Part shown: positions 1-64,000 of the stretch, piece after piece
Layout of the letters: each line of letters opens with the position of its first letter
How positions within the stretch are numbered: position 1 is the first letter of the stretch
NCBI GenBank assembly: GCA_944320495.1
Contig: CALUHR010000005.1
Coordinates: 96,001-160,000 of the forward strand
Length of the DNA stretch: 64,000 nt
Origin: Candidatus Methanomethylophilaceae archaeon
GTDB taxonomy: Archaea > Thermoplasmatota > Thermoplasmata > Methanomassiliicoccales > Methanomethylophilaceae
Direction of reading: 5' to 3'
Position numbers and translations under genes: made by a program
Notes under the pieces: generated by a model
Seen by the model: only the letters and a program-made list of their open reading frames with translations
Database searches by the model: none
What the model was told of the DNA's origin: nothing

Positions 1-2
1 TC

Positions 3-3000
3 GCCACCGTTGCCGGCATGGACAACGTCACCGTCTACCTCCCCTCCTCTGATGTCACCCTTTCCGAGAACCTCGTTATCGGAAACGGCACCACTGTCGA
101 CTACAAGGAGGGCAGCAACGGAGGCGCCATCGTGCTCGGTTCCGGAGAGAACAAATACACCATCACCGGAAGCGGAGCCTTCCACGCAAAGGTGAAGTCC
201 GTTGACACCAAGAACTTCTTCGAGCTCAACATCAACGGATCCTACGCCATCGCCGACGGTTCCGTCGAGCTGAACGGATCCCTCGTCGAGACCAACGTCG
301 TGACCCTCAGGTCCGGAGAGATGGTCCTCACCGGCAACCTGTCCGGAGAGCTGTCCTTCGTGGCCGACCAGACCAACATTCCCGCAGCTGAAACCACCGT
401 CGTCTTCAAGGACTTCACCGTGAGCCCCGGAGCCGTCATGACCCTCGTCGCCGACAGCAACGTCTCCTACGAGTCCGAGGACAACTTCTATCTCTACGGA
501 AGGCTGAACTCCGCCCAGGATGTCGCCATCGACGTCCAGGCCGATTCCACCTTTAAGGCGTTCACCGGAGCCAACATCCAGCAGACCGTCACCGTCCAGG
601 CCGATTCCGTGACTGCCAACGACAAGACCGTCATCGACCTCGACGACGCGATGATGACCCTCACCATCAACGACGACCTCGCCTCCACCAACACCTACTC
701 CCAGGTCCAGACCCTGGTCATCGCGGACACCCTGAACATCACCCCCGACGTGACTATCACCGTCATGGGTCAGTTCATCGTCAACGAGGGAGTCACCCTG
801 ACCATCCAGAACGGAGCCACCCTCAAAATCAGCGGCCCCGTCGCCAAGATGATCGTCAACGGAAACGTCGAGGTCGAGGAGGGCGGAGCCATCATCGTCG
901 AGGACGGAGAGGGAATCACCGTCACCGGCGCCATCGAGTCCGACGGAACCTTCACCGTCAACGGAAAGGTCACCATCGAGGAGAACGGAAAGGTCACCAT
1001 CGACAACGGCGACAAGTCCGTCATCAACGTCACCGACGACCTCACCGTCAAGGCCGGCGGAGAGCTCGAGATCAGGGGAGAGATGTCCATCGCCAAGATG
1101 TACAACTCCGGCACCGTCGTTCTCAACGGCGCCAACCTCACGAAATCCAACTCCACCATCAACATGGCCGCCAACGGCGCCGTCGTGGACATCCAGTCCT
1201 TCACCGCCGACAAGACCATCGACCTCATCATCACCGACGACGGAATGAAGCTCGGAAAGAACGGAGATGTCGAGTACTCCGTCGGAATGAACGCGGACTA
1301 CAAGTCCAACAGCATCACCTTCAACGGTGATGCGACCTACGACGGAGTCGGAATCAGGGGAGTCACCGTCACCGAGGCCTCCTCCTTCGCCGTCAAGGCC
1401 GACAAGACCGTCGAGATCTCCTACAGCATGTCCATCGCCGGAACCGCCGCCATCGTCGACGACAGCGAGCCCCAGAACAACAAGACCTTCTCCGATGCCG
1501 AGACGAAATACACCATCGGAATCGACGCCAAGGACTTCAGGGTCCTCGCCGACTCCGAGTTCAACCTCGGATCCTATGTTGTGTTCAATGTCACCGGCGA
1601 GCTGACCGTCGCCGGAACCATGAACGCCGTCAACACCGAGTCCAAGATCACCAACGGCGGTGTCATCGACGTCACCGGAATGATCACCGTTCTGGAGGAG
1701 GGTGAGATCAAGCAGCCGACCATCAACGCCGCCTCCTACGAGGCCACCGTCAACGGCAACACCTACGTCTACTACACCACCCTGAACAACGCCATCGCCA
1801 ACGGAGCCACCGAGATCGTGGTCCACGGAACCGTCAAGGTCACCGAGTCCGTCACCATCCCGACCGGCACCGAGGTCAAGGCCGACACCGGAGCCAAGAT
1901 GGAGATCGGCGAGGACGACAACAGGGATGTCGTCGTCACCGTCGAGAACGGCGCCACCGTCAGGAACTTCAACGCCGGAATCACCGTCTACGGAACCCTG
2001 GACTTCGCCAACGCCAAGGACAACAAGTCCAACATCATCATCAGCGACGTCTCGGTCTCCAACGAGCCCGGAATCACCTACACCAACATCTACACCGCCC
2101 TCGGCGACGCCGTCGACGGAGATGTGGTCACCATCACCAAGCTCAAGGCCACCCAGGGAGCCGTCGTCCTCAACGCCGACATCACCGTCCCCGCCGGAGT
2201 CACCCTCGTGATCCCCGCGGCCGCGGAGGTCCAGGTCAACGACGACGTCACCGTCACCATCGACGGAACCGTCCAGATGCTCGGAACCATCGTCTCCGAG
2301 AGCACCGACGGATTCTACAGGTACACCGACGCCACCATGACCGACGAGAAGGACGAGTTCTCCGAGATCGTCGTCAACGGAACCCTGATGTCCATGGGAG
2401 CCATCCCCTACGCCACCCAGGGCGAGAACTACGGATACTACATCGCCGGAGCCTACTACTGGCTCGTCAGCACCGCCGGTAACTTCTACTACGTGACCCC
2501 CGTCGCCCAGGCCGCAGCTGTCTCCAACGACGTCACCAACGGAGCCATCGAGATCTACGGCGCCAACACCGCCGGAGACGTCGACTTCACCGGCGACTCC
2601 ACCACCGTCGTCACCGTCACCCTCATGGCCGACGCCTCTCTCACCGCGAGCAGCGTCACCCTGAGCTACGCCACCCTCGACGTCGACAAGAACACCGGCG
2701 TCGCCTTCACCGGAACCGTCGACTCCGCCGTCGGATCCGTCACCGTCGCCAACATCGACGGTGTCGTCTTCACCGACGCCACCACCGACGGAACCGAGTA
2801 CCTCTACGTCACCGGAAGCCCCGTCCAGGCCGATGAGGACGGAGCCGATGCGACCGTGACCGTCGCCACCGGCAACGTCTCCGTCTCCGGACAGCTCTTC
2901 GTCGACGGACTCGAGGAGTTCGCCATCGCCGAGGGTGCCACCATGACCGTCGGAAAGGGCGCGACCCTGACCGCCACCCTGAACGCCGACAAGGAGATCA

Positions 3001-3932
3001 CCGTGGACGGAACCCTCATCGCCACCAACGGCGGAAAGGTCATCGCCTACACCCTCAACGTCAGCGGAACCTTCACCGTCGCCGCCAAGACCGACAGCGC
3101 CGCCGCCGGAGAGGCCGAGATCTACTACATCAACGTCGGAATCTCCGTCGATGACGATGGGGACTACGTCGACGCCACCGCGGCCACCGCCACCCTCGAC
3201 GGAGTCAAGAACCTCAAGCAGGTCGCCGTCTCCGCCGAGTCCACCGTCACCGGCGCCCAGCTCGAGGACATGAAGTCCACCGAGTTCTACGTCGAGGACG
3301 CCCTCTGGATGACCGTCTACGTCGTTGCCAACAACAACGTCTCCGTCAACAACTTCGAGCCCGGAGACCTCGTCAACAGCGCCTTCTCCAACTGGAAGGA
3401 CGCCGAGGGCAACAGCACGATCGGTGCCAAGAACCCCTACGTCGGAGCCGCCGGATTCGAGAAGGTCTACGCTGTTATCAACTACGAGATCTACACCGTC
3501 TTCGTCCTGGCCAACCAGGCCGTCGACGACGTCTTCATCGACGGAAGCCTGATGACCTATGGAATGTACCAGATTGGTAACCCCGATGACGGAACTGCTC
3601 AGTACGTCAACGCGTACATGGCCGTCGTCGCCGCCGGTGACCATACCATCAGCTACACCCTGAAGAACGGATACTCCGGAGACGGAGTCCTCACCGTCAA
3701 CGGCGAGAAGATGTCTGGACTGACCTTCAGCACCTCCGATGCCGAGGGCTACGGATACAGCCTCACCCTGACTGGATTCGAGAAGACCGGCTACGTCCCC
3801 GAGTCCCCCGACACCGGCGACAGCGACTCCGCTGACACCGGAATGACGATCACCGACTACCTGCTGATCGTCCTCGTCGTCCTCATCGTCGTCATGGCCA
3901 TCATCGTGGCCATGAGGCTCATGAGGAGCTGA
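3..3932 (+). CDS. Large cell-surface/S-layer-like or adhesin-like protein, 5' end outside the window
   Basis: >1300 aa T/V/D/G-rich beta-repeat sequence. Acidic linker, then a C-terminal TM helix and basic tail (YLLIVLVVLIVVMAIIVAMRLMRS). Frame open from the window edge; very strong C-ending codon bias suggests high expression. Confidence 0.8.
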   Translation, partial: ATVAGMDNVTVYLPSSDVTLSENLVIGNGTTVDYKEGSNGGAIVLGSGENKYTITGSGAFHAKVKSVDTKNFFELNINGSYAIADGSVELNGSLVETNVVTLRSGEMVLTGNLSGELSFVADQTNIPAAETTVVFKDFTVSPGAVMTLVADSNVSYESEDNFYLYGRLNSAQDVAIDVQADSTFKAFTGANIQQTVTVQADSVTANDKTVIDLDDAMMTLTINDDLASTNTYSQVQTLVIADTLNITPDVTITVMGQFIVNEGVTLTIQNGATLKISGPVAKMIVNGNVEVEEGGAIIVEDGEGITVTGAIESDGTFTVNGKVTIEENGKVTIDNGDKSVINVTDDLTVKAGGELEIRGEMSIAKMYNSGTVVLNGANLTKSNSTINMAANGAVVDIQSFTADKTIDLIITDDGMKLGKNGDVEYSVGMNADYKSNSITFNGDATYDGVGIRGVTVTEASSFAVKADKTVEISYSMSIAGTAAIVDDSEPQNNKTFSDAETKYTIGIDAKDFRVLADSEFNLGSYVVFNVTGELTVAGTMNAVNTESKITNGGVIDVTGMITVLEEGEIKQPTINAASYEATVNGNTYVYYTTLNNAIANGATEIVVHGTVKVTESVTIPTGTEVKADTGAKMEIGEDDNRDVVVTVENGATVRNFNAGITVYGTLDFANAKDNKSNIIISDVSVSNEPGITYTNIYTALGDAVDGDVVTITKLKATQGAVVLNADITVPAGVTLVIPAAAEVQVNDDVTVTIDGTVQMLGTIVSESTDGFYRYTDATMTDEKDEFSEIVVNGTLMSMGAIPYATQGENYGYYIAGAYYWLVSTAGNFYYVTPVAQAAAVSNDVTNGAIEIYGANTAGDVDFTGDSTTVVTVTLMADASLTASSVTLSYATLDVDKNTGVAFTGTVDSAVGSVTVANIDGVVFTDATTDGTEYLYVTGSPVQADEDGADATVTVATGNVSVSGQLFVDGLEEFAIAEGATMTVGKGATLTATLNADKEITVDGTLIATNGGKVIAYTLNVSGTFTVAAKTDSAAAGEAEIYYINVGISVDDDGDYVDATAATATLDGVKNLKQVAVSAESTVTGAQLEDMKSTEFYVEDALWMTVYVVANNNVSVNNFEPGDLVNSAFSNWKDAEGNSTIGAKNPYVGAAGFEKVYAVINYEIYTVFVLANQAVDDVFIDGSLMTYGMYQIGNPDDGTAQYVNAYMAVVAAGDHTISYTLKNGYSGDGVLTVNGEKMSGLTFSTSDAEGYGYSLTLTGFEKTGYVPESPDTGDSDSADTGMTITDYLLIVLVVLIVVMAIIVAMRLMRS

Positions 3933-3937
3933 AGCGA

Positions 3938-4108
3938 CCTATCCCAGTAACCTGAACAGGAAACCCCGAGAGGTCCGCAAGGACCTCTCCTAAGGGATGG
4001 GGAGAACCGTCCGACAAGACAGTGCCAGAAACCTGAAGAGCAAACGCCGACGGCTCCGAACGGAGACCGTCCCGCCCCGTCCGAGCGTCGCAGACGCCCG
4101 GCCGGGGC
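3938..4108. other. Structured intergenic region with a tandemly duplicated unit and hairpins
   Basis: 9-bp stem with GCAA loop at 3968-3989; 3938-3945 can pair with 3994-4001; further stems at 4049-4071 and 4074-4108. Confidence 0.45.
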
Positions 4109-4308
4109 ATCATTCTCATAACCCTCTGGTGAGCCTACGGTTTATAATGCCCATCTACATTCTGGCAAATCAGCCCGAACATCTCGATGGATATTGATCG
4201 CGTTGAACGGCAAAACACACTGCCCTCGCATAATGAGCTGGATAACAGACGGCGCCACGGATCCTCCATCGGAACCTGTGGATGCAGTCGATGATTCCGA
4301 AGACACCC

Positions 4309-5163
4309 TCACCCGATGAGGAACCAGAGCAAAGCATCGATTCCGAGCAAAGCGAGGAAGACGACGTTGAGTGTGACAGCAGCACCGTTGTCAAGGGCGG
4401 CCGACCATCCCCTCTCAAGCAGTTTCCCTTCGCGGCGAGGCCTTTGTCTGCCGGCCATGATCTTCTGTATCGCCATCAATAGGAACACGATGATGTTGAG
4501 CACCACGATGGCGCAGAGCATGACGACGAACACGCTCTCGAATATCGGTACCTCCGACACAGCGGTCATCGCATCCCCGATGAGACTCAGGCCCCCAGTG
4601 AACGTCATCACGATGGCCGCGAATATCCCGAGGATGGCGACCATCTCCATCTGGATGCGGGAAGCCTTGTCCTTGGCCTCGTTCAGATCGCTTGTCGCCT
4701 GCTCGAGTTCCTCTTTGAGCTCTCCCACACGCGCGCTCATCTTGGCCAGGTCCTGATCGCTTGCCATCAGGCGCCTCTCGAAATCGGCCTGATCCCTGTA
4801 CCTCTGGATCTCGATGGCGACATGATCGCAGAGCTTATGCAGACCCCAGAACGTCTCGGAGTTGTACTCCGGATACTCGTTGACGAAATCGCGGAGCTTG
4901 CGGAGATTGTACGTCAGCGTATCGAGAGGACCATCGGACTCCGAGCGGTCATTGGTCTGAGTCTCTTCCGAATCGGCGACGCCGAACTGACGATATCCGT
5001 CGTTCCCGCCGATAAGCCTGACATACGTCAGTATGTCGGAGTACTCGTTGCGATACCCGTCCTTGTAAATCTCCACTGCACGTTGAGCCAGACGCCTGAG
5101 ATCGTCGTCACCCAGCGAAGACTGCTCTTTGCTAAGGTCCACCAACAGATCGCGTACCTTCAC
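4309..5163 (-). CDS. Coiled-coil plus C-terminal 3-TM membrane protein, candidate toxin partner of the Panacea gene
   Basis: Probable GTG start at 5163 just after the Panacea stop. Heptad-rich middle, then MVAILGIFAAIVMTFTGG and two more hydrophobic helices. Confidence 0.7.
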   Translation of the reverse strand: MKVRDLLVDLSKEQSSLGDDDLRRLAQRAVEIYKDGYRNEYSDILTYVRLIGGNDGYRQFGVADSEETQTNDRSESDGPLDTLTYNLRKLRDFVNEYPEYNSETFWGLHKLCDHVAIEIQRYRDQADFERRLMASDQDLAKMSARVGELKEELEQATSDLNEAKDKASRIQMEMVAILGIFAAIVMTFTGGLSLIGDAMTAVSEVPIFESVFVVMLCAIVVLNIIVFLLMAIQKIMAGRQRPRREGKLLERGWSAALDNGAAVTLNVVFLALLGIDALLWFLIG

Positions 5164-5189
5164 TGACCTGCGGTGACTCTCATCGGAGG

Positions 5190-5630
5190 TCAGATACTGG
5201 GACGTCTGGCCTCCGCCTCCATATCCGCGTAAGGGATTACGTTCTTCTCCCCCGGAACATAATTCCTCTTCCAAGGAGCTGATTCGTGAGACTTCTCCAC
5301 GATCCTGCCCAATCCGACATCCTTGTATTCCCTGAGTATCCCCAGCAGGAAATCGGACGTGTCCTTGTTGATCTCCTGAGACGGAGGGAACGTAGCCATT
5401 ATGGTGTTTCCGGCGAAGCGCCAGAAATCATAATAGACCGATGGGACGACGGGGCCGTACTTCCATGCCTGGAACTCCTCGTCCTCGAAGAGAGGACCGC
5501 GACCCGAGGCGGCATGCTCCAACCAGGCGAAGTAGAGAAGCTTCTGGAGCTTCAGGTTGGAGATCCAGATCCCATTATCTATCGACAGCTGGACCATGCG
5601 CCTGCCGATATCCTTCGCGGTATAGGCCAT
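5190..5630 (-). CDS. Panacea (DUF4065/SocA-like) antitoxin domain protein
   Basis: ISNLKLQKLLYFAW...FQAWKYGPVVPSVY and SHESAPW motifs typical of DUF4065. Confidence 0.9.
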   Translation of the reverse strand: MAYTAKDIGRRMVQLSIDNGIWISNLKLQKLLYFAWLEHAASGRGPLFEDEEFQAWKYGPVVPSVYYDFWRFAGNTIMATFPPSQEINKDTSDFLLGILREYKDVGLGRIVEKSHESAPWKRNYVPGEKNVIPYADMEAEARRPSI

Positions 5631-5768
5631 GATAAGTAGTTCCAGAAACGGTATCACTGGAGTAGTATATCATGAGTGTCCTGCTCTCAGAGAACATCTG
5701 GCTATCCGCCACTGGGACATCTGGCTGGCGACATCCCTATTCAACATCGTTACAAACTGGATATCCGC

Positions 5769-5798
5769 CGATGGAGGGTTGCCGACCACCCTCCATCG
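5769..5798. terminator. 10-bp perfect hairpin downstream of the flavodoxin gene
   Basis: CGATGGAGGG-N10-CCCTCCATCG. Confidence 0.45.
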
Positions 5799-5872
5799 AC
5801 GTCCAATCCTCTTGATTCATCCTAGCGAATTTGTGTTGCTTTGGCAGGGGGCAGATCTCATCCGCCCTCCCC

Positions 5873-6451
5873 TCACTCCGGATTCAGCCTCACGATCGCC
5901 TCGACCATGTTCTGCACGAGGGACCTTATCCCCTTCATCCCCTGCACGTCGTCCTCGTACTCCGGGGACACCAGGGACCTCACGATCGGCATGGGGTTCG
6001 ACCCGCACACCAGCATCCCGTTCTTCAGCATGAAGTCCACCAGCTGGTTGTACACCATCGTCGCACCGTCGTGCCCGCACACCGCGAACGCTCCCCCGAC
6101 CTTCCCCCTCAGGCCCAAGTCGCCCTTCTCCAGCACCAGCATCGCCCTCTCCAGGAAGGTCTGCATCATGCTGGGGCAGGCGTTCATGTACACCGGCGCT
6201 GCCATGATGATGCCATCAGCCGCCCTCAGCCTGTCGAGGATGTCATTCAATCCGTCGTCCTCGTCGTAGCACCTGCCGTCCCCGCGTATCTCGCAGGTCA
6301 TGCAGACGTTGCAGTTCGTCAGCGTGTAATCGTAGATCGAGATCGTCTCCATCTCTATCCCCTCGCGCTCGAACATGTCCGCCACCTCGTGGAGGATGTT
6401 GCTGCAGTTCCCCATGGGACGGGGACTCCCGTTGACGGCGATGACCTTCAT
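5873..6451 (-). CDS. Iron-sulfur flavoprotein / flavodoxin family (NADPH-dependent FMN reductase fold)
   Basis: VIAVNGSPRPMGN, CNVCMTC...C, AAPVY motifs. Confidence 0.9.
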   Translation of the reverse strand: MKVIAVNGSPRPMGNCSNILHEVADMFEREGIEMETISIYDYTLTNCNVCMTCEIRGDGRCYDEDDGLNDILDRLRAADGIIMAAPVYMNACPSMMQTFLERAMLVLEKGDLGLRGKVGGAFAVCGHDGATMVYNQLVDFMLKNGMLVCGSNPMPIVRSLVSPEYEDDVQGMKGIRSLVQNMVEAIVRLNPE

Positions 6452-6545
6452 GCCCCGGCCATCGCGACACCCGCCTTAACAATATCCGTCGTATGCGCGC
6501 ATACCTTAATACCCGAAGACCCTTCACGCCGTTACAGGTGAGCAG

Positions 6546-7295
6546 ATGACCGAAATGCTGAGTGTGGTCGACCTACACGCCGAGGCGGGCGGGAGGGAGA
6601 TCCTCAAGGGCGTCGACCTGACCGTCGACCAGGGGGAGACCTGCGTCCTCTTCGGACCCAACGGTTCCGGGAAATCCACCCTGATGTCCACCATCATGGG
6701 ATACAGCAACATCACCGTCACGTCCGGCCAGATAATCTTCAAGGGCAAGGACATAACCGACATGCCGGTGGACGAGAGGGCGAAGCTGGGCATAGGCATG
6801 ATGATGCAGCGCCCCCCGAACATATACGGCGTCAAGCTCGGCGACCTCATCCGCGTCGCCTCCCCCCAGAACGGAGAGGCGGTGCTCGCGGATGCTGACA
6901 AGTTCAAGATGTCCGGCTTCCTGGACAGGGAGATCAACGTCGGGTTCTCCGGCGGGGAGATCAAGAGGTCCGAGCTGCTCCAGCTCACCGCCCAGAAGCC
7001 GGAGTTCATCCTCCTCGACGAGCCCGAATCCGGGGTCGACCTGGAGAACATCGACCTCATCGGCAACAAGGTCCACGACCTGCTGTACGACTCGGCCTGC
7101 CCCGGCAGGGGGAGGCACGTGTCGTCCCTGGTGATCACCCACACCGGCCAGATCATGGACTACATCGGCGCCGACAAGGGCTACGTGATGAAGAACGGCA
7201 GGATCCAGTGCAGGGGCAACCCGCTGGAGCTGCTGAAGGAGATAAAGAAGAACGGATACGGGGAGTGCGACGCATGCAGGATGATAAGGCTGTGA
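6546..7295 (+). CDS. sufC: Fe-S cluster assembly ABC ATPase SufC
   Basis: Walker A GPNGSGKST, INVGFSGGEIKRSE, LLDEPESGVD; directly upstream of sufB. Confidence 0.92.
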   Translation: MTEMLSVVDLHAEAGGREILKGVDLTVDQGETCVLFGPNGSGKSTLMSTIMGYSNITVTSGQIIFKGKDITDMPVDERAKLGIGMMMQRPPNIYGVKLGDLIRVASPQNGEAVLADADKFKMSGFLDREINVGFSGGEIKRSELLQLTAQKPEFILLDEPESGVDLENIDLIGNKVHDLLYDSACPGRGRHVSSLVITHTGQIMDYIGADKGYVMKNGRIQCRGNPLELLKEIKKNGYGECDACRMIRL

Positions 7296-8476
7296 GGGAG
7301 GCGCTCTCCAAGAAGGGGGCCTACGGCGCGGACATCGACCTCGACAGGTACGAGGAGGGCAGCAGGGACGCCGAGCAGATCAGCGATCTGAAGGACTCGA
7401 AGTACAGCGCCTACATGGAGAAGGTCGGCGTCATCGCCGACGAGATGAACCGCTCCGGGACGCTGATGTTCATCGACAACGCCCCGAGCCACTGCTCGTC
7501 CGCGGTGCAGGAGGGGCTGGAGATGATGCCCCTCAGCCAGGCGCTCAAGGTGCACGATGGATTGAAAGATTACATGTGGAAGGCCGTCAGCCCAACCAAG
7601 GACAAGTACACCGCCAAGAGCTACCTGGAGGACTCCGACGGATACTTCGTGCGCGTGAAGGCGGGATACCACATCAAGGACCCCGTCCAGGCCTGCATGA
7701 TGCTCGATACCGACAGGACCATACAGAACGTCCACAACATCGTCATCGTCGAGGACGGCGCGTCCCTGGAGATGATCACCGGATGCTCCACGTCCCCTCA
7801 CGCCAACGACTCCCTGCACGTGGGGGTCTCCGAGATTTACGTGGGGAACGACGCGTCCCTCGCCTTCTCCATGATCCACAACTGGGGCAAGGAGACCGGC
7901 GTCCGCCCGAGGACCGGCACCGTCGTCGGCAAGAACTCCGCGTACACCAACAACTACGTGATACTCAACCCCGTGGGGACGCTGCAGAGCTTCCCCTCCT
8001 GCACCCTCGACGAGGGCAGCAGCGCGCTGTACAACACCATGTGCATCGCCCACGAGGGCTCCGACATCGACACCGGGGGCCTCGTCTACCTCAACGGGAG
8101 GGGCAGCAGCGCCCAGATCATGAGCAGGAGCATCTCCATGGGCGGGCACATGTGCGCCCGCGGAAGGCTCGTGGGCAACGCCCCCGAGGTCAAGGCCCAC
8201 CTGGAGTGCAGGAGCATCATCATGAAGGACGGCGGCTCGACGAGCGCCGTGCCGGAGCTGGAGGCGCACGTCGCGGACGTGGAGATGACCCACGAGGCGG
8301 CGGTCGGGAAGATCGCCCAGGACCAGATCGAGTACCTTATGTCCCGCGGCCTGAGCGAGGATGAGGCGGTCAGCATGATCGTCCGCGGATTCCTCTCCGG
8401 CAGCATCAACGGACTCCCGGCCGAGCTCCAGAGGGAGCTCGACGAGGCCATCTCCCAGGCCAACCTGGGGGACTGA
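7274..8476 (+). CDS. sufB: Fe-S cluster assembly scaffold SufB/SufD family
   Basis: THEAAVGKIAQDQIEYLMSRGLSEDEAVSMIVRGF signature; ATG at 7274 overlaps the sufC 3' end. Confidence 0.92.
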   Translation: MQDDKAVREALSKKGAYGADIDLDRYEEGSRDAEQISDLKDSKYSAYMEKVGVIADEMNRSGTLMFIDNAPSHCSSAVQEGLEMMPLSQALKVHDGLKDYMWKAVSPTKDKYTAKSYLEDSDGYFVRVKAGYHIKDPVQACMMLDTDRTIQNVHNIVIVEDGASLEMITGCSTSPHANDSLHVGVSEIYVGNDASLAFSMIHNWGKETGVRPRTGTVVGKNSAYTNNYVILNPVGTLQSFPSCTLDEGSSALYNTMCIAHEGSDIDTGGLVYLNGRGSSAQIMSRSISMGGHMCARGRLVGNAPEVKAHLECRSIIMKDGGSTSAVPELEAHVADVEMTHEAAVGKIAQDQIEYLMSRGLSEDEAVSMIVRGFLSGSINGLPAELQRELDEAISQANLGD

Positions 8477-8634
8477 AACTACGCTTCCGGGAGGGGCCCC
8501 GGCCCCCCCCCCATTCTCATCGATCGTGACAGGACGCCGTCCGGGGACGACGTCGGGCCCCTCCTCCTGAAGCGACGGCCCCGAGGAGGCGGAAGGTTCC
8601 GCCCCCACCTTATTTCTATCCCGAGGGGGTACGC

Positions 8635-8994
8635 GTGGGCATGCCGGAAAGCAACCGTCCGTTCCAGTCCCTCGTGCTGGCGCTCCTGCTGGCCGTGGGC
8701 GGCCTCATCACCCTCGCCGCCGGCGCGGGATACATGGGGAACGAGGATGTGTCCGAGTACGTGGCGTCCATAGACATCATCGCGGGCATCATCCTGTTCG
8801 TCGCGGGCCTGGGATGCCTCGTGGGCAGGCCAGTCCTGTGGAAGCTCTGCTTCGCTTCGCTGATAGTCGAGATCGTGGCCGGGGTCGCCATGATGACCGT
8901 CACGATCGCCGGAGGGGTCCTCCTGGTGATCATCAGCGCCCTGTTCCTCTGGTGGATACACACCAACGCGATCAGGAAGTGGTTCGGGGTCTGA
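8635..8994 (+). CDS. Small 4-TM membrane protein
   Basis: Four hydrophobic segments, host-like codon usage. Confidence 0.7.
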   Translation: MGMPESNRPFQSLVLALLLAVGGLITLAAGAGYMGNEDVSEYVASIDIIAGIILFVAGLGCLVGRPVLWKLCFASLIVEIVAGVAMMTVTIAGGVLLVIISALFLWWIHTNAIRKWFGV

Positions 8995-9385
8995 ACTCCG
9001 CACCCGTCTCTATGGCCGTGAGGACGTTGCCCTCCGAGTCGTAGAACGAAACGCTCGTTCCCATCGGGCCCCTCGCCGGGTCCGATGCGAACCTCACCCC
9101 CTCGTCTATGAGACGGCGGCGGGTGTTGTACGGCGAGTCCACGCCGAACATTATGCCGGTGTCGATCCCCGGCCTGTCGCTCCTCCTCAGGACGATGCGG
9201 CACCGCCCGCGGACCAGGTACGATTCCGAGTCCCCCCGGGAGAGCAGGGCCATCCCCAGGACCTCCGTGTAGAAGCGGACCGCGCGCGCCATGTCTGCGA
9301 CGGGCACGGCGCAGGCGAACAGGGTCTCTGGAAGGCCTTCGCAGGTATATTCGAAATTCCCTCCTTCGGGATCTCCGAGCGGCAT
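8972..9385 (-). CDS. VOC/glyoxalase family protein
   Basis: VPVADMARAVRFYTEVLG ... FYDSEGNVL pattern. Confidence 0.85.
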   Translation of the reverse strand: MPLGDPEGGNFEYTCEGLPETLFACAVPVADMARAVRFYTEVLGMALLSRGDSESYLVRGRCRIVLRRSDRPGIDTGIMFGVDSPYNTRRRLIDEGVRFASDPARGPMGTSVSFYDSEGNVLTAIETGAEFRPRTTS

Positions 9386-9504
9386 GTCCCCCGGATTGCG
9401 AGCGGGATATTAAGCCGGAGCGGCCCCCGGAGGGGCCAGAACGGGTGTCGGATTGTGATTCGACCGAAATCATTATATATAACACTGGTATACCACGGAT
9501 TACT

Positions 9505-9577
9505 GCCCTGGTAGTGTAGCGGCCTATCATGAAGCCCTGTCGAGGCTTCGACTCGGATTCGAATTCCGACCAGGGCG
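9505..9577 (+). tRNA. tRNA-Asp(GTC)
   Basis: GCCCTGG acceptor stem, anticodon arm AAGCC-CTGTCGA-GGCTT, T-loop TTCGAAT; TATA box TTATATATAA about 25 nt upstream. Confidence 0.95.
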
Positions 9578-9881
9578 CTCATCTCTCTTTTTGAGAACCT
9601 TTGAAGCGTCATCCCCTTCGCTCAGCTTCATGCTCGTTAGGTCATCCTTCGGACCACCTGGATACAGACCCTCCGGAATGCGTCGACCTGCATTCGCATA
9701 ATGATCCGCCCCCAAATTCTTGAGTTTGATGATGAATTAACGGGGATATCCCGGTCGCGTTCGACACAGAATTTAGTTAAGGCCCCTCTACATTCATGAC
9801 ATAGTGCCTTGGAGCGCACACGGGTGGGGGGGGGGGCTGTTCAGTTTCGTCCAACCTCCCGTCTTCCGTTCGGAGGGAAAA

Positions 9882-12800
9882 ATGGACAGAAAAACAATGG
9901 CCGTCGCGCTGTTGGTCATCGCCTCACTTGTCCTGGGATTCACCCTGAACCCTTGGACCGATGAATATGAGGCGGATAATGTCAGCGATGCTGATTCGCT
10001 CAAGGATCTGATTGACGGCTTCGACAAAACGAAGAACAGTTACGGGATTAAACTAACAAACGATATCGAGATGAATTCACCGCTCATATTGGATTTTGGA
10101 GGAGATGTGGGTGAGGGCAGAAGCTACACCATCAACCTCTATCTTGGAGATCTCATCAATAAAAATACTCTCAGTTTTACAGGAGATTTCGAAGGACCTG
10201 CGATTCAGATCGTCAACAACGGTCTAGATACGATCACTTTCAATATCAGGGACGGAAACATCGTCGACGAACGTGAATCCAACGGATCTCTGACGACCGT
10301 CGAAGTCACAGGGTCTGAATCCGATGAAGCACCCACCACAGTGAAGATTTTCTCCAACGCCACTGTATCAATGACCGGTGCCTCAGAAACCGGGAGTAGC
10401 GTTGTGAGCCTCTCGAATAATGCCATCTTGGAACTGCAGGGCACCATAACCGCCTCAAACGAAAACGCAACAGGGGTTGTTTTGGACGGGTCCTCGATCA
10501 AAGTCTCCAATGAAAAAGCAATCATAGATTCAGAATCTAGTGCCATCTCCACCACAGACACTGACAAAGCTACGATAGAGATTGTATCCGGGACCGTCAG
10601 AAGCTCTGGGGACTCTGCAATTGTAGCCAACGGAGAGGTCTCTCTGACCGTAGGAAACGGACTGATCTCGGGCACGGACATCTCTATCGAATCGGAAAGT
10701 GGTCGGATCGACCTTACTCTGAAGGACGGAGGAGGGGTGTACAGCAGTGACATCTCGGAGTGCTGTGATATTCAAGAAGGTTATTCCTTGGTAGAGATCA
10801 ACGGCAGATGGTTCGCATCGTCTGACACGGCGGACCCCGTGGTTTCGCTCACTGACGACACCAACACAGCCAACTACGGAGAACTGACCGATGCAACCAC
10901 TGCCATCAGGTCTTCGGACGTGGACCTGACTGCCATCCTGAATAAGGACATAACAGAACAGTTCGAACTCAATTCCTCGGCAAACATCACCCTCGATCTT
11001 AACGGAAACGACATAACGGTCTCCAAGAACGATGCCATCATGATCGATGGCTCGGGCAAGATGACGGTGACTGACTCAAAGGGATCGTCTGTTGTCACCG
11101 GTGTATCGAGTGCCATCCTGAACCTCGGCAATCTGACCGTCACCAGTGGGACGTTCAAAGGCGATGACTATGCCATCCATCAATCAATTTATTCCGATGG
11201 GACGCTTACAATCGATGGAGGCATCTTCGAAGCCGAAAAGGCCCTCTCGGTTGAGAAGGGAGATGCCATAATCGAAAACGGCACCTTCACCGGAACCGTG
11301 GCAGGCGTTGAATGCTACAGCCTTGAAGGGAACAGCCCGTCGATAACCATAAACGGAGGCACGATCAGCGCGCCGACTGGCGCCACCGTGATCGGTTCCA
11401 ACAGCACAGCGACCGCCACCCTCATTCTGAACGACGGGACCATCACAGGGACCACCAACATGGGAATCGGAGGGAACGCAGGAAACGGCAACACCGTCAT
11501 CAAGATCAACGGGGGGACCGTGGAGTGTAGAGGCAATGAGAACTGTGCCGCGATATACCACCCGCAGAAGGGCACCCTGACCATCACCGGCGGGACGATC
11601 ACCGGGAAGACCGGAATCTCGTTCTGCGGAAGCGGATCCATCTCCATAACCGGTGGGACGATCACGGGAACCGGTGCGGATGATGTGGTTGGCTATGACT
11701 CCGGTCCCATCTCAGACGGGTCCGCCCTGTCGATCGTATCCCGCGGGACGAGCTATCAGGCCGATGGCGAGACGATCTCCGTCAACATCACCGGTGGGAC
11801 TCTCGTCAGCGAACAGGCCAACGGCATCTCCGAGTACACATACAGCTACTCGAACGGTACTCTGATCACAGGGGAGGACTCAGGGGTGGAATCCGTCGTT
11901 TCCGACGTGAGCATCTCGGACGGGACCGTGACGGGTGCCGATGGGAAGAGCGCCGTAGCTGGAGAGACCAGAGAATCCTACAGCGTCACCGGAGGAAAGT
12001 TCCTCTGCGGCTCCGAATCCGATCCGTCGATCGACGACTACATGGAACCGGGATACGACATCGATGAGGACACTGGGGAGGTCTTCGTGAATGGTGACGA
12101 GGCATACTTCCAGGTCGGGAGCGAGTACTTCATGGACCTCCAGTCAGCGATCGACGCCATCAACGGACAGGGCACCATCGAGGTCCTCAGGGACTACGTC
12201 TACGAAGGCGACCAGCAGTCCGTGGCAGCCATTCCCGCTGGCAAGGACATCATCATTGACCTGAACGGCAACGACATAGTCTCGGAATCCACCTACAATG
12301 GCGGAAAGGTCCGCGTCCTCACGGTGGACGGGGAAGTCACCATCATGGACAGCACGGCCGTCTCGGAGCCGAGCGTCGACCCCAATTTCGATGTATCCTA
12401 CACATCAGGATCCATCACGTCAGCGGGGACGACCCTGTACGCCCAGAACGGCGGGACTGTGACCATCGAGAGCGGTACGGTGAGGTCTACCGGAGATGAG
12501 ACCATCGCACTGTACGCATTCGGGGACATCAGCGGAGACGGCAGCATAGGATCATCCGTCATCGTCAACGGAGGGTTCATCGACGCCGTAGGGTACGCTG
12601 CGGTGCCCCTCGGTGTCGGAGCGTCCGTCACGGTCAACGGCGGAGTCCTCAGGACAACCAACAACCCCACCGTGTCAGGGAACGGGAGTGTCGGCGAGAA
12701 CAACCAGTGTGGCGGCGTCACCATAGACATCACCGGCGGAACCATCATCGGAATGATGACGGGGAGCTATGCCCAGAAGGGGTACATCGCATGCGCGGTC

Positions 12801-13835
12801 TACATGCCGAACTACGGTGACCTGAGCATCTCCGGAGGCGACATCATCGCAGTCGGAGGTGTGGCGGTCCTTGTACGCGCTGGAAACGTCGAGATCACCG
12901 GCGGCAGCATGACGTCCACTGGGACCACCAGCGGGAGGGTTTGCGACACGGACGTCGAGGTTCCATCGGCCGCGCTGGTCGTGGACCTGAAGGCTGGCTA
13001 TGGAGGCGCCCAGCTCGGAACGTTCGAGACGGACATCAGGAGCGGAAGCTTCTCCTCCGACATAGACGAGACCGTTCAGCAGATCTACGACACCGCTCCG
13101 ACAAGCGACATCATCACGGTTTACGGAGGCACGTTCGACACAGATGTCTCCGACTATGCCGCCGACGGCTACGTCGTCATACCAAATCCTGACGGCACCT
13201 ACGGAGCCGTCCAGAGCGACGTCTCCGAAGACACCATCACGGGAGTCGGGACCTACGCCTACGAGACCGACGGGTACGTCATCACCCTCCGTTCCAACGG
13301 TCAGTACGACGGTGTCACCCTGGTCCTCGGGTTCGGTCCGGTGGACGTCACCGTCGTTTGCTCCGTGACCGGGGACGTCACCGTCGTCTGCTGTCCCATC
13401 GACTCTGAAGATGCGGACTACGCGATAGAGCTCGACGTCTCCGGGGTAAGCGACACAGGGATGTCCATCACGATCGCGATCCCCGTGACCGTGGAGTCCG
13501 GATACAGCATCGACGCCGACTCGGTGTACGCCTACTCCATCGTGAACGGGGAGCGCGTCTCCGAGACCGCATACGTCTCCGGCGATTCCATCGTCATCGA
13601 GACCGACCACAACACGCCGTTCTACATCGGATACGAAATGGAGCCCGACCTCCCGCCGTTCATCCCGTTCCCGCCGGAACAGGGAGGGGACCCCGTGGAG
13701 GTCTACCCGAGCGGTGACGGCGGTTCCTCCGACGACGGCGACGACACCCTCAAGGTGGTCGCCTGCGCCGCGGCAGCGGTCATTGCGGCGATACTCGTCA
13801 TCGTCCTGGCGTCGACGTACAGGAAGAACCGATGA
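9882..13835 (+). CDS. Adhesin-like protein (beta-helix repeats, C-terminal TM anchor)
   Basis: Signal peptide MDRKTMAVALLVIASLVLG, repeated ITGGTI and LDLNGNDI modules, Pro-rich linker and VVACAAAAVIAAILVIVLA anchor. Confidence 0.85.
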   Translation: MDRKTMAVALLVIASLVLGFTLNPWTDEYEADNVSDADSLKDLIDGFDKTKNSYGIKLTNDIEMNSPLILDFGGDVGEGRSYTINLYLGDLINKNTLSFTGDFEGPAIQIVNNGLDTITFNIRDGNIVDERESNGSLTTVEVTGSESDEAPTTVKIFSNATVSMTGASETGSSVVSLSNNAILELQGTITASNENATGVVLDGSSIKVSNEKAIIDSESSAISTTDTDKATIEIVSGTVRSSGDSAIVANGEVSLTVGNGLISGTDISIESESGRIDLTLKDGGGVYSSDISECCDIQEGYSLVEINGRWFASSDTADPVVSLTDDTNTANYGELTDATTAIRSSDVDLTAILNKDITEQFELNSSANITLDLNGNDITVSKNDAIMIDGSGKMTVTDSKGSSVVTGVSSAILNLGNLTVTSGTFKGDDYAIHQSIYSDGTLTIDGGIFEAEKALSVEKGDAIIENGTFTGTVAGVECYSLEGNSPSITINGGTISAPTGATVIGSNSTATATLILNDGTITGTTNMGIGGNAGNGNTVIKINGGTVECRGNENCAAIYHPQKGTLTITGGTITGKTGISFCGSGSISITGGTITGTGADDVVGYDSGPISDGSALSIVSRGTSYQADGETISVNITGGTLVSEQANGISEYTYSYSNGTLITGEDSGVESVVSDVSISDGTVTGADGKSAVAGETRESYSVTGGKFLCGSESDPSIDDYMEPGYDIDEDTGEVFVNGDEAYFQVGSEYFMDLQSAIDAINGQGTIEVLRDYVYEGDQQSVAAIPAGKDIIIDLNGNDIVSESTYNGGKVRVLTVDGEVTIMDSTAVSEPSVDPNFDVSYTSGSITSAGTTLYAQNGGTVTIESGTVRSTGDETIALYAFGDISGDGSIGSSVIVNGGFIDAVGYAAVPLGVGASVTVNGGVLRTTNNPTVSGNGSVGENNQCGGVTIDITGGTIIGMMTGSYAQKGYIACAVYMPNYGDLSISGGDIIAVGGVAVLVRAGNVEITGGSMTSTGTTSGRVCDTDVEVPSAALVVDLKAGYGGAQLGTFETDIRSGSFSSDIDETVQQIYDTAPTSDIITVYGGTFDTDVSDYAADGYVVIPNPDGTYGAVQSDVSEDTITGVGTYAYETDGYVITLRSNGQYDGVTLVLGFGPVDVTVVCSVTGDVTVVCCPIDSEDADYAIELDVSGVSDTGMSITIAIPVTVESGYSIDADSVYAYSIVNGERVSETAYVSGDSIVIETDHNTPFYIGYEMEPDLPPFIPFPPEQGGDPVEVYPSGDGGSSDDGDDTLKVVACAAAAVIAAILVIVLASTYRKNR

Positions 13836-13862
13836 TTCAAACGGGGCCCCGGCCCCACCTTA

Positions 13863-13880
13863 CCCGCCCTACAGGGCGGG
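13863..13880 (+). terminator. GC hairpin after the adhesin gene
   Basis: CCCGCCC-TACA-GGGCGGG. Confidence 0.5.
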
Positions 13881-13985
13881 TTCCCAACCATACTTCACCC
13901 CCTCTTCCAACGGCATCCGATAAATACGAGGTGCGTTTTCATCGGTATTACTAATCAATAAATTCGTATTAACGAGTGTGATTGG

Positions 13986-15110
13986 ATGAACTACAAGTTG
14001 CTATCTATCATCGCCGTCGGGGCGATGCTCCTGACCGCCTTCGCGGCGGTCGACGCGTCCGCGGAGGACGCGGGCTTCGACATCACCGACGACACCGGGA
14101 AGACCGTCCACTTCGACGGCCCAGCCGAACACATAGCAGTCAACGGAACCGGAGCCGTACTCACCATCGCGGACGCGGGGGCCGTTGACAAGATCGTCGC
14201 GGTAGACCAGTATTCCACCTATGAGAGAACCGGATACGAGCAACTCAAGGGCCTCGATGCCATCAACCTTGGGAGCTTCTTCTACGAAACGAACCACGAC
14301 CTCATCGTCACATCCCTACTCAACCTCGTCAGTGAGGGAAAGATGACAGTGGACGACCCGGTCATCCTCACCGGATTCGCTCAGAATGCTGCGCTCAGGG
14401 AAATCCTCGAGGAAGCGGGATTCACCCACGTTCTCGTCTGGATGACCCAGAACATCACCGAGTACGACGACATCGTCGACTTCGTCGAGGACCTCACGAT
14501 GATCGCCACCGGCGAGCGCAGCGAATCCATCCAGCAGATGAGGGAGAAGATCGAGTACGTATCCTCCACCGTCTCCCAGGTACCTGAGGGCGAGAGGGCC
14601 AAGGCAATCTCCGTATGGTACACCAGCTCCACCGGAAGCCTGATGGTCAACAACATCGGAATCGCGGGAAGCATGCTCGAGCTCTGCAACGCCGAAAACA
14701 TCGGATACCGCGAGGACGGCGGAAGCAGATATGGGGACGACAACACCGTGATCAGCCTTCTGGGAGAGAACCCCGGGACCATCATCTTCATCTCCGACAG
14801 CTATGCCAGCTCCGGAAAGACTGCCGAAGACTTCCGCAACGAGTTCCTCGGTGGTAGTACCGACTACCCCATCGTCCTCATGGGGGCCCTCTGGAACAAC
14901 TACTGCCCCGAATCCGCCGACGGACTCATCCTGATGGCACAGGCCCTCTACCCCGAGTTGTTCGATGCCCAAGGAGGCGACGACACCCCGTCAGGCGACG
15001 ACACCTCCGACGGTTCCGATAATAACGCCCTCCTGTGGGCCGTCGCGCTGATAGTCGCCATCATTATAGTGGTGGCAGCATACGCCGTCTTCAAGAGGAC
15101 CCACACATGA
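13986..15110 (+). CDS. ABC transporter substrate-binding protein (Fe-siderophore/cobalamin class III)
   Basis: ITDDTGKTVHF...HIAV motif, signal peptide, C-terminal TM anchor; first gene of a SBP-permease-ATPase operon. Confidence 0.85.
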   Translation: MNYKLLSIIAVGAMLLTAFAAVDASAEDAGFDITDDTGKTVHFDGPAEHIAVNGTGAVLTIADAGAVDKIVAVDQYSTYERTGYEQLKGLDAINLGSFFYETNHDLIVTSLLNLVSEGKMTVDDPVILTGFAQNAALREILEEAGFTHVLVWMTQNITEYDDIVDFVEDLTMIATGERSESIQQMREKIEYVSSTVSQVPEGERAKAISVWYTSSTGSLMVNNIGIAGSMLELCNAENIGYREDGGSRYGDDNTVISLLGENPGTIIFISDSYASSGKTAEDFRNEFLGGSTDYPIVLMGALWNNYCPESADGLILMAQALYPELFDAQGGDDTPSGDDTSDGSDNNALLWAVALIVAIIIVVAAYAVFKRTHT

Positions 15111-16141
15111 GAAACGATTCAGCAGGACGGAGGATAACGAGAATCGGTCTGACCGCCATAGTTCTGATTGCGGTCACACTGGTCTTCGTCCTGCTGGATC
15201 TTGCCTGGGCAGGAACCAGGATCCTCTCCCTCGGAGAGGTCTGGTCCGCCCTCATGGGCGATGGCACCTGGGCCAACGACATAATCGTCAACCATAGGAA
15301 CGCGCCCCGTATCATCGCGGCCATCGTCATAGGGGCCGGACTGGCCGTCACCGGTTGCGTCATGCAGGCGGTGTTCAGAAACCCCCTGGCCACACCATAC
15401 ATCCTTGGACTCTCATCCGGAGCATCCCTGGGATCGGCATTCGCCATCATGCTCGTGCCTGCATCGATGATGGCTCTCGCCCAGCCCGTACTCGCTTTCG
15501 CGATGTGCCTTCTGACCACGTTCCTCGTCTATACCGTCTCCCGCTCCGGAGGAACGATGGTCAGGACGGAGACGCTCGTCCTTGCCGGAGTGGCCATCTC
15601 ATCCCTGTTCTCAGCCGTGGTCTCGTTCCTCACCTATGTGGCCCCCAGCGACAAGATGCAGAACATCGTCTTCTGGACCATGGGCAGCCTCGGAGGAGTC
15701 GGATACGAGGAACTGACCGTCGTGCTTCCCATAGTAATCATCGGAATTGTTCTGATGCTGACCCAGTGCAGAAACCTCAACGCCATGATGATCGGCGACT
15801 CCCACGCGATGGACCTCGGGGTGGACGTCAGGAAGGTCAGGATCGCCCTCCTGATCGTCTCTTCCTTCGTGGTCGCTGCCTGCGTCGCGTTCGTCGGAAC
15901 GATCGGGTTCGTCGGTCTCGTCATCCCCCACATCCTGAGGATGGTGATGGGGCCCGACAACCGCCTCATCATGCCCATGAGCGTCATAGGCGGTGCCGCC
16001 TTCCTCCTGATCAGCGACTGGGTCGCGCACATCGTGGCCCCCTACTACGGAGTGCTTCCCATCGGAGTCGTGACAGCCCTGGTCGGAGGTCCCTTCTTCA
16101 TCTACCTCCTGTGCAGGAGGAAGAGGGAGGTGGGATGGTGA
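15107..16141 (+). CDS. FecCD/BtuC family ABC permease
   Basis: PRIIAAIVIGAGLAVTGCVMQAVFRNPLATPYILGLSSGA; IGFVGLVIPHILR. Confidence 0.92.
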   Translation: MRNDSAGRRITRIGLTAIVLIAVTLVFVLLDLAWAGTRILSLGEVWSALMGDGTWANDIIVNHRNAPRIIAAIVIGAGLAVTGCVMQAVFRNPLATPYILGLSSGASLGSAFAIMLVPASMMALAQPVLAFAMCLLTTFLVYTVSRSGGTMVRTETLVLAGVAISSLFSAVVSFLTYVAPSDKMQNIVFWTMGSLGGVGYEELTVVLPIVIIGIVLMLTQCRNLNAMMIGDSHAMDLGVDVRKVRIALLIVSSFVVAACVAFVGTIGFVGLVIPHILRMVMGPDNRLIMPMSVIGGAAFLLISDWVAHIVAPYYGVLPIGVVTALVGGPFFIYLLCRRKREVGW

Positions 16142-16929
16142 CGTCCCCGCTCGAGGTCCGCGAGCTCGGATACGACTATGACGGGAGGTCCATCCTCGAC
16201 TCCGTCACATGGGACCTCCGCAAGGGGGAGATCCTCGGCGTCCTGGGCCCCAACGGATGCGGCAAGACCACTATGCTGAGGAACCTCAACAGGAACCTCT
16301 CGCCCAAACGCGGATGCGTCGTCCTCGCCGGCACCGACCTGGAGGACATGGCCAAGAGGGACATAGCCAGGCACATCGCCGCCGTTCCCCAGAGCAACGA
16401 GATCCGCTTCGCCTTCACCGTCCGCGAGATGGTCGCCATGGGCAGGATGCCCTTCCAGGAGGCCTTCCGCGGGAACTCCTCCGAGGACGAGCGCATAATC
16501 GACGAGGCCATGGAGCTCACCGGCATCACCCACATGTCCGACCGCCTGATCAACACCATGAGCGGCGGAGAGCGTCAGCGCGTGATCATCGCACGCGCGC
16601 TGACACAGCAGCCGGAGATCCTCCTGATGGATGAGCCGACACTACATCTTGACATCAACATGCAGTTCGAGGTCCTCGACCTGGTGTCCAAACTCTCCAG
16701 GGACAGGGGGCTCACCGTCGTCATCGTGTCCCACGACCTGCCGATGGTCGCCCGCTACTGCGACAGGATCATCCTCATCCACGACAGGACCGTCTGGGCC
16801 GAGGGGAAACCCGAGGACGTCCTCACGCCGGAGAACATGCGCACGGTGTTCAACATCGACGCTAGGTTCGAGCTGGATGACAGGGGCCAGAGGACCGTGA
16901 GGCTCTACGGCGCCTGCCCCAGGGAATGA
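16135..16929 (+). CDS. ABC transporter ATP-binding protein (FepC/BtuD-like)
   Basis: GPNGCGKTT, MSGGERQRV, LMDEPT, SHD motifs. Confidence 0.92.
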   Translation: MVTSPLEVRELGYDYDGRSILDSVTWDLRKGEILGVLGPNGCGKTTMLRNLNRNLSPKRGCVVLAGTDLEDMAKRDIARHIAAVPQSNEIRFAFTVREMVAMGRMPFQEAFRGNSSEDERIIDEAMELTGITHMSDRLINTMSGGERQRVIIARALTQQPEILLMDEPTLHLDINMQFEVLDLVSKLSRDRGLTVVIVSHDLPMVARYCDRIILIHDRTVWAEGKPEDVLTPENMRTVFNIDARFELDDRGQRTVRLYGACPRE

Positions 16930-16985
16930 CTATCGGTTCGTAGGATGACTCGATCGAGTTCTGCCCTCGTCGAGAACTTGCTGAA

Positions 16986-17206
16986 AGGCGGGAAGTCCGA
17001 GTGCACCGGCTTCTCAACTCTCGGTGCACCCGGAACCGTCCCGGCAGGAGGTGATACGACCCTAGTGATCATCGCTGAAATCCGGAACTCTGGTTCCTAG
17101 TGACGATCGTCACCGGCGGCGGTGTGATCGTCATTGACATTCCGTAAGGAATGCCGAGGTCTGATCCGCCTCAAGGATCCGGCTCCTTCGGGAGCCGTTA
17201 CCTCCT
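16986..17206 (+). ncRNA. Structured RNA module copy 1 (type I toxin mRNA-like, frameshifted mini-ORF)
   Basis: Homologous to the inverted copy at 17473-17699, with compensatory changes in four stems; AGGAGGT at 17046 and ACCTCCT at 17200. Confidence 0.55.
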
Positions 17207-17472
17207 TGGTTCTAGTAATGGACGCGTGCGATATAACAATCTGCCGACAGAGTAACCGCCGGAATACGATTCCCGGATGCCTTGAATCTTCAGAATGCTG
17301 CGCGACCACAGTCCGTTCCGACGAATGAGGACGTCATGGATGCTGCTGTCCAAGAGCTTGAGACCCTACGACACTCTACTCTCGAGGATCGGAATCGATT
17401 ATGTTTAAGGTCCTAGATCATAATTCTTATCGAAGAGCAAGTGTTAATTAGACCCATGCCAATCTCATATCC

Positions 17473-17699
17473 AGGAGGTTGACGGTCCCCGAAGGGACCG
17501 GATGCCTTCAGGGCATCACTCTTCGCCATCCATCAATGGATGACGATGGTGATCCTGACCCTGGGGGTCCTGACCACCACACGAAGCACGCCCCGACGGC
17601 GCTCGATACGGATCTTCAGGATCCTACCAACCTCCTACCGGGACGGTTCCGTGCATGCTGAGAAGGTGAGATGTCACGGCATGCACGGACTTCCCGCCT
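17473..17699 (-). ncRNA. Structured RNA module copy 2 (type I toxin mRNA-like, intact 29-codon mini-ORF 17533-17622)
   Basis: Same layout as copy 1; strong TATA box at 17730-17737 about 25-30 nt upstream. Confidence 0.55.
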
Positions 17700-17729
17700 A
17701 CCAGCGATTCTAGGCCAGTTGTGTATATG

Positions 17730-17737
17730 TTATATAT
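17730..17737 (-). promoter_or_regulatory. TATA box candidate for module copy 2
   Basis: ATATATAA on the minus strand within an AT-rich tract, at archaeal spacing from the module 5' end. Confidence 0.5.
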
Positions 17738-17871
17738 TTATCGAATAGACATCTTTTATCATAACAGAATTCTACTCGATCGATCTGAAACAGCGTCAAT
17801 CCACCGCCCCGAACCGCCGATCGCTGGTTGTTGGGGAACCTACTTATCGAAGCCCGCCTACTCCCGCGCAT

Positions 17872-18219
17872 ATGCGCTGGATGCTCCGCTCCAAGATCCA
17901 CAGGGCCACCGTCACCGAGACCCGCGTCGACTACGAAGGCAGCATAACCGTCGACGAGGACCTCCTGGAACGCTCCGGGATCTGGGTCGGCGAGAAGGTG
18001 ACCGTCGCCGACGTGAACAACGGCAACCGCTTCGAGACCTACACCCTCCCGGGGAGGAGGGGCAGCGGGGTCATCGCGGTGAACGGCGCCGCCGCGCACC
18101 TCTGTGACGAGGGCGACCTCGTCATCATAATGGCGTACGAGCTCGTGGACGAGCCCATCCATGCCAAGGTGCTCCTCGTCGACGGCGACAACAGGGTCTC
18201 CAGGGAGCTGTTGTATTGA
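17872..18219 (+). CDS. panD: Aspartate 1-decarboxylase (pyruvoyl-dependent)
   Basis: [12 protein letters not shown]...YEGSIT self-cleavage motif, [15 protein letters not shown]. Confidence 0.95.
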
Positions 18220-18671
18220 TCTCCGCCTACTCCGACGGGGGCTCCCGCGGGAACCCCGGACCCTCCGCCTTCGCGATAGTCATCGTGAGGGACGGGAAGG
18301 TCGTCCATGAGCACGCGGAGTTCCTCGGCGTCCACACCAACAACTACGCCGAGTACCGCGGATTGATTGCCGCGATATCCAAGGTCATAGAGCTCGGAGA
18401 GAGCGAAGCTGAGTTCGTGATGGACTCCGAGCTCGTCATCAAGCAGATGAACGGGATCTACCGGGTTAGGAATCCCGATATGGCTGCACTCCACTCCGAC
18501 GCGAAGGCGCTCGCATCCCTCATCCCCAAGGTCTCATTCAGGAACATCCGCAGGTCCCAGGAGTTCATACCCAGGGCGGACGCGCTCCTGAACGAGGAGA
18601 TGGACAGGCACCGCCGAGGCGGAGCCCGTCCGGTTTCACTGGGGGGAAGAAGAACCCGGCGGTCATGCTGA
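18216..18671 (+). CDS. rnhA: Ribonuclease HI family protein
   Basis: [36 protein letters not shown]. Confidence 0.92.
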
Positions 18672-18912
18672 GGTAGTTCGCTCCGGAGTACCCCGGGGCA
18701 CCTCTCGTTGACCCTGACGGTGAACTCCTCCGCGCTCGAGCGGCCGGAGGCGATCCCCTTCAGGCCCTTGAGGTAGGCGATCTTCGTCTCCACGTCCTCC
18801 CTGGTCTCCGGTCCGTAGTGGGCGGAGAGGAACAGCCCGTATCCCCTGTCCAGGTAACCGCGGAGGTTCGCGATGATCGCGTCCGCATGTCCGGCGCCGG
18901 TGACGATGAACC
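18640..18912 (-). pseudogene. 3' remnant of a metallo-beta-lactamase-like hypothetical gene, frameshifted
   Basis: IVTGAGHADAIIANLRGYLDRGYGLFLSAHYGPETREDVETKIAYL, then a frameshift near 18690 into [18 protein letters not shown]; no 5' part. Family assignment from memory. Confidence 0.55.
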
Positions 18913-19204
18913 TCAGGGTGGACGACCGCTTCGTGCAGGACGAGGGATGGTACAGGGCGGCGGAGCGCTACGCCCGGTTCGCCGAGAAAGCCATGATCGC
19001 AGAACGCTGCATCTGGATCTCGGCGTCGGCTACAACACCCCCGGGATCATCAAGTTCCCGTTCCAGAGCATGGCACACGAGAACCCCGAGAGCAGATACG
19101 CCGCCGTGAGCATCGGATCGGCGGACGTCCACTCGTTCCTTCGGGACCGCGGGATCGGCATCGACGCCGACATCGGGAGCGTGCTGGAGGCCCTCTCCGG
19201 ATGA
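18895..19204 (+). pseudogene. 3' remnant of a SirTM-class (macrodomain-linked) sirtuin, frameshifted
   Basis: TMNLRVDDRFVQDEGWYRAAERY, then a frameshift into LDLGVGYNTPGIIKFPF...DADIGSVL; N-terminus missing. Confidence 0.7.
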
Positions 19205-19525
19205 TTCCGCCACGAGCCTCTTGTACCACCAGCCCCAGTCCTCCATCGCGTCGAGGATGGGCGCGAGGCTCTCCCCCAGGGGCGTGAGCGAGTACCCCAC
19301 CCGGGGCGGGACCTCCGGATAGACCGTCCTCGCGATCAGCTCGTTCTCCTCCATGCGGCGGAGCTTCTCTGTCAGGGCCTTCTGCGAGACCCCCGTCACC
19401 GATCTCATGAGCTCGTTGAAGCGCTTGGTCCCCGTGCGCAGGTCGCGGAGGATGAGCACCGCCCACTTGTCGCTGATCAGGAGGAGGGCGGTCTCCACGG
19501 GGCAAGGAGGGAGGTCGGTGATCAT
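18968..19525 (-). CDS. HxlR family winged-helix transcriptional regulator
   Basis: CPVETALLLISDKW...RFNEL...PEVPPRVGYSLT. The C-terminal ~70 aa read through the sirtuin remnant and are probably spurious. Confidence 0.88.
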   Translation of the reverse strand: MITDLPPCPVETALLLISDKWAVLILRDLRTGTKRFNELMRSVTGVSQKALTEKLRRMEENELIARTVYPEVPPRVGYSLTPLGESLAPILDAMEDWGWWYKRLVAESSGEGLQHAPDVGVDADPAVPKERVDVRRSDAHGGVSALGVLVCHALERELDDPGGVVADAEIQMQRSAIMAFSANRA

Positions 19526-19572
19526 GCCCGGGGGATGAGTGGCGTGGTGGTTCCTATGGCGGATGGCGCGGC

Positions 19573-19710
19573 GGGAAAATCCATCAGTGAAATTCGGGAA
19601 ATTCATGGATTGGGATCTGGGAAATTCATGGATTGGGATCTGGGAAAATCCATCAGTGAAAGTTGGGAAAATCCATCAGTGAAAGTTGGGAAAATCCATT
19701 AGTAGAAAAT
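19573..19710. repeat. Six tandem 23-bp units of two sequence types (A-B-B-A-A-A')
   Basis: A = GGGAAAATCCATCAGTGAAA(TTC/GTT); B = GGGAAATTCATGGATTGGGATCT. Confidence 0.95.
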
Positions 19711-19743
19711 GTAATAAAATATCGGACACCTACTGATATCCTG

Positions 19744-21036
19744 ATGACACTTACCAGACCAGGATATCGTCCCCGCCTCATCGACGTAAGCATAGCGAGA
19801 ACGCTACGCACTACGGGAGCGGTTTGCATAGAGGGGCCCAAATGGTGCGGTAAGACTTGGTCGGCCCTCAACCAGGCCAACAGCGCGGTGGATCTTTCCG
19901 ATGCCCGTGGAGACTTCCAGAATAGGAGTCTGGCGGAGACGGATCCGAATCTCGTCCTGGAGGGAGATGCCCCTCATCTGGTCGATGAATGGCAGGAGGT
20001 CCCGAAGCTCTGGGATGCCGTCCGTACAGCTGTCGATTCGGGACAGAAGAAGGGGATGTTCATCCTGACCGGCTCATCGACCCCTGTCCGCAAAGGGATA
20101 CTACACAGCGGCACGGGCAGGATGGCGACGCTACGCATGCATACGATGTCCCTGTACGAGTCGGGGGACTCTATCGGCACCGCCAGCATCTCGGACATGT
20201 TCGGAAACAGATTCAGGAGTTCGAGAACAGGCGATGTGAATCTGCGCGACCTCGTCTACCTGACGGTGCGCGGAGGATGGCCCGCATCCATAGGCGTCGC
20301 GAGAGAGGACGCCTCCATCATCGGCAGGCAGTATCTGGCCTCGATGAGGGATGAGGACTTCGAGAAGATCGACGGCGTCAAGAGGGATGCCGACAAGGTC
20401 AGGATGCTCATCAGGTCCCTGGCACGTAACGAGAGCACCCTTGCATCCAAGAGCAAACTGGCGTCCGACATCAGAGAGGAGGATGATTGGGAACCTGCCG
20501 AGAATACGGTGAATGACTACCTGGGCATCCTGAACAGGATGTTCCTGATAGAGGATCAACCCGCATTCAACCCAGGTCTGAGATCGTCCTACAGGGTGGG
20601 CAAGACCGCCAAGAGGCATCTGGCGGACCCCTCATTGGCTGCGGCGGCGATGGGCGCCGACATCGAGAGCCTCTTCAGGGATCTGAACACCTTCGGACTC
20701 CTCTTCGAGGCGCTGTGCGAACGCGACCTCAGGGTGTACACCCAGTCTCTCGATGGAGTGATGGGGCACTATCGCGACGGTCGTGGGAACGAGATCGACA
20801 CCGCCATCCAGCTCCCTGACGGACGCTGGGGGGCCTTCGAGATCAAGCTCGGGATGAACCAGGTCGACGAGGCCGCCGAGAAGCTGATAGCGTTCACGGA
20901 GAAGATAAGGAGTGACGGCGGAAGAGTCCCGGAGTTCCTCTGCGTGATCGTCGGTCTGTCGTCCTACGCCTACCGCCGCGAGGACGGTGTGTACGTCGTC
21001 CCGATAACCGCCCTCAGAGACCGACGGGCTTCCTGA
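19744..21036 (+). CDS. AAA ATPase with DUF4143 / PD-(D/E)xK C-terminal domain
   Basis: IEGPKWCGKT, LVDEWQ, ILTGSS, EID...AFEIKLG. Confidence 0.9.
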   Translation: MTLTRPGYRPRLIDVSIARTLRTTGAVCIEGPKWCGKTWSALNQANSAVDLSDARGDFQNRSLAETDPNLVLEGDAPHLVDEWQEVPKLWDAVRTAVDSGQKKGMFILTGSSTPVRKGILHSGTGRMATLRMHTMSLYESGDSIGTASISDMFGNRFRSSRTGDVNLRDLVYLTVRGGWPASIGVAREDASIIGRQYLASMRDEDFEKIDGVKRDADKVRMLIRSLARNESTLASKSKLASDIREEDDWEPAENTVNDYLGILNRMFLIEDQPAFNPGLRSSYRVGKTAKRHLADPSLAAAAMGADIESLFRDLNTFGLLFEALCERDLRVYTQSLDGVMGHYRDGRGNEIDTAIQLPDGRWGAFEIKLGMNQVDEAAEKLIAFTEKIRSDGGRVPEFLCVIVGLSSYAYRREDGVYVVPITALRDRRAS

Positions 21037-21493
21037 CATCGGCGAACTGGAACTCCATCGCCTTCGGCAGGTCCGCCACGGCCATCTCGATCTGGTACCC
21101 GACCTTCCCCGCGCTGAAGTAGATCCTCTCCAAAGTCTGGGCGGTGGCGTCTATCGTCACCCTCATGGGCCTCTTGGTGCACAGCGGCGAGCATCCGCCG
21201 TGGACGTACCCTGTCAGCGGGAGCAGCTCCTTCGACCTGATCATCGACAGGGACTTCTCGCCGACGCTGGCGGCCGCCTTCTTCAGATCCAGGTCCCCCG
21301 TCACGGGAACGAGGAATACGTAGTAACGGTGCTCCTTCGACTCCGTCACCAGGGTCTTGAAGACCTCCCGCGGATCCTCGCCGGCGCTCTGCGCCACCTC
21401 CATGCCCGACAGCGCCACGTCTCCGTAATAGTGGACCTCGTAGGGGATGCCGAGCTTGTCCAGATGCCTCATGGGATTGGTCTTCTGCTCCAT
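21014..21493 (-). CDS. ybaK: Cys-tRNA(Pro) deacylase YbaK/EbsC
   Basis: KTNPMRHLD, VFKTLV, TGYVHGGCSPL, FSAGKVG. Confidence 0.92.
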   Translation of the reverse strand: MEQKTNPMRHLDKLGIPYEVHYYGDVALSGMEVAQSAGEDPREVFKTLVTESKEHRYYVFLVPVTGDLDLKKAAASVGEKSLSMIRSKELLPLTGYVHGGCSPLCTKRPMRVTIDATAQTLERIYFSAGKVGYQIEMAVADLPKAMEFQFADVRKPVGL

Positions 21494-21598
21494 GATGCCT
21501 CATCGACAATCAAGTATTTGAACGCCCATCGCAGACGGTCGGGATCCGTCGCTGGAACTATATCGTTCCAGACAATGCGGGGCCTCAGAGGAGTTGCA

Positions 21599-22129
21599 AT
21601 GGTCAACATATTCCACGACATCGACCCCGAGATGGTCAAGCCCGAGAGCTTCACCGTCGTCATCGAGATCCCCAAGGGAAGCAAGGTAAAATACGAGCTG
21701 GACAAGGACACCGGCATGCTGAGGCTGGACAGGATCCTGTTCACCTCCACCCACTACCCCGCCAGCTACGGGTTCATCCCCAGGACCTACGCCGACGACG
21801 GCGACCCCTTGGATGCGCTCGTCCTGTGCAGCGAGACCATCGCCCCGCTGACCCTCGTCCAGTGCCGCCCCATCGGCGCCATCAAGATGGTCGACCAGGG
21901 CGACAACGACGAGAAGGTCATCGCCGTCTGCGAGGGAGACCCCGACTACAAGGACGTCAAGTGCCTCGACGACCTCCCCAAGCACCTCATCGAGGAGATG
22001 TGCCACTTCTTCGAGGTCTACAAGGCCCTCGAGCACAAGAAGACCGAGATCGACGGCACCATGGGCAAGGACGAGACCGAGAAGCTGGTCCAGGCCTGCA
22101 TGGACGGCTACGTCAAGAAGTACTGCTGA
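21599..22129 (+). CDS. ppa: Inorganic pyrophosphatase (family I)
   Basis: EIPKGSKVKYE, YPASYGFIPRTYADDGDPLD, DEKVIAV. Confidence 0.95.
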   Translation: MVNIFHDIDPEMVKPESFTVVIEIPKGSKVKYELDKDTGMLRLDRILFTSTHYPASYGFIPRTYADDGDPLDALVLCSETIAPLTLVQCRPIGAIKMVDQGDNDEKVIAVCEGDPDYKDVKCLDDLPKHLIEEMCHFFEVYKALEHKKTEIDGTMGKDETEKLVQACMDGYVKKYC

Positions 22130-22286
22130 ATGTCAGACGGGCCTCCGGGGAGGGGGCCCGGAAACCCTTTCCTTATCATTTCTGAACTGACCGGTCAACG
22201 TGACGATCGAACCTCGACCATAACGAGCCTTCACACGGGCCCGTTCCCACCCTCCGCCTTTATCAATTAACGCCGTTACATCATCC

Positions 22287-22655
22287 ATGATGTACGACAT
22301 GACCGTGTACGAGTCCGAGGACGCCAGGAACAGGGACCCCGCCGACGCGGAGAGGTTCGACGCCAGCTGCAGGGCGCTGTCCGCGGCGGGCATCGAGTTC
22401 GGACGCGTGATGTGCTCCTCGCCGGACGACATCACCGACCCGGAGGCCTCCGCCATCGTCGCAGAGAGGGGCATGGGCGCCCTCCCGATCTGCATCTTCC
22501 AGGGTGTGGACATCTCCGTCGGCTCGTACCCGTCGGACCAGGACCTTGCGGACTTCCTCGACGTCCCGGACGGGGTTCTCAGCGTGGACAGGACAAAGGG
22601 GCCCGCCATGGGCAACGACCTGCCGCCGTCCTGCTCCTGCAGACCCGTCAGGTGA
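22287..22655 (+). CDS. ArsD-like thioredoxin-fold metallochaperone
   Basis: RGMGALPICIFQG...GSYPSDQDLADFL and a Cys-containing tail resemble ArsD; no ars operon adjacent. Confidence 0.5.
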   Translation: MMYDMTVYESEDARNRDPADAERFDASCRALSAAGIEFGRVMCSSPDDITDPEASAIVAERGMGALPICIFQGVDISVGSYPSDQDLADFLDVPDGVLSVDRTKGPAMGNDLPPSCSCRPVR

Positions 22656-22691
22656 CGCTGGCATTAAGCGCAGGACGACCATCCACCGATT

Positions 22692-24857
22692 ATGAGGATA
22701 TCGATCCGCGGCACCGTGCAGGGTGTGGGCTTCAGACCCGCCGTGTACAGGGCGGCCGCACGCGCCGGCGCATCCGGCACCGTGAGCAACACCGGCTCGG
22801 AGGTCGTGATTGTCACCGACAGGGGCGAGGAGCTCCTCTCGGAGTTGATGTCCGACCTACCCCCGCTCGCCAGGATCGGATCCGTCGAGAAGAGTGACGA
22901 ACCGTACAACGGCCCGGACGGCTTCTCCATCGTACCGTCCGAGGGCGAGGGGTCGGGCGCGTCCATCCCCGCGGACAGCGCCGTCTGCGACAGGTGCGTG
23001 AGGGAGATGTTCTCCCCGGGCAGGCGCCACCTCTACCCGTTCACAACATGTACGGACTGCGGCCCGAGGTTCACGCTCCTCAGGGGGATGCCCTACGACC
23101 GCCCGCTGACGTCGATGGACGGCTTCCCCGTGTGCCCCGAGTGCGGGAGGGAGTTCTCCTCCCCCGGGGACCGCAGGTTCCACCATCAGACCATCGCCTG
23201 CCCCGTGTGCGGACCGTCGTACCGCCTTGAGACCCCCGACGGGACGTTCACGGACGACCCCATCGGCCGCCTCGCGTCCATGCTCGACGACGGATGCAGG
23301 GCCATCGTGAAGGGGTGGGGAGGGACGCACATCTGCTGCACCCTCGACCGCATCCCCGAACTGAGGGAGTGGTACGGCCGCAAGGCGAAACCCTTCGCCA
23401 TAATGGTCCGCGACATGGACGCACTCAGGCGCTATGCGGACCCGACCCCCGATGAGGAGCGGATGCTCGCATCCCCCGGAAGGCCCATCGTCCTCTGCCA
23501 GAAGGTCGATTCCAAAGAGACGGAGGACGCCTCCCCCGGGCTGGACACCATCGGCGTGTTCATGCCGTACACAGGGATGCATCACATCCTGTTCTCCGGA
23601 TTGGAGCACGACGCCCTCGTGATGACCTCCGCCAACCCCCCGGGCGAGCCCATGGCCGTCCGGGACGGGGACGCCAGGAGGATCGACGCGGACGCCTGGC
23701 TCCTCCACGACCAGCCGATAGTCAACCGCGCGGACGACACAGTCCTGAGGATGCTCGGGGACCGCACCCAGTACATACGCAGGTCCCGCGGGGCCGTGCC
23801 TTATCACCTGGACACCGTCATGGACGGGGACGCCGTGGCCCTCGGCGCACAGGAGAACCTCGCGGGCGCAGTCGCGTCCGGCGGGTCCATCTGGCCCACC
23901 CAGTACGTGGGCAACGGGGAGAAGATCGGCGTGCCGGAGTACCTGGAGGAGGCCGTCAGGACGCAGATGCGTCTGACGGGGTGCGTCCCGGAGATCGTGG
24001 CCATCGATCTTCATCCCGGATACGCGAACAGACCCTTCGCCCGTGCCCTGGCCGAGGAGTCCGGGGCGGAGATCATGGAGGTGCAGCACCACTGGGCCCA
24101 CGCCGCCTCCCTCCTGGCCGACAACGGCAGGGAGGGATGCGTCGCGCTCACCCTGGACGGGACGGGCATGGGCGACGACGGGACCGCCTGGGGAGGCGAG
24201 GTTCTGAGGGCCGACCTCGAGGGATACCGCAGGGCGGCCCACCTCGAACCGATACCCCTTCTGGGCAACGACAGGGCCCTCTACGACATCCGTAGGCTGA
24301 GGTTCGCCATCGACGAGATGAACGGCGCGGAGAACACGGACTTCGGCGATCGGGACGCCGCTGTGCTGAGGAAGCTCATGGGCAGGAGCGTCATGTGCTC
24401 CTCGATGGGCCGTGTCCTGGACGCGCTGTCGTACTCGCTGGGCGTGTGCGGGTACCGCAGCTACGACGGCGAGCCTGCCATGAGGCTGGAGCCCCTGCTG
24501 AACAGGGGACGCATCATCGAAGGCTACCGCGCCCGCTCCGAGAACGGCGTCGTGAGGACCGCCGAGCTGTTCGCCCGCATCGACCCAAGGAACAGACCGG
24601 AGGACGTGGCCTATTCCATAGTTCACGGGATGATCGACGAATTGGTCTCCCTGGCGGCCGTCGAGGCCGACTCCGCAGGGTTCGAGTATATAGGCCTTAC
24701 CGGCGGCGTATCGTACAACGGGGCCATAGCCAGGATGTTCACGGAATCGGTTATATCATCCGACCACCTTCCCCTTCTCCACAGGGAGGTGCCGAACGGC
24801 GACTGCGGGATATCGGTCGGCCAGGCGGCCATCGCCCTGAGGAAGATGTCAAGATGA
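22692..24857 (+). CDS. hypF: Hydrogenase maturation carbamoyltransferase HypF
   Basis: GTVQGVGFRP acylphosphatase domain, two CxxC Zn fingers, DLHPGY, QHHWAH, PNGDCGISVGQ. Confidence 0.96.
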   Translation: MRISIRGTVQGVGFRPAVYRAAARAGASGTVSNTGSEVVIVTDRGEELLSELMSDLPPLARIGSVEKSDEPYNGPDGFSIVPSEGEGSGASIPADSAVCDRCVREMFSPGRRHLYPFTTCTDCGPRFTLLRGMPYDRPLTSMDGFPVCPECGREFSSPGDRRFHHQTIACPVCGPSYRLETPDGTFTDDPIGRLASMLDDGCRAIVKGWGGTHICCTLDRIPELREWYGRKAKPFAIMVRDMDALRRYADPTPDEERMLASPGRPIVLCQKVDSKETEDASPGLDTIGVFMPYTGMHHILFSGLEHDALVMTSANPPGEPMAVRDGDARRIDADAWLLHDQPIVNRADDTVLRMLGDRTQYIRRSRGAVPYHLDTVMDGDAVALGAQENLAGAVASGGSIWPTQYVGNGEKIGVPEYLEEAVRTQMRLTGCVPEIVAIDLHPGYANRPFARALAEESGAEIMEVQHHWAHAASLLADNGREGCVALTLDGTGMGDDGTAWGGEVLRADLEGYRRAAHLEPIPLLGNDRALYDIRRLRFAIDEMNGAENTDFGDRDAAVLRKLMGRSVMCSSMGRVLDALSYSLGVCGYRSYDGEPAMRLEPLLNRGRIIEGYRARSENGVVRTAELFARIDPRNRPEDVAYSIVHGMIDELVSLAAVEADSAGFEYIGLTGGVSYNGAIARMFTESVISSDHLPLLHREVPNGDCGISVGQAAIALRKMSR

Positions 24858-25861
24858 GCAACCTGCTGTTCGTTCTGCTGGACGGAGCGGAGGACGACCC
24901 CTGCCCGCAGCTCGGTGGTAAGAAACCCATCGAGGTCGCCGAGATGCCGTTCCTCGAATCGAAGGTCACGCACCGCTACAGGACCACCGGACGCGGGTAC
25001 ACCCAGCTCTTCCTCAACGAGTTCTTCACCGGTCACCCGCCGGAGATCGGGAGGGCGGCCCTGGAGGCGTACGGCCTCGGTCTGCCGATCGACGACCCGA
25101 AACGCGTCGCGTACCGCCTGAGCCCCGCGAGGCTGGGCGACGGCATGGTACATTGGTGCTACCACAACGAGGACTTCGCCGACGAGCTCCAGGAGTGCAT
25201 CATGTCCCACATGGACCTGCTGGAGCCCTACAACCCCGCGATCAAGTTCTTCGTGGAGGGTCGCTCGGTCCTCACCATGGAGTCGGACACAGTCCCGGAG
25301 ACCCCCGCTCCCCCGGTGGACGCCCCCGAAATAAAGATAGACGGACCCCTAGGACAGCTCATCGACGCGGTGGCGTCGGAGATGGACGGCATCACCGTCT
25401 ATCCCTGGGGATGCAGCCGCGCGGGGAGACAGTACCCCGCATGGCCCGGCCTGAGGGACCTCACATCGATATCGGACAGCCCCACCTCCCTCGGCGTGTG
25501 CTCATCGCTGGGATTCACCAAGGTGGAGCTCGTCTACGACCTGGAGGAGAGGTTCCCCATCGCCCGCGAGGCGCTGAAGCACGGTGACGTATTCCTCCAC
25601 ATCGACGAGGTCGACGAGTACAGCCATCAGAAGGACCCTTTCAAGAAGAAGGCGGTCCTGGAGCGCACCGACGAGCTGATGGCCGAGTACTTCGCCGACG
25701 CCGACCGCATAATCTACTTCGCCGACCACGGGACGTCCTGCGTGACGGGCGAGCACATCGTCAGGGACACCCCGGTCTGGACAACATTCGACCTCGGCGC
25801 CGAGGAGGGCAGCACCATCACGCTGGACCGCCTGGTGCCGTCGATCATCGCGCACAGGTGA
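24854..25861 (+). CDS. Cofactor-independent phosphoglycerate mutase-like (alkaline phosphatase superfamily) protein
   Basis: FVLLDGAEDDP, FLHIDEVDEYSH, FADHGT metal-binding motifs. Confidence 0.75.
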   Translation: MSNLLFVLLDGAEDDPCPQLGGKKPIEVAEMPFLESKVTHRYRTTGRGYTQLFLNEFFTGHPPEIGRAALEAYGLGLPIDDPKRVAYRLSPARLGDGMVHWCYHNEDFADELQECIMSHMDLLEPYNPAIKFFVEGRSVLTMESDTVPETPAPPVDAPEIKIDGPLGQLIDAVASEMDGITVYPWGCSRAGRQYPAWPGLRDLTSISDSPTSLGVCSSLGFTKVELVYDLEERFPIAREALKHGDVFLHIDEVDEYSHQKDPFKKKAVLERTDELMAEYFADADRIIYFADHGTSCVTGEHIVRDTPVWTTFDLGAEEGSTITLDRLVPSIIAHR

Positions 25862-25866
25862 CAACA

Positions 25867-26985
25867 ATGGATTTCGAGCTGCCGCCCTCTCTGGGCATCT
25901 ACGGTAACGAGAAGATAGCCAAAGACGTCCTGTCCAGGATCTGGGGGAAGCGCGGAGTGTTCACATGCACCGTCGCCAACACCAGGACGTCCACCATCCC
26001 CGGGATCTCGGACGCGGGAGACACGCCGGAGCTCACGCTCTTCACCGGCCCCGCCGACGCGGAGCTCCTGATCAACAGGAAGACCACCTGCATGAAGGGC
26101 ATCCCGATCAACCCCGGCGGAATACCGACACCGGCGACGCTCACCCTCGCGGCGCTGGACCTCTCGGACATGCCGTGCTTCATCGTCAACGGCGGATGCT
26201 CCGTCGTGCCCTACGTGCCGTTCTTCGACATGGGCGGCGAGTGCGGGGATTACATCACCACCGGGAAGGCGGTGAAGAACGTCCGCACCGAGTTCGAGAA
26301 GGGGATGATGCTAGGCAGGATGCTCGCCAAGTCCTACGACTTCGTCGTGATCAGCGAGAGCTGCGCCGGAGGGACCACCACCGCCCTGGCCGTCATGACG
26401 GCGATGGGCGTCCTCAAGGAGAACATCGTGAGCAGCAGCTCGCCCAACAACCCCAGGGAGCTCAAGTCCAAGACCGTCGCTGAGGCGCTGAAGGCCGCCG
26501 GCATCGAGCCCGGGGACCTGGCCGACGACCCGCTGAGGGCCATCGAATGCGTGGGCGACCCCATGATGCCCGCCAACATCGGCATCGTGTGCGGCGCCGC
26601 GCCCCACGTGCCGGTGATCATCGGCGGAGGCACCCAGATGGGCGCCATCATCGCCAGCGTCATCAGGCTCCACCCTGAACTCATAGGGAACATCGTCCAG
26701 GGCACCACCAGGTGGCTGATGGGCGACGTCAACTCCAACATGAGGAGGATCATCGACACCATCACCCCCGACGTGCCGGCGGTCTACGTCAACGTGGACT
26801 ACAGCGGCAGCCCCTATGAGGGACTTCAGGCCTACGAGTGGGGATACATCAAGGAGGGCGCCGGATGCGGCGGATCCTCGGTCGGAGCGATAGCCATGAG
26901 CGCCGGCGAGATAACCGCCGACGCCCTGGAGGCCAGGGTCGAGGAGATCTACAGGGAGATTATGGGCGACGCCCTCGCTCCCTGA
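25867..26985 (+). CDS. cobT: Nicotinate-nucleotide:dimethylbenzimidazole phosphoribosyltransferase, archaeal type
   Basis: IPGISDAG, PTPATLT, SESCAGGTTTA, GGGTQM, YEWGYIKEGAGCGG. Confidence 0.88.
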   Translation: MDFELPPSLGIYGNEKIAKDVLSRIWGKRGVFTCTVANTRTSTIPGISDAGDTPELTLFTGPADAELLINRKTTCMKGIPINPGGIPTPATLTLAALDLSDMPCFIVNGGCSVVPYVPFFDMGGECGDYITTGKAVKNVRTEFEKGMMLGRMLAKSYDFVVISESCAGGTTTALAVMTAMGVLKENIVSSSSPNNPRELKSKTVAEALKAAGIEPGDLADDPLRAIECVGDPMMPANIGIVCGAAPHVPVIIGGGTQMGAIIASVIRLHPELIGNIVQGTTRWLMGDVNSNMRRIIDTITPDVPAVYVNVDYSGSPYEGLQAYEWGYIKEGAGCGGSSVGAIAMSAGEITADALEARVEEIYREIMGDALAP

Positions 26986-27580
26986 AGTAGCTCCGGGCCA
27001 GGTCCAGCTCCCGCGGCGTGTTCACGTTGACGGCGAGCTCGGGCCAGTTGGTCTCGAAAAGGAACTCCTCGAGGTAATCGCCCGCCAGGGTGCGCGGGCG
27101 GTTCATTATGCAGAGGCCGGACAGCACCCACTGGAAACCCCTGTTCTCGCGGGTGTACGATGGGGTTATCCCCAGTCCGCGGACCGTGGCCTCGTCTATC
27201 ACCGCGATGGCGGACTGCATCGTCCCCGGAACGAAGTACTCGATGAAGGCGTCCACCACATGGGTCGTTATCAGGGGAAGGTCGGACGGACAGGTCAGGA
27301 CGTAATCCCCGTCCATCCGCTCGAACGCCGTGTGGAGGTCGTCCATGAAGCTCTCGCCGGACGTGCGGATCGTGCGCACGCCCATCCCCTTCAGGTACTC
27401 CTCCGTCTCCAGCGTGTGGTCGCTCACCGAGACGAAGACCTCGTCTATGTGCTCCGATGCGGAGAGGGCGTCCACCACCCTCTGGATGGTGGGCTTGTCG
27501 CCCACCTTCTGCATCGGCTTCTCTATCCCGCATCTTCCCATGCGGGTGCCCTTTCCCCCTGCGTTGATCAATGCCTGCAT
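26960..27580 (-). CDS. cobY: Adenosylcobinamide-phosphate guanylyltransferase
   Basis: ALINAGGKGTRMG..EKP NTP-transferase motif, NVNTPREL; cob cluster context. Confidence 0.85.
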   Translation of the reverse strand: MQALINAGGKGTRMGRCGIEKPMQKVGDKPTIQRVVDALSASEHIDEVFVSVSDHTLETEEYLKGMGVRTIRTSGESFMDDLHTAFERMDGDYVLTCPSDLPLITTHVVDAFIEYFVPGTMQSAIAVIDEATVRGLGITPSYTRENRGFQWVLSGLCIMNRPRTLAGDYLEEFLFETNWPELAVNVNTPRELDLARSYFRERGRRP

Positions 27581-27585
27581 GGGAC

Positions 27586-28428
27586 TCAGACGACCACCAT
27601 GTAGACCAGGATCATGATCGCCATGACGGCGAACCTGGAGATCTCGTTCGTGGCACCGAGGATGTCGCCGTTGACCATGCCGAATACCCTGTTGCACCTC
27701 CTGGCCATGAGGAATCCGACCAGGATGGACATCAGGAGACCGGCGACGACAGCCGCATAGGTCCCGGTGACGTCCACGACGTTGAGGTCGAAGATCAGGG
27801 TGTCCGTCATTATCAGTGCGACCAGCGCGAGGATCGCGGCGAGGACCAAGGAGATGACGGTGGAGAAGATCAGCGAGGTCGTGGTGGTCTCGGAGACCTG
27901 CCTGCCGGCCATTCCGTGGCCCGGCTCCCCCCATGCCGCCGCTGCGACCTGGGCGTTCTTCACGAAGACCTCGGCGACGGTGGCGAACACGATGACGGCC
28001 AGGATGTCCCCCGCCATAGAGTACACGGAGAAGTTCAGCAGGGTGACCAGAAGGGCTACGCCGAGTCCTCCGGCACCGATGAGGGTGTCCTTCAGGGCCC
28101 TGACGTGATCCTCCTGCGTCCCCGCCACGACGGAGCCGTCGCCGAAATCCGCGAGACCGTCGAAGTGCAGGAACCTGCTGCCCACAAAGACCGTCGCGAG
28201 GATCGCAGCGGCCACGAACATCGAACTGCCGAAGTACCCCTTGTAACCCAGGTACACGAAGATCGAGGACACTACCATCACGGCGATGCCGAACAGGGCC
28301 CCCAAAAAGGGGACGAGGTGGAACTTCCTGTTCATCGCCTCCATGTCGTCCTCGTCGATGTCCATCCTCCAGATGGTGAAGAAGGCGACCATCGCCTTCA
28401 GCGCGCTTCCATCAGCCATTGATATCAA
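27586..28428 (-). CDS. cobS: Adenosylcobinamide-GDP ribazoletransferase
   Basis: LHFDGLADFGD, GMVNGDILGATNE; multi-TM. Confidence 0.92.
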   Translation of the reverse strand: MISMADGSALKAMVAFFTIWRMDIDEDDMEAMNRKFHLVPFLGALFGIAVMVVSSIFVYLGYKGYFGSSMFVAAAILATVFVGSRFLHFDGLADFGDGSVVAGTQEDHVRALKDTLIGAGGLGVALLVTLLNFSVYSMAGDILAVIVFATVAEVFVKNAQVAAAAWGEPGHGMAGRQVSETTTTSLIFSTVISLVLAAILALVALIMTDTLIFDLNVVDVTGTYAAVVAGLLMSILVGFLMARRCNRVFGMVNGDILGATNEISRFAVMAIMILVYMVVV

Positions 28429-29392
28429 CCCTTTCCGATAGCATGCGGACGAACCTGTCCAGCAGGCCGCCCTCGTATGACGGGGACGCGCCGATTACGC
28501 CGGCGACCGCCTCCGTGAGAATGTCGAGTTCGCGGGGATCGCCGTCCTCCGCGAGCGAATCCGCCCTCTGGGCGGAGGACCAGACGATGTCCGCGGCGGC
28601 GGACACCTCCGGCGACGAAACGGTTTCCTCCAGCGAACGGCGGTACCTCTCCGGATCCGCGTCCGAACCGCACATGGCGCGCAGACCGTCGGCATCCAGC
28701 CCCATCTTGGCCAGGAGCTTCGATGCGGTCATCGGCATGGGATGCTCGTCGCGCGCATCCAGCGCGTATCCGACAGCGGCGGAGACCGCGCGGGCGGCGG
28801 CGATGCCTATGTTCGAGCCGGTCCCGGTCCAATCGACACGGTCCTCGCCGATGGGCGATATGACGGCCATGGAGTCGGACGTGGTCCCGGTCTCCAGGAA
28901 CCCGTGCTCGGCCATCGCCACGGACTTGCCCTCCACCAGAGGGATCATGAGGTTCACCTTGCCCGCGGTCGACAGCGGCACTGGGGACACGACGCAGATG
29001 TTGATCGTCCCCGCCAGCGCCCTCGCTCTCATCGCGGACACGGCGCTCTTCTCGTCATAGTCGTCCAGGACCTCCCCGGCGACGACGTGGTTGCTGAGCC
29101 CGGCGGTGGCGATCGCCGTCACCTCCGCGCCTTCGAACCCCACATCGCGGACGTTGAACACGTGGCGCACCTCCGCGGCCGTCATCATGCCCAACGAGTC
29201 CTCTGGCAGGCCCAGCTCCCTGCGGACGGCATCCGCATGGGCGGTGGGGTCCGGATGGTCGTAGTTCTTGGAGACCTGCATGATGAACACCGCGCTGACC
29301 ACGGAGTCCCCTCCGTTGAGCACGGCGCTGCTCAGCGCCTCCATCCTCTCGGTGAGGCGGACCACGCCGACGGGCATGCCGTCCGCCTCCAT
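28412..29392 (-). CDS. cbiZ: Adenosylcobinamide amidohydrolase with C-terminal extension
   Basis: LSSAVLNGG, GMMTAA, ATAGLSN, GTINI, TGTTSD motifs; start approximate. Confidence 0.85.
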   Translation of the reverse strand: MEADGMPVGVVRLTERMEALSSAVLNGGDSVVSAVFIMQVSKNYDHPDPTAHADAVRRELGLPEDSLGMMTAAEVRHVFNVRDVGFEGAEVTAIATAGLSNHVVAGEVLDDYDEKSAVSAMRARALAGTINICVVSPVPLSTAGKVNLMIPLVEGKSVAMAEHGFLETGTTSDSMAVISPIGEDRVDWTGTGSNIGIAAARAVSAAVGYALDARDEHPMPMTASKLLAKMGLDADGLRAMCGSDADPERYRRSLEETVSSPEVSAAADIVWSSAQRADSLAEDGDPRELDILTEAVAGVIGASPSYEGGLLDRFVRMLSERVDING

Positions 29393-29415
29393 GATCTCGT
29401 ATGATTGAACGAACG

Positions 29416-30435
29416 TCAGAACACAGACCCCCAGAATCCGAAGACCGCGTCCTCGCACCAGAGCTGCACCCCGATGCCTATGGTCCCGTAGAGGATCAGG
29501 CAGACGGTCAGCAGGAAGATCATGGACGCGAGCTCGATGAGCCTGCAGCAGCGCCTCACGTCATCGGTGGTGGGGAGCGGGTGGCCGGGGTTCATGAAGT
29601 ACACCCCGCGCTTCTCCATGCCTATCCCGAGGACCGCGGCTGCGGCGGTCATGGACCATCCGCTGTTGGGGCTCGGGGTCATCCTGTGGTCCTTCTTGGC
29701 GGCGGGCACCGCCGCCCTCCAGTCCATGCCGAGCATCATCCCCGCGAGGGCGATGAAGTACGGCGACACGCGCGACGTCACGAATCCGAGGACATCGTCG
29801 AACCTTGCCGGGAAGTGGCCGATGTTGGCGTACCTCTCGTTGAGGTACCCCCACATGGCGTCCATCAGGTTCGCGCAGCGGAACATTACCGCCCCGGGGA
29901 GACCGAGGATCCCGAAGTAGAGCAGCGGCGAGTAGACGCTGTCCACCAGGTTCTCCGTCACGGTCTCGCAGCACGACGAGGCCACGTGCTCCGCGTCCAT
30001 GCCACGGGTGTCGCGGCTGACGATCATCTGCACGCGCGCGTCGGCGCTCTCCAGGTCCCCCTTCTCGAGGTCCTCGCAGATCGGGCCGGTGTGCTTCCTG
30101 AACGAGAATATCGCGAAGTTGATCTTGAACAGCAGCGCGGTCAGCACTATCCAGCATATCTCGCCGGCCAGCGGGTCCACAGATGACACGCCGTACCTCA
30201 CCAGCGACGTGAGGCACAGCCCCACTCCGCAGAACACGGCGAACACCAGCAGGTACGATAGGAATCCGGCCGCGGTGGCCTTCCAGGACTGCCTGCTCCT
30301 GACATGGCGGTCGATGGCCGCCAGCATGTTGCCCATCCATCTCAGCGGATGGACCGAGTTGGGGACCTCCCCGATATAGCGGTCGATGAGCAGCGCCAGG
30401 ACCACGATCAGTATCGCGTCCAACCACAGCGGCAT
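29416..30435 (-). CDS. cbiB: Adenosylcobinamide-phosphate synthase
   Basis: HPLRWMG, MIVSRDT, ETVTENLVD, NLMDAMWGY, SPNSGWSM. Confidence 0.93.
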   Translation of the reverse strand: MPLWLDAILIVVLALLIDRYIGEVPNSVHPLRWMGNMLAAIDRHVRSRQSWKATAAGFLSYLLVFAVFCGVGLCLTSLVRYGVSSVDPLAGEICWIVLTALLFKINFAIFSFRKHTGPICEDLEKGDLESADARVQMIVSRDTRGMDAEHVASSCCETVTENLVDSVYSPLLYFGILGLPGAVMFRCANLMDAMWGYLNERYANIGHFPARFDDVLGFVTSRVSPYFIALAGMMLGMDWRAAVPAAKKDHRMTPSPNSGWSMTAAAAVLGIGMEKRGVYFMNPGHPLPTTDDVRRCCRLIELASMIFLLTVCLILYGTIGIGVQLWCEDAVFGFWGSVF

Positions 30436-30439
30436 GTGC

Positions 30440-31549
30440 TCACCCGTTCAGGACGGAGTCCGCGGCGGCGACGAACCTGCAGTTGCGCTCCCTGTCCTTC
30501 ACGCTGTATCTGACGTAGGACCTGTACTCAGGACCGAAGGACGAGCAGTCCCTCACGGAGATGCCGCGGGCAATCATCCTGGACTTGAACTCGGCTGCGT
30601 CCATCCCGAGGGATTCTATCGAGTTGAAGTAGAAGAACGAGTCCGACACGTCCCCGCAGGGGAACCCGATCTCCCTTAGGGCCGAGTTCATGATCTCGGA
30701 CTCCTCCGCCATGACGCCGGCGGCGTGGTCCACATGGTCGCGGCAGTCCCTCAGCAGGGCTATCGCCACGGCCTGCTCGATCTGACCGACGTTCCAGGTC
30801 ATCCTGACCTTCTCCATGCTCTCGATGATGTCCTGGTTGGCCATCCCGAAGCCGATCCTGATGCCGGGTATGGCGAAGGACTTCGTCAGGGACGAGGCCA
30901 CGATGAGGTTGGAGAAGCGGGACACCATGTTGGACAGAGTGTTGTCCACGAAGCCGGGCACCAGCTCCAGGAGGGTCTCGTCCAGGAACACGAGGACGCC
31001 CATGTCCTCGCATCCGCGGACGATCCTGATGAGCTTGTCCTTGGGCTCGACCCTGCCGGTGGGATTGTTGGGGTTGCAGATGTAGACCGCCCTGGCGCCC
31101 CTGGCCCTCTCCAGCAGCCTGTCGGCGTCTATGCGGAAGTCCTCCTCCGGACGGAGCACGAACGGGTCCACCTCCGCGCCGACGATCCTGCACTGCTGGG
31201 TGTACTCGGCGAAGCTGGGGCATGGGATGACCACGCGGTCCCCCTTGCGGAAGAACGTGTTGGGGACGTTGCGGATGATGTCCGACGACCCGGCCCCGAT
31301 GGTTATGCACTCGGGCTCGACGTCGAAGGCCTTCGAGATCGTGTCCCTGAGCTCGGCGCAGGAGTCGTCCGGATAGTGGCCGACGCCCTCCAGGGCCGCA
31401 TCGACGATCTCCCTCAGATTCTCGGGGGGTCCGAACGGATTGAGATTGTGGCTGTAGTCCTCCACACCGTCGAGCTTCCAGGCCTGGCCCCCGTGAACGG
31501 TCTTCGGAAGTCCCAGGAGCTCCTCCCTGGGCATCATGCGTCCCTTCAT
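30440..31549 (-). CDS. cobD: Threonine-phosphate decarboxylase (PLP class I/II aminotransferase)
   Basis: HGG, DYSHNLNPFGP, CNPNNPTG, SLTKSFAIPGIRIG; cob cluster context. Confidence 0.85.
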   Translation of the reverse strand: MKGRMMPREELLGLPKTVHGGQAWKLDGVEDYSHNLNPFGPPENLREIVDAALEGVGHYPDDSCAELRDTISKAFDVEPECITIGAGSSDIIRNVPNTFFRKGDRVVIPCPSFAEYTQQCRIVGAEVDPFVLRPEEDFRIDADRLLERARGARAVYICNPNNPTGRVEPKDKLIRIVRGCEDMGVLVFLDETLLELVPGFVDNTLSNMVSRFSNLIVASSLTKSFAIPGIRIGFGMANQDIIESMEKVRMTWNVGQIEQAVAIALLRDCRDHVDHAAGVMAEESEIMNSALREIGFPCGDVSDSFFYFNSIESLGMDAAEFKSRMIARGISVRDCSSFGPEYRSYVRYSVKDRERNCRFVAAADSVLNG

Positions 31550-31660
31550 GCTGGCGTCAAGGCACTGGGGATTCTTAACCCTGGCGGGATGTAACAGCCA
31601 GGCTCAGGTCCGGGATGTGCGCGGAGAGATGCTGACCGCCGAGGAACTTGCTGTGAAAGG

Positions 31661-31734
31661 CGGGCCCGCCGGGATTCGAACCCGGGTCTGAGGCTCCGGA
31701 GGCCCCCATGCTATCCAAGCTATACTACGAGCCC
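31661..31734 (-). tRNA. tRNA-Arg(CCG)
   Basis: Reverse complement GGGCTCGTAGTATAGC...GGGGC-CTCCGGA-GCCTC...GGTTCGAATCCC...GGGCCCG. Confidence 0.95.
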
Positions 31735-31867
31735 AGAGAACTGTTTGCTGGCGTTTGGTCGGTGTTTGGGAGCGTGAGAGAACATGTCGCCGGAGAGGGA
31801 ACTCCCCGGCTTGGATCCTGCGCCTCCTTGTGAGAGGGTGGAGGCGGATGAAGATGTTCTCGTACGC

Positions 31868-32047
31868 TCACTGCTTGAACTCGGTGTATCCGCAGTTGCC
31901 GCAGGAGACACGGTCCTTGTGGGTGGCCATGAACACGCCGGGGCCGCACTTGGGGCACACGGGCTTGGTCCTGGTCAGCTTGTCTCCGTCGACCTGGTAG
32001 GCGTCCTTCTTGGAGACGACCTTGGGCTTAGCTGCTGCCTTTGCCAT
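31868..32047 (-). CDS. rps27ae: 30S ribosomal protein S27ae
   Basis: CPKCGPGVFMATHKDRVSCGNCGYTE. Confidence 0.95.
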   Translation of the reverse strand: MAKAAAKPKVVSKKDAYQVDGDKLTRTKPVCPKCGPGVFMATHKDRVSCGNCGYTEFKQ

Positions 32048-32052
32048 TCGAA

Positions 32053-32370
32053 TCACTCCTCTGCGGGGGCCTCAGGCTCAGCCTTGGGGGCCTCGATTCC
32101 GTTCCTCTTGAGAAGGTACTCCCTCTCGAGCTTCAGGGCGTCCTCTTTGGAGTCGTAGACCTTGGCGTATCCCTTGGACATGCCGGTTCCGTAGACGGAC
32201 TCCACGGATGCGACGACGACGCAGTCCCTCTTGCTCTTGGTCAGCTTCGCGACCTCCTCGGCCACGGCGTTCCTTCCGGGGGTTGCCTCACCGGTGTGGT
32301 CGATGGTGAAGCAGACCTCGGCCCTCTTGTAGAGGGGGTTCTTCTTGTTCTCGATGATCTCCATCTTCAT
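32053..32370 (-). CDS. rps24e: 30S ribosomal protein S24e
   Basis: NPLYKRAEV, GMSKGYAKVYDS. Confidence 0.93.
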   Translation of the reverse strand: MKMEIIENKKNPLYKRAEVCFTIDHTGEATPGRNAVAEEVAKLTKSKRDCVVVASVESVYGTGMSKGYAKVYDSKEDALKLEREYLLKRNGIEAPKAEPEAPAEE

Positions 32371-32867
32371 TCCATTTCCTCCATTCTGGACAGGAGCTCC
32401 TCCGCCCTGCCCCTGGATTCGCCGTTGACGGCGATCTCCATCATGCATCTTCCGGGCATCCCGTACACGATGCGCGACCCCTCTGGGGCCATGACGAGGC
32501 ACGGGAGGACCGCCAGGTCCTCCTCCCCGTCCACGCGCACCAGCGCGGTCTCCCCGCCGATGCCCCTGCGCAGAGCCTCGGCCAGTCCGGCCGATATCCT
32601 CCCCGCGGGGTTGACGACGTCGATCCGCGGCTCGTCCTCGACGAGCCTCGCGAAGTCCGTCATCTCGCGGCGTTCGGTCAGGCCGTCGTACACCGACAGC
32701 ACCGGCCTGGCGCCGCATCTCCTGAGCACGAGGGAGACCACGTCCCCCACGGCTATGTAAGTCGTTTCTCCTGTGGTATCGACGAGGGACTCGGGAAGCT
32801 CGGAACCCAGCGGGGACTTGAACGCCTCGCGCTCCGATTCCGGCAGTACCAGATCCCTCTCGAACAT
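32367..32867 (-). CDS. GTP-dependent dephospho-CoA kinase (DUF359)
   Basis: IAVGDVVS, YDGLTERR, NPAGRIS, VDGEEDLAVLP, YGMP; canonical position in the rpoE-S24e operon. Confidence 0.9.
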   Translation of the reverse strand: MFERDLVLPESEREAFKSPLGSELPESLVDTTGETTYIAVGDVVSLVLRRCGARPVLSVYDGLTERREMTDFARLVEDEPRIDVVNPAGRISAGLAEALRRGIGGETALVRVDGEEDLAVLPCLVMAPEGSRIVYGMPGRCMMEIAVNGESRGRAEELLSRMEEME

Positions 32868-32872
32868 CAGCT

Positions 32873-33064
32873 TCAGCGCACCTTGAGGGCGTACTTCCCG
32901 TTGGACGAGATGCCCATCCTCTTGGCGATCTCGGACTTCTCGAAGTCCGTGACGACGAGGAAACCCTGCCACTCTTTGGAGGTCTGTCCGCCGCAGACGG
33001 GGCACGTGTCGGCCTCGCTCAGGCGGCTGCACTGCTTGCAGGCCCTGTAGTTGGGTCCGGCCAT
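32873..33064 (-). CDS. spt4: Transcription elongation factor Spt4 (RpoE'')
   Basis: ACKQC...CPVCG...EWQG...SEIAKRMGI...YALKVR. Confidence 0.95.
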   Translation of the reverse strand: MAGPNYRACKQCSRLSEADTCPVCGGQTSKEWQGFLVVTDFEKSEIAKRMGISSNGKYALKVR

Positions 33065-33642
33065 CAGGCATCACCCTCGGCCTTGTCCGCGTGCTTCTTG
33101 CTGTCCTCCGCGAGCCACTCCAGCTTGCCGAGCCCGGGCTGGCGCATGGTCAGTCCGATCTTGCTGTCCTGGGGGTTCTTCTCGTTGAGGTCGATGCTGA
33201 CGACCCTGGCCCTGACGATGTCACCGACGGCGAGGAACCTTCCGGTCTCCTTGCCGACGAGCCTCTGGTTTGCCTCGTCGATGTCGACGCGATCGTCCAT
33301 GATCTGGCTCACGTGGAGCAGACCGTCGAGGGGACCGAACCTGACGAATGCGCCGAACTTGAGGATCTCGACGACGACGCCCTCGATGACCTCGTTGTCC
33401 CTCGGCTTGAAGACCACCTGCTCGAACTTCACGGACTGGTACACGGCGCCGTCCCCGTGGACGATGCGTCCGGGACCGACTGCCCTGACGTTCTTGATCA
33501 GGAGTGTGAAGCTCTTGTCGCCCTCCGCGAGGCGTCCCTCGTACGTCTCCCAGGTGAGGTTGTCGACGACCTTGTCGGGATCGTCCCCCAGCTCGGAGGG
33601 AGGGATGCGGATGACCTTCTCGACCTCGTTTAGTATATACAT
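33064..33642 (-). CDS. rpoE1: DNA-directed RNA polymerase subunit Rpo7 (E')
   Basis: GRIVHGDGAVY, FGAFVRFGPLDGLLHVSQI, TMRQPGLGKLEW. Confidence 0.97.
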   Translation of the reverse strand: MYILNEVEKVIRIPPSELGDDPDKVVDNLTWETYEGRLAEGDKSFTLLIKNVRAVGPGRIVHGDGAVYQSVKFEQVVFKPRDNEVIEGVVVEILKFGAFVRFGPLDGLLHVSQIMDDRVDIDEANQRLVGKETGRFLAVGDIVRARVVSIDLNEKNPQDSKIGLTMRQPGLGKLEWLAEDSKKHADKAEGDA

Positions 33643-33666
33643 GGCGGGTCCTCTCGAATGACCCGA

Positions 33667-34179
33667 CTAACGCGGACTCATATATAACACTAATCGGCCC
33701 CTAATACGCGCATGAGAACGTCGGAAGGGACCCTCTTGGCACCCGCTCCTGACGGCCGCCTCGGAAAGGGGCTCGTCGACCACCGTGTGACCGCACACGA
33801 CGGATGCGATGCGGGGTGCGCCACCGTCATCGAGGTACCCGGGGCCGAACGTAACGACGGGGTTCAGCACATCGCGCTCGGTGGCCTCGGAGGCGTTCCT
33901 GGCGCCCATGTCGCAGCACAGTGCCAGCACGATATCGTATCCATCGGCGGACGCTGCCATCTCCCTCGCCTTGCGCATGAAACAGCACGCCGAGGAGCGG
34001 ACCACGCCGGCAACCTCGATGCCGTCCGACGACAGGCGGGAGGCGAGATCCTCCGCCCTGTCCCTACCGCCGATCCCGCAGAATCTGGCACATGTGTCGC
34101 AGGTCCACACGAGCACCGACCTGCCGCGGAGATCCCCGACCAGGTCGCCGTAGTCCCTGTCGCGCGCCATCACCTGCAT
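33667..34179 (-). CDS. Cys-rich hypothetical protein (MetV/MTHFR-associated domain-like)
   Basis: VLVWTCDTCARFCGIGG...ACC...ALCCDMG pattern. Confidence 0.55.
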   Translation of the reverse strand: MQVMARDRDYGDLVGDLRGRSVLVWTCDTCARFCGIGGRDRAEDLASRLSSDGIEVAGVVRSSACCFMRKAREMAASADGYDIVLALCCDMGARNASEATERDVLNPVVTFGPGYLDDGGAPRIASVVCGHTVVDEPLSEAAVRSGCQEGPFRRSHARIRGRLVLYMSPR

Positions 34180-34203
34180 GCTTCGGACATCGCGGCCCCG
34201 GTT

Positions 34204-34764
34204 TTAACAGTCTCGGAACCTCGTCCCGATCTGGAACGCACGGTCCAGGACATCAGGGTCCATCGGCATGTCCAGCGGCATGAACCATGTGCAGTACGAT
34301 ATCCTCCCGACGGACTGGCAGTAGAAGTGCTGCTCCATGATCTTCTCCAGCTCGACGGACACCCTCTCGGCGCTGGTGTCGTCGGCCCCGGCGGTGACGA
34401 TGACGGCCACCTTCTTGCCCTTCGGCATCGCCGAGCAGGAGTTCATGTCCAGGAAGCTGTACAGACGGTCGAAGACGAGCTTGAACAGCCCGTTGGTGTC
34501 GTTGAAGTTGATCGATGTGCAGAGGATCAGGCCCTCGGCATCGCGTATCTCCTCCAGGATCGGGGTGATGTCGTCCTTCAGGACGCAGTGGCACCCGTTG
34601 TTCTTGCATCCTCCGCAGTTCTGGCACTGGCGATAGGACGTCATGTCATTGAGGCGGTGAATGCTTACGGCCTTCCCCACGGACTCCGCTCCCTCGACGG
34701 CTTTCGCCGCTATCATCGAGCCGAACCCGTTGGCGCGCGGACTGGAAATCAGGCATGTGATCAT
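34204..34764 (-). CDS. Iron-sulfur flavoprotein / flavodoxin family
   Basis: SSPRANG, CQNCGGCKNNGCHCVLKDD motif. Confidence 0.85.
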   Translation of the reverse strand: MITCLISSPRANGFGSMIAAKAVEGAESVGKAVSIHRLNDMTSYRQCQNCGGCKNNGCHCVLKDDITPILEEIRDAEGLILCTSINFNDTNGLFKLVFDRLYSFLDMNSCSAMPKGKKVAVIVTAGADDTSAERVSVELEKIMEQHFYCQSVGRISYCTWFMPLDMPMDPDVLDRAFQIGTRFRDC

Positions 34765-34969
34765 TTCAGACTACCCCTTTTCGGAATCCCCTGCGGCTAC
34801 GATAAAGCCAGCAGTTACAGCCAGGTAATGAGGTGCCGCGTGGGCCGCGGACCACCACTCGACCGCGCCCGGATGCGCCCGGATGCGCCCGTGGCCCGGA
34901 CGTGTAATCTGTACGCCCGACAGCATCGTATTTATGGAAGGGGCATCTAGCGATGCACAGTGAGTCAAT

Positions 34970-35923
34970 ATGACTGCGAAAGACGAGCTTGAACTGATCG
35001 CCGTTGAGGACATCAAAGTGAAGAAGGGGATGACCGTCGAGGAGATGCTCCAGGCCATGGGACGCGCCGGAGGATTCACCGCCCAGAAGCTGGCGGACGC
35101 CACCGACATCGCCGAGGCCATGGTCAAGGACAAGGACTGCCTCAAGATCCTGTCCTTCCCGGCCTGCATCATGGCCACCGGAACCCGCGGCGTCATCGTC
35201 GACATGGTCAAGAACCACATGGTCGACCTCATCATCACCACCTGCGGAACCCTGGACCACGACCTCTCCAGGACCTTCGCCGCCTACTACAAGGGCGACT
35301 TCCAGATGGACGACGCCATGCTGAGGGAGAAGTACGAGATCAGCAGGCTCGGCAACGTCCTGGTCCCCGACGAGTGCTACGGAATCGTCCTCGAGGACGA
35401 GCTCCTGCCCATGTTCGACGAGATCTTCGAGGGAAAGGACTCCATGTCCACCCACGAGATCATCGACGCCGTCGGCGCCAGGCTGGACAACGAGGACTCC
35501 CTCCTGTACCAGTGCCACAAGAACAACGTCCCCATCGTGGTCCCCGGCATCACCGACGGATCCTTCGGATGCCAGCTCTGGATGTACTACCAGACCCACA
35601 GGAAGTTCAGGATCGACCTCTTCGCCGACGAGCAGATGCTCTCCGAGATGACCAACCACGCCGAGAAGACCGGCGCCATCGCCATCGGCGGAGGCATCTC
35701 CAAGCACCACGTCATCTGGTGGAACCAGTTCCGCGGCGGACTGGACTACTGCATCTACCTGACCACTGCCCAGGAGTACGACGGTTCCCTCTCCGGTGCC
35801 CGCATCAGGGAGGCCGTGTCCTGGGGCAAGGTCAGGTCCGGAGCCAAGAAGATGACCGTCGAGGGCGATGCCACCATCCACCTCCCGATTATCTACGCCG
35901 GCCTCGTCGAGAGGCTGCTCTGA
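34970..35923 (+). CDS. dys: Deoxyhypusine synthase
   Basis: PGITDGSFG, IGGGISKHH, QEYDGSLSGARIREAVSWGKV, EGDATI. Confidence 0.96.
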   Translation: MTAKDELELIAVEDIKVKKGMTVEEMLQAMGRAGGFTAQKLADATDIAEAMVKDKDCLKILSFPACIMATGTRGVIVDMVKNHMVDLIITTCGTLDHDLSRTFAAYYKGDFQMDDAMLREKYEISRLGNVLVPDECYGIVLEDELLPMFDEIFEGKDSMSTHEIIDAVGARLDNEDSLLYQCHKNNVPIVVPGITDGSFGCQLWMYYQTHRKFRIDLFADEQMLSEMTNHAEKTGAIAIGGGISKHHVIWWNQFRGGLDYCIYLTTAQEYDGSLSGARIREAVSWGKVRSGAKKMTVEGDATIHLPIIYAGLVERLL

Positions 35924-35924
35924 T

Positions 35925-36914
35925 ATGGAGCGCATACTCTTCCTGCCCGGAGACGGGCAGGGACCCGCCTCCGTCGACGCCGCCATGCGGATAGTCTCCG
36001 CGGTGGACGGCGGCGTGGAGGCGGCGACCGGCGACATCGGCTCGGCCGCCTACGAGAGGTACGGGGCGTCCCTCCCCTACGAGACCCTCGACCTCGTCGG
36101 CGGCTGCCCGGTGATCGTCAGCGGCCCCACCCAGGAATCCATCGACGGCCGCGACCCGCTGGCCGACCTGATGGGCCAGATGGACCTCTACGGACGCCGC
36201 AGGAGGTTCGTCACCCTGGCGGACGGCCTCGGCGTCCCCGGCACCGACGTCACCATCTGGGGCACCAGCGCCAGCGGCCGCGCCGGCATATCCGAGACCA
36301 GGGACGTGGACGGCGTCACCATCTCGAAGCACATAGGCACGGCCGTGTACGCCAGGATCATGGCGGCCGCCATGACCGACATGGAGCTCCGCGGGGCCAG
36401 CAGGGCGGAGTGCATCGCGAGGGAGGACCTCTTCCCGGAGGCAAGCGGCTCCATCTACGAGTCCTTCGACCTCCTCTTCCAGAGGGAGGGCATCGAGTCC
36501 CACCGCTGCAACGTGACGGACTGGGTCCCTCGCTTCGTGTCCAACCCCGCCTCCTTCGGGTTCATCGTGGCCTCCGACCTCTACGCGATCATAGCGGAGA
36601 GATTGGCCGCGTCATTCACGGGGGGCATCTCCATGTCGCCGCTGAAGCTCGTCGGAGGGGACAGCACGCTCATCCTCCCCTGCGGCGAGTCCAGGACGGG
36701 CGACTCCGTGTCCGCCGCCATGACGGCGGTCTACGCCCTGGAGGACATCGGCCACCGCGAGGAGGCCGCGAGGGCCGAGGAGGCGATCCGCCGCGCACTG
36801 GCGGAGGAGCCGGAATCCGGCAGGATAGAGCCCGGGGACTTCGCCGACCTCGTCGTGTCGATGCTCCGACGGGCACGACCCTCAATAGTCATTTTCTATC
36901 GGCTCCCCGATTAA
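35925..36914 (+). CDS. Isocitrate/isopropylmalate dehydrogenase family protein (divergent)
   Basis: ILFLPGDGQGP, DIGSAAYERYG, IVASDLYAII; several catalytic motifs look eroded. Confidence 0.75.
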   Translation: MERILFLPGDGQGPASVDAAMRIVSAVDGGVEAATGDIGSAAYERYGASLPYETLDLVGGCPVIVSGPTQESIDGRDPLADLMGQMDLYGRRRRFVTLADGLGVPGTDVTIWGTSASGRAGISETRDVDGVTISKHIGTAVYARIMAAAMTDMELRGASRAECIAREDLFPEASGSIYESFDLLFQREGIESHRCNVTDWVPRFVSNPASFGFIVASDLYAIIAERLAASFTGGISMSPLKLVGGDSTLILPCGESRTGDSVSAAMTAVYALEDIGHREEAARAEEAIRRALAEEPESGRIEPGDFADLVVSMLRRARPSIVIFYRLPD

Positions 36915-36920
36915 GCGGGC

Positions 36921-37964
36921 ATGAAGGATGCTGGACACAGGACGGCCGTCGAGGCCGCCCTGAACTTCGAGGACTGCGGCAGGACTCCGGTCAACAACTT
37001 CGAGGTCGTCACCGCCGCGCGCTACGCCGGCGTCACCGTGGACCAGGCCCGCAGGGACCCGAAACTCTCCGCCCGCGTCGCGGTCGACTACTGCATGAGG
37101 ACCGAGTCCGACTTCGTGAAGCCGGTCCTGGACTCGCAGATCCCCCTGGCGGACATCGGCATGGAGGTCAGGTTCCCGGAGGACGACTACGGCAGCGTCC
37201 CAGGACACCTGGTGGACACCCCCGAGGACATCGACAGGCTGCACATCTTCGACCCGGACAACGCATCGGAGTGCCCCGGCTTCACCACCGTCAGGCAGGC
37301 GCTGACCGAGACCGAGAGCCTCCTGGAGGAGGACCTGCACATCTGCGGGCTCTCCTGGGGCCCTATCACCACCGCCGGCTATCTCATGGGAGCGGAGAAC
37401 ATGATGTTCGCCATGCTGACCGACGAGGACCTCGTCAAGAGCCTCGTGGACAAGGCGTCGGAGCTCGTCTCCGTGATGGAGAGGGCCATGGTCGCCAGCG
37501 GTGCGTCCCTGATGTGGATGGCCGACCCCACGTCGTCCGAGGACCTGATCTCCCCGGAGATGTTCGACACGTTCTCCAAGGCGGGCATCAAGCGCGTGAT
37601 CGACGACGTGAAGCGCGAGTACGACGTGCCGAACTTCGTCCACATCTGCGGCAACACCGTGGACACGATCGCCCACCTCAAGGGGACGGGCGCGGACTGC
37701 CTGAGCTTCGACCACGCCGTCGACCCCGCCAAGGCCAGGAGGGCTGCCGGGAAGGACCTGGCGCTCATGGGCAACGTGGACCCAGTGAAGTACGTCATGC
37801 TAGGGACCCCCGAGCAGGTCGCACAGAAGTCCTACGAGGTCATCGAGGCCGCCGGACGCGAGGGCGGGCTCATCCTCGCCCCCGGATGCGAGACGCCCAT
37901 ATCCAGCCCCTTCGAGAACGTCCTGGCCATGGGACGCGCCGGAAGGGAGTACTGGACCCGCTGA
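36921..37964 (+). CDS. MtaA/CmuA-family methylcobamide:CoM methyltransferase (UroD fold)
   Basis: WGPITTAG, MADPTSS, HICGN, MGNVDP, ILAPGCE. Confidence 0.85.
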   Translation: MKDAGHRTAVEAALNFEDCGRTPVNNFEVVTAARYAGVTVDQARRDPKLSARVAVDYCMRTESDFVKPVLDSQIPLADIGMEVRFPEDDYGSVPGHLVDTPEDIDRLHIFDPDNASECPGFTTVRQALTETESLLEEDLHICGLSWGPITTAGYLMGAENMMFAMLTDEDLVKSLVDKASELVSVMERAMVASGASLMWMADPTSSEDLISPEMFDTFSKAGIKRVIDDVKREYDVPNFVHICGNTVDTIAHLKGTGADCLSFDHAVDPAKARRAAGKDLALMGNVDPVKYVMLGTPEQVAQKSYEVIEAAGREGGLILAPGCETPISSPFENVLAMGRAGREYWTR

Positions 37965-38008
37965 CAATCGAAATCATTTTAAAGGGGGAATATTTCCCCC
38001 GTTTCACT

Positions 38009-38095
38009 GCAAGGGTAGTCAAGCCTGGCCAACGACGCTAGCTTGAGGGGCTAGTCCTTAGTGGTCCGCGAGTTCAAATCTCGTCCCTTGCACCA
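38009..38095 (+). tRNA. tRNA-Leu(GAG), encoded CCA; probable integration site
   Basis: GCAAGGG acceptor stem, CTAGC-TTGAGGG-GCTAG anticodon arm, long variable arm, T-loop TTCAAAT, 3' ACCA. Confidence 0.95.
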
Positions 38096-38208
38096 CTTCC
38101 CTTTTTCCGACAGTCTTTGGGAACGCTGGTGAATGTTACGAATCATCCGTCACCGTTTCGACGGATGCACCTGGTCCGAGGAGACCCGTCTCCGCGAAGA
38201 CACCTTCG

Positions 38209-38412
38209 GTGTCCACCGAGGAGGAACTCCTTTTCTGGAGTTCCATCCCGGATGATGATGTCGTCCTCATCGACATCCGCACCTGCCCGCTCACCCTGAG
38301 TGGTGTGATGGACTGGATTGGGGAGGCTGTCAGACGCCTCCCCCGCCACGAGGTCTTCATGGACGGCGACCGCTACGCCGTCGTCGCCCGCCCGAGGAGG
38401 GATGCGGCATGA
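38209..38412 (+). CDS. Hypothetical protein
   Basis: GTG start; stop overlaps the next ATG. Confidence 0.55.
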   Translation: MSTEEELLFWSSIPDDDVVLIDIRTCPLTLSGVMDWIGEAVRRLPRHEVFMDGDRYAVVARPRRDAA

Positions 38413-38816
38413 GCCGTGTGTTCAGCGGTGAGGGTGTCGTCCCCGACTCCGTCCGCATAGGCGGACTGCAGGACGGGCTCGCCGAGTCCATCCTGTCCGT
38501 ATGGAAGGGCTTCGACATGCCCTTTGATCCGGATTTCGACGGGGCCTTTTGGAACTCCGTCCCCGTCGTGCCGTGCGTCGAGGAGGTCTGCAACCTCCCC
38601 GACGGGGACGCTCTCGTCTACCGCGGATGGCAGACCGACGCCTACGGACCGCTAACCGCCGTTTCCGAGCTCTGGTACGTCGCCGACGACGGCACTTGGG
38701 TTCGCGTCCGCGACGTCCGTTCCGAGGCCTTCAGGTCCATCACTCTCATCCTCAGGGAGGCCCAGCGATGGCCCAGAGGTTCGACGTCGGGGACGCCTCC
38801 TATGACGGCCAGATAA
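38409..38816 (+). CDS. Hypothetical protein
   Basis: ATGA-coupled; element-like codon usage. Confidence 0.7.
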   Translation: MSRVFSGEGVVPDSVRIGGLQDGLAESILSVWKGFDMPFDPDFDGAFWNSVPVVPCVEEVCNLPDGDALVYRGWQTDAYGPLTAVSELWYVADDGTWVRVRDVRSEAFRSITLILREAQRWPRGSTSGTPPMTAR

Positions 38817-39238
38817 TATGCCCCGTCTGCGGGGGATACGTCCCGAGGGGACACATCTTCCGCTATCTCAGGGGCCCTGGGTGCCGCTACGTCGAGCTCA
38901 GCACCTGCCCGTGCGGGACCGAGGTTCTCTGCACCAGGCCGTTCGGCATATACGACTCGGAAGGCAATCCTTCCGAGATTGAATGGGTCTCGGATGACGG
39001 TCATTGGGCGATTCTCGGCGTCGGCCCGACCTCCTACGGCATCGCGGTCGAGATGGAGCACCCTGTCGCCATGATGGAGTATCTCTGGCCGGAGGACGAC
39101 TCCGTCTGCTACGTCTTCATGGACGCCGACGGGAACATGGAGTGGGTAGTCGGCCCCGACGAGGTTGAGATGCCCCAGGACTTCATTGATGAGGTCCGCG
39201 CCCGCCTGGACGCTGTCCGCAGGGAGGTGTCCGCATGA
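38768..39238 (+). CDS. Hypothetical protein with N-terminal CPVCG...CPCG Zn ribbon
   Basis: SD GGAGG upstream of ATG 38768. Confidence 0.7.
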   Translation: MAQRFDVGDASYDGQIICPVCGGYVPRGHIFRYLRGPGCRYVELSTCPCGTEVLCTRPFGIYDSEGNPSEIEWVSDDGHWAILGVGPTSYGIAVEMEHPVAMMEYLWPEDDSVCYVFMDADGNMEWVVGPDEVEMPQDFIDEVRARLDAVRREVSA

Positions 39239-39654
39239 TGTCCCCGAAGGACCTGCTCTACGCATCGGCCTTCGCGGACATCGTCCGCCTCTGGCCGAAC
39301 GCCCCCGTGGCGTCCGTCGTGAGATTCCTGGACTCCAACAGGGAGAGGGCTTCGAAGGCCCTCTCCTCCATGGAGGACCCCTTCATGATCCTCACCGTCA
39401 TCGAGACGGAGTACGACGAAGAAGGCAACCTGATCTCCGCCCGTCCCCGCACGGGCGGTGCCGACTGGGCCCGCGCCCGCATCGAGGACCCGGAGACCGT
39501 CGCCCGCGAGAGGAACAACCTCCGCCGCGTCGTAGAGTACTTCGACTGCGTGATGGAGCTCAACGAGCTCACGGGCCTGCTCGAACGTCACAAGTACGGC
39601 AAGGCCGAGAAGTTCATCGCCAGGAGGACCCGCCGATGGCCGTCTCCATCCTGA
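39235..39654 (+). CDS. Hypothetical helical protein
   Basis: ATGA-coupled after GGAGGTG. Confidence 0.7.
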   Translation: MMSPKDLLYASAFADIVRLWPNAPVASVVRFLDSNRERASKALSSMEDPFMILTVIETEYDEEGNLISARPRTGGADWARARIEDPETVARERNNLRRVVEYFDCVMELNELTGLLERHKYGKAEKFIARRTRRWPSPS

Positions 39655-40184
39655 GATGCCCCGGCGGCTCCCGCACGGCGGCCGCCATCGCCCGCGCCTG
39701 GGACACGAGGGACCGCGACGACGTCTGCCTCGATGCGGACGTCTGGAAGGTCACCTCCCCCGGATCGAGGATCGCCGTCCTCTCCGAGGCCAACCCCCGC
39801 ATCACCCTCCAGCTGGCCCACCGCACGCAGGAGATGGGGCCGGTGACTGAGCGCTACGTCTCCTTCGTCCTTTGGAGGGAGAATCTCGGCTACCGCGCCG
39901 TGACGGACATCCGCACGTCCGGCGGGGACGTCGTCGTCGAGTACGACGAGTCCCCGGACGTCCCCGTCATCGGGGGGAACGACCTCCCGTCCTACTACGA
40001 GACCCGGATCTCGTCCCCCCGCCCCGACGCCGTCTGCACCACGTCCTACATCGTCTGCTTCGGGTGCGTCGTCACCAGGGCGAAGAACGGATGGAGGGTC
40101 ACCATCAACGGGAACACCATCCCCGTCGACCGCTTCACCGTCTGCGGGGACAGGGTCGTCTTCCACAGGGAGGGGTCGGCATGA
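39636..40184 (+). CDS. Hypothetical protein
   Basis: SD upstream of ATG 39636; C-ending codon bias. Confidence 0.7.
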   Translation: MAVSILRCPGGSRTAAAIARAWDTRDRDDVCLDADVWKVTSPGSRIAVLSEANPRITLQLAHRTQEMGPVTERYVSFVLWRENLGYRAVTDIRTSGGDVVVEYDESPDVPVIGGNDLPSYYETRISSPRPDAVCTTSYIVCFGCVVTRAKNGWRVTINGNTIPVDRFTVCGDRVVFHREGSA

Positions 40185-40456
40185 ACGGCACCCGCCGTCC
40201 CATCGCGGACGTCAGGAGGTCCCTCCGCCTTCTCGGGTACGAGGAGGTCACGCTCTACTACTCGAAGTACAGCGACTTCCTCGACTACTACAAGGACGAC
40301 CGTCACGTCGTCCTCAACGCTCACAGCTACCGCTTCAGGGTCTCCGACAGGGAGTCCTCGGCCTTCATCGCCGACGAATGCACCCCGTCCCCGGAGCCGT
40401 GGTACTCTGAGATCGTGGCCGCGCTCTACGCGGAACCGAGGGAGGTATCGGCCTGA
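40181..40456 (+). CDS. Hypothetical protein
   Basis: ATGA-coupled; followed by a hairpin. Confidence 0.7.
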   Translation: MNGTRRPIADVRRSLRLLGYEEVTLYYSKYSDFLDYYKDDRHVVLNAHSYRFRVSDRESSAFIADECTPSPEPWYSEIVAALYAEPREVSA

Positions 40457-40457
40457 A

Positions 40458-40480
40458 CGGATGCGGCTTCGCAGCATCCG
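40458..40480 (+). terminator. Hairpin closing the first element operon
   Basis: CGGATGC-GGCTTCGCA-GCATCCG. Confidence 0.55.
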
Positions 40481-40651
40481 GACCGTCCGATTTCCACGCA
40501 ATTTCTGAACTGGGAGTGACCGAAATGTTTATGAATGAATTCGTAGACAATTTCGTACATAGTTCATCTCAGTTCACGCATCTGGCTGTACCCCATTTCA
40601 GGTCTTTGAGTTCGATTAATGGAACCGACCTGAACCAGGCTGTGTGAGTGC

Positions 40652-41920
40652 ATGTCCCGCCCCCGCTCGGACAGGCTCGGCGACAACCGCATCATGGTCG
40701 CCATCTCGATCCTCGGATTGGACGAGAACGGCAGGCTGAGGACCCAGTCCGAGGTCGCTTCCGACCTCGCGATGGGCAAGTCCACCGTGAATGCGTGCGT
40801 CCGCGACCTTATTTCGGGCGGATACATCGTCGAGGTGGGCAAGTCCCGCCGCGACAAGTACTACGGAAGGGGTCCCCGCTGGGCCCTCCTCGAATCCCAG
40901 ATCTCCGACGAGATCAGGGACAAGATGAGGAATCTCAGGTCGGTTCGGAAAACCAGACCCCCTGCCTCTCAGCGGAACCGTTCCGAGGTCCCCGAGGACG
41001 ACGATTCGGCTTCACAGGGCTTAACCGCCGAGAACGGCGGAAACCCCCCGCAGATCGCGTGGGAGGTCCACCGTCCCGGCGGCGGGTACGTCTTCGGAGT
41101 CGAGAGGGAGGGCATCATCGACAGGGTGCCCCTCAAGGTGACCGACCCCTCCTCGAAGAAGGAGAGGACCGTCATGCAGTCCCTCTTCTCCCAGCCCTCC
41201 TACGAGGTCGACGGGGGCGTCTGCTGGTCCGACAGGTTCATCCTCCCGGGCAACAGCAAGGGCAACAGGTTCGCCATCCGCTATCACAGGACGGCGTCCA
41301 AGAGGCTGTTCTACGTCATCCCCGACTTCGAGGTCCTCGTATCCACCGAGGAGGCCACCTCCAAGGAGGCCCTCGTACGCGCCTTCGTCGCCGCCTGCAC
41401 GCCGATGCTGATGTGGCTCGAGCGCTACGCGGGATGGGTCTTCCTCAAGGACGACAGGGGCGTCTACGTCCTCCTTTCGGACATCAAGGTCACCCAGATC
41501 CACCGCGCCATGCGCGGGGAGCTGAACACCCTGATTACCGACCTCACCGACGGTGCCTTCGTCGGCAACGGCGAGGTCTGGACGGACTGCTCCCCTGGTT
41601 CCCCCGAGTTCGAGACGAACAGCGTCGACTACGTCGAGGCCATCGTCGCCCTCCCGGAGACCCGCGCCAAGGCGGACTTCGCGTGCAGGGAGATCCCCGT
41701 CATCAAGCAGGACCTCGCGTCGCTCCACCGCGACGTCGAGGAGCTCACGGACATCTCCCGCCGTCTCTACGACGTCTCGCTCAACATCGTCCGCACGGAG
41801 TCCAACACCCTCCGCATCATCTCCAACAGCCAGACCACCTTCGATCGCTTCGCTCCCGACGGCGTCACCGTCACCGACGCCGACGGGGCGGAATCGCAAC
41901 CTCCGAGGGGATACCAGTGA
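40652..41920 (+). CDS. N-terminal winged-HTH protein, possible replication initiator
   Basis: TQSEVASDLAMGKSTVNACVRDLISGGYI HTH; largest non-enzyme ORF; C-terminal coiled coil; follows an AT-rich gap. Function uncertain. Confidence 0.6.
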   Translation: MSRPRSDRLGDNRIMVAISILGLDENGRLRTQSEVASDLAMGKSTVNACVRDLISGGYIVEVGKSRRDKYYGRGPRWALLESQISDEIRDKMRNLRSVRKTRPPASQRNRSEVPEDDDSASQGLTAENGGNPPQIAWEVHRPGGGYVFGVEREGIIDRVPLKVTDPSSKKERTVMQSLFSQPSYEVDGGVCWSDRFILPGNSKGNRFAIRYHRTASKRLFYVIPDFEVLVSTEEATSKEALVRAFVAACTPMLMWLERYAGWVFLKDDRGVYVLLSDIKVTQIHRAMRGELNTLITDLTDGAFVGNGEVWTDCSPGSPEFETNSVDYVEAIVALPETRAKADFACREIPVIKQDLASLHRDVEELTDISRRLYDVSLNIVRTESNTLRIISNSQTTFDRFAPDGVTVTDADGAESQPPRGYQ

Positions 41921-42285
41921 GCCAATCCCTCGGCGGGTTCAGCCCCAAGACTTCTGGGGGTGTTTCTTTGGTTCTCATTCAGGATAAGATAAATGATATT
42001 CTGGAATCCGCGGAGGATCAGCTCCGCGACATGGAGCTCCCGCGCGACCTCAAGCGCGAGAACCCCATGGACAGGCTCAAGACCCTGTCCCGTCTGATAG
42101 ACTACAAGTCATCCTCGATGGCGTTCGAGTTCTCCTCCCTGGAGACCTGCGTCAAGCACAACAGGATCATGCTCGAGGCCCAGCTGGACTCCTACGCCCA
42201 GCTTGTCCGCGACGTCCTCCTGCTGTCCCTCGAGGCCGAGCACAATCTGATGCTCCTTGCCGGCCGCATGGAGGTGGAGGGATGA
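41917..42285 (+). CDS. Hypothetical helical protein
   Basis: GTGA overlap with the upstream stop; ends at an SD/ATGA junction. Confidence 0.55.
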   Translation: MSQSLGGFSPKTSGGVSLVLIQDKINDILESAEDQLRDMELPRDLKRENPMDRLKTLSRLIDYKSSSMAFEFSSLETCVKHNRIMLEAQLDSYAQLVRDVLLLSLEAEHNLMLLAGRMEVEG

Positions 42286-42494
42286 CCCTCTTCGTCATGG
42301 GCTTCGACGTCGACCTCAAGGGCGTCCTTGTCGAGGCCGACTCCGCCATCGAGGCCATGGAGAAGGCACCGAACGCCGTCATCTCCCGCATCTTCTCCGT
42401 GATAGATGCGGACGGCGTGGGGGCCGAGGTCAGCAAGATCGATACCTACTGCGAGGAGCTCGTCGGCGACGAGGACATCCTGGAGGTGGACTGA
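42282..42494 (+). CDS. Small acidic hypothetical protein
   Basis: ATGA-coupled, TGATG-coupled to the next gene. Confidence 0.65.
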   Translation: MTLFVMGFDVDLKGVLVEADSAIEAMEKAPNAVISRIFSVIDADGVGAEVSKIDTYCEELVGDEDILEVD

Positions 42495-42886
42495 TGGCCG
42501 ACCCAGTCATCATCCCCGTCACCATCCCCATAGGGGTCGCCAGGGAGATCCTCGGACTCTTCCGCGCCGGCCGTTCCAACGTCCGCGTGGAACCCGAACT
42601 CTCGCCCCGCGGTACCCCGCTCAGATGGTACCGCGAGAACGACGGCTACCCCGACCTCTATCTCGATCTCACCGACGACACCTGCCTCCGCTACGGCCCC
42701 TACAACCCGGCCGTCGTCGGCGGCGACTCCCGCTTCGTCGTCGAGCTCGTCGTGGACGACTGGGCCGTCGGCACAGTCGAGGATGCGTCCATCGAGGACG
42801 CGGAGATCGAACGCCAGCTCGTCCTCGTTCTCTCCACCGGACACGAGTACCACATCTGCATCGACCCCGAGGAGGTGTCCGCATGA
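42494..42886 (+). CDS. Hypothetical protein
   Basis: TGATG coupling. Confidence 0.65.
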   Translation: MADPVIIPVTIPIGVAREILGLFRAGRSNVRVEPELSPRGTPLRWYRENDGYPDLYLDLTDDTCLRYGPYNPAVVGGDSRFVVELVVDDWAVGTVEDASIEDAEIERQLVLVLSTGHEYHICIDPEEVSA

Positions 42887-43080
42887 GCTGCCGTGACGTG
42901 CTCGCCACGCTCCGCACCGAGGGACCCCTCACCTCCCGCCAGATCAGCGAGAGGAGCAGATGCTCCATGTCCTCCACCCAGAAGAGCGTCAGGACGCTCA
43001 GCGACGAGGGCCGCATCCGCGTCCACTCGTCCACCACGGTCCGCGGGAACGTCATCATCACCTGGGAGGTGGTGGCTTGA
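42883..43080 (+). CDS. Small winged-HTH protein
   Basis: LRTEGPLTSRQISERSRCSMSSTQKSVRTLSDEGRI. Confidence 0.75.
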   Translation: MSCRDVLATLRTEGPLTSRQISERSRCSMSSTQKSVRTLSDEGRIRVHSSTTVRGNVIITWEVVA

Positions 43081-43388
43081 ACAACATCTTCGCCCGCATC
43101 GTCGACCACACGGTGATGGCCGCCCTCTCCGCGATCCGCGAGGAGCCCGGCATAACCCTCACCGCCCTGAGCGACCGTCGCATCCCGTCCGTCAGGCAGA
43201 ACGTGAGGATGCTCTCCGAGTACGGCTACATCTCCCAGGAGACCAAGGGCCATGCGAACCATCTCACCCTCTCCGACAGGGGGAACTTCCTGCTGGACAT
43301 GATGCAGACCGTCAACGCCTACGTCGAGGTGGACGCGGCCGCTGTATCCCGCAGGATGGCCGAGATAGGGGGTGCCGCCGTTGAGTGA
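43077..43388 (+). CDS. Winged-HTH (MarR-like) protein
   Basis: IREEPGITLTAL...LSEYGYI...LTLSDRG; TTG start. Confidence 0.7.
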   Translation: MNNIFARIVDHTVMAALSAIREEPGITLTALSDRRIPSVRQNVRMLSEYGYISQETKGHANHLTLSDRGNFLLDMMQTVNAYVEVDAAAVSRRMAEIGGAAVE

Positions 43389-43701
43389 CTACAACCCCTA
43401 CAGCAGGATCGTCTCCCGTACCGTCTACCGCGTGCTCAGGCTGATCCACGACGCCCCCGGAACCACGAAGACGCAGCTCAACTGGAGGAACGACGCCCAC
43501 GGACGCCGGACCATCGACACGCTCGTCAGGGACGGCTACATCGACGCGGTTCCCACGGATGACCGGAGGGGCAACCGTCTGACTCTGTCCCCCAAGGGGA
43601 CGGAGCTCCTGTCCCTCATGGAGAGCATCACCGTCCTCACGCTGGACGACTGCCGTCGCTTCGACGGGCTCGACATCGTCGGAGGTGGACAGCTTGACTG
43701 A
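43381..43701 (+). CDS. Winged-HTH (MarR-like) protein
   Basis: IHDAPGTTKTQL...LVRDGYI...LTLSPKG; paralog of the upstream gene. Confidence 0.7.
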   Translation: MSDYNPYSRIVSRTVYRVLRLIHDAPGTTKTQLNWRNDAHGRRTIDTLVRDGYIDAVPTDDRRGNRLTLSPKGTELLSLMESITVLTLDDCRRFDGLDIVGGGQLD

Positions 43702-44149
43702 TTCCGCATCCGTCGGCAGGACTGCCGTCCTCTACGTCCGTATGTCGCGGTACAGCACCGTCGACGAGGTTGAGCAGATCGGCAAGATGCTCGAGTGGTG
43801 CGCCGAACACGACGTCGCCGTCGCGAGGATCTTCCGCGACGACGAGGCGTCCGGTGCAGAGGGGCGTGTCGGACTCGACGAGCTCATCGGATACGCCATG
43901 AGGCGCAGGCCCGACATTCTGCTTGCATGGTCCGTTGACACGCTCTACGACGGTTGCTCCGAGAACGCGGGACTGAACTCGCTTTGCCGTGACTGCGGGA
44001 TGTCCATCGTCCTCGCATCGTCCGATCTCGAGTTCGACAATCCCGATGGCAGGATAATCGCGATGGTCGTCGCTCTGCTCTCGGATACCGCCTTCAGGCA
44101 TGATCTGCTCGCCAACATGCGTCAGTGCGGGGGTGTCTGCCATGAGTGA
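43694..44149 (+). CDS. Serine recombinase catalytic-domain-only protein, degenerate
   Basis: AVLYVRMS present, but the DRLxR motif is replaced by WSVDTLYD; no DNA-binding domain. Confidence 0.75.
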   Translation: MTDSASVGRTAVLYVRMSRYSTVDEVEQIGKMLEWCAEHDVAVARIFRDDEASGAEGRVGLDELIGYAMRRRPDILLAWSVDTLYDGCSENAGLNSLCRDCGMSIVLASSDLEFDNPDGRIIAMVVALLSDTAFRHDLLANMRQCGGVCHE

Positions 44150-44942
44150 CTCCCCGTACAACGGCATGACGGCGGTTCTCTACGCCCGCGTATCCACCGA
44201 CGACAAGGGACAGACCACCGAATCTCAGGTAAGGGAGATGAAGAAGTGGTGCGAGGCCAATGGCGTCGAGATCCTCGGAATCTATCAGGAGGAGCAGTCC
44301 GCCAAGGACCTGGACCGCCATGAGCTCGATTCGGTTCTCGGGCGCATCGCAAGGGGAGGTGTCAACATCCTCCTGGCGTGGTCGGAGTCTCGTCTGTCGC
44401 GTGACACCAAAGACATGGAGTACATCGTCGCGCAGACGAATCAGTACCACACCGTCATACGCTACGTTACCAACTCGGCCACCGCGCCGGAGGACGCCAA
44501 CGGCAAGCTGCTGAACAACATCGGCACATGGCAGGCGCAGGTTGAGCGTGAGAAGCTCTCCATCAACACCAAGAACGGGATGCTCACAGCGAAGCTCGAC
44601 GGCAAGCACTGCGGTCGCATGCTCGCGTTCTGCTTCTCCCACAGGGTTGCGGAGAACAGGCCGATGGTGCAGACTTCCCCCGATGCGAAGAAGCGCACCG
44701 TCATCATGTCGCTTGACAGCGTCATGGACCTTGCCCGTCAGGGCTATACGGTGAACTATGCGGCGAAGATGATCATAGGCATCGACCCTAAGACGCTCCG
44801 CAACGCACTGAAGAAGGAAGGTGTCCTCGAAGAGTATGAAAATCTCTCGGAAATGGCCCGTCTGAGACGGGAACAAGGGGTTGCGGGAACAAGGGTATCG
44901 GAACCCCCCGAAACAACGGGAACAAGGGGTGATGCCCTATGA
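44142..44942 (+). CDS. Serine recombinase (resolvase/invertase family) with C-terminal HTH
   Basis: AVLYARVSTDDKGQ, WSESRLSRD, ERExxxxxTKxG, C-terminal NYAAKMIIGIDPKTLRNAL. Confidence 0.9.
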   Translation: MSDSPYNGMTAVLYARVSTDDKGQTTESQVREMKKWCEANGVEILGIYQEEQSAKDLDRHELDSVLGRIARGGVNILLAWSESRLSRDTKDMEYIVAQTNQYHTVIRYVTNSATAPEDANGKLLNNIGTWQAQVEREKLSINTKNGMLTAKLDGKHCGRMLAFCFSHRVAENRPMVQTSPDAKKRTVIMSLDSVMDLARQGYTVNYAAKMIIGIDPKTLRNALKKEGVLEEYENLSEMARLRREQGVAGTRVSEPPETTGTRGDAL

Positions 44943-44989
44943 CGGGAACAAGGGAACCCTTGTTCACGCTCGATGAACCCTTGTTCACG
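44868..44989. repeat. Cluster of GAACAAGGG repeats: four direct plus two inverted
   Basis: CGGGAACAAGGG at 44868, 44884, 44917, 44943; AACCCTTGTTCACG at 44955, 44976. Confidence 0.92.
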
Positions 44990-45406
44990 ACTGAAGGACC
45001 CAAGGAGGACGTTTCCGCGCCCACTTCGGTGCGTGCCTACGTCATGATGCCTCCGAGCGTCGTCGGTCGCTTCAAGGAGATCGTCGTCGCAGAGCGTCGC
45101 ACGACGTCCGTCGTGATGCAGAGATGCGTAGAGGACTTCCTCTCCAAGGCGAACAACGAACCCCGCCCGTACATACCGTACCCTCTCCACGACGAGAAGA
45201 ACGTGAAGATGTACTACACGCTCCCATCGTCGCTCAATGAGTCGTTGAGACGCAGATCGAAAGAGGAAGGACGCGATGTTGCGACTCTCCTTCTCCGCGC
45301 ACTGCTCGACTACTGCGAGGGGAGTCCGGACGATCCCGTCAAGCTGAGATTCGGCGGATCGCAGATTTCGGGCGACTCGAGTTCGAACGGAGGGATGGTC
45401 GGATGA
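44939..45406 (+). CDS. Tandem ribbon-helix-helix (CopG-like) protein
   Basis: Two strand-helix-helix repeats (YVMMPPSVVGRFKEIV...; YYTLPSSLNESLRRRS...). Confidence 0.65.
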   Translation: MTGTREPLFTLDEPLFTTEGPKEDVSAPTSVRAYVMMPPSVVGRFKEIVVAERRTTSVVMQRCVEDFLSKANNEPRPYIPYPLHDEKNVKMYYTLPSSLNESLRRRSKEEGRDVATLLLRALLDYCEGSPDDPVKLRFGGSQISGDSSSNGGMVG

Positions 45407-45768
45407 CTGACCATCCTTGGGATGAACTCGGTCGTCCCGATGACAACGGGTGCGAGGGACAGCAGGAGGTCACACCTTCCGCAGACGAGTACGAAGTACC
45501 CATCGTCATCTCCTCGAAGACGGCGGACCTCCTCGAGACTGCGATCCGCACGTTCGGGCTCGACGCCGACTCGACGATCCGCGCGCTGCTCGAGTCTCTC
45601 GACTGCTGCGGATTCGAGACGCCGTCCCTCCTCCCTCCCCATATAGATTCTATTATAGGGGAGAGGGTCGGGGACGGGAACTTCCACAGCAGGGACGAGG
45701 CCATCCGCCACTACGTCCTGCTCGGGCTCTACCACGAGCAGTCCGCGACAGGGGGGTGCTTCCTCTGA
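45403..45768 (+). CDS. Ribbon-helix-helix-like protein
   Basis: PIVISSKTADLL... and GNFHSRDEAIRHYV (CopG/ParD-like). Confidence 0.55.
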   Translation: MTDHPWDELGRPDDNGCEGQQEVTPSADEYEVPIVISSKTADLLETAIRTFGLDADSTIRALLESLDCCGFETPSLLPPHIDSIIGERVGDGNFHSRDEAIRHYVLLGLYHEQSATGGCFL

Positions 45769-46367
45769 ACACCATCTACCGCAAGACCGCGGACAGCACC
45801 CTCAGGTGCGTGGAGGAGCGCGCCCGCACCGTCAACACCGACGACAGCTTCGTGATGGGCGTAACCGACCTCTTCGTCTACGGCGAGTACACCGGCGGAA
45901 GGGGACCCTACGGGAGCCTCGATGTCGGCGTCCGCCTCTCCTGCAAGTGGGAGGGCGAGACCGCCCGCTACCTCATGGAGCTCAAGCGCGACGAGCACCG
46001 CTACAAGGACGGCAAGGACCGCCAGAACTGGCCGGCCCTCGAGGTCCTCAAGTACCTCAGGAGCCGCCGCACCGTGACGATCCGTCTCTTCGGGGACGAG
46101 CCCACGCCGAGGGACGCCATACCCCTCGCGCTGGTGCCCGTCACGATCCAGAACGAGCAGCCCCCCACCGTGAGGCGCTGCGACTGCGGATGCAGGGCCA
46201 GGCTGAACAAGGTGTCCGAGAACGGGTTCACCACCTACTCCGTCGGATGCTGGGGCTGCAAGAGGTTCACGAAGCCGAGGGCGACCCTCGTTGAGGCCGT
46301 CAGGGATTGGAACGGGGGTGACTGCTATTACCTCCGATCTCGGACCCCGCATACCCACCGAGGATGA
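45756..46367 (+). CDS. Degenerate nucleotidyltransferase-like domain fused to a Lar-like Zn finger
   Basis: LFVYGEY...SLDVGVRL resembles the MNT GS..DxD motif; C-terminal CDCG...CWGC...EAVRDWN. Confidence 0.5.
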   Translation: MLPLNTIYRKTADSTLRCVEERARTVNTDDSFVMGVTDLFVYGEYTGGRGPYGSLDVGVRLSCKWEGETARYLMELKRDEHRYKDGKDRQNWPALEVLKYLRSRRTVTIRLFGDEPTPRDAIPLALVPVTIQNEQPPTVRRCDCGCRARLNKVSENGFTTYSVGCWGCKRFTKPRATLVEAVRDWNGGDCYYLRSRTPHTHRG

Positions 46368-47940
46368 CCCGCTCCGCGTCGTAGAGCTGTTCTCCGGCAT
46401 AGGCAGTCAGGCCATGGCCCTGAAGAGGCTCGGCGTACCCTACACGGTCGTCGGCACCTCCGAGATAGACGGACCCGCCATGAGGAGCTACGAGGCCATC
46501 CACGGCCCCGTCAACCAGCTCGGCGACATCACCAAGCTGGAATCGCTCCCCGAGTGCGATCTCGTCACCTACTCGTTCCCGTGCCTGACGGGCGACATGC
46601 CCGTCCTGACGTCCAAGGGCTACATGCCCATCCGCTCCATCGAGCCGGGCGACTGCGTGTACTCCCTGGACGGGAAGTACCACCGCGTACTGGCCAGCGG
46701 ATGCACCGGCACGAAGCCCACGTACCGCCTGAAGGTCAAGGGACACAAGGAGGTCAGATGCACCGCCGACCACTCCTTCCGCGTCCGGTACGCGGACGGG
46801 GGCATCGGCTGGGTGTCCGCCACCATGCTGGACCGCCTCGGGGAGGCCAGGGTCGTCGCGTGCGACGGCGAGGCGGAGGACAGGCCGGTCCTCTCCCTCT
46901 GGGAGGTGGAGTCGGTGACACCCACCAACTACGCCGAGAACGTCTACGACATCACCGTCGAAGGCTCCCAGAGCTTCGTCGTCAACGGACTCGTCACCCA
47001 CAACTGCCAGGATCTCTCCGTGGCGGGGATGCAGAGGGGTATGGAGCTCGGCTCCGGCACCCGCTCGTCCCTTCTCTGGGAGGTCGGCAGGCTCATCGGC
47101 AAGGCGGTCGAGGACGGACACCCGCCCCAGTGCCTGCTGATGGAGAACGTGGACGCGATCCTCAACCAGCTGAACATCGACGCCTTCGAGGCGTGGATCC
47201 GCGTCCTCGAGAAGCTCGGGTACACGTCCACCTACCGGGTCCTCAACGCCGTCAACTACGGCGTCCCCCAGAACAGGAGGAGGTGCTTCATGGTGTCCTA
47301 CTACGGGAACCTGAAATATGTCTTCCCCGAGGGGCACCCGACCGACAGGCGTCTCCGTGACGTGCTGGAGGACGACGTCCCCGAGAGCTTCTACCTCTCG
47401 GACGATAAGATCGCCAAGTACGAGGCCCACAAGCGCCGCCACGACGCCAAGGGCCACGGACTCGGCTGGAAGCCCGTCACTCCCGACGGGATCGGCCACC
47501 CGACCACCACCAAGCCCGACCGTCAGTCCCAGAACTTCCTCATCACCCAGGGCTCCCTCGCGGAGTACCGCGCGGAGCACAAGGACGATTCCGAGTCCGC
47601 CGACGGGGCGAGCATCGTGATCGCCGGCAAGATCGACTGCGGCTACGACTACCGCGGACGCGTCTACGGCGACGAGGGGATCTCCCCCGCACTCAACGCC
47701 TGCGGAGGAGGGGACCTCATGCCCAAGATTGAGGTCGAGGGACACGGGGAGGTCGCACCATCCGACGGACCCCACGATGCATCCCTGGCATTCAAGGGCA
47801 ACATCACGTCCACGGGCGTCCAGTCCGGCCGCGTCTACGGGGACGACGGAATCGCTCCGACCATCCCGTCCCAGCCCTTCCAGGGCCCCACGCCCCCCGT
47901 GATGGAGGACGGCCACACCAGAGGTGACGTCGATGAGTGA
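46318..47940 (+). CDS. dcm: C5 DNA cytosine methyltransferase, N-terminal subunit (motifs I-VIII), intein-containing
   Basis: VVELFSGIGS (I), SFP/CQDLS (IV), LMENV (VI), PQNRRRCF (VIII). Confidence 0.93.
   Translation: MTAITSDLGPRIPTEDDPLRVVELFSGIGSQAMALKRLGVPYTVVGTSEIDGPAMRSYEAIHGPVNQLGDITKLESLPECDLVTYSFPCLTGDMPVLTSKGYMPIRSIEPGDCVYSLDGKYHRVLASGCTGTKPTYRLKVKGHKEVRCTADHSFRVRYADGGIGWVSATMLDRLGEARVVACDGEAEDRPVLSLWEVESVTPTNYAENVYDITVEGSQSFVVNGLVTHNCQDLSVAGMQRGMELGSGTRSSLLWEVGRLIGKAVEDGHPPQCLLMENVDAILNQLNIDAFEAWIRVLEKLGYTSTYRVLNAVNYGVPQNRRRCFMVSYYGNLKYVFPEGHPTDRRLRDVLEDDVPESFYLSDDKIAKYEAHKRRHDAKGHGLGWKPVTPDGIGHPTTTKPDRQSQNFLITQGSLAEYRAEHKDDSESADGASIVIAGKIDCGYDYRGRVYGDEGISPALNACGGGDLMPKIEVEGHGEVAPSDGPHDASLAFKGNITSTGVQSGRVYGDDGIAPTIPSQPFQGPTPPVMEDGHTRGDVDE
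46582..47004 (+). mobile_element. Mini-intein (141 aa, no homing endonuclease) inside MTase motif IV
   Basis: Starts CLTGD, block B TADHSF, block F VYDITVE, ends VTHN followed by C+1. Confidence 0.95.
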
Positions 47941-48418
47941 CGACACAGTGGTCTACCCCTGCAACACGAGGAAGGGCTACATGGTGGCCAGCGAGGGCGA
48001 CGGACTCGTCACGATGCGTCCCGAGAAGGCCCGTGGCACCGTACAGCCCCAGAAGGCGCCCACCCTCACCACGGGTGCCGCCTGCGGATGCGGTGTCGTC
48101 GTCCGCGACGGACCCGAATCCCCGGAGTGCGAGGGACACGGGGAGGTCGCACCCTCCGAGAACCCCCACGGCAAGCTGAGGATCCGCTACCTCACTCCCC
48201 GCGAATGCTGGAGGCTGATGGGACAGCCCGACTGGGCGTACGACAGGGCCGTCGAGGCGGGGACCGCCAAGACCCAGCTCTACCGTCAGGCGGGCAACTC
48301 GATCGTCGTGGACATCCTGATGGCCATCTTCAAGGGCATGTACGTGGACCGCACCTGGGAGAAGCGCAAGTTCAAGCCAGTCTCCCTGGACGATTTCACG
48401 AAGGGGGGATCGGAGTGA
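47933..48418 (+). CDS. C5 DNA methyltransferase C-terminal subunit (motifs IX-X)
   Basis: RYLTPRECWRLMG, QLYRQAGNSIVV; own SD GAGGTGA at 47921. Confidence 0.9.
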   Translation: MSDDTVVYPCNTRKGYMVASEGDGLVTMRPEKARGTVQPQKAPTLTTGAACGCGVVVRDGPESPECEGHGEVAPSENPHGKLRIRYLTPRECWRLMGQPDWAYDRAVEAGTAKTQLYRQAGNSIVVDILMAIFKGMYVDRTWEKRKFKPVSLDDFTKGGSE

Positions 48419-48528
48419 TCGGCCCCTACAGCTGTCCCAAGTGCGGGACCACGTTCTACAGCCAGGACGAGGCCATCGAGCACTTCGCCGTCTGCGGCGG
48501 CTACGTCACCGAGGAGGGGTCGGAATGA
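48415..48528 (+). CDS. 37-aa C2H2-like Zn-finger miniprotein
   Basis: YSCPKCGTTFYSQDEAIEHFAVC; GTGA and ATGA coupled. Confidence 0.7.
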   Translation: MIGPYSCPKCGTTFYSQDEAIEHFAVCGGYVTEEGSE

Positions 48529-49067
48529 GCGACACCCGTATCCGCATCCCCCTCCCCGAGGGATTCACCGTCCGCGACCTCTGCTGGCTCCTAGAGAGGG
48601 CGGAGGCGCTCAGGGACTGGGACTGGAGGGACGACGGCTACCCGGACGACATCTGGGACGACAAAGCCCTCACCCTCTACGCCGACGACAAGTTCGGACG
48701 CGAGGACGTCAGGAGGTTCAGGGACCAGCTCCGCTACCACAAGTGGGATGTCGAGCCCGACTACGAGCCGACGCTCGCTTGGATCGACGGCACCGCCATC
48801 CCCTTCCCAGAGGGCTTCACGGTCCGCGACCTCGCATGGCTGGAGGAGGAGGTTGCGAGGATACTGCGCGACTGCAACATCATCCCGCACCCCGAGACCA
48901 GCACCGACGCGGACATCGTCTGGTACCCCGACTGCCTCCGCATCTACATCGAGATCGACGAGGGACACGCCAGGGAGCTCAGGCAGGCGCTCCGCGACCG
49001 CGAGTGGGACGTGAAACCCGACTTCGAGCCAGTGTTCGCATGGGCCGACGGGGGTGAGTCCCCATGA
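48525..49067 (+). CDS. Hypothetical protein made of two tandem ~85-aa repeats
   Basis: IPLPEGFTVRDLCWL...WDVEPDYEP..AW.DG repeated as IPFPEGFTVRDLAWL...WDVKPDFEP..AW.DG. Confidence 0.8.
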   Translation: MSDTRIRIPLPEGFTVRDLCWLLERAEALRDWDWRDDGYPDDIWDDKALTLYADDKFGREDVRRFRDQLRYHKWDVEPDYEPTLAWIDGTAIPFPEGFTVRDLAWLEEEVARILRDCNIIPHPETSTDADIVWYPDCLRIYIEIDEGHARELRQALRDREWDVKPDFEPVFAWADGGESP

Positions 49068-49426
49068 CCGTCAAGATGTACGTCGAGATGAGGGAGAACT
49101 ACCCATGCACCGACGTAGAGGTGGAGATGACCCTCTCCGACGGCGACAGATCCGCCTGGTACGACTTCATGAAGTGCCGCGGACCCGTGTCCCTCTTCTG
49201 GGACGCCAAGGCCCACAGACTCATCATCCAGACGCCCAAGGTCTACGAGACGAAGGAGTTCCTTGAGTGCCGCAACTGCCACGCGTGGCTCCTCGGTTCC
49301 GAGATCTCCGAGGACAGGGATGGGTACGACGGCGACTGCTTCAAGAGGTGCCCGTGGTGCATGGGCCCGTCCGCCTTCGATCTCATGATGCCTGTCAGGT
49401 TCGAACCGGGGGGGGGTCGTCCTTGA
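49064..49426 (+). CDS. Hypothetical protein with CxxC...CPWC Zn ribbon
   Basis: ATGA-coupled; ends just after a G9 run. Confidence 0.7.
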   Translation: MTVKMYVEMRENYPCTDVEVEMTLSDGDRSAWYDFMKCRGPVSLFWDAKAHRLIIQTPKVYETKEFLECRNCHAWLLGSEISEDRDGYDGDCFKRCPWCMGPSAFDLMMPVRFEPGGGRP

Positions 49427-49643
49427 CCCTTTCCTCGGCTCCGGCACAACAGCCGTCGCCGCCAGGCAGCTCGGCTACGACTGGATCGGCATCGAGATCG
49501 ACCCCGCGTTCTGCGAGGTCGCCCGCCGGCGCATCGCTGGTTCAGCACCGTCCCTCACGGGACTTGAGCGTTTCGCAACCGTTGGTTCAGCGGACGCTCT
49601 CGAAACCCTACGCACAAACCGCTCAACACCCAGAGGAGAATGA
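49416..49643 (+). pseudogene. C-terminal fragment of a beta-class amino-MTase (SAM-binding motif I), no start codon
   Basis: VVLDPFLGSGTTAVAARQLGYDWIGIEIDPAFCEVARRRI in the frame following G9; absent from the ORF track. Confidence 0.85.
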
Positions 49644-49647
49644 AACA

Positions 49648-50103
49648 ATGGATGGGAAGAACAACAAGAACCACGACATGACCGAACTCGCGGCCGCCCT
49701 CGTGGACGCCGTCAGGACCGCCCGCGACCAGGGATGGGAGATCAAGGCCGTCAGGGTCAGCAAGATCACCGATCCCGACATCCCCGAGGACGAGGACGAG
49801 ACCCCCTGGGGCCAGGTCGAGGCCATGCTGGACGCCTGCGAGGACTCGAAGGAGGACGGAACGGACGACGGACGCTTCGACGGCGACGACGTCTGCATGA
49901 TCGTGAACGTCGCGGCCATCGCCACCGCGGTGGAGATCATGGGGTCCGCCCTCAAGCTCCTCGAGAACCCCTGCTCGGGGGACGATGAGTTCGACGCCAA
50001 GGTGAAGACGGCGGCGGGGGTCATCGGAAGCACCCTTGACATGGTCTACAATACCTGCGAGGAGGCCAGGGAGTCCATCTTCGACGACGGGGGTGAGGAG
50101 TGA
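49648..50103 (+). CDS. Acidic hypothetical protein
   Basis: SD GAGGAG upstream of ATG 49648. Confidence 0.7.
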   Translation: MDGKNNKNHDMTELAAALVDAVRTARDQGWEIKAVRVSKITDPDIPEDEDETPWGQVEAMLDACEDSKEDGTDDGRFDGDDVCMIVNVAAIATAVEIMGSALKLLENPCSGDDEFDAKVKTAAGVIGSTLDMVYNTCEEARESIFDDGGEE

Positions 50104-50360
50104 TGTCCTCCGGGGCAGCCGTCATCAGCACCGCCGTGTTCGGAGGCAACGACCACACCCTGGACGTCATCCAGAGGATGAGGCCCTTAGTCACCGTCAT
50201 GAAGGCGGGCTCCGAGGAGCTCCGCAAGCAGGTCTACGACCTCGATGAGGACGTGGCGCCCCGTCTCGGGACACCGCTGTCCTCCATCATGACCGACCTC
50301 CTCAACTTGGAGCGCGAGATGGACGCCATCGCCGACGGGATCGTCTGGGGGGATGAGTGA
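50100..50360 (+). CDS. Hypothetical helical protein
   Basis: Coupled to both neighbours. Confidence 0.65.
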   Translation: MMSSGAAVISTAVFGGNDHTLDVIQRMRPLVTVMKAGSEELRKQVYDLDEDVAPRLGTPLSSIMTDLLNLEREMDAIADGIVWGDE

Positions 50361-51085
50361 TGGCAGCCGTCACCACCATCAGCAAGGCCAACCTCGTGAC
50401 CCTCCTCGGCCAGATCCAGACCGTCGTCCGCGAGGACATGTGCATCGAGTACACCCCCGACGGATGGAGGATCAAGGCCGTGGACACCGCCCACGTGGCC
50501 ATGATCGACATCATGGTCTGGAGCCAGACCGCGATGGAGGCATACCAGCCGGACCCCAACATCCCCGAGGTGTACCTCCCGATCAAGAAGCTGTCCGACG
50601 CCCTCACCATCTTCCCCGACGACAGCCCCGTCACCCTCACCGACGACGGCACCACCACCAGGCTGGACTGCGGGAAGATGCACCGTGTCCTCCGCAACAT
50701 CGCAGTCCCCGGGACGCCCAAGCCGAAGATCCCCGCTCTGGAGCTCACCTGCATCTTCGAGCTGGACACCTCGGAGATCGGCAGGATGATGCAGAAGGGA
50801 CTGTCCGTCTCGGACCACTTCCGCATCACCTGCGGACCCGAGGGCCTGAGCATCGTCATCGTCAACGACGACGGGGAGGAGGTGGCCTACGACGACCCCG
50901 AGAAGAAGTCCGCCGACGGAACCACATACTCCGCCATGTTCCCACTGGACTACTTCGTGTCCGCCCTGAACGGACTGAAGGGTTCCATCCTCGTGAACAT
51001 GGAGACGGACTTCCCCATCGCGCTGAACAGCCAGGCCCCGTTCACGACCAAGTACCTCCTGGCCCCCAGGATCGAGGAGGAGTGA
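50360..51085 (+). CDS. pcn: DNA polymerase sliding clamp (PCNA), element-encoded and divergent
   Basis: IKAVDTAHVAMI, PKPKIPALEL, SAMFPLDYF, C-terminal YLLAPRIEEE; ~241 aa. Confidence 0.9.
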   Translation: MAAVTTISKANLVTLLGQIQTVVREDMCIEYTPDGWRIKAVDTAHVAMIDIMVWSQTAMEAYQPDPNIPEVYLPIKKLSDALTIFPDDSPVTLTDDGTTTRLDCGKMHRVLRNIAVPGTPKPKIPALELTCIFELDTSEIGRMMQKGLSVSDHFRITCGPEGLSIVIVNDDGEEVAYDDPEKKSADGTTYSAMFPLDYFVSALNGLKGSILVNMETDFPIALNSQAPFTTKYLLAPRIEEE

Positions 51086-51098
51086 GGGGGCGGTTCCG

Positions 51099-51614
51099 TT
51101 GATCGTCACTCTGGACGAGATCTTCGAGCGCGTCAGGCAGGGGCAGACGCCCCGCCAGGTCGCCTCGGATCTCGGCATAACCATGAGCGCCATCCGCAAC
51201 AGGATGCGCGAAGCCGGCCGCTGGGACGAGTTCCTGGCGGTGGCCGCCATGACCACCGCGGACCTCGTGGCCGCGGTGGACGTGGGGGCCCTCATGGCCA
51301 AGGCGTCCGAGGGTGTCAGCCTCAACCGCGCATGCGTGGAGCTGGGCTACACCCGCGCGGTGGCCGAGGAGGCCCTCGAGTCCGTGGGCAGGACGGCGGA
51401 GTACCACGTGCGCCGCCAGGCGGCCAGGATGGGGATCCCCGTCCCCTCCCTGGACGCCATGTCCTACCACAGGGGTCCGAGGACCGCGATCACCACCGTC
51501 ATCCCACTGCTGGACGACGAGCGGAGGGCCTCTGTCCTGGAGGCCCTGACCGCCATCGACGGCATGATCCGCGACGGTGCGACGCTGTCCCGTATCTGCG
51601 GGGGATCCCCATGA
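51099..51614 (+). CDS. HTH DNA-binding protein
   Basis: TPRQVASDLGITMSAIRNRMRE and a second HTH-like SLNRACVELG. Confidence 0.7.
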   Translation: MIVTLDEIFERVRQGQTPRQVASDLGITMSAIRNRMREAGRWDEFLAVAAMTTADLVAAVDVGALMAKASEGVSLNRACVELGYTRAVAEEALESVGRTAEYHVRRQAARMGIPVPSLDAMSYHRGPRTAITTVIPLLDDERRASVLEALTAIDGMIRDGATLSRICGGSP

Positions 51615-52000
51615 AGCAGACAATCGTCATGAGGATCCTCCCGGACTACGAGATCCGTCTCTCCAAGGACGTCGGCGGTGCGGAGCTCTACAATGTCTAC
51701 GACAAGACGCTGAACCGCATAGTCGGCCACTCCAAGCGCTACGAGACGGCCCTCACCTTCGCCCTCACCCGCCAGGAGCCCATAATCGTCGGGACCCCTC
51801 CCGAGGGGTTCCACCGCGAACAGCTCTGCACCTACGGCCCCTACACCATCATCAGGACCGTCCGCAAGGACGGCGAGGACAGCGGGCTGAGATGGGTGTA
51901 CGAGGCCGTGGACCGCGACGGGACCGTCATGGCCACGTCGTCGAGCTTCATCGACATCAGCCAGAGGGCCGTCCGCATGGCCGCGGAGGTGAGGAGATGA
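51611..52000 (+). CDS. Hypothetical protein
   Basis: ATGA-coupled. Confidence 0.7.
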   Translation: MKQTIVMRILPDYEIRLSKDVGGAELYNVYDKTLNRIVGHSKRYETALTFALTRQEPIIVGTPPEGFHREQLCTYGPYTIIRTVRKDGEDSGLRWVYEAVDRDGTVMATSSSFIDISQRAVRMAAEVRR

Positions 52001-52392
52001 CCGTCGCCGAGACGTCCGTGCAGGCGTACTACGGCGCGGAGCGTCTCTCCCGCCAGAGGTGCATCCAGGTCCGCGAGTTCATCGAGGCCAACCCCGACGT
52101 CTGCAACGAGGACATCTCCCGCGGGCTCCGCATGCCCATCCAGACCGTCACGCCCCGCGTGAAGGAATTGAAGGAGAACGGGGTCGTCTGGGTCACCGGA
52201 CGCAAGAAGACGTCCACGGGGGCGGGTGCCAAGACCTACAGGGTCGCCTGCTGTCCCAAGTGCCTCTCTGCCCGTCTGGAGGCCACAAGGATCGACAGCC
52301 AGAGGTTCCGCTATTACTGCTGGAGCTGCGGACACACGTTCATCGCCCGCCTCGGGGAGCGCTCCGAGGACGTCGTGGAGGTGCTGGCATGA
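51997..52392 (+). CDS. Winged-HTH plus Zn-ribbon protein
   Basis: NEDISRGLRMPIQTVTPRVKELKENG; CPKC...CWSCG. Confidence 0.75.
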   Translation: MTVAETSVQAYYGAERLSRQRCIQVREFIEANPDVCNEDISRGLRMPIQTVTPRVKELKENGVVWVTGRKKTSTGAGAKTYRVACCPKCLSARLEATRIDSQRFRYYCWSCGHTFIARLGERSEDVVEVLA

Positions 52393-52745
52393 CCCGCGTC
52401 CTCGATCAGAGGGAGAGGCTCAGGCCGATCCCCAAGTGCAGGATCTGCGGGGGGAACTTCTGCGTCTGCGGACGCCGCATCTCCAAGGACGGCACCGTCC
52501 TCATGGAACTCGACTGCATCTGCGGGAACCGTCTCACGGTCCTCCGCAGCCTGAGAGGCGTATCCCATGCCCGAGGACGACTGGAGGAGCATCTCCGGCA
52601 GGACCTACCTCATGGGTACCCGCGCCAAGGCCGTGATGGACAACCTGTCCGTCATGCTCCCCGGCATCAGCAAGAGCCAGATCCTCAACGTGGCCCTGTT
52701 CTACACGGCGAACTCGATCCGCGAGCGCCGCGGGGACAACCATGA
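52389..52745 (+). CDS. Small Zn-ribbon protein (3' extension may be spurious)
   Basis: CRICGG...CICG. Confidence 0.55.
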   Translation: MTRVLDQRERLRPIPKCRICGGNFCVCGRRISKDGTVLMELDCICGNRLTVLRSLRGVSHARGRLEEHLRQDLPHGYPRQGRDGQPVRHAPRHQQEPDPQRGPVLHGELDPRAPRGQP

Positions 52746-53019
52746 CGTCCCCGTGCGCAAGGCGTTCGACGAGATCGTCGACGAGCTCACCGAGGTCGGC
52801 TACAAGGACCTTCTCACCAGCGTCCTGCCCTTCAGCTCGAAGAACCAGACGCGCCTGGACAACTTCCTCGGCTCCAAGATAGACGTGGACCTCGATGCCG
52901 AAGGCTTCGACCCCCTGGAATCCGCCGAGTACGAAACCGATTTCGAAACGACTTCCCGGGATGGGATGGAAATGGATGGGAACGACGAGAACGTCGGTGA
53001 AGAGGGGGGATCGGAATGA
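52567..53019 (+). CDS. Hypothetical protein, RHH-like N-terminus, acidic tail
   Basis: GISKSQILNVAL; ends at a junction motif. Confidence 0.65.
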   Translation: MPEDDWRSISGRTYLMGTRAKAVMDNLSVMLPGISKSQILNVALFYTANSIRERRGDNHDVPVRKAFDEIVDELTEVGYKDLLTSVLPFSSKNQTRLDNFLGSKIDVDLDAEGFDPLESAEYETDFETTSRDGMEMDGNDENVGEEGGSE

Positions 53020-53396
53020 CGATGTCGTTCCGCAGGACCCCCGAGCCCAGGACGCCGAAGGTGACCCGGGCCATGATGGGTGTGGACGACGATGCCGCGG
53101 AGCCGAAGGCCCCCTTCGAGCGCAAGCGGAACATCTCCAAGGAGATCGCGAACCCCCCGAAGAAGCAGTTCGACTACCTGATCATCAAGCAGGACGGGGA
53201 CATGATGTTCGTCGTGGACGGCACCATGCCCGCGGAGAAGGCCGCCAAGGTCTATCTCCGCCACATGCCGAACGCCCAGGTGTTCGACGCCTACGAGCCC
53301 GGATTCGCCCGGTTCAACGTCGTCACCCAGGCGTACGAGGTGTGCCCCGAGGGCAAGGGGACGTTCCGCGTCCACATCTTCCACATGGGGGTGTGA
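53016..53396 (+). CDS. Hypothetical protein
   Basis: ATGA-coupled. Confidence 0.7.
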   Translation: MTMSFRRTPEPRTPKVTRAMMGVDDDAAEPKAPFERKRNISKEIANPPKKQFDYLIIKQDGDMMFVVDGTMPAEKAAKVYLRHMPNAQVFDAYEPGFARFNVVTQAYEVCPEGKGTFRVHIFHMGV

Positions 53397-53773
53397 GCAC
53401 GGAGACCGTCAGAGAGACGTTCTACAGGTGCGAGGTCTGCGGACAGAGGTTCAGGGTCCTCTCCGAGGCGTCCGCCCACGAGGTCGTCTGCCGCGAGAAC
53501 GAGTTCCGCGCGAGATCCCTCATCGGGAAGTGGGTGTTCTACGGCACCAGGGCCGGATTCGTCTTCGACGCGGCCGACAACGGTTCGTGCGTCAGGCTCT
53601 ACGTCCCCCTCGAGGCCCTCATCCACATCACCCCCGCCGATCAGTGCAGGGTCACCGACGAGGAGACGGCCATCGGGGACATCAGGAAGGCCCTGGAGGA
53701 CAACATCGCCCTCACCTCCCTCTACAAGAGGATGGCCCCCGCCAACGCCGAGATCGAGGGGGCGGTAGAGTGA
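53393..53773 (+). CDS. C2H2-like Zn finger plus beta-domain protein (paralog family)
   Basis: YRCEVCGQRF....EASAHEVVC...LIGKW. Confidence 0.75.
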   Translation: MSTETVRETFYRCEVCGQRFRVLSEASAHEVVCRENEFRARSLIGKWVFYGTRAGFVFDAADNGSCVRLYVPLEALIHITPADQCRVTDEETAIGDIRKALEDNIALTSLYKRMAPANAEIEGAVE

Positions 53774-54009
53774 GCGGCCGCGAGTACCACTCGTGCAGGA
53801 TTTTCTCCAACGAGTGGACATCCGAGGGGCGTGCCATAAGCAACATCGTCCACGGGTCCGTCGGGGCCGCCCTCGAGGAGGGTCTGGACGACGCGGAGAG
53901 CGAGGTCGCCTTCCGCGAGTCCTACACCGTCGTCGAGTACGTCGGCGGACGCTACGTCCGCGTCCCGGACGAGACCGTGGACGAGCTGAAGAGGGTGATG
54001 CTGGCATGA
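53770..54009 (+). CDS. Hypothetical protein
   Basis: GTGA and ATGA coupled. Confidence 0.6.
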   Translation: MSGREYHSCRIFSNEWTSEGRAISNIVHGSVGAALEEGLDDAESEVAFRESYTVVEYVGGRYVRVPDETVDELKRVMLA

Positions 54010-54608
54010 GGGCCGAGACCCACTTCGTCTGCGAGCTCTGCGGCGAGAGGTTCGACTCCAGCACCGACTGCCTGGAGCACGAGTCCACCATGCACCGCGC
54101 CCCCGCCCCCGGATTCTACACCTCGGGGGACAGGCTCATCCACGTGACGCCCACGGACCACAGCTTCGTGGACTCCGACCTGCACGTGAGACACGACACG
54201 AACGACAGCTTCCGCTTCACCGAGGTCGTCGAGATCTCCGAGTGGGAGGCGTACAAGATGATGAGCGGATGGAGCTCGGACAGGTTCCGCAACCTCCTGG
54301 CCACGATGGGCATCCGCGAGCAGGGCGTAGGGGGGAGGAGGCGATGGCCTTCGAGTACCGCGAGTGCAGGGACTGCGCCCACCACGTCCTGGCCGAGTCC
54401 ATCGAGATGGGCCCGGAGGGGATCATGGGCAAGACCGTCGTCCCGATCTGCACCCTCAAGGGCATCACCATCGGGGAGGTCGGCCGCGGGGCCGGCTACT
54501 GCTCCTACTTCGAGGAGGGGGAACACCCTCCGAGGGAGACCTGCCATGGATGCTCCCACAGCTTCAAGGTCGAGACGTTCGAGATGGACCCCTCCGGTAT
54601 CCTCCTGA
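54006..54608 (+). CDS. C2H2 Zn-finger protein (natural end probably near 54344)
   Basis: FVCELCGERFDSSTDCLEHESTMH. Confidence 0.65.
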   Translation: MRAETHFVCELCGERFDSSTDCLEHESTMHRAPAPGFYTSGDRLIHVTPTDHSFVDSDLHVRHDTNDSFRFTEVVEISEWEAYKMMSGWSSDRFRNLLATMGIREQGVGGRRRWPSSTASAGTAPTTSWPSPSRWARRGSWARPSSRSAPSRASPSGRSAAGPATAPTSRRGNTLRGRPAMDAPTASRSRRSRWTPPVSS

Positions 54609-55183
54609 AGGTCGAGAGGGAGTTCTGCGATCTCAAGCGCCTCCCCCTCTCGGACATCAACCGCCCCGCTGGGGACTGCCGCCACTTTGACGACGAGTCC
54701 GAGGAGGAGAAGGACGAGCGCGGGAGCTACTACGTCGTCCTCACCGGGACGCAGACTATGAAGATCTACGACGCCCGGAACATCCGCGACGCCATCAGCC
54801 AGGCACTGGACCAGACCTGGCTCGAGGACCCCGAGGTGGAATCCGTGGAGGCGTTCCGATGCCGGCCGTTTCTCACAACCTTTCAGACGCCCCCGTCAGC
54901 CGGGGGCATCCAAACCACACGATCCGGACAGGAGATGATGACAGGATGGGATACATGTTCGTCAGACGCAGGGACGGCTCCGCCGCCCTCTACAAGGAGG
55001 CCATCGGACGGGGCTGGATCCTCTGCGACCCCGATACGGGGAAGGAATCGGACGTCGCCGTGGGATACGACGTCGCCACGAAGGACTGGAACCTCATGGA
55101 GGTCCTGGACGACTGGCAGGACGCGGTGGACACCTACCGCGTCAACGCCGTCGCCCTGCCCCGCTCGCCCTACACCGGCATGA
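54344..55183 (+). CDS. Cys-rich protein with two tandem CxxCxH...C...CxxF repeats
   Basis: ECRDCAHH..E.IEMGPEG...C...AGYCSYF versus TCHGCSHS..E.FEMDPSG...C...AGDCRHF. Confidence 0.7.
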   Translation: MAFEYRECRDCAHHVLAESIEMGPEGIMGKTVVPICTLKGITIGEVGRGAGYCSYFEEGEHPPRETCHGCSHSFKVETFEMDPSGILLKVEREFCDLKRLPLSDINRPAGDCRHFDDESEEEKDERGSYYVVLTGTQTMKIYDARNIRDAISQALDQTWLEDPEVESVEAFRCRPFLTTFQTPPSAGGIQTTRSGQEMMTGWDTCSSDAGTAPPPSTRRPSDGAGSSATPIRGRNRTSPWDTTSPRRTGTSWRSWTTGRTRWTPTASTPSPCPARPTPA

Positions 55184-55395
55184 GGGGGATCTACGTCGGC
55201 AACGTCGTGGACGGGGGGCTAGGGGAGTCCTATGCAGTCTGCACCACCGGCGACGGCCGCGTGGTCGTCGGCCACGGCGACGGCGAGAGCGCCATCTGCC
55301 CGAACGAGGCGATGGACCTCTCGCTGATGATCGCCAGGGCCGCCACCTACGCCGAGAGGGAGTGGGTCCGCATGACCGAGGGGGGATTGCTTTGA
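54946..55395 (+). CDS. Hypothetical protein
   Basis: MGYMFVRRRDG start; element-like codon usage. Confidence 0.65.
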   Translation: MGYMFVRRRDGSAALYKEAIGRGWILCDPDTGKESDVAVGYDVATKDWNLMEVLDDWQDAVDTYRVNAVALPRSPYTGMRGIYVGNVVDGGLGESYAVCTTGDGRVVVGHGDGESAICPNEAMDLSLMIARAATYAEREWVRMTEGGLL

Positions 55396-55667
55396 ACCCC
55401 GAGACAGTAGGCATCATGACCGTCGAGTTCTCCCCCTCCGCGCCCGTGGAGTACCTCCTGGACCTCATGGACGCCTTCGAGGGGCTCGTCGGCTTGGACA
55501 TGAACATGAGGATGGTCCGCTACCGCGTGGAGGTGGGGAACGTCACCGCCTCCGTGTACGAGGGCATCTCCGACGCCATCGCCGAGCGCATCGGCCCCGA
55601 CGGCTTCACGGGCGTCCAGTGGGTCCCGAACGACGGTACCACGGCAGTCAGGGAGGTGAACGCATGA
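55392..55667 (+). CDS. Hypothetical protein
   Basis: TTGA and ATGA coupled. Confidence 0.6.
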   Translation: MNPETVGIMTVEFSPSAPVEYLLDLMDAFEGLVGLDMNMRMVRYRVEVGNVTASVYEGISDAIAERIGPDGFTGVQWVPNDGTTAVREVNA

Positions 55668-56299
55668 TCGCCCCCGAGGGACTCATGCCCAGGAGGGCCA
55701 CCCTCTCCTCCGCGGGATATGACTTCTACGCGCCCGAGGACATCCGCCTCGAACCCGGGAAGTGGACCGAGGTTGACACCCAGGTCCGCTTCGACGGCTC
55801 CGAGACCGTCGAGGGATGCCCCAGATGGTTCATGCTGATGGCCCCCCGCTCCGGACTCGGATTCAGGCACGGCGTCCGTCTGGCCAACACCGTCGGCGTC
55901 ATCGACCAGGACTACAGGCAGAACATCAGAGCCAAGCTCACCAGCGACACCCCGTGCGAGATCCCCGCCGGGAAGGCGTTCATGCAGGGGATAGTCATCC
56001 CCTACGCGACCTTCTCCGAGGAGATCGAGCCCGTCGCGGAGCGCGTGGGCGGGTTCGGATCCACCGAATCCCGCTCCGAGGCCACGGCCATCCCCATCGG
56101 ATGCCCCTGGTGCGCCGACGCCCAGCTCACCGCCTCCGGCAACCCGAAGGACGGTCCCGTGACCCTCAGATGCCCGCACTGCGGACGCTCCGCCACCGCG
56201 GACACCGTCTTCGGCGCGATGCTCACCCTCGCGGACATCTACAAGGACGGCACCGACTCCGGACCCCTCGAGGTCTTCGTGAAGGAGGCGGCCCGATGA
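55664..56299 (+). CDS. dut: Trimeric dUTPase fused to a C-terminal Zn-ribbon
   Basis: SAGYDF, PRSGLG, NTVGVIDQDYR, ERVGGFGST; then CPWC...CPHCG. Confidence 0.92.
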   Translation: MIAPEGLMPRRATLSSAGYDFYAPEDIRLEPGKWTEVDTQVRFDGSETVEGCPRWFMLMAPRSGLGFRHGVRLANTVGVIDQDYRQNIRAKLTSDTPCEIPAGKAFMQGIVIPYATFSEEIEPVAERVGGFGSTESRSEATAIPIGCPWCADAQLTASGNPKDGPVTLRCPHCGRSATADTVFGAMLTLADIYKDGTDSGPLEVFVKEAAR

Positions 56300-56601
56300 T
56301 CCACTACGAGAGATGCACCGTCTCCTCCGGCAGAAGGCTCGACATCAACAGGGAGATGTGCCAATCGGTCCTGATCCCCGTCGGACCCCAGATCCTCCGC
56401 TTCTACGTCCCCGAGAGCGACAAGGACGCGGTGAAGCAGCTCCTGAAGGTCCTCGGCGTCGAGAAGATCAGGGAGGCTCGCGGGCAGGTTGTGTCCGTCA
56501 CCGTCACGGGGAACACCGCCGTGCTGAAGAACCCCGTGACCGAGGAGTCCGTCAGCGTCTTCGAGCACACCTACACCTACAGGCCGGGGGTGTACGTATG
56601 A
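56296..56601 (+). CDS. Hypothetical protein
   Basis: ATGA-coupled. Confidence 0.65.
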   Translation: MIHYERCTVSSGRRLDINREMCQSVLIPVGPQILRFYVPESDKDAVKQLLKVLGVEKIREARGQVVSVTVTGNTAVLKNPVTEESVSVFEHTYTYRPGVYV

Positions 56602-56852
56602 CCTCCAGAACCATGTCGTTTGTGTGCGACATCACCTCCGGCCCCAAGCGGGACCCGTGCGCCAGATGCGGCATCGCCCACCCGAGGATCGTCTTCCAGG
56701 AGAAGGACGGCGAGAACAGGTTCTGGTTCGGATGCAGGGGATGCGGCTCGTCCACCGACGAGTACCCCCTCCTCTCCGAGGCCCTGGCCGCCTGGAACGA
56801 GGGAAGGCTCATCGAGCCCCCCGAGGAACCCGCATGGGAGGGATACCGATGA
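56598..56852 (+). CDS. Lar-like (restriction alleviation) Zn-finger protein
   Basis: PCARCG...CRGCGSST...EALAAWN. Confidence 0.7.
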   Translation: MTSRTMSFVCDITSGPKRDPCARCGIAHPRIVFQEKDGENRFWFGCRGCGSSTDEYPLLSEALAAWNEGRLIEPPEEPAWEGYR

Positions 56853-57034
56853 TCACTGGCAAGCACGGCATCACCGACGCCCGCAGCGTCAGATGCGTCC
56901 TCTGCGGAGCGATCCTCGACCTCCCGGGGGAGATCCCCCTGTCCCAGCTGGGCTCCGCCGTCCACTCGATGGGCTGGAGGATGTCCGGGGACCGCTTCGT
57001 CTGCCCCAAGCACAAGGACGGTGGTTCCAGATGA
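56849..57034 (+). CDS. Small Zn-finger protein
   Basis: VRCVLCG...GWRMSGDRFVCPKH; paralog of 60719-60922. Confidence 0.7.
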   Translation: MITGKHGITDARSVRCVLCGAILDLPGEIPLSQLGSAVHSMGWRMSGDRFVCPKHKDGGSR

Positions 57035-57213
57035 GCGGATTCACCCGCATGGACCTCATCCTCGGGATGGAGTCCTCGCGCTGCTGTCTGAGGGACTGGT
57101 TCGCGCCCATGGCCGAGAACATCGGCATGGACGACGTCGCCGGGCGCCTCAGGGAGATCTCCGAGGAAGTCGCCGAGCTCGTCGCCCGCGTATCCGAGGG
57201 GGTGGAGGCATGA
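57031..57213 (+). CDS. Small helical hypothetical protein
   Basis: ATGA-coupled on both sides. Confidence 0.6.
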   Translation: MSGFTRMDLILGMESSRCCLRDWFAPMAENIGMDDVAGRLREISEEVAELVARVSEGVEA

Positions 57214-57437
57214 GCGAGGTCATGGCATCGTCCGACCTGCGCCCCTGCCCCTTCTGCGGATGCGCCCGCATCCTGTCGAAGGCCACGTCCCCGATCCCGT
57301 TCGTCACCCATTGGAAGGTCACCTGCCTCTCGTGCGGTGCTTCCACCGACGGCGACGTGGACTTCGGCAAGGCCGGGACCCCCGAGGAGATGAAGGCGCG
57401 CGCCGAGGAGCGCTGGAACAGGAGGGCGAGGGCATGA
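57210..57437 (+). CDS. Lar family restriction alleviation protein
   Basis: LRPCPFCG...VTCLSCGAS...AEERWNRRA. Confidence 0.85.
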   Translation: MSEVMASSDLRPCPFCGCARILSKATSPIPFVTHWKVTCLSCGASTDGDVDFGKAGTPEEMKARAEERWNRRARA

Positions 57438-57949
57438 CCGTCTTCCACTTCCGCTACGGCGGACGCGAGGAACCCCTCCTGACCGCCACCAACTACCATA
57501 CCGCCCGCATCAAGGCGTTCAACTTGCTCATACTCTCCCCCGAGGACGTGAGGTACGGCCTCCTGCTCCGTTCCAACGGCAAGAGGATGACCGAGGTGGG
57601 CGTGATGTTCCGCGAGTACCGCTACCTCGCCCTCAACGGCGACTCGTTCTCCGACTTTCTGGAGCATCCAGAGCGCTTCGAAGACAGGATCGTGGACGAG
57701 TACCCCCGCTTCCTGAGGAGGGTCATCACCTCCGTGGACGGCGGGATGGAGCTCGCCTTTGACGCCGGCGTCTTCCAGAGGGAGACCTCCGACGAGCTCT
57801 ACCGCAGGAGGTTCGGCGTGGAACCACCCGAACCCCGCGACACCTGGTGCAGGAAGTCCCGCGGATACTACCGCGAGAGCAGGACCCGCACCAACGGATC
57901 CTGCCCCGTCAGATGCTACGCCTTCCCCGCGAAGGAGGTGGCGGAATGA
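57434..57949 (+). CDS. Hypothetical protein
   Basis: ATGA-coupled; C-terminal FPAKE shared with 60904-61395. Confidence 0.7.
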   Translation: MTVFHFRYGGREEPLLTATNYHTARIKAFNLLILSPEDVRYGLLLRSNGKRMTEVGVMFREYRYLALNGDSFSDFLEHPERFEDRIVDEYPRFLRRVITSVDGGMELAFDAGVFQRETSDELYRRRFGVEPPEPRDTWCRKSRGYYRESRTRTNGSCPVRCYAFPAKEVAE

Positions 57950-58185
57950 CCCGGGCGCTGGACATCCGCATGTCCGACGGGAAGGTGTGGAGCCTACCGT
58001 TCGACTATGAGTGCGAGGCACGCATGACGATGAACCGCATCCGCTGTTCCGTATCCAGCTACAGCTTCACGGTAGACCGTAACGGTTGCATCCCGGGGCT
58101 GTATCTGGAGGACTATGGCTTGCCGGACGTGATCCCGTTCGTGTCGCACACAACGTCCCTGGAGCTCAGGGAGGTGGTGTCGTGA
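57946..58185 (+). CDS. Hypothetical protein
   Basis: ATGA-coupled; more A/T-ending codons than its neighbours. Confidence 0.6.
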   Translation: MTRALDIRMSDGKVWSLPFDYECEARMTMNRIRCSVSSYSFTVDRNGCIPGLYLEDYGLPDVIPFVSHTTSLELREVVS

Positions 58186-58568
58186 CCGAGCCCGTGACGA
58201 CCTACTCCTGCCCGAACTGCGGGAAGACCTACGAGACCGAGGATGAATGCAAGGCGCACATCGCCTTCTGCGACAGGACCCGCGCCGAGAGGGAGTCCCT
58301 CATCGGACGCTGGGCGGAGGGCAACCACGGCGGGATCACCGCCATCGGACGCATAGACTCTGTCACCGGCAACGGCGTCTGGATACGGGGACTCGTCGTC
58401 AGCGAGTGCTTCGGACGCTTCAGCCTCGACAAGATGCCCCAGGTGTTCGCCTATGAAGACGTCCGGGTCTTCGATTCCGTCGCAGATGCCAGGGAGAGAT
58501 GGCATCTGGCGGTCAAGGACGTCGCCGACCATCTGCTGGAGACCTCCATCCCGGGGGTGGATGAATGA
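58182..58568 (+). CDS. C2H2-like Zn finger plus beta-domain protein (paralog family)
   Basis: YSCPNCGKTYETEDECKAHIAFC...LIGRW. Confidence 0.75.
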   Translation: MTEPVTTYSCPNCGKTYETEDECKAHIAFCDRTRAERESLIGRWAEGNHGGITAIGRIDSVTGNGVWIRGLVVSECFGRFSLDKMPQVFAYEDVRVFDSVADARERWHLAVKDVADHLLETSIPGVDE

Positions 58569-58957
58569 ACAGGACCAACGGGCTGTTCGCCCCGTACCGC
58601 TGTCTCGTCTGCTACCGCGAGTTCGCCGACAGGGACGAGCGCGACGCACACTCCGCGGAGTGCCAGGCCCTCGCCGACAGGGCGAAGGCTCTCGTCGGAT
58701 GCTGGGTCCGTGCTCGCCACGGCGATGTGGACGTCGTGGGGAAGGTCAGGGGTGTCGACGGCCCCGACCCCATCATTGAGGGGCTCGAGATCAGCGGAGG
58801 CTACATGGTCGTCGACACCTGCATCCAGATCGGTGCGGTGGAGGCCGACGAGCTCGTCGCCCTCGAGTCCGAGGACATGGCCGCCGAGGTATGGCACGAC
58901 ATCGTGGCCGATCACGCCGAGAGGATCTGGAACGACGCCAGGGGGGCGATGGAATGA
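58565..58957 (+). CDS. C2H2-like Zn finger plus beta-domain protein (paralog family)
   Basis: YRCLVCYREF....ERDAHSAEC...LVGCW. Confidence 0.75.
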   Translation: MNRTNGLFAPYRCLVCYREFADRDERDAHSAECQALADRAKALVGCWVRARHGDVDVVGKVRGVDGPDPIIEGLEISGGYMVVDTCIQIGAVEADELVALESEDMAAEVWHDIVADHAERIWNDARGAME

Positions 58958-59009
58958 CCTCCGCCAACCTCGAAGGGCGCGACCTGCTCACCAAGTGGAG
59001 GGAGTACCC

Positions 59010-59825
59010 ATGACGGACGGCCAGAAAATCCTGAGGCACATCGTCTGCGAGGACGGGGACTCCATGCTCGTTCTGGGCACCGTCCCGGGACCCGACGCAA
59101 CCATGCTCGTGACGCTGACGCACCGCATCGGCACCCATGAGGACGGCTACAAGCAGGCCGTCATGCTGGACAGGGGCCAGGCTGTCGCCCTCCGCGACGC
59201 CCTGGACGAGATACTGTCCGCACGGCGCGAGGGAGTCTTCGGCTTCCCGAGGATGGAGAAGGTTTGGTTCTACGTCTACAACGTCACGGACACTTACTGC
59301 GGACCCGCCGTCACCGTCCTCGGGAAGCTCCCCGACGGAAAGGGATTCGTCCACGCCATCGTGGACATGCTGGGCATCTCCTACCCCTTCGTCACCCCGA
59401 ACCGCCCCTCGATGGCCGGCCTCAAGCCGTACATCCTGCTGGAGACCCTTGGGGAAACGATGCCCTATCTCGACAGGGCGAGGAGGGAGTACATCGACAC
59501 CCGTCTCGCCGACGTCGGACTGATCCCCAAGATCCGCCCGTACAAGCCAGATGAGGGCTTCGTGGACGCCGTCCGCACCGACGATGGCATCACCGTCCTC
59601 TCCAGCCACATCATCCGCAACGTCGGGACCCAGTACACGCTGACGTCCCTCTCGGGGGAGTCCAGGCGTCTCAGGAAGGTCACCTCCGAGGAGAGAACCG
59701 ACGAGAGGCCCGCCCTCGAGGGCGAGCATCTCTCCGAGGACGAGTGCAGGAACATCCTGACCGTCAGGTACAACGGCATCTGGAACACCATCATCGACGA
59801 GATTAGGGGGTGGTGCGGATGCTGA
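59010..59825 (+). CDS. Hypothetical protein
   Basis: 271 aa, element-like codon usage. Confidence 0.7.
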   Translation: MTDGQKILRHIVCEDGDSMLVLGTVPGPDATMLVTLTHRIGTHEDGYKQAVMLDRGQAVALRDALDEILSARREGVFGFPRMEKVWFYVYNVTDTYCGPAVTVLGKLPDGKGFVHAIVDMLGISYPFVTPNRPSMAGLKPYILLETLGETMPYLDRARREYIDTRLADVGLIPKIRPYKPDEGFVDAVRTDDGITVLSSHIIRNVGTQYTLTSLSGESRRLRKVTSEERTDERPALEGEHLSEDECRNILTVRYNGIWNTIIDEIRGWCGC

Positions 59826-59914
59826 GGTATCTCATCGGCATGGCATCCGCCCTCACCGTGTCCGTCCTGTCGGGCATCCTCATAGGCATCGACATCAGGG
59901 AGGCGGAGAGATGA
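59819..59914 (+). CDS. 31-aa single-TM peptide
   Basis: MLRYLIGMASALTVSVLSGILIGIDIREAER; ATGA-coupled to the next gene; below the ORF-track cutoff. Confidence 0.55.
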   Translation: MLRYLIGMASALTVSVLSGILIGIDIREAER

Positions 59915-60339
59915 CCTCCGACAGGGGATCCAACGCCTACCTCCCCGACTTCGTCTACCTCGTGAAGGAGCGCGGGCTCCTGGGGAAGCTGGATGAGGGC
60001 ATGACCCTGACCGTCCCCCGCAGCGACACCGTCTACAGGAGGGAGGACGACGGCAGGATCGTCAGGTTCCGCGACGGCAGGTTCACCGACATGCCGGACA
60101 TGCTCAGGGACTTCATGAGGGGACGCTACGTCCACGACCGTCCCGAGTACCCCCTGACCTTCGATCAGGCCATGGGGGCCATGTCCAAGGGGCGCATCGT
60201 CGAATGCGACCTGGGATCCTGCAACCTCTTCGCCCTCAGGGACGGGGTGCTGATGTACGTCTCCCACGGCGAGGACAAGCTGACCAAGGCCACCCTGCAC
60301 GGCAAGCTGCTCACCGCGAAATGGAGGGTCGTCCTATGA
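59911..60339 (+). CDS. DUF2829/Tad2-like phage protein
   Basis: LTFDQAMGAMSKGRIV...LLTAKWRVV. Confidence 0.5.
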   Translation: MTSDRGSNAYLPDFVYLVKERGLLGKLDEGMTLTVPRSDTVYRREDDGRIVRFRDGRFTDMPDMLRDFMRGRYVHDRPEYPLTFDQAMGAMSKGRIVECDLGSCNLFALRDGVLMYVSHGEDKLTKATLHGKLLTAKWRVVL

Positions 60340-60722
60340 ACTTCGAACACTTCCTGGGCGAGTTCAAGCGCGACATGGAGAGGGGCGTCCGCTTCAGGGA
60401 CCTCGATTCCGGTTACGTCTGGTACATGGTCGGCGGAACGCTCTACCGCGAAAGGAACGGCATCCTGGAAACGGCCCCGGACGGCCTGCTCTACTTCCTC
60501 AGGAGCGATGCCGTCGTCCACGACGGCACGAGGTACTCCCTGGACTTCCGCCAGGCCATGAAGGCCCTGGCCGACGGGAAGACCGTGGAGCGCAGGGGAC
60601 GCCCCGGCCAGCCGCTCATCCTGAAGGACGGCAGGATCGTCAACGTGACAAGCAGCAACCCCTCCATGGAGGAGGTGCTGTTCGAGGCGGACTTCCGCGA
60701 CGACTGGAGGGTGGTCAGATGA
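60336..60722 (+). CDS. DUF2829/Tad2-like phage protein
   Basis: LDFRQAMKALADGKTVERRG...ADFRDDWRVV. Confidence 0.55.
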   Translation: MNFEHFLGEFKRDMERGVRFRDLDSGYVWYMVGGTLYRERNGILETAPDGLLYFLRSDAVVHDGTRYSLDFRQAMKALADGKTVERRGRPGQPLILKDGRIVNVTSSNPSMEEVLFEADFRDDWRVVR

Positions 60723-60922
60723 CCTTCGCCTTCACGGACGCCCGTCTCGACGCCGTCTGCGACGGCTGCGGGAAGGAGACCTCCATACCCATCAAGGGCA
60801 AGCGCTCCGGCGCGAAGCAGGCCCTCCGCTACCGCGGATGGTCCTTCCGCGACGATCACGCCTACTGCCCCGGATGCACCATGAGCCAGAGGAGGGAGGA
60901 CGGATGCCCTTCTGGTCAGTGA
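60719..60922 (+). CDS. Small Zn-finger protein
   Basis: AVCDGCG...RGWSFRDDHAYCPGC. Confidence 0.7.
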   Translation: MTFAFTDARLDAVCDGCGKETSIPIKGKRSGAKQALRYRGWSFRDDHAYCPGCTMSQRREDGCPSGQ

Positions 60923-61395
60923 TGCTGGACTGCGGGAGGCTCGTCGAGCTCGGGGCGGAGACGGTCCGCGAGGCCCGCATCGGGGCGTACAACGCCGTCC
61001 TGAGGGAGGACGGCTGCTGCACCGGCACGCTCAGGAGGAACGGGCAGCCCTTTGAGGAGATCGACGTCGAGGGCTACCGCTTCCCCGTGAGGGAGGACGG
61101 CCTGACCGTCTATTACCACCCCATCCTGGACGACGAGCTCATCATGGGCCCGACGGAGACGGGGAACGGGTTCGTCGTGAACGCCGACCTCTTCGAGTTC
61201 GACAACATCCCGATAGCGTGCTACGAGAGGGACGAGACCACCGAACCCTACGACATGGAGCACCCGATCGGGATGTGGGCCGTCCCGGGCATCGACGGCG
61301 AGACGGGCGGACCGTCCTGGGAGTTCGTAAAGGAGAGGGACGAGAGGGCGGTCTTCCCCGTCTGGTTCTTCCCCGCGAAGGAGGGGTCGGAATGA
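60904..61395 (+). CDS. Hypothetical protein
   Basis: SD GGAGG upstream of ATG 60904. Confidence 0.7.
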   Translation: MPFWSVMLDCGRLVELGAETVREARIGAYNAVLREDGCCTGTLRRNGQPFEEIDVEGYRFPVREDGLTVYYHPILDDELIMGPTETGNGFVVNADLFEFDNIPIACYERDETTEPYDMEHPIGMWAVPGIDGETGGPSWEFVKERDERAVFPVWFFPAKEGSE

Positions 61396-62006
61396 TCTCC
61401 GCGTGGATCGTCAACGACTCCGTCGGGAACCACGTGGGCATCATCCGCACGAACGACGCCGACGAGGCCGTCAGATGGGCGTTCCAGGCCCTTCTGAGGA
61501 TGGGAAAGGAGTGGGGCTCCGTCGTCCACGACGGACGCACCTACTGCACCGTGGACGTGCTGGGCGGGACGTTCTCTCCCGCCTTCCCGCCCGGCGCGGG
61601 CGGCGAGAGACGCCCGATCTCCCGCGAACCCGCGATCCTCAGGGGAAGGGACTGCGCCTACGTGGACGCGGGTCTCGTCTCCAGGGAGGACGTCCCCGCC
61701 TTCCTCCGCATGAACGGACTTGGTAATCTCACCCCCGAGAGGGGAGGGAGCATCGCGGGCGGCAACGCCCGCTACTCCCCCTCCGAGGGCTTCACCCTGA
61801 CCAAGGACAAGGATACGGACACCCGCCCCGTCTGGTTCTGCACCTCCATCGACTGGATCCCGGAGGACTGCCGATGGCCACCGAGGGCGAGGTCCGCCAC
61901 ATCATCGGCAGGCTCTGGCCGGTCTTCTGCGAGCGTCTCGACGAGATGGTCCAGGAGACGAGAACGAAGGAATACGACTCGGAGGACGAGAGGGAGGGCG
62001 TGCTGA
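61392..62006 (+). CDS. Hypothetical protein (natural end probably near 61874)
   Basis: ATGA-coupled start. Confidence 0.6.
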   Translation: MISAWIVNDSVGNHVGIIRTNDADEAVRWAFQALLRMGKEWGSVVHDGRTYCTVDVLGGTFSPAFPPGAGGERRPISREPAILRGRDCAYVDAGLVSREDVPAFLRMNGLGNLTPERGGSIAGGNARYSPSEGFTLTKDKDTDTRPVWFCTSIDWIPEDCRWPPRARSATSSAGSGRSSASVSTRWSRRRERRNTTRRTRGRAC

Positions 62007-62140
62007 AGGGCCTGGAGATGGCCCGCTCCGCCTTCCCTGGCTACTTCGAGGGGATCATGACCGACATGCCCGAACCAGAGGACGACGGGCGCCAAACCGC
62101 TTCGTGGAACCCCCTGCACAGGTTCAGGAGGACGATCTGA
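61874..62140 (+). CDS. Hypothetical protein
   Basis: SD GGAGG upstream. Confidence 0.6.
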   Translation: MATEGEVRHIIGRLWPVFCERLDEMVQETRTKEYDSEDEREGVLKGLEMARSAFPGYFEGIMTDMPEPEDDGRQTASWNPLHRFRRTI

Positions 62141-62141
62141 G

Positions 62142-62624
62142 ATGGATGGAAAGAGACAGGATGGGATGACCTTCGACGATCTCGCACGCGACGTCGCGTG
62201 GATCGTCGGGGAGACGACCGCCCTCGCGGACTTCCGCGACAGGGCCGTCATCGGGCTCCGCCAGAGCGTGTCCGCGCTCAGGACGGAGGCCGCTGGGGAT
62301 ATGGATGCGATGCTCGCGCTGGACGACATCGAGAGGAGGCTGGACAGGCTGGACAGGAGGTGCCTCCGATGGCACTCTCCTGGATGGCCGCCCGCATCTT
62401 CGACCACACCTTCCACTCGGGGGACTTCTCCGGGTGGGGACAGTGGAGGAGGATGGACGACGGCTCGTACGTCAACACCCTCATGCTGTCAGCCAACGGC
62501 AGGCGCAACCGCTACACAGCCCTGGCCAGGACGAGGGACCCCGCCTCGGGGGAATTCGTCTACATGCTCTGCGTGGACCAGGTGGATGAGAGGATGCAGC
62601 ACCTCTGCAACAAGTTCGGCATAA
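62142..62624 (+). CDS. Hypothetical helical protein (natural end probably near 62369)
   Basis: Starts 1 nt after the previous stop. Confidence 0.55.
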   Translation: MDGKRQDGMTFDDLARDVAWIVGETTALADFRDRAVIGLRQSVSALRTEAAGDMDAMLALDDIERRLDRLDRRCLRWHSPGWPPASSTTPSTRGTSPGGDSGGGWTTARTSTPSCCQPTAGATATQPWPGRGTPPRGNSSTCSAWTRWMRGCSTSATSSA

Positions 62625-62962
62625 TGGCCGTGGAGATGTCCGACGACGAGTCCAGGATCATCTTCAGGATCGACTTTGGCGAGCACATCGTCGTCGACCT
62701 TGTGGACGCCCCCGCATTGAGGGACATCTACGCAGACGAGCCCGAACCTACGAGGGGGATGCCCGAGTGCGGACCCGAGAAGGAGGAGTATGACGGAGAT
62801 GCCCCTCCATCGGAGGAGGATGAGGACGAGGGATCCCGCAGAGGCATCCTCGGGGCCGTGGGATCGCTCACCCAGAGACGCGGTGTGAAGAGGGAGAGGA
62901 AAGACCTCCGGCGCAAGGCCAGGGGCGGCATGCCCCCGAAGTCCAAGCTGGGGCTCCGCTGA
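62369..62962 (+). CDS. Hypothetical protein, acidic then basic tail
   Basis: SD GGAGGTG upstream of ATG 62369; last gene before a hairpin. Confidence 0.7.
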   Translation: MALSWMAARIFDHTFHSGDFSGWGQWRRMDDGSYVNTLMLSANGRRNRYTALARTRDPASGEFVYMLCVDQVDERMQHLCNKFGIMAVEMSDDESRIIFRIDFGEHIVVDLVDAPALRDIYADEPEPTRGMPECGPEKEEYDGDAPPSEEDEDEGSRRGILGAVGSLTQRRGVKRERKDLRRKARGGMPPKSKLGLR

Positions 62963-62970
62963 GAACCATT

Positions 62971-62995
62971 GCCCCCTCCGATGGATGGAGGGGGC
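62971..62995 (+). terminator. Hairpin ending the long element operon
   Basis: GCCCCCTCC-GATGGAT-GGAGGGGGC. Confidence 0.55.
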
Positions 62996-63006
62996 GGCAA
63001 ACCACA

Positions 63007-63504
63007 GTGATGACGATGAGAAATCTCCTTTCCGGCACGGCATCTTGGGTGTGGAGGACTCGCACCCGCATATTGGAATGGAACGAACGGTGTAGGATCC
63101 TCGGGGACGACGCGAAGTTCGACGGGGACGGCACACGGCTTTTGTGCGTCCTGTTCTCTTGTGCGATGACGCTGGAACTGGCATTGACCCCGTTCTTTTG
63201 CGAGAAATCGCCCCTCTTGGCGATCCCGGGGATGGCCATAGGCTTCCTGGCCCTGCTGTTATTCGTCGCCGCATACGTCTTGATAACCCGCGAGAGGCCA
63301 CATCCGGCCCCAGATACCTTCAGGTACGGTGCCTGGTTGGTTGGCATCGGGTCCGTCTTAGCACTCGCCGAGCTCTTGGTCCAGACCCTGATGACCTCCG
63401 CCGGAATGGGCGTCTCCGGTGCGTTGCCGTTCCTGTTCGTCCTCTTTTTCAGAGAGGACTTCGGACCCGCCTACCGCTCGTCAGAGACTCCCCGTGGGCC
63501 CTGA
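63007..63504 (+). CDS. 4-TM membrane protein
   Basis: Four hydrophobic segments; codon usage differs from the upstream operon. Confidence 0.6.
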   Translation: MMTMRNLLSGTASWVWRTRTRILEWNERCRILGDDAKFDGDGTRLLCVLFSCAMTLELALTPFFCEKSPLLAIPGMAIGFLALLLFVAAYVLITRERPHPAPDTFRYGAWLVGIGSVLALAELLVQTLMTSAGMGVSGALPFLFVLFFREDFGPAYRSSETPRGP

Positions 63505-63638
63505 TGCAACTAATCACCGCTGGGGGGGGGGATTGTAGACATCATCGGAATTGTTCGTCGCAATGCCACACCCACGTTCACACATCGGCGAATCCAGGGA
63601 TCAGATTCTAATGGACCTATGTGTTTCTGGCCTTGGCC

Positions 63639-64000
63639 ATGTCAAACTCAACCCTTTCCGCGGCGAAGGTTGCCAAGAACGATGAGTTCTACACCCAGTA
63701 TTCCGACATCGAGTCTGAGATGAATGCCTATGTGGAATTCAATCCGGATGTGTTCCGTGACAAGACCATCCTTCTGCCATGCGATGATCCGGAGTGGTCG
63801 AATTTCACCAAATATTTCGCCTCGAACTTCGAGCGTTTCGGACTGAAGAAGCTTATTTCCACATCATTCGCCAAAGGTGCGTTCAACAAACAGACCACCT
63901 TACTGGAGTTCAATTCCCCTCTTTACGATAAGGATAAGCACGATTCACATGGCAAGCTGTTCATCGTGGACAGGGATTCCAACGGTTCTGGGAACGTAGA
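63639..64000 (+). CDS. EcoRI-family adenine-specific DNA methyltransferase (partial, runs off the window)
   Basis: MSNSTLSAAKVAKNDEFYTQYSDIESE...DKTILLPCDDPEWSNFTKYF...FGLKKLISTS; AT-richer. Confidence 0.9.
   Translation, partial: MSNSTLSAAKVAKNDEFYTQYSDIESEMNAYVEFNPDVFRDKTILLPCDDPEWSNFTKYFASNFERFGLKKLISTSFAKGAFNKQTTLLEFNSPLYDKDKHDSHGKLFIVDRDSNGSGNV

Follow-up and report, generated by a model that had tools for sequence, protein, structure and literature searches.

The hok mRNA of the hok/sok system, found on plasmid R1 and on enterobacterial chromosomes, is kept inert by pairing between its 5' region and its extreme 3' end, and its activation requires 3'-exonucleolytic trimming. In a similar way, the aapA1 toxin mRNA of Helicobacter pylori, with a length of about 250 nt, holds its SD sequence in a long-distance pairing between its 5' and 3' ends, carries a protective hairpin at the 3' end and becomes translatable after trimming. 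The antisense RNA Sok overlaps the 5' leader of hok and IsoA1 is antisense to the 5' part of aapA1; in the txpA/RatA and bsrG/SR4 pairs of Bacillus subtilis the antisense RNA is convergent with the toxin gene and overlaps it at the 3' end. We know of no description of long-range SD locking of a small-peptide mRNA in archaea, and to our knowledge almost no non-coding or regulatory RNAs have been described before in Methanomassiliicoccales. The nearest described archaeal category is made up of small-protein RNAs of Methanosarcina mazei and their antisense counterparts (bioRxiv 10.1101/2025.10.28.685009), and type I toxin-antitoxin systems have been reported so far only from bacteria (PMC12390103).

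The 64-kb stretch of DNA analysed here (the window) contains two modules, copy 1 and copy 2, which are members of an undescribed, multi-copy family of structured RNAs of about 230 nt in gut methanogens (Methanomassiliicoccales). That the family is a structured, self-locked mRNA for a small protein we regard as highly probable. Like the hok mRNA, such an RNA would be inert because its far 3' end is paired back onto the 5' region, and like the hok loci the family is multi-copy and patchy, with some copies decayed. It differs from hok in that sequence and Rfam similarity are lacking, that no overlapping mok-like frame is seen, that the sole candidate promoter of an antisense RNA lies at the 3' end and not over the 5' leader, that the archaeal host uses TATA/BRE promoters, and that the peptide is predicted to be a beta-meander, whereas Hok is a membrane helix. 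With aapA1/IsoA1 the family shares the SD lock, the 3' hairpin and the occurrence of multi-copy loci in clusters; there is, however, no sequence relationship, the position of IsoA1 over the 5' part is different and AapA1 is a hydrophobic helix. The two Bacillus pairs would be similar in arrangement if an AT box at the archaeal 3' end were an inward promoter, but their toxins are membrane peptides, the archaeal antisense RNA is hypothetical, and the archaeal SD sequence is locked by the RNA's own 3' tail. The Methanosarcina mazei genes belong to a different order and are single-copy and condition-regulated, in contrast to a multi-copy, covarying family with an SD lock.

Both modules lie between the gene of an ABC-transporter ATPase and panD (Table 1). 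In four element-free genomes of the same genus the ATPase gene adjoins panD, with 55-150 nt between them, and because the two genes are adjacent in these congeners, the segment 16930-17835 of the window is an insertion.

Table 1. Features of the inserted segment and of its two RNA modules, in window coordinates (descending numbers are read on the minus strand)
Feature	Positions	Strand	Remarks
Insertion with both modules	16930..17835		about 0.9 kb; four congeners without it
Flanks of the insertion			ABC-transporter ATPase gene, ends 16929; leaderless panD promoter and gene, ATG 17872
Copy 1 structured RNA	16980..17212	+	CM match 16984-17212, 247 bits; fold intact
Copy 1 5' hairpin	16989..17043	+	
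Copy 1 SD AGGAGGUGA	17046..17054	+	AGGAGG 17046-17051; paired with 17198-17208 (closing helix 17045-17054/17198-17208)
Copy 1 sORF remnant	17059..17147	+	start position ACC
Copy 1 stop-codon hairpin	17134..17157	+	family stop TAA (17145-17147) in tetraloop
Copy 1 3' domain	17163..17208	+	5-bp stem 17163-17167/17175-17179; UUCG-capped GC hairpin 17180-17197; anti-SD tail 17198-17208
Copy 1 3' AT box (TATA-like)	17230..17237		about 18 nt beyond modelled RNA end
Copy 2 structured RNA, intact	17468..17705	-	CM match 17468-17701, 267 bits
Copy 2 TATA box	17729..17739	-	CGATA BRE-like motif before it; predicted start a few nt before GCUG (17705)
Copy 2 5' hairpin	17639..17696	-	
Copy 2 SD region	17627..17637	-	AGGAGG 17636-17631; paired with 17482-17472 (closing helix 17637-17627/17482-17472)
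Copy 2 sORF	17533..17622	-	29 codons 17622-17536 and TGA 17535-17533; stop in loop of 17546-17523 hairpin
Copy 2 3' domain	17472..17517	-	5-bp stem 17517-17501 (17517-17513/17505-17501); UUCG-capped hairpin 17500-17483; anti-SD tail 17482-17472
Copy 2 3' AT box (weaker)	17443..17452		

The two copies are 79-80% identical, and 16 of the 64 consensus base pairs are compensatory between them. The MFE of copy 1 is -113.4 kcal/mol, compared with -82 kcal/mol for its shuffled versions (z -6.4), and that of copy 2 is -124.8 kcal/mol, compared with -90 kcal/mol (z -6.5); in neither case were any of 200 shuffles as good. The first-pass annotation of this DNA had described the copies by a common order of six features: a 5' hairpin, an SD sequence, a frame of about 29 codons with its stop in a hairpin loop, a short stem, a UUCG-capped hairpin and a 3' tail complementary to the SD sequence. 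Five of these are present in both copies, at the positions given in Table 1. In the 5' hairpin the two copies have the same outer stems and four different pairs in the inner stem, with compensation at each; the short stem has 5 bp, the UUCG-capped hairpin 7 bp, and the CCUCC tail closes the structure on the SD sequence in a helix of 9 bp. The remaining feature, the frame that ends in the loop, holds for copy 2 only, where the first codon is a non-canonical AUC, 8 nt past AGGAGG and inside a small hairpin. Copy 1 keeps the stop in the loop but not the frame: by a 1-nt deletion, the start-proximal frame meets an early TAG and the stop-proximal frame has a TGA upstream, and SD and stop are 93 nt apart, compared with 94 or 95 nt in intact copies. 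The TATA box that had been noted upstream of copy 2 occupies a position common to most homologs; upstream of copy 1 there is no AT-rich box at that position. Judged by these features of sequence, copy 2 is a working gene, and copy 1, in which the fold is kept and the promoter, the start position and the reading frame are lost, is degenerate as a gene.

The modules had also been placed correctly, except that the true start of the RNA is about 6 nt upstream of the left edge first given, where a conserved GCYG pairs with CGGY. Less exact was the description of the pair as duplicated tail-to-tail, one of the two being degenerate as a gene. In a tree of 43 copies, copy 1 groups with the copies of G148 and G150 (support 96/89) and copy 2 with those of G157 and G159 (support 98/94), and since the two thus fall in different sublineages, the window pair is not a recent inverted duplication.

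When a covariance model (CM) is built from the two window copies only and used to search Methanomassiliicoccales, about 150 copies are found in total, of which the 43 full-length homologs in the fetched loci have E values from 1e-19 to 1e-66. The carriers are Methanomethylophilaceae and other Methanomassiliicoccales, in agreement with the archaeal host that had been assumed at first. In Methanomethylophilaceae, the family of the window itself, 58 of 151 genomes are positive, distributed over 8 of 19 genera and with 1-8 copies per genome, and in the window's own genus the element occurs in 24 of 38 genomes. Another family of the order has three positive genomes among 24, all of one genus; a further family of Methanomassiliicoccales has none among 47 in the CM census, and other families of the phylum have none among 135. 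A degenerate pattern of the 5' hairpin leads to about 50 true sites across the order, at which the inner stem varies freely with its pairing kept, and an exact pattern applied to the whole of GTDB has four matches only, each in Methanomassiliicoccales. No match to the element is found in viral contigs (searched with an exact 22-nt core) or in plasmids (searched with blastn), and similarity search finds no third copy in the 1.77-Mb assembly. In the 64 kb of the window the conserved 5' motif has two sites only, one in each copy, and shuffled sequences gave no matches.

In Rfam 15, taken to E values up to 10, the region has no match beyond noise, and this includes hok, other toxin mRNAs, riboswitches, RNase P and SRP; the sole match in the window at the Rfam gathering score is a tRNA at another place. 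Pfam has no match to the peptides of the family or to a 26-codon ORF in the spacer. In an alignment of the homologs (49 matches), 89.3% of the cells assigned to pairs hold a standard pair, compared with 31-49% when the partners are slid by 1-3 columns, and double changes occur in 49 of the 64 pairs, values that none of 500 shuffles reaches; these figures are favoured, because the alignment is fitted to the model, but the margin is nonetheless large. With covariation of this strength and no counterpart in Rfam, the claim of a real, covarying and undescribed RNA family, made originally from two copies, stands.

The best-supported helices, with 93-98% of cells paired, are the 5' hairpin, a long central helix, the stop-codon hairpin and the two 3' hairpins. 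To exemplify, the stop-codon hairpin (helix 13) is paired in 94.6% of cells across the family, and helices 14 and 15 of the 3' domain in 97.7% and 96.9%. The long-range sequestration of the SD sequence by a 5'-3' helix, as first proposed, is supported not only by the 9 bp in both window copies but also family-wide, where 80-94% of the cells in the SD:anti-SD closing helices are paired and some double changes occur as exchanges of GC for AU. The 5' hairpin, which carries a conserved asymmetric internal loop, is the part of the family where the sequence itself is most conserved. A CM-based alignment is required to see the whole structure: from 40 copies in a plain MAFFT alignment, RNAalifold recovers the 5' hairpin and one 3' stem only.

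Each unit stands alone and covers about 350 bp, with a TATA box, the conserved 5' hairpin, the SD sequence AGGAGGUG and an ORF of 27-31 codons. When copies in unrelated contexts are compared, similarity extends from between -40 and -85 upstream to between +25 and +50 downstream of the modelled RNA, and the tandem arrays have a period of about 375 nt, which matches these limits (the range of the arrays is 270-440 nt). In about 28 of 40 copies, as in copy 2, the TATA box, of TTTAT type, stands at -35/-36 relative to the CM start; it is preceded by a CGATA-like or a CATG-palindromic motif, and its position puts the predicted start of transcription a few nt before a conserved AGAAUGCCG. The 16S rRNA, both in a genome of the same genus and in G071, ends in GGAUCACCUCCU. 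From this follows that copy 1, in its SD sequence and the next base, carries a perfect 10-nt complement of the 16S 3' end found in that genome of the same genus, and the SD sequence AGGAGGUG of the family matches the 16S tail perfectly. The ACCUCCU tail at the other end of the RNA pairs with the SD sequence, which means that the RNA's 3' end imitates the tail of 16S rRNA; directly 5' of this anti-SD tail is a GC-rich tetraloop hairpin. In the window the heptamer GGAGGUG is enriched 2.3-fold.

Beyond the 3' end of the modelled RNA, a box of the form [AT]6+ occurs at about +17 in 34 of 42 copies, compared with 2.8% of random 48-nt windows, and farther out nothing is conserved between copies. When the orientation of this box is scored with a PWM of the 5' promoters, the outcome is 22 versus 20. 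A run of four or more T downstream, as for termination of the sense transcript, is present in 13 of 42 copies only. In G054 a T8 run lies on the antisense strand between the box and the element, so that an inward promoter would be hindered there.

Other assignments of these parts were tried and rejected. As an anti-SD, the loop of the 5' hairpin, which is rich in pyrimidines (73% C+U), pairs with the SD sequence at -4.9 kcal/mol, compared with -5.1 kcal/mol for shuffled loops. The open frames on the antisense strand, taken as a conserved protein, differ among copies in frame and in length (24-99 codons). The GGGAAGUCC motif recalls CR-I of RNase P, but the locus has no RNase P match in Rfam. 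In the case of a riboswitch or leader, the neighbouring genes vary by locus and are often convergent, and similarity stops 25-50 nt after the RNA.

Counted from a point 7-8 nt beyond GGAGG up to the stop in the loop, the sORF of 24 of the 31 copies in the main group measures exactly 29 codons, and one main-group copy has an in-frame deletion of 3 nt. Across the family the length varies between 27 and 31 codons, with the stop always in the hairpin loop. The stop codons read from the alignment are TAA 20, TGA 8 and TAG 1, at the same position in the loop throughout; an automated call, in which the stop is misplaced in about seven divergent copies, gives TAA 31, TGA 11 and TAG 1. Of the two remaining sense frames, one is interrupted by stops in all 24 of the copies compared and the other in 18 of the 24. 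By codon position, column entropy falls from the third to the first and is lowest at the second. Among close pairs of copies pN/pS is 0.46 in the sORF frame, compared with 0.86 and 1.42 in the other frames, and among all pairs it is 0.70, compared with 0.92 and 0.95. Since this effect is specific to one frame, RNA structure cannot be its explanation. By this pattern of substitution the sORF is a real ORF under purifying selection, and the conserved small ORF with its own SD sequence, as first annotated, has a frame-specific coding signal together with an SD sequence that matches the 16S end.

In the most distant copies, L066 and L068 from the other family of the order, ATG or GTG occurs exactly 7 nt past AGGAGG, and between the two sORFs there are 8 synonymous changes and 2 non-synonymous ones. 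Of 32 distinct copies, 10 begin the sORF with ATG or GTG, 18 with AUC, 2 with AUA and 2 with ACG. The last three are each one change away from AUG, and a canonical start is absent in about two thirds of the copies, copy 2 included. Extension of the sORF at its N-terminus into the 5' hairpin was rejected, as the homologs use three different frames there.

In the alignment, the peptides have hydrophobic residues at alternating positions and a C-terminal end that resembles I-x-I-D-I-P. AlphaFold2 (28 rows) returns a three-stranded antiparallel sheet with a pLDDT of 95.7, and the peptide of 27-31 residues is accordingly predicted to be a beta-meander rather than a membrane helix. When the model is compared with the PDB by Foldseek, there is no match at an E value of 0.001 or better, generic beta fragments being all that appears. 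Hydrophobic and charged residues alternate along the chain, a hydrophobic stretch of transmembrane length is absent, and the longest uncharged run is about six residues in most copies. The net charge varies from -5 to +8 among copies, which suggests that the polar face of the predicted sheet is weakly constrained. The lack of a segment of transmembrane length and the variable charge set the peptide apart from almost every known type I toxin.

Our best explanation of the family is that of a self-locked mRNA for a beta-sheet protein, most likely an addiction or defence module that resembles a type I toxin-antitoxin system, and to this combined reading we give about an even chance. An accessory gene of about 350 bp would, under this explanation, be transcribed from a BRE/TATA promoter, with the start of transcription just before the conserved GCCG, into a structured mRNA of about 230-260 nt that encodes a beta-sheet protein of 27-31 residues. 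The 5' hairpin would be followed by a multi-helix domain, closed at the extreme 3' end by pairing of the SD sequence with the CCUCC tail, and the full-length RNA would be translationally silent. When the last 10-15 nt or so, i.e., the 3' tail, are removed or displaced, the SD sequence would open; this could occur, for example, by 3'-exonucleolytic trimming, which would halt at the GC tetraloop hairpin, as in the hok and aapA1 mRNAs. In the weakest step of the scheme, the 3' AT box would be an inward promoter, from which an antisense RNA would run from about the anti-SD tail over the 3' hairpins; alternatively, the box may take part in formation of the 3' end. The effector would be a beta-sheet peptide in place of a membrane helix.

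A small protein of under about 60 amino acids on its own short mRNA, as in type I systems, is what the family appears to have. The hydrophobic transmembrane peptide that is typical of such systems, though not universal among them (hok, fst, aapA, txpA, ibs, ldr, tisB), is not seen. When the first-pass annotation compared the modules with the hok, fst, aapA and txpA classes, it was right about the SD lock and the small ORF, while the typical hydrophobic transmembrane helix of these classes is missing. Membership in type I is therefore, among other reasons, not to be claimed; it is plausible, with toxicity and antitoxin both hypothetical. That the family is a toxin-antitoxin-like module at all we place between doubtful and evenly poised. 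The fullest form of the reading, according to which this would be the first archaeal type I-like family, with a 3' tail that mimics rRNA, an antisense RNA from the 3' TATA, a beta-meander as effector and a role in addiction or against viruses, we consider rather unlikely.

The adjacent genes vary between loci, and neither a conserved neighbour nor a conserved target gene is found; neighbours that recur are AAA_14/DUF4143 ATPases, a resolvase, a DDE transposase, RloB and a nucleotidyltransferase. The copies follow the accessory pattern, i.e., they are multi-copy and patchy, often in tandem and inserted into conserved synteny, and in this they resemble selfish or defence-type accessory modules. 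Consider then the case in which the gene is not toxic, and the RNA is a message, stable and tightly gated, whose 29-residue beta-sheet product is a regulator or an adaptor, with no addiction or killing. In favour of such a gene are the coding signal, the beta-meander, which is modelled with confidence, and the absence from the peptide of a hydrophobic helix like that of type I toxins; weak or near-cognate starts together with an SD lock would be suitable for any protein made in small amounts and under certain conditions only, and pairs of small-protein and antisense RNAs do exist in an archaeon (bioRxiv 10.1101/2025.10.28.685009). It is more difficult to see why such a gene should occur in 24 of 38 genomes of the genus in 1-8 diverged copies, with tandem arrays, decayed copies and synteny insertions of a selfish or defence-like kind, and with no constant neighbour or target. 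We find this explanation unlikely.

Still less likely, and on the whole quite improbable, is that the folded RNA itself is what has been selected, as a non-coding or dual-function RNA that, for example, binds a protein or is related to the ribosome, with the loop of the 5' hairpin as its active site and with the sORF secondary or largely a by-product of GAUC-rich helices. The most conserved sequence of the family is in the non-coding 5' hairpin, and the fold is intact in six or seven copies with a broken frame (window copy 1, L047, L048, L054, L057, L062), so that the perfect fold of copy 1 in spite of its broken ORF is a hint of selection on the RNA. The scarcity of canonical starts, the moderate constraint on the protein, with its unconserved net charge, and the mimicry of the 16S tail by the 3' tail point in the same direction. 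Against this reading, however, are the frame-specific synonymous excess, as in the comparison of L066 with L068, a fixed length of 29 codons with only in-frame indels in intact copies and with different stop codons alternating at one position, and an ATG or GTG at exactly 7 nt from the SD sequence in the most divergent lineages.

That the modules are a MITE-like repeat or the remnant of a phage or plasmid, in which the hairpins are repeats at the DNA level, is very improbable: the copies are indeed multiple, patchy and often near contig ends, some have transposase or resolvase genes among their neighbours, and the insertion in the window is bounded by a 9-mer with only two occurrences in 64 kb, but around 39 copies TIRs or target-site duplications, the mark of a MITE in the first-pass annotation, do not exceed those in shuffles except inside tandem arrays, compensatory changes preserve the stems of one strand's fold, the units have promoter, SD sequence and ORF of their own, viral contigs and plasmids lack a match, and several copies are syntenic between species.

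The self-locked small-protein mRNA, toxic or not, makes it testable whether a tail that mimics rRNA keeps archaeal ribosomes off the SD sequence, whether AUC, AUA or ACG are used as start codons in archaea, and what role accessory small proteins have in host-associated methanogens. The roughly 150 natural variants, with their strong covariation, are a ready structure model, and the family brings with it a confidently predicted mini-protein fold. It adds a large class of structured RNA to Methanomassiliicoccales, and its carriers include single-contig genomes of methanogens from human and animal guts. The DNA of the window is also present in metagenome DNA runs, among them runs from chicken gut.

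Units of the structured small-protein RNA family also occur in tandem. In the complete, single-contig genome G071 they form one array of two and one of three, repeating roughly every 370-376 nt, and one further copy is solitary. Arrays at L078 (G138:C26) and L079 (G094:C39) are very tight, with modelled RNAs just ~42-100 nt apart. At L078 the following copy has no TATA-like sequence in front of it other than the 3' AT box of the preceding copy, which lies beyond the modelled end of that copy's RNA, so that in tight arrays of this kind a single AT box may serve both neighbouring units. In the copies of G071 at L023 and L046, the anti-SD, i.e., the 3' tail of the RNA that pairs with the Shine-Dalgarno sequence (SD), also pairs as a hairpin with sequence 3' of it, followed by T5; this could be an alternative terminator fold.

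On the 5' side, 12 of 40 homologs (L023, L031, L033, L040, and L046 among them) have a CATG-centred palindrome about 10 nt 5' of the TATA box, possibly an operator for a transcription factor. Copies from the genus of the window have CGATA at this position in place of the palindrome. Within the RNA, the apical loop of the 5' hairpin is rich in pyrimidines (73%) and has just 5% G over the whole family. Its potential for pairing with the SD is no higher than that of shuffled loops, and therefore does not explain the pyrimidine bias.

Features in the window and in G071
Feature	Position	Strand	Context
Apical loop, copy 1	17007-17023	+	5' hairpin
Apical loop, copy 2	17678-17659	-	5' hairpin
26-codon ORF	17336-17416	+	spacer separating convergent copies 1 and 2
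9-mer CTCGATCGA	16949-16957; 17775-17783		contains palindrome
RNase H / RVT_3-like protein	18216-18671		downstream of panD
HxlR-type regulator	18968-19606	opposite	downstream of panD
AAA_14 + DUF4143 ATPase	19663-21036		downstream of panD
Tandem arrays L023 and L046	G071:C1, about 1254350-1254950 and 1284220-1285190

The spacer ORF starts with ATG, is preceded at 4 nt by GAGGA, and gave no match in a Pfam search. The 9-mer has two sites in total in the 64-kb window, the third listed match being the opposite-strand reading of the same site, and one lies close to either edge of the 0.9-kb insertion that holds both copies. About three occurrences are expected anywhere within the window, and the pair could be a site of targeting or of recombination that was duplicated, or chance.

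About 24 nt 5' of the panD ATG there is a TATA box of TTAT/TTTAAC type, both in the window (17843-17875) and in four congeners (L073, L075, L076, and L077); panD appears to be leaderless. At least three more genomes (L042, L052, and L053) also have an ATPase of the AAA_14 + DUF4143 family within 1-2.5 kb of a unit of the RNA family.

Follow-up and report, generated by a model that had tools for sequence, protein, structure and literature searches.

A family of predicted beta-sheet mini-proteins of about 29 residues in gut methanogens, carried on structured and possibly self-locked RNAs

Type I toxin mRNAs combine a short reading frame of fewer than 60 codons with a stable, structured RNA in which the Shine-Dalgarno (SD) sequence is sequestered by the 3' end and whose full-length form is inert. 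Such 5'-3' fold-back locks occur in hok/sok of plasmid R1 and in aapA1/IsoA1 of Helicobacter pylori. The loci of type I toxins are characteristically multi-copy, tandem, patchily distributed and accessory, and they often include decayed copies. To our knowledge, nearly all known type I toxins are hydrophobic helical peptides that insert into membranes, and no type I toxin-antitoxin system has been described from an archaeon. A toxin module that is found in archaea is CreTA of the haloarchaea, in which a small RNA combines a mini-frame with a strong ribosome site; the action of CreT depends on rare codons, and a crRNA-like RNA located beside a CRISPR-Cas locus serves as its partner. A near-cognate start codon that tunes translation to a low level is known from infC (IF3) of Escherichia coli, a single-copy, autoregulated housekeeping gene that begins with AUU. 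According to PMC12390103, type I systems have been reported only from a few bacterial phyla.

The locus described here lies in a stretch of 64,000 nucleotides from a Candidatus Methanomethylophilaceae archaeon (the window). The gap at 16930-17871 (943 nt), between the last gene of an ABC importer (ending at 16929) and a panD-like gene (starting at 17872), contains two inverted homologous modules of about 240 nt each. Copy 2 is laid out as a 5' leader, a 29-codon frame, two 3' hairpins and a tail, and is homologous both to copy 1 and to modules in other genomes. These two copies, which are diverged from each other, are the only ones in the genome of 1.77 Mb, and a MITE or other repeat element was ruled out on that ground. 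The features of the two modules are as follows.

16970-17215, plus strand: module copy 1; minimum free energy (MFE) -117.1 kcal/mol, z -5.8 against shuffles; RNA fold kept, coding capacity lost.
17470-17715, minus strand: module copy 2; MFE -128.9 kcal/mol, z -6.1 against shuffles; apparently intact.
17533-17622, minus strand: mini-protein frame of copy 2; putative ATC start at 17622-17620, 29 codons, TGA stop at 17535-17533, net charge +8.
17059-17147, plus strand: broken frame of copy 1; ACC at the start position, one base lost between 17086 and 17096, TAA at 17145-17147.
17631-17707, minus strand: 5' leader of copy 2, conserved and folded into a long hairpin whose internal loop is asymmetric (GAAG/A); its last bases are GGAGG at 17635-17631.
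17473-17481, minus strand: 3' tail of copy 2, the complementary partner of the GGAGG region in the MFE fold; duplex -17.2 kcal/mol, predicted probability of a paired SD 1.0.
17200-17206, plus strand: ACCUCCU, the 3' tail of copy 1; its complement in the MFE fold is GGAGG at 17047-17051, duplex -17.1 kcal/mol.
17729-17743, minus strand: TATA-like box accompanied by an upstream element of CGATA type, located some 25-30 nt ahead of the 5' end of copy 2; read from the sequence.
17441-17455, either strand: promoter-like AT-rich box after copy 2, about 30-45 nt past the terminal hairpin.
17228-17241, either strand: promoter-like AT-rich box after copy 1, about 30-45 nt past the terminal hairpin.

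An earlier sequence-only reading had picked out the two frames as homologous mini-proteins lacking an ATG start, and translation bears out the frames themselves. On the minus strand, 17640-17530 yields the 29 residues proposed for copy 2, followed by TGA and directly preceded by AGG; the frame is matched by the peptide profile (E 6.5e-10), and its ATC lies 8 nt past GGAGG. Copy 1 has the same frame with one base missing: nine N-terminal residues can be read from the ACC at 17059 before this frame stops, and 17088-17147 supplies the 19 C-terminal residues and TAA, with ACG at 17056-17058. A single base must have been lost since two bases (17086-17087) remain between its two frames, and the columns from start to stop span 89 nt, not 90. 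The proposed break at 17086-17087 is a possible placement; the closest homologue instead puts the gap after the GGT at 17092-17094, where its own next codon is TTC, and the exact missing base of copy 1 cannot be fixed. The nine identities claimed between the copies (L2, I4, E7, R9, V15, T19, I24, I26 and I28) hold when the translations are compared by eye. The likeness of the two copies goes far beyond chance, because the homology extends over about 240 nt and because frame, length and stop recur in dozens of homologues.

The suggestion that copy 1 is inactivated agrees with its frameshift, with ACC in place of the start codon and with the lack of an upstream TATA-like box on reading the sequence. 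In addition, Leu replaces the conserved Arg/His at position 14, after the first turn. Copy 1 is therefore best read as a decaying copy. Copy 2 looks functional, and would be the working gene of the window, because promoter box, leader, GGAGG, ATC at 8 nt, intact frame, TGA and complementary tail are all present; the box at 17729-17743 is its own candidate promoter.

Full-length modules with 65-72% identity were found by blastn in 19 of the 36 genomes of the same genus, and the peptide profile gave matches in 55 of 261 genomes of the order. These matches are confined to one family, of Methanomethylophilaceae type (54 of 173 genomes, eight genera), with none in 87 genomes of the other six families. 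Distribution is patchy within a single genus, in which 33 of 61 genomes carry peptide matches. Among the matches listed, there are at most six per genome, and tandem arrays are spaced 380-440 nt. The neighbours of the modules are unrelated between loci, and include IS110 and DDE transposases, HTH proteins, a Schlafen/AlbA ATPase, tRNAs and housekeeping genes. No module was found within 1.5 kb upstream of panD in any of 44 relatives, and in the three relatives in which both flanking genes could be aligned the ABC-panD gap measures 88-225 nt against 943 nt in the window, indicating that the module pair is a lineage-specific insertion. Five of the 35 aligned copies are broken, through single-base deletions, deletion of the start region or loss of the stop.

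Several individual loci are worth describing on their own account. In two relatives, at L122 and L123 (about 190-1500), some 1.3 kb separates the same ABC gene from panD and contains no module or peptide match; the space between these genes appears to act as a hot spot in which different lineages have acquired different cargo. L101 (G113:C1:1284213-1285116) holds three tandem copies with strongly cationic variants (net +7 to +8), similar to copy 2 of the window; one of these copies terminates in TAG, which in a pyrrolysine-using order may not be a clean stop. L111 (G107:C1:959211-959447) consists of two divergent back-to-back modules with leaders 83 nt apart, one of which has an ATG start and a shortened, two-strand version of the peptide with 19 residues. 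At L109 (G159:C1, around 468378) the module is cut directly after the SD site. The downstream frame at L109 has an N-terminus that is IS110-transposase-like by eye and, if so, an insertion has destroyed the mini-protein frame.

Evidence that the frame is coding comes from the alignment of 35 modules (A4), of which 30 retain an uninterrupted frame, 28-30 codons long, that ends at a common stop column, and in which the lengths of intact frames differ solely by multiples of three. Among the hairpins of leader and trailer, loop length differs by 1-5 nt; the loops of the two hairpins within the frame are constant in length or shorter by exactly three bases. When homologues are translated in the frame of the shared stop, the same pattern of about 29 residues appears nearly everywhere. 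The sequence-only reading had stated that it would be undone by homologous modules that keep the RNA stems and not the reading frame, length or stop position; in the homologues, all three are conserved. A dN/dS comparison, which it had also proposed, gives, among pairs with an identity of 70% or more, pN/pS of 0.46-0.48 in the frame versus 0.83-1.24 in the two others, and 0.66 versus 0.85 and 0.93 over all pairs; the ratio is only moderately below 1 because RNA helices also hold third positions. The excess of amino-acid similarity over position-permuted substitutions reaches z 23.8 in this frame and at most 12.4 in the other five, figures of which the contrast between frames alone counts because the pairs are not independent. 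The base before TAA varies (G, A or C), as expected of wobble in a Pro codon, and the residue at the second turn may be D, P, G or S. Among 40 distinct intact members, most have 27-29 codons (one has 31), and most modules have a TATA-like box and leader of their own. Divergent subfamilies recovered with a covariance model of the leader (R1) keep the beta pattern of the peptide with different nucleotides. As judged from these alignments, the two frames of the window are real and belong to a previously undescribed family of putative beta-sheet mini-proteins of about 29 residues in gut methanogens.

Other coding explanations of the locus found no support. At the flanks examined, the modules have no conserved downstream or neighbouring gene, and a leader peptide or the precursor of a RiPP was rejected on that ground. 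A conserved antisense protein gene running across the module was likewise rejected, as the long antisense frames at L037, L086 and L089 resemble one another chiefly within the module. The codon-aligned antisense frame is mostly open because TTA, CTA and TCA codons are rare; its extent is not conserved, no starts lie ahead of it, and in most modules it closes without a start. At L037, L080, L086 and L089 an opposite-strand GGAGG-type site and ATG, situated 63-93 nt past the terminal hairpin, point into the module in the codon-aligned antisense frame, and these are taken as chance or a local peculiarity because the frames concerned are not conserved beyond the module.

A perfect GGAGG is present 7 nt (24 cases) or 8 nt (16 cases) ahead of the first codon. 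In the 40 distinct intact frames this codon is ATC in 30, TTG in four, ATG in three, and ATA, CTG and ATT in one each, a tally which took in solely frames with one of these codons 7-8 nt past GGAGG. Nothing upstream is part of the protein, because the two spacing classes shift the frame of the leader and the 8-nt class has an in-frame TAG. The leader-only model R1, which scores 79.2 bits on the leader of copy 2 (G000:C5:113631-113707) and 79.3 bits on 16978-17051 of copy 1, recovers the same loci together with the divergent subfamilies, in which ATG, TTG, CTG, ATA or ATT starts stand at the same distance. In a few divergent members the codon 7-8 nt past GGAGG is not a recognisable start (GCG, ACC or ACG), and these members may be dead or using something else.

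Near-cognate initiation had been proposed for the two frames of the window, at the ACG of copy 1 and the AGG of copy 2. The alignments favour near-cognate initiation in so far as a weak codon is conserved, but place the probable start one codon further on, at ATC. The ACG/AGG codon itself varies (AGG, TGG, AGA, CGA, AAG, ACG and others) and is a stop (TAG or TAA) in two members; ATG, whose prevalence there had been named as a check, occurs in one member only, and the CTG and GTG alternatives a few codons on are not conserved in homologues. From this pattern we infer that the mini-protein would be translated from AUC. ATC also forms one side of a conserved hairpin, GGATC/GATCC, in which its replacement by ATG is accompanied by a change in the partner; part of the conservation of ATC is therefore owed to RNA structure. 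In E. coli, the start codons found in this family all initiate, with AUA, AUC, AUU and CUG working at about 0.02-3% of AUG and still inserting methionine (bioRxiv 10.1101/063800). A genome-wide screen for further ATC starts behind GGAGG was too noisy for a result, since GGAGG is common within genes of this 62% GC genome, and a literature search on AUC starts in archaea and on Methanomethylophilus transcriptomes yielded nothing of use.

Across the 35 modules, RNAalifold and a direct tally of pairs are in agreement on 77 pairs in 15 helices. The proportion of cells that are paired is 82.6%, against 32-45% in controls with the partners slid, and compensatory change was seen at 45 pairs, with 224 cells altered on both sides versus 42-67 in the slid controls. 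Four of the helices lie inside the frame, and leader helices 2-4 covary. The many G-U pairs identify the frame-carrying strand as the RNA strand. In 20 of the 35 MFE folds, the GGAGG region pairs with a CCUCC-like stretch just past the last hairpin, and the mean predicted pairing probability is 0.84 for the SD and 0.85 for the start codon. It is by prediction and covariation alone that the stable structured RNA and occluded ribosome site of toxin mRNAs are recognised here.

No part of the module is as well conserved as the leader (alignment A6), and the unpaired bases of its GAAG/A loop are nearly invariant. This loop is a likely candidate for the binding site of a protein or ligand. A standard kink-turn, of the type bound by L7Ae, consists of a bulge of three nucleotides and, after it, tandem sheared G.A and A.G pairs. 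In the leader, GAAG lies opposite a single A and the first G.A is possible; the second position is Watson-Crick (U-A in 23 and C-G in three; columns 48 and 98), and because this second position covaries as a Watson-Crick pair the loop departs from a standard kink-turn. A search of Rfam over 16800-18000 returned chance-level rows alone (E 1.5-6.6, far below gathering scores); a cobalamin riboswitch, an idea prompted by the adjoining ABC importer, and other known RNA families were rejected for want of an Rfam match. Between sets of modules, columns 173-174 with 200-201 of A4 change from GUG/ACC to ACG/GUC with the helix kept. At the level of the peptide, this exchange is a swap of Val-Thr for Thr-Val at positions 16 and 25, on neighbouring strands (in copy 2, within 17533-17622). 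The predicted RNA hairpin and the modelled beta-hairpin are encoded by the same bases.

Most homologues have an AT-rich peak at -35 to -25 from the 5' end of the module, corresponding to the TATA-like box. A second AT peak (0.63-0.75) recurs across the 35 modules at +30 to +45 past the last hairpin, and this downstream box could be the promoter either of an antisense RNA that enters the module or of a transcript running in the same direction as the module. Comparison of the downstream RNA with the ribosome-binding region gave no cognate-specific complementarity (-22.96 against -23.57 kcal/mol), in a test to which a perfect cis-antisense RNA is invisible. A trans-acting antitoxin encoded just downstream found no support in this comparison, as cognate pairs were no better than non-cognate ones.

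The earlier description of a beta-rich mini-protein is upheld by the conserved frame and by AlphaFold2, which from an alignment of 23 sequences predicts a three-stranded antiparallel sheet (strands 2-9, 14-20 and 24-29; mean pLDDT 93.8) with no helix. Read onto this model, the alignment places Ile, Val and Phe on one face and polar and charged residues on the other. Ile, Val, Leu, Phe and Met make up 38-63% of residues, in alternation, with the exception of one likely broken member (28%), and 6-12 residues are charged. The peptide had also been called cationic, which is true of copy 2 (net +8) and of the tandem set at L101 and does not extend to the family, whose median net charge is -1 (range -3 to +8). 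Pfam, NCBIfam and PADLOC gave no family for the window peptide or its homologues, PDB sequences gave no match to the peptide at E up to 10, and the ESM Atlas no usable one. Fold searches with the model returned generic beta-meander pieces alone (Foldseek against the PDB, E at least 0.29; VIA wide, Z at most 3.9). A CsrA-like relation, suggested by a short shared motif, was discarded, with no Pfam match and no PDB sequence match at that same limit.

A search of 1.84 billion representative proteins produced 32 matches (P0001-P0032). In 31 of these a short called protein (28-93 residues) has the peptide at its C-terminus; the remaining one is a weak partial match in a protein of 585 residues. The variable N-terminal extensions of the called proteins are the conserved leader read as protein, and the few true calls of 28-29 residues begin with M. 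Gene callers run the frame upstream through the leader to the nearest ATG, creating 'proteins' of 38-93 residues with a pseudo-motif made up of leader and SD. Because public gene calls are mostly artefacts of this kind, standard annotation overlooks the family.

A translationally locked small-protein gene of type I toxin-like design is the account to which the analysis leans, with slightly more in its favour than an even balance. Each module would be a self-contained gene, comprising an archaeal TATA-type promoter, a leader of about 80 nt, an SD, a frame of 27-29 codons, two 3' hairpins and a short tail, and the product of the frame would be a three-stranded amphipathic beta-sheet mini-protein. 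Output would be held very low by three built-in locks, namely a near-cognate start codon (AUC in most members), pairing of the SD with the CCUCC-like 3' tail of the same RNA, a putative mimic of the 3' end of 16S rRNA, and enclosure of the start codon within a small hairpin. Translation would then need refolding of the RNA, trimming of its 3' end or a factor bound at the conserved leader loop. The modelled folds suggest that the locks act in this manner. A selfish, toxin-like or stress-released peptide is favoured because of the toxin-mRNA-like design, the multi-copy, tandem and patchy spread, the lineage-specific insertion and the frequent decay; by analogy, the peptide may be toxic. The gene would on this view work like a type I toxin gene, an analogy that does not file it as a member of the class. 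A stronger proposal is that these modules are the first type I-like toxin family of archaea, in which the dosage of a 29-residue beta-sheet toxin is set by AUC and the 3'-tail lock and the hairpins of RNA and peptide co-evolve; this is put forward tentatively, at well short of an even chance.

The same evidence for coding and structure would be expected of a benign regulatory or stress micro-protein carried on a small RNA, which would be condition-dependent and bind a protein or a membrane surface without constituting a toxin or addiction module. No antitoxin emerged from the downstream RNA complementarity, and an amphipathic beta peptide with a median net charge of -1 is unlike membrane-disrupting toxins. 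Moreover, small proteins encoded by archaeal sRNAs, with antisense partners and beneficial effects, are documented in the abstract of bioRxiv 10.1101/2025.10.28.685009. However, patchiness within the genus, diverged copies, tandem arrays, pseudogenes, variable neighbours and lineage-specific insertion fit an accessory or selfish element better, and a triple translation lock would be unusual for a harmless product. A benign micro-protein, comparable to the products of the Methanosarcina mazei spRNAs, is regarded as the chief competing account and as possible, if on the whole somewhat unlikely.

A purely non-coding structured RNA would reduce GGAGG to one strand of a closing helix and the open frame to a by-product of GATC-rich palindromic helices. 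This would suit the pairing of GGAGG with the 3' tail, the location of all parts of the frame in covarying helices, the absence of AUG from most members, the exact RNA compensations (columns 173-174 with 200-201) that underlie the in-frame Val/Thr swaps, and a codon-aligned antisense frame that is mostly open too. Nevertheless, indels within the frame are multiples of three even in hairpin loops whereas leader loops vary freely, the stop is fixed while the base before it wobbles, and both pN/pS and the similarity excess are specific to the frame. In divergent subfamilies the peptide pattern persists on different nucleotides and ATG or TTG takes over as the start, the AlphaFold2 fold is confident, and the openness of the antisense strand, with neither conserved extent nor starts, is due to the rarity of TTA, CTA and TCA codons. 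A non-coding RNA is considered unlikely, and less likely still, to the point of being very improbable, is a toxin acting at the RNA level as a ribosome trap like archaeal CreT, in which a strong site and a short frame tie up ribosomes or tRNA and the peptide is irrelevant. The perfect SD, short frame, archaeal host and highly stable RNA would all fit such a trap, but the peptide is conserved along its whole length, the codons are ordinary by inspection (ATC, GTG, ACC and GAC), the flanks examined contain no CRISPR array or crRNA-like partner, and a weak start codon speaks against a ribosome sink.

The preferred reading, a locked small-protein gene resembling those of type I toxins, has several implications. 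A gene family that conserves an AUC start is very unusual in any prokaryote, and would offer a natural system for studying near-cognate initiation on archaeal ribosomes. For gut and rumen methanogens, the family also represents a concrete candidate of type I-like kind. Within the same 87 nucleotides, a covarying RNA fold coexists with a conserved predicted protein fold, a clean case of dual coding with paired Val/Thr swaps. Finally, it is a family that standard annotation misses, the public gene calls at the locus being artefacts in which the leader is read as protein.

Among the systems outlined above, infC resembles the modules in its conserved near-cognate AUN start and differs in that here a whole family of accessory mini-proteins uses AUC. 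CreTA differs in that the module peptide is conserved over 29 residues, with codons that are ordinary by inspection and no CRISPR context in the flanks examined. The spRNA/asRNA pairs of Methanosarcina mazei are similar in that small proteins of a methanogen are encoded on small independent transcripts and are thought, according to the abstract, to be controlled post-transcriptionally (bioRxiv 10.1101/2025.10.28.685009). They have no sequence relation to the modules, and one of them, sP24, has a predicted transmembrane domain; the abstract of the same report makes no mention of a conserved near-cognate start or of a 5'-3' lock (bioRxiv 10.1101/2025.10.28.685009). With type I toxins, the modules share a short frame, a structured mRNA, an SD predicted to pair with the 3' end and multi-copy, patchy, accessory loci, and a small protein on its own transcript can be recognised from the sequence. 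In contrast to type I toxins, the module peptide is a predicted three-stranded beta-sheet with no transmembrane helix, and thus lacks the hydrophobic helix of that class, and the modules are found in an archaeon and have an AUC start.

Follow-up and report, generated by a model that had tools for sequence, protein, structure and literature searches.

The 940-nt gap between an ABC ATPase gene and panD in this 64,000-nt stretch of archaeal DNA (the window) holds two diverged, inverted copies of one element, and sequence comparison indicates that both belong to a covarying structured-RNA family of Methanomassiliicoccales with modules of ~235 nt. Each module appears to be a folded mRNA for a mini-protein, its Shine-Dalgarno (SD) site locked by its own tail, with a BRE/TATA-type antisense promoter past that tail making a cis-antisense RNA; we put the probability of this reading at about 0.55. 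The sequence-only reading that preceded this analysis had described two convergent modules at the site. They are real, with 78% column identity between the copies: ~16975-17217 is the left module, read from the plus strand, and ~17710-17463 is its minus-strand counterpart on the right, with 260 nt of spacer between the two. The features of the locus are as follows.

16141-16929, ABC-transporter ATPase gene (FepC/BtuD-type, PF00005), the left neighbour, with its stop codon at 16927-16929.
16975-17217, plus strand, left module (nhmmer E=1.9e-59, alignment A2).
17046-17053, plus strand, left SD region, AGGAGGTG, read from the sequence, in columns that are nearly invariant in A2.
17079-17147, plus strand, remnant of the left mini-ORF (..LVTIVTGGGVIVIDIP), with the stop TAA at 17145-17147.
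17180-17197, plus strand, left terminal hairpin CGGCTCC-TTCG-GGAGCCG, with a UUCG tetraloop on the sense strand.
17198-17209, plus strand, left anti-SD tail, TTACCTCCTTGG, which pairs with the SD and whose complement had been read as an AGGAGG start.
17230-17246, minus strand, left antisense promoter candidate, a BRE-like CGGCAG followed by the TATA-like GTTATATC.
17443-17450, plus strand, right antisense promoter candidate, GTTAATTA, an octamer with 7/8 A/T.
17471-17482, minus strand, right anti-SD tail, TCAACCTCCTGG, from RNAduplex with its own SD.
17483-17500, minus strand, right terminal hairpin CGGTCCC-TTCG-GGGACCG, both arms compensatorily changed relative to the left copy.
17533-17619, minus strand, right mini-ORF (LKIRIERRRGVLRVVVRTPRVRITIVIH), with the stop TGA.
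17631-17636, minus strand, right SD site AGGAGG, from the sequence and A2.
17463-17710, minus strand, right module (nhmmer E=1.1e-53, A2).
17729-17743, minus strand, right sense promoter, CGATAAATATATAAC (BRE and TATA), 13.4 bits with the family promoter matrix.
17872-18219, panD (PF02261), the right neighbour.

The family is patchily distributed. Among 101 genomes sampled from the same taxonomic family, BLAST matches came from 21, up to 7 of them in one genome, and included tandem arrays of modules with a 375-nt period; the host genome (1.77 Mb, 61.6% GC) has only the two copies described here. A profile search of all fetched loci, which are designated by L numbers below, yielded 36 distinct full-length modules, and further loci come from MAGs labelled Methanomethylophilaceae, Methanomassiliicoccaceae, Methanomassiliicoccales and Thermoplasmata. 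Scanning a genome collection with GGRACCNNCCCGGYAGGAGG, a permissive pattern, returned at least 120 matches, mostly chance hits in high-GC bacteria, with ~10 extra archaeal loci among the matches listed. Searches of Rfam at gathering and permissive thresholds found no family at the locus, where all surrounding matches have E>1, and the only match above the gathering score across the window is a tRNA. Searches of the literature turned up neither a description of these RNAs nor start-site data from Methanomassiliicoccales. The patchy multi-copy distribution, with tandem arrays and decayed copies, is that of type I toxin-antitoxin loci.

Several observations on the loci themselves can be added. 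Two of the contigs that carry full modules are binned as bacterial, one as 'Prevotella hominis' (L083) and one, with two modules, as 'Lachnospiraceae bacterium' (L046); L083 is near-identical to the archaeal locus L031, and both contigs are most likely mis-binned archaeal DNA. A second module subfamily (L040, L048, L022, L023, L020 and L030) has a different ORF body (e.g. MRRPSGVFRIRVVILLGNITIVLDLEIP) with the same RNA ends and the same downstream AT box as the first. In four loci a small conserved gene, 66-88 aa as called, is located 118-138 nt 5' of the module on the same strand (L006:1861-2073(-), L008:1053-1316(+), L013:1872-2069(-) and L024:1866-2069(-)). Its product has the core ..KKSLTVSLPxELIEYLxxKVxxRDFASMAHGVELxxLRYKQAEERGE and looks ribbon-helix-helix-like from its strand-helix-helix sequence pattern, with no match in Pfam or PADLOC; it could be a regulator of the module. 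An ABC ATPase gene (PF00005) adjoins the module in at least five lineages (the window, L022, L040, L046 and L048), running into it in the window and in L040 and converging on it in L022 and L048 with 56-81 nt between, and the module may thus be linked to operons for metal-chelate or cobalamin transporters, at their 3' ends.

Comparison of 31 modules gives a consensus fold of 32 pairs, in which 92.1% of the cells are paired versus 79.6% in shuffles. The covariation score is 0.439 (vs 0.202), a value reached by none of 500 shuffles, and slid controls do not exceed 0.115. The terminal hairpin, helix 7 of the fold, is 97.7% paired with compensatory CG/UA changes. Because G-U pairs are frequent and UUCG/GNRA tetraloops lie on the sense strand, that strand is the folded one. 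Apart from the left copy of the window, 33 of 35 modules carry a BRE/TATA-like element with the consensus CGATAG-n-TTTAT at a fixed place, ~24 nt before a conserved 5' GCCG, and the sense promoter of the right module stands at this same place. The AT-rich tract around the latter (17724-17764) also has TATA-like boxes on the plus strand, ~110-140 nt 5' of panD, and may be a divergent promoter region shared by the right module and panD.

The second structural element of the family is a lock on the SD. The 3' tail pairs with the SD and the nucleotides that follow it, and both strands of this helix co-evolve, as in the combinations GTGGAA/TCCATC, GTGCGT/CGCAC and GTGGTA/CCTAC. Cognate SD:tail duplexes have a mean energy of -14.9 kcal/mol, compared with -13.1 kcal/mol for non-cognate ones (permutation p=2e-4). 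In the window, RNAduplex gives -13.8 to -15.3 kcal/mol for the left tail with its SD and -17.2 kcal/mol for the right tail with its own SD, the latter ranking 3 of 24 against other tails. The structured mRNA with SD sequestration that is looked for in a type I system is found here in the covarying helices and the cognate-specific SD:tail pairing.

The mRNA seems to be coding. Behind CCCGGYAGGAGGTG, which hardly varies, comes a short ORF; its stop codon is placed in a hairpin loop and alternates between TAA, TAG and TGA at one column; in the left copy the TAA sits in the loop of the hairpin at 17138-17153. The peptides align nearly without gaps as IxxIxIExRxxGFRxxIxTxxVxIVIDIP, and of the single-nucleotide codon differences in the sense frame 713 are synonymous and 880 non-synonymous, where the antisense register has 297 and 1296. 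By this substitution pattern the sense ORF looks like a coding frame. AlphaFold2 predicts a three-stranded beta-sheet (pLDDT 88.3), for which Foldseek returned only generic beta-meander matches in the PDB (E >0.7), and neither Pfam nor PADLOC has a match for the mini-protein. A scan of 1.84 billion representative proteins found the motif in 27 clusters, 26 of them small proteins (28-93 aa) in which it is always C-terminal, some being 28-29 aa long and beginning with ATG. The putative start codon varies, and many members show AUC or AGG at the expected position. Three members of the second subfamily (L040, L048 and L023) have ATG or TTG ~9 nt after GGAGGTG, and in the first subfamily (A) the usual start column reads GTG, ATG, CTG, GAG or AAG, so that about one third of its members, including the right copy, have no canonical start codon there. 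The predicted peptide of ~29 aa has the size of a type I toxin, and it is charged and beta-rich with no hydrophobic helix; on the modelled structure it is not a typical hydrophobic membrane toxin.

The two copies of the window are worn in different ways, and from their sequences both mini-ORFs look impaired. The left module begins 46 nt past the ABC ATPase stop codon and retains a 5' domain, the SD, the mini-ORF remnant, two 3' hairpins and the anti-SD tail, with a 1-nt deletion that puts the N-terminal half of the ORF out of frame. A sense promoter is missing: the best upstream score with the family matrix is 1.2 bits, and the region between 15738 and 17231 contains no AT-rich octamer. Lacking a promoter of its own, the left module could be transcribed only by read-through from the ABC operon. 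In the right mini-ORF none of ATG, GTG and TTG stands at the usual start column, and the peptide ends in ..VIH, where others end in ..DIP. The spacer between the modules also holds an ORF of 26 codons on the plus strand (17337-17416, MDAAVQELETLRHSTLEDRNRLCLRS), with GAGGA 4 nt 5' of it; no counterpart was seen in the other loci.

The sequence-only reading had further proposed that back-to-back TATA-like boxes between the modules fire antisense RNAs into each of them, starting at AGGAGG strings, and its measurements are exact. The minus-strand TTATAT at 17236-17231 (ATATAA at 17231-17236 on the plus strand) lies 24 nt from the AGGAGG at 17206-17201 (CCTCCT at 17201-17206), the plus-strand TTAATTA at 17444-17450 lies 22 nt from the AGGAGG at 17473-17478, and the left and right spacers between box and AGGAGG show no sequence relation, as claimed. 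Both AGGAGG strings are the complements of the module-terminal pyrimidine tails (..ACCTCCTTGG and ..AACCTCCTGG). Judged from the host genome alone, this geometry is weak evidence and near chance level: an octamer with at least 7/8 A/T occurs in 27% of ORF-free 24-nt windows, and the chance of two such boxes at the right place is ~0.07. The intergenic region contains three more AT clusters.

It is only through the homologues that the signal becomes significant. Such an octamer is present 24-48 nt past the terminal hairpin in 27 of 32 modules, compared with 7/32, 10/32 and 6/32 in the bins at 0-24, 48-72 and 72-96 nt; the 32 are non-redundant and have unrelated flanks, but the modules are related and the counts are not fully independent. 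The proposal had been staked on the AT-rich boxes being conserved in homologous loci, and there they are kept. Between the hairpin and the start of the box are 34.5 +/- 4.8 nt, and the position of the box is held across at least six genera of Methanomassiliicoccales with differing spacer sequences; the right box of the window, 31 nt past its hairpin, falls within the conserved window of the family. Measured to the end of the CCTCC-like tail, the distance is 22-25 nt in individual loci, the same spacing that separates the modules' own TATA from the first conserved nucleotides. The archaeal TATA box is centred near -26. Since the spacing equals the archaeal TATA-to-start distance, the predicted start falls on the complement of the anti-SD, at ~17206-17209 on the minus strand for the left candidate and ~17472-17474 on the plus strand for the right one.

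The resemblance of the box to a promoter, and the direction in which it points, were assessed with a 14-nt matrix learned from the modules' own sense promoters, which themselves score 8.72 bits. Over 28 non-redundant modules the box region scores 6.28 bits in the antisense and 4.77 bits in the sense orientation (one-sided Wilcoxon p=0.008), while control regions score 1.53 bits. The preference is modest, with the antisense orientation better in 17 of the 28 modules. The correlation of a de novo box motif with the promoter motif is higher for its reverse complement (r=0.59) than for the motif as it stands (0.41), and the box is nearly palindromic (G-TATWTAWA-C). The left box of the window, a TATA-like stretch that includes TTATAT behind a BRE-like element, scores 9.2 bits when taken with its flank (CGGCAGATTGTTAT, 17246->17233, minus strand), against only 3.2 bits in the sense orientation; scores of this kind occur at a genome-wide frequency of 5.5e-5 per position. 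The right box scores <2 bits, and as an antisense promoter candidate it is weak. The proposal that each module has an antisense promoter of its own is thus partly supported, by the conserved, antisense-favoured box position and by the left box, and is weaker at the right box.

The near-symmetry of the box leaves room for another direction of transcription, and it is possible, though unlikely, that the promoter is bidirectional or sense-directed and drives a downstream transcript, for example an RNA antisense to a convergent neighbour gene. Boxes such as GTATATATAC and GTATTTATAC are quasi-palindromic, about 10 modules read TATTTAT or TATTTAA in the sense direction, and 11 of the 28 score better in that orientation. 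The mean matrix scores nevertheless favour antisense, and such a transcript would have no consistent destination: the genes found downstream are on either strand and at varying distances, leaving no conserved gene for the box to serve in sense, no other conserved feature lies downstream at a fixed distance, and within tandem arrays the following module is served by a promoter of its own ~120 nt further on. The conserved spacing of 22-25 nt to the anti-SD would also go unexplained. Inverted repeats flank the AT box in L004, L006, L017 and L024, 30-50 nt after the module (GGATTG..CAATCC, CTGCATTC..GAATGCAG and GTTCA..TGAAC); their role may be that of an operator for the candidate antisense promoter or of a hairpin in the sense RNA.

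That the box has no promoter function and takes part in forming the 3' end of the sense RNA, or is a terminator shared by convergent genes, is improbable. Archaeal terminators are U-rich, and the box does lie just past the mRNA tail, with T3-T4 runs in some cases; most boxes, however, have no T run of four or more (for example GATATAAC, TATAAATA and TATATATA), and no hairpin-plus-T-run site was found in the region 16900-17900. In L012, L014 and L020 a separate T5 run is found between the tail and the box, preceded in L012 by a hairpin, which places the box beyond a plausible sense terminator and makes it unlikely to act as part of the sense RNA. The match of the box to the family BRE/TATA matrix, more than four bits above control DNA on average, also speaks for a promoter. 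A scan for sigma-70 promoters and intrinsic terminators, whose model is wrong for archaea, showed nothing relevant at the locus, and no conserved terminator or T run for the putative antisense RNA was found on the antisense strand.

To a similar degree improbable is the explanation that the boxes of the window are incidental AT-rich DNA and that the enrichment in the family reflects shared descent or a non-transcriptional site, such as an operator or the boundary of a duplicating unit. The 27% background of AT-rich octamers and the poor score of the right box are in its favour, as are, for an operator, the inverted repeats in four loci. Shared descent fits poorly with tail-box spacers that are unrelated between lineages around a box that keeps its position, the binomial expectation of 27/32 at p=0.27 is vanishingly small, and the left box scores 9.2 bits. 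Very improbable, finally, is a real antisense gene with AGGAGG as its RBS or as the 5' end of a near-leaderless mRNA, such as the 60-aa ORF at 17479-17661 (plus strand), which we reject on frame breaks and substitution pattern: no stop interrupts the frame anywhere in the module in L005, L006, L007 and L013, and a start codon directly follows AGGAGG in ~14 of 31 modules (TTG in the right copy), but the frame is broken or shifted in L004 (TAG), L009 and a second L008 copy, the codon after AGGAGG is GTA, ATA or another non-start codon in 17 of 31, the synonymous share in the antisense register is under random expectation, and the G-U pairs and tetraloops belong to the sense strand. An SD-plus-ATG on the antisense strand ~100 nt downstream (L006, L007, L008, L013 and L024) was likewise considered as a conserved partner ORF and set aside, the peptides being unrelated; in L007 it lies at the end of the convergent neighbour gene, and its ATG overlaps the stop codon of that gene.

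In the mechanism that we prefer, with an antisense promoter past the tail, the module would be a self-contained gene, a tightly folded mRNA whose product is a mini-protein of ~29 aa predicted to form a three-stranded beta-sheet and whose ribosome-binding site would be held shut by the 3' pyrimidine tail of the same RNA. A BRE/TATA-type promoter on the opposite strand, just past the tail, would start transcription on the complement of the anti-SD and give a cis-antisense RNA. Such an RNA would begin with a copy of the SD region and would match the mRNA by perfect complementarity in the tail, in the terminal hairpins and perhaps also in the ORF. With the modules convergent, as in the window, two antisense promoters would stand back to back in the spacer and fire outward. 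Comparison between homologues establishes the mRNA fold, the SD:tail helix, the coding frame and the fixed place of the box; its promoter function, its antisense direction and the repression of the mini-protein by the antisense RNA are our inference. As with 3'-overlapping type I pairs, repression would come about through decay of the duplexed mRNA or through a block to translation: a duplex at the 3' end could lead to decay or to refolding of the mRNA, as SR4 does on bsrG, and a long antisense RNA could block the ORF. Alternatively, antisense pairing with the anti-SD might free the SD, with activation rather than repression as the outcome. The left copy, which has lost its sense promoter and reading frame, keeps the strongest antisense box, and these losses would fit the decay pattern of toxin-antitoxin loci, although as a single case they are an anecdote.

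The wider claim is a tentative and rather doubtful one, that these modules are the first type I toxin-antitoxin-like family in Archaea, distributed across Methanomassiliicoccales as an order of gut and rumen methanogens, with a tail-locked mRNA, an antisense RNA starting exactly on the lock and a left copy that keeps its 'antitoxin' promoter, a term used by analogy. A 2025 paper gives Proteobacteria, Firmicutes and Tenericutes as the only phyla with known type I toxin-antitoxin systems (PMC12390103). A search of the literature found no archaeal type I system described, and descriptions of archaeal pairs of small-protein RNA and antisense RNA are only just beginning (10.1101/2025.10.28.685009). 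The module family would be a well-defined archaeal case with comparative support, combining an mRNA fold that covaries, a locked SD, a foldable protein of 29 aa and a positioned antisense promoter, in methanogens of the human and animal gut. The two start sites predicted here to a few nucleotides bear on whether archaeal cis-antisense control shares the logic of bacterial type I systems. Membership of the family in type I is not established, because the peptide is not a hydrophobic toxin and has no homology to described toxin or antitoxin families (Rfam, Pfam, PADLOC).

The modules share several features with the txpA/RatA, bsrG/SR4 and bsrE/SR5 pairs of Bacillus subtilis. They have a small ORF on a structured mRNA with a partly sequestered SD, and their loci are multi-copy, patchy and sometimes tandem or decayed. 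As in pairs of the txpA/RatA type, the candidate convergent promoter lies past the 3' end, and the cis-antisense RNA would overlap the 3' part of the mRNA. They differ from the B. subtilis pairs in their archaeal host with BRE/TATA promoters, in a peptide that is charged and predicted to form a beta-sheet where theirs is a hydrophobic helix, and in an antisense RNA that is putative, in a host for which RNase III is not known to be available. The AT box itself is like an archaeal BRE/TATA core promoter in having an AT-rich octamer after a short purine-containing element, 22-25 nt before the predicted start, and unlike the usual promoter of this kind in being quasi-symmetric, with a direction that is derived statistically.

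Other aspects recall hok/sok and the aapA1/IsoA1 system of Helicobacter, where likewise the 3' tail of the full-length mRNA pairs with the translation-initiation region, with which the tail of the modules co-evolves. The antisense RNAs of hok/sok and aapA1/IsoA1 are directed at the 5' region and act once the 3' end has been trimmed, whereas the candidate RNA of the module would start on the locking tail. Among archaea, the spRNA23/asRNA93 and spRNA24/asRNA94 pairs of Methanosarcina mazei consist of small-protein RNAs with cis-antisense RNAs and have been likened to Hok/Sok by their authors (10.1101/2025.10.28.685009). They belong to a different order and are known from expression data, whereas the module family is known from comparative structure and promoter evidence; by analogy they appear to be the nearest archaeal parallel. 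Taken with the bacterial systems, the module would resemble a 3'-overlapping type I toxin-antitoxin pair to which a 5'-3' lock like that of hok or aapA1 has been added.
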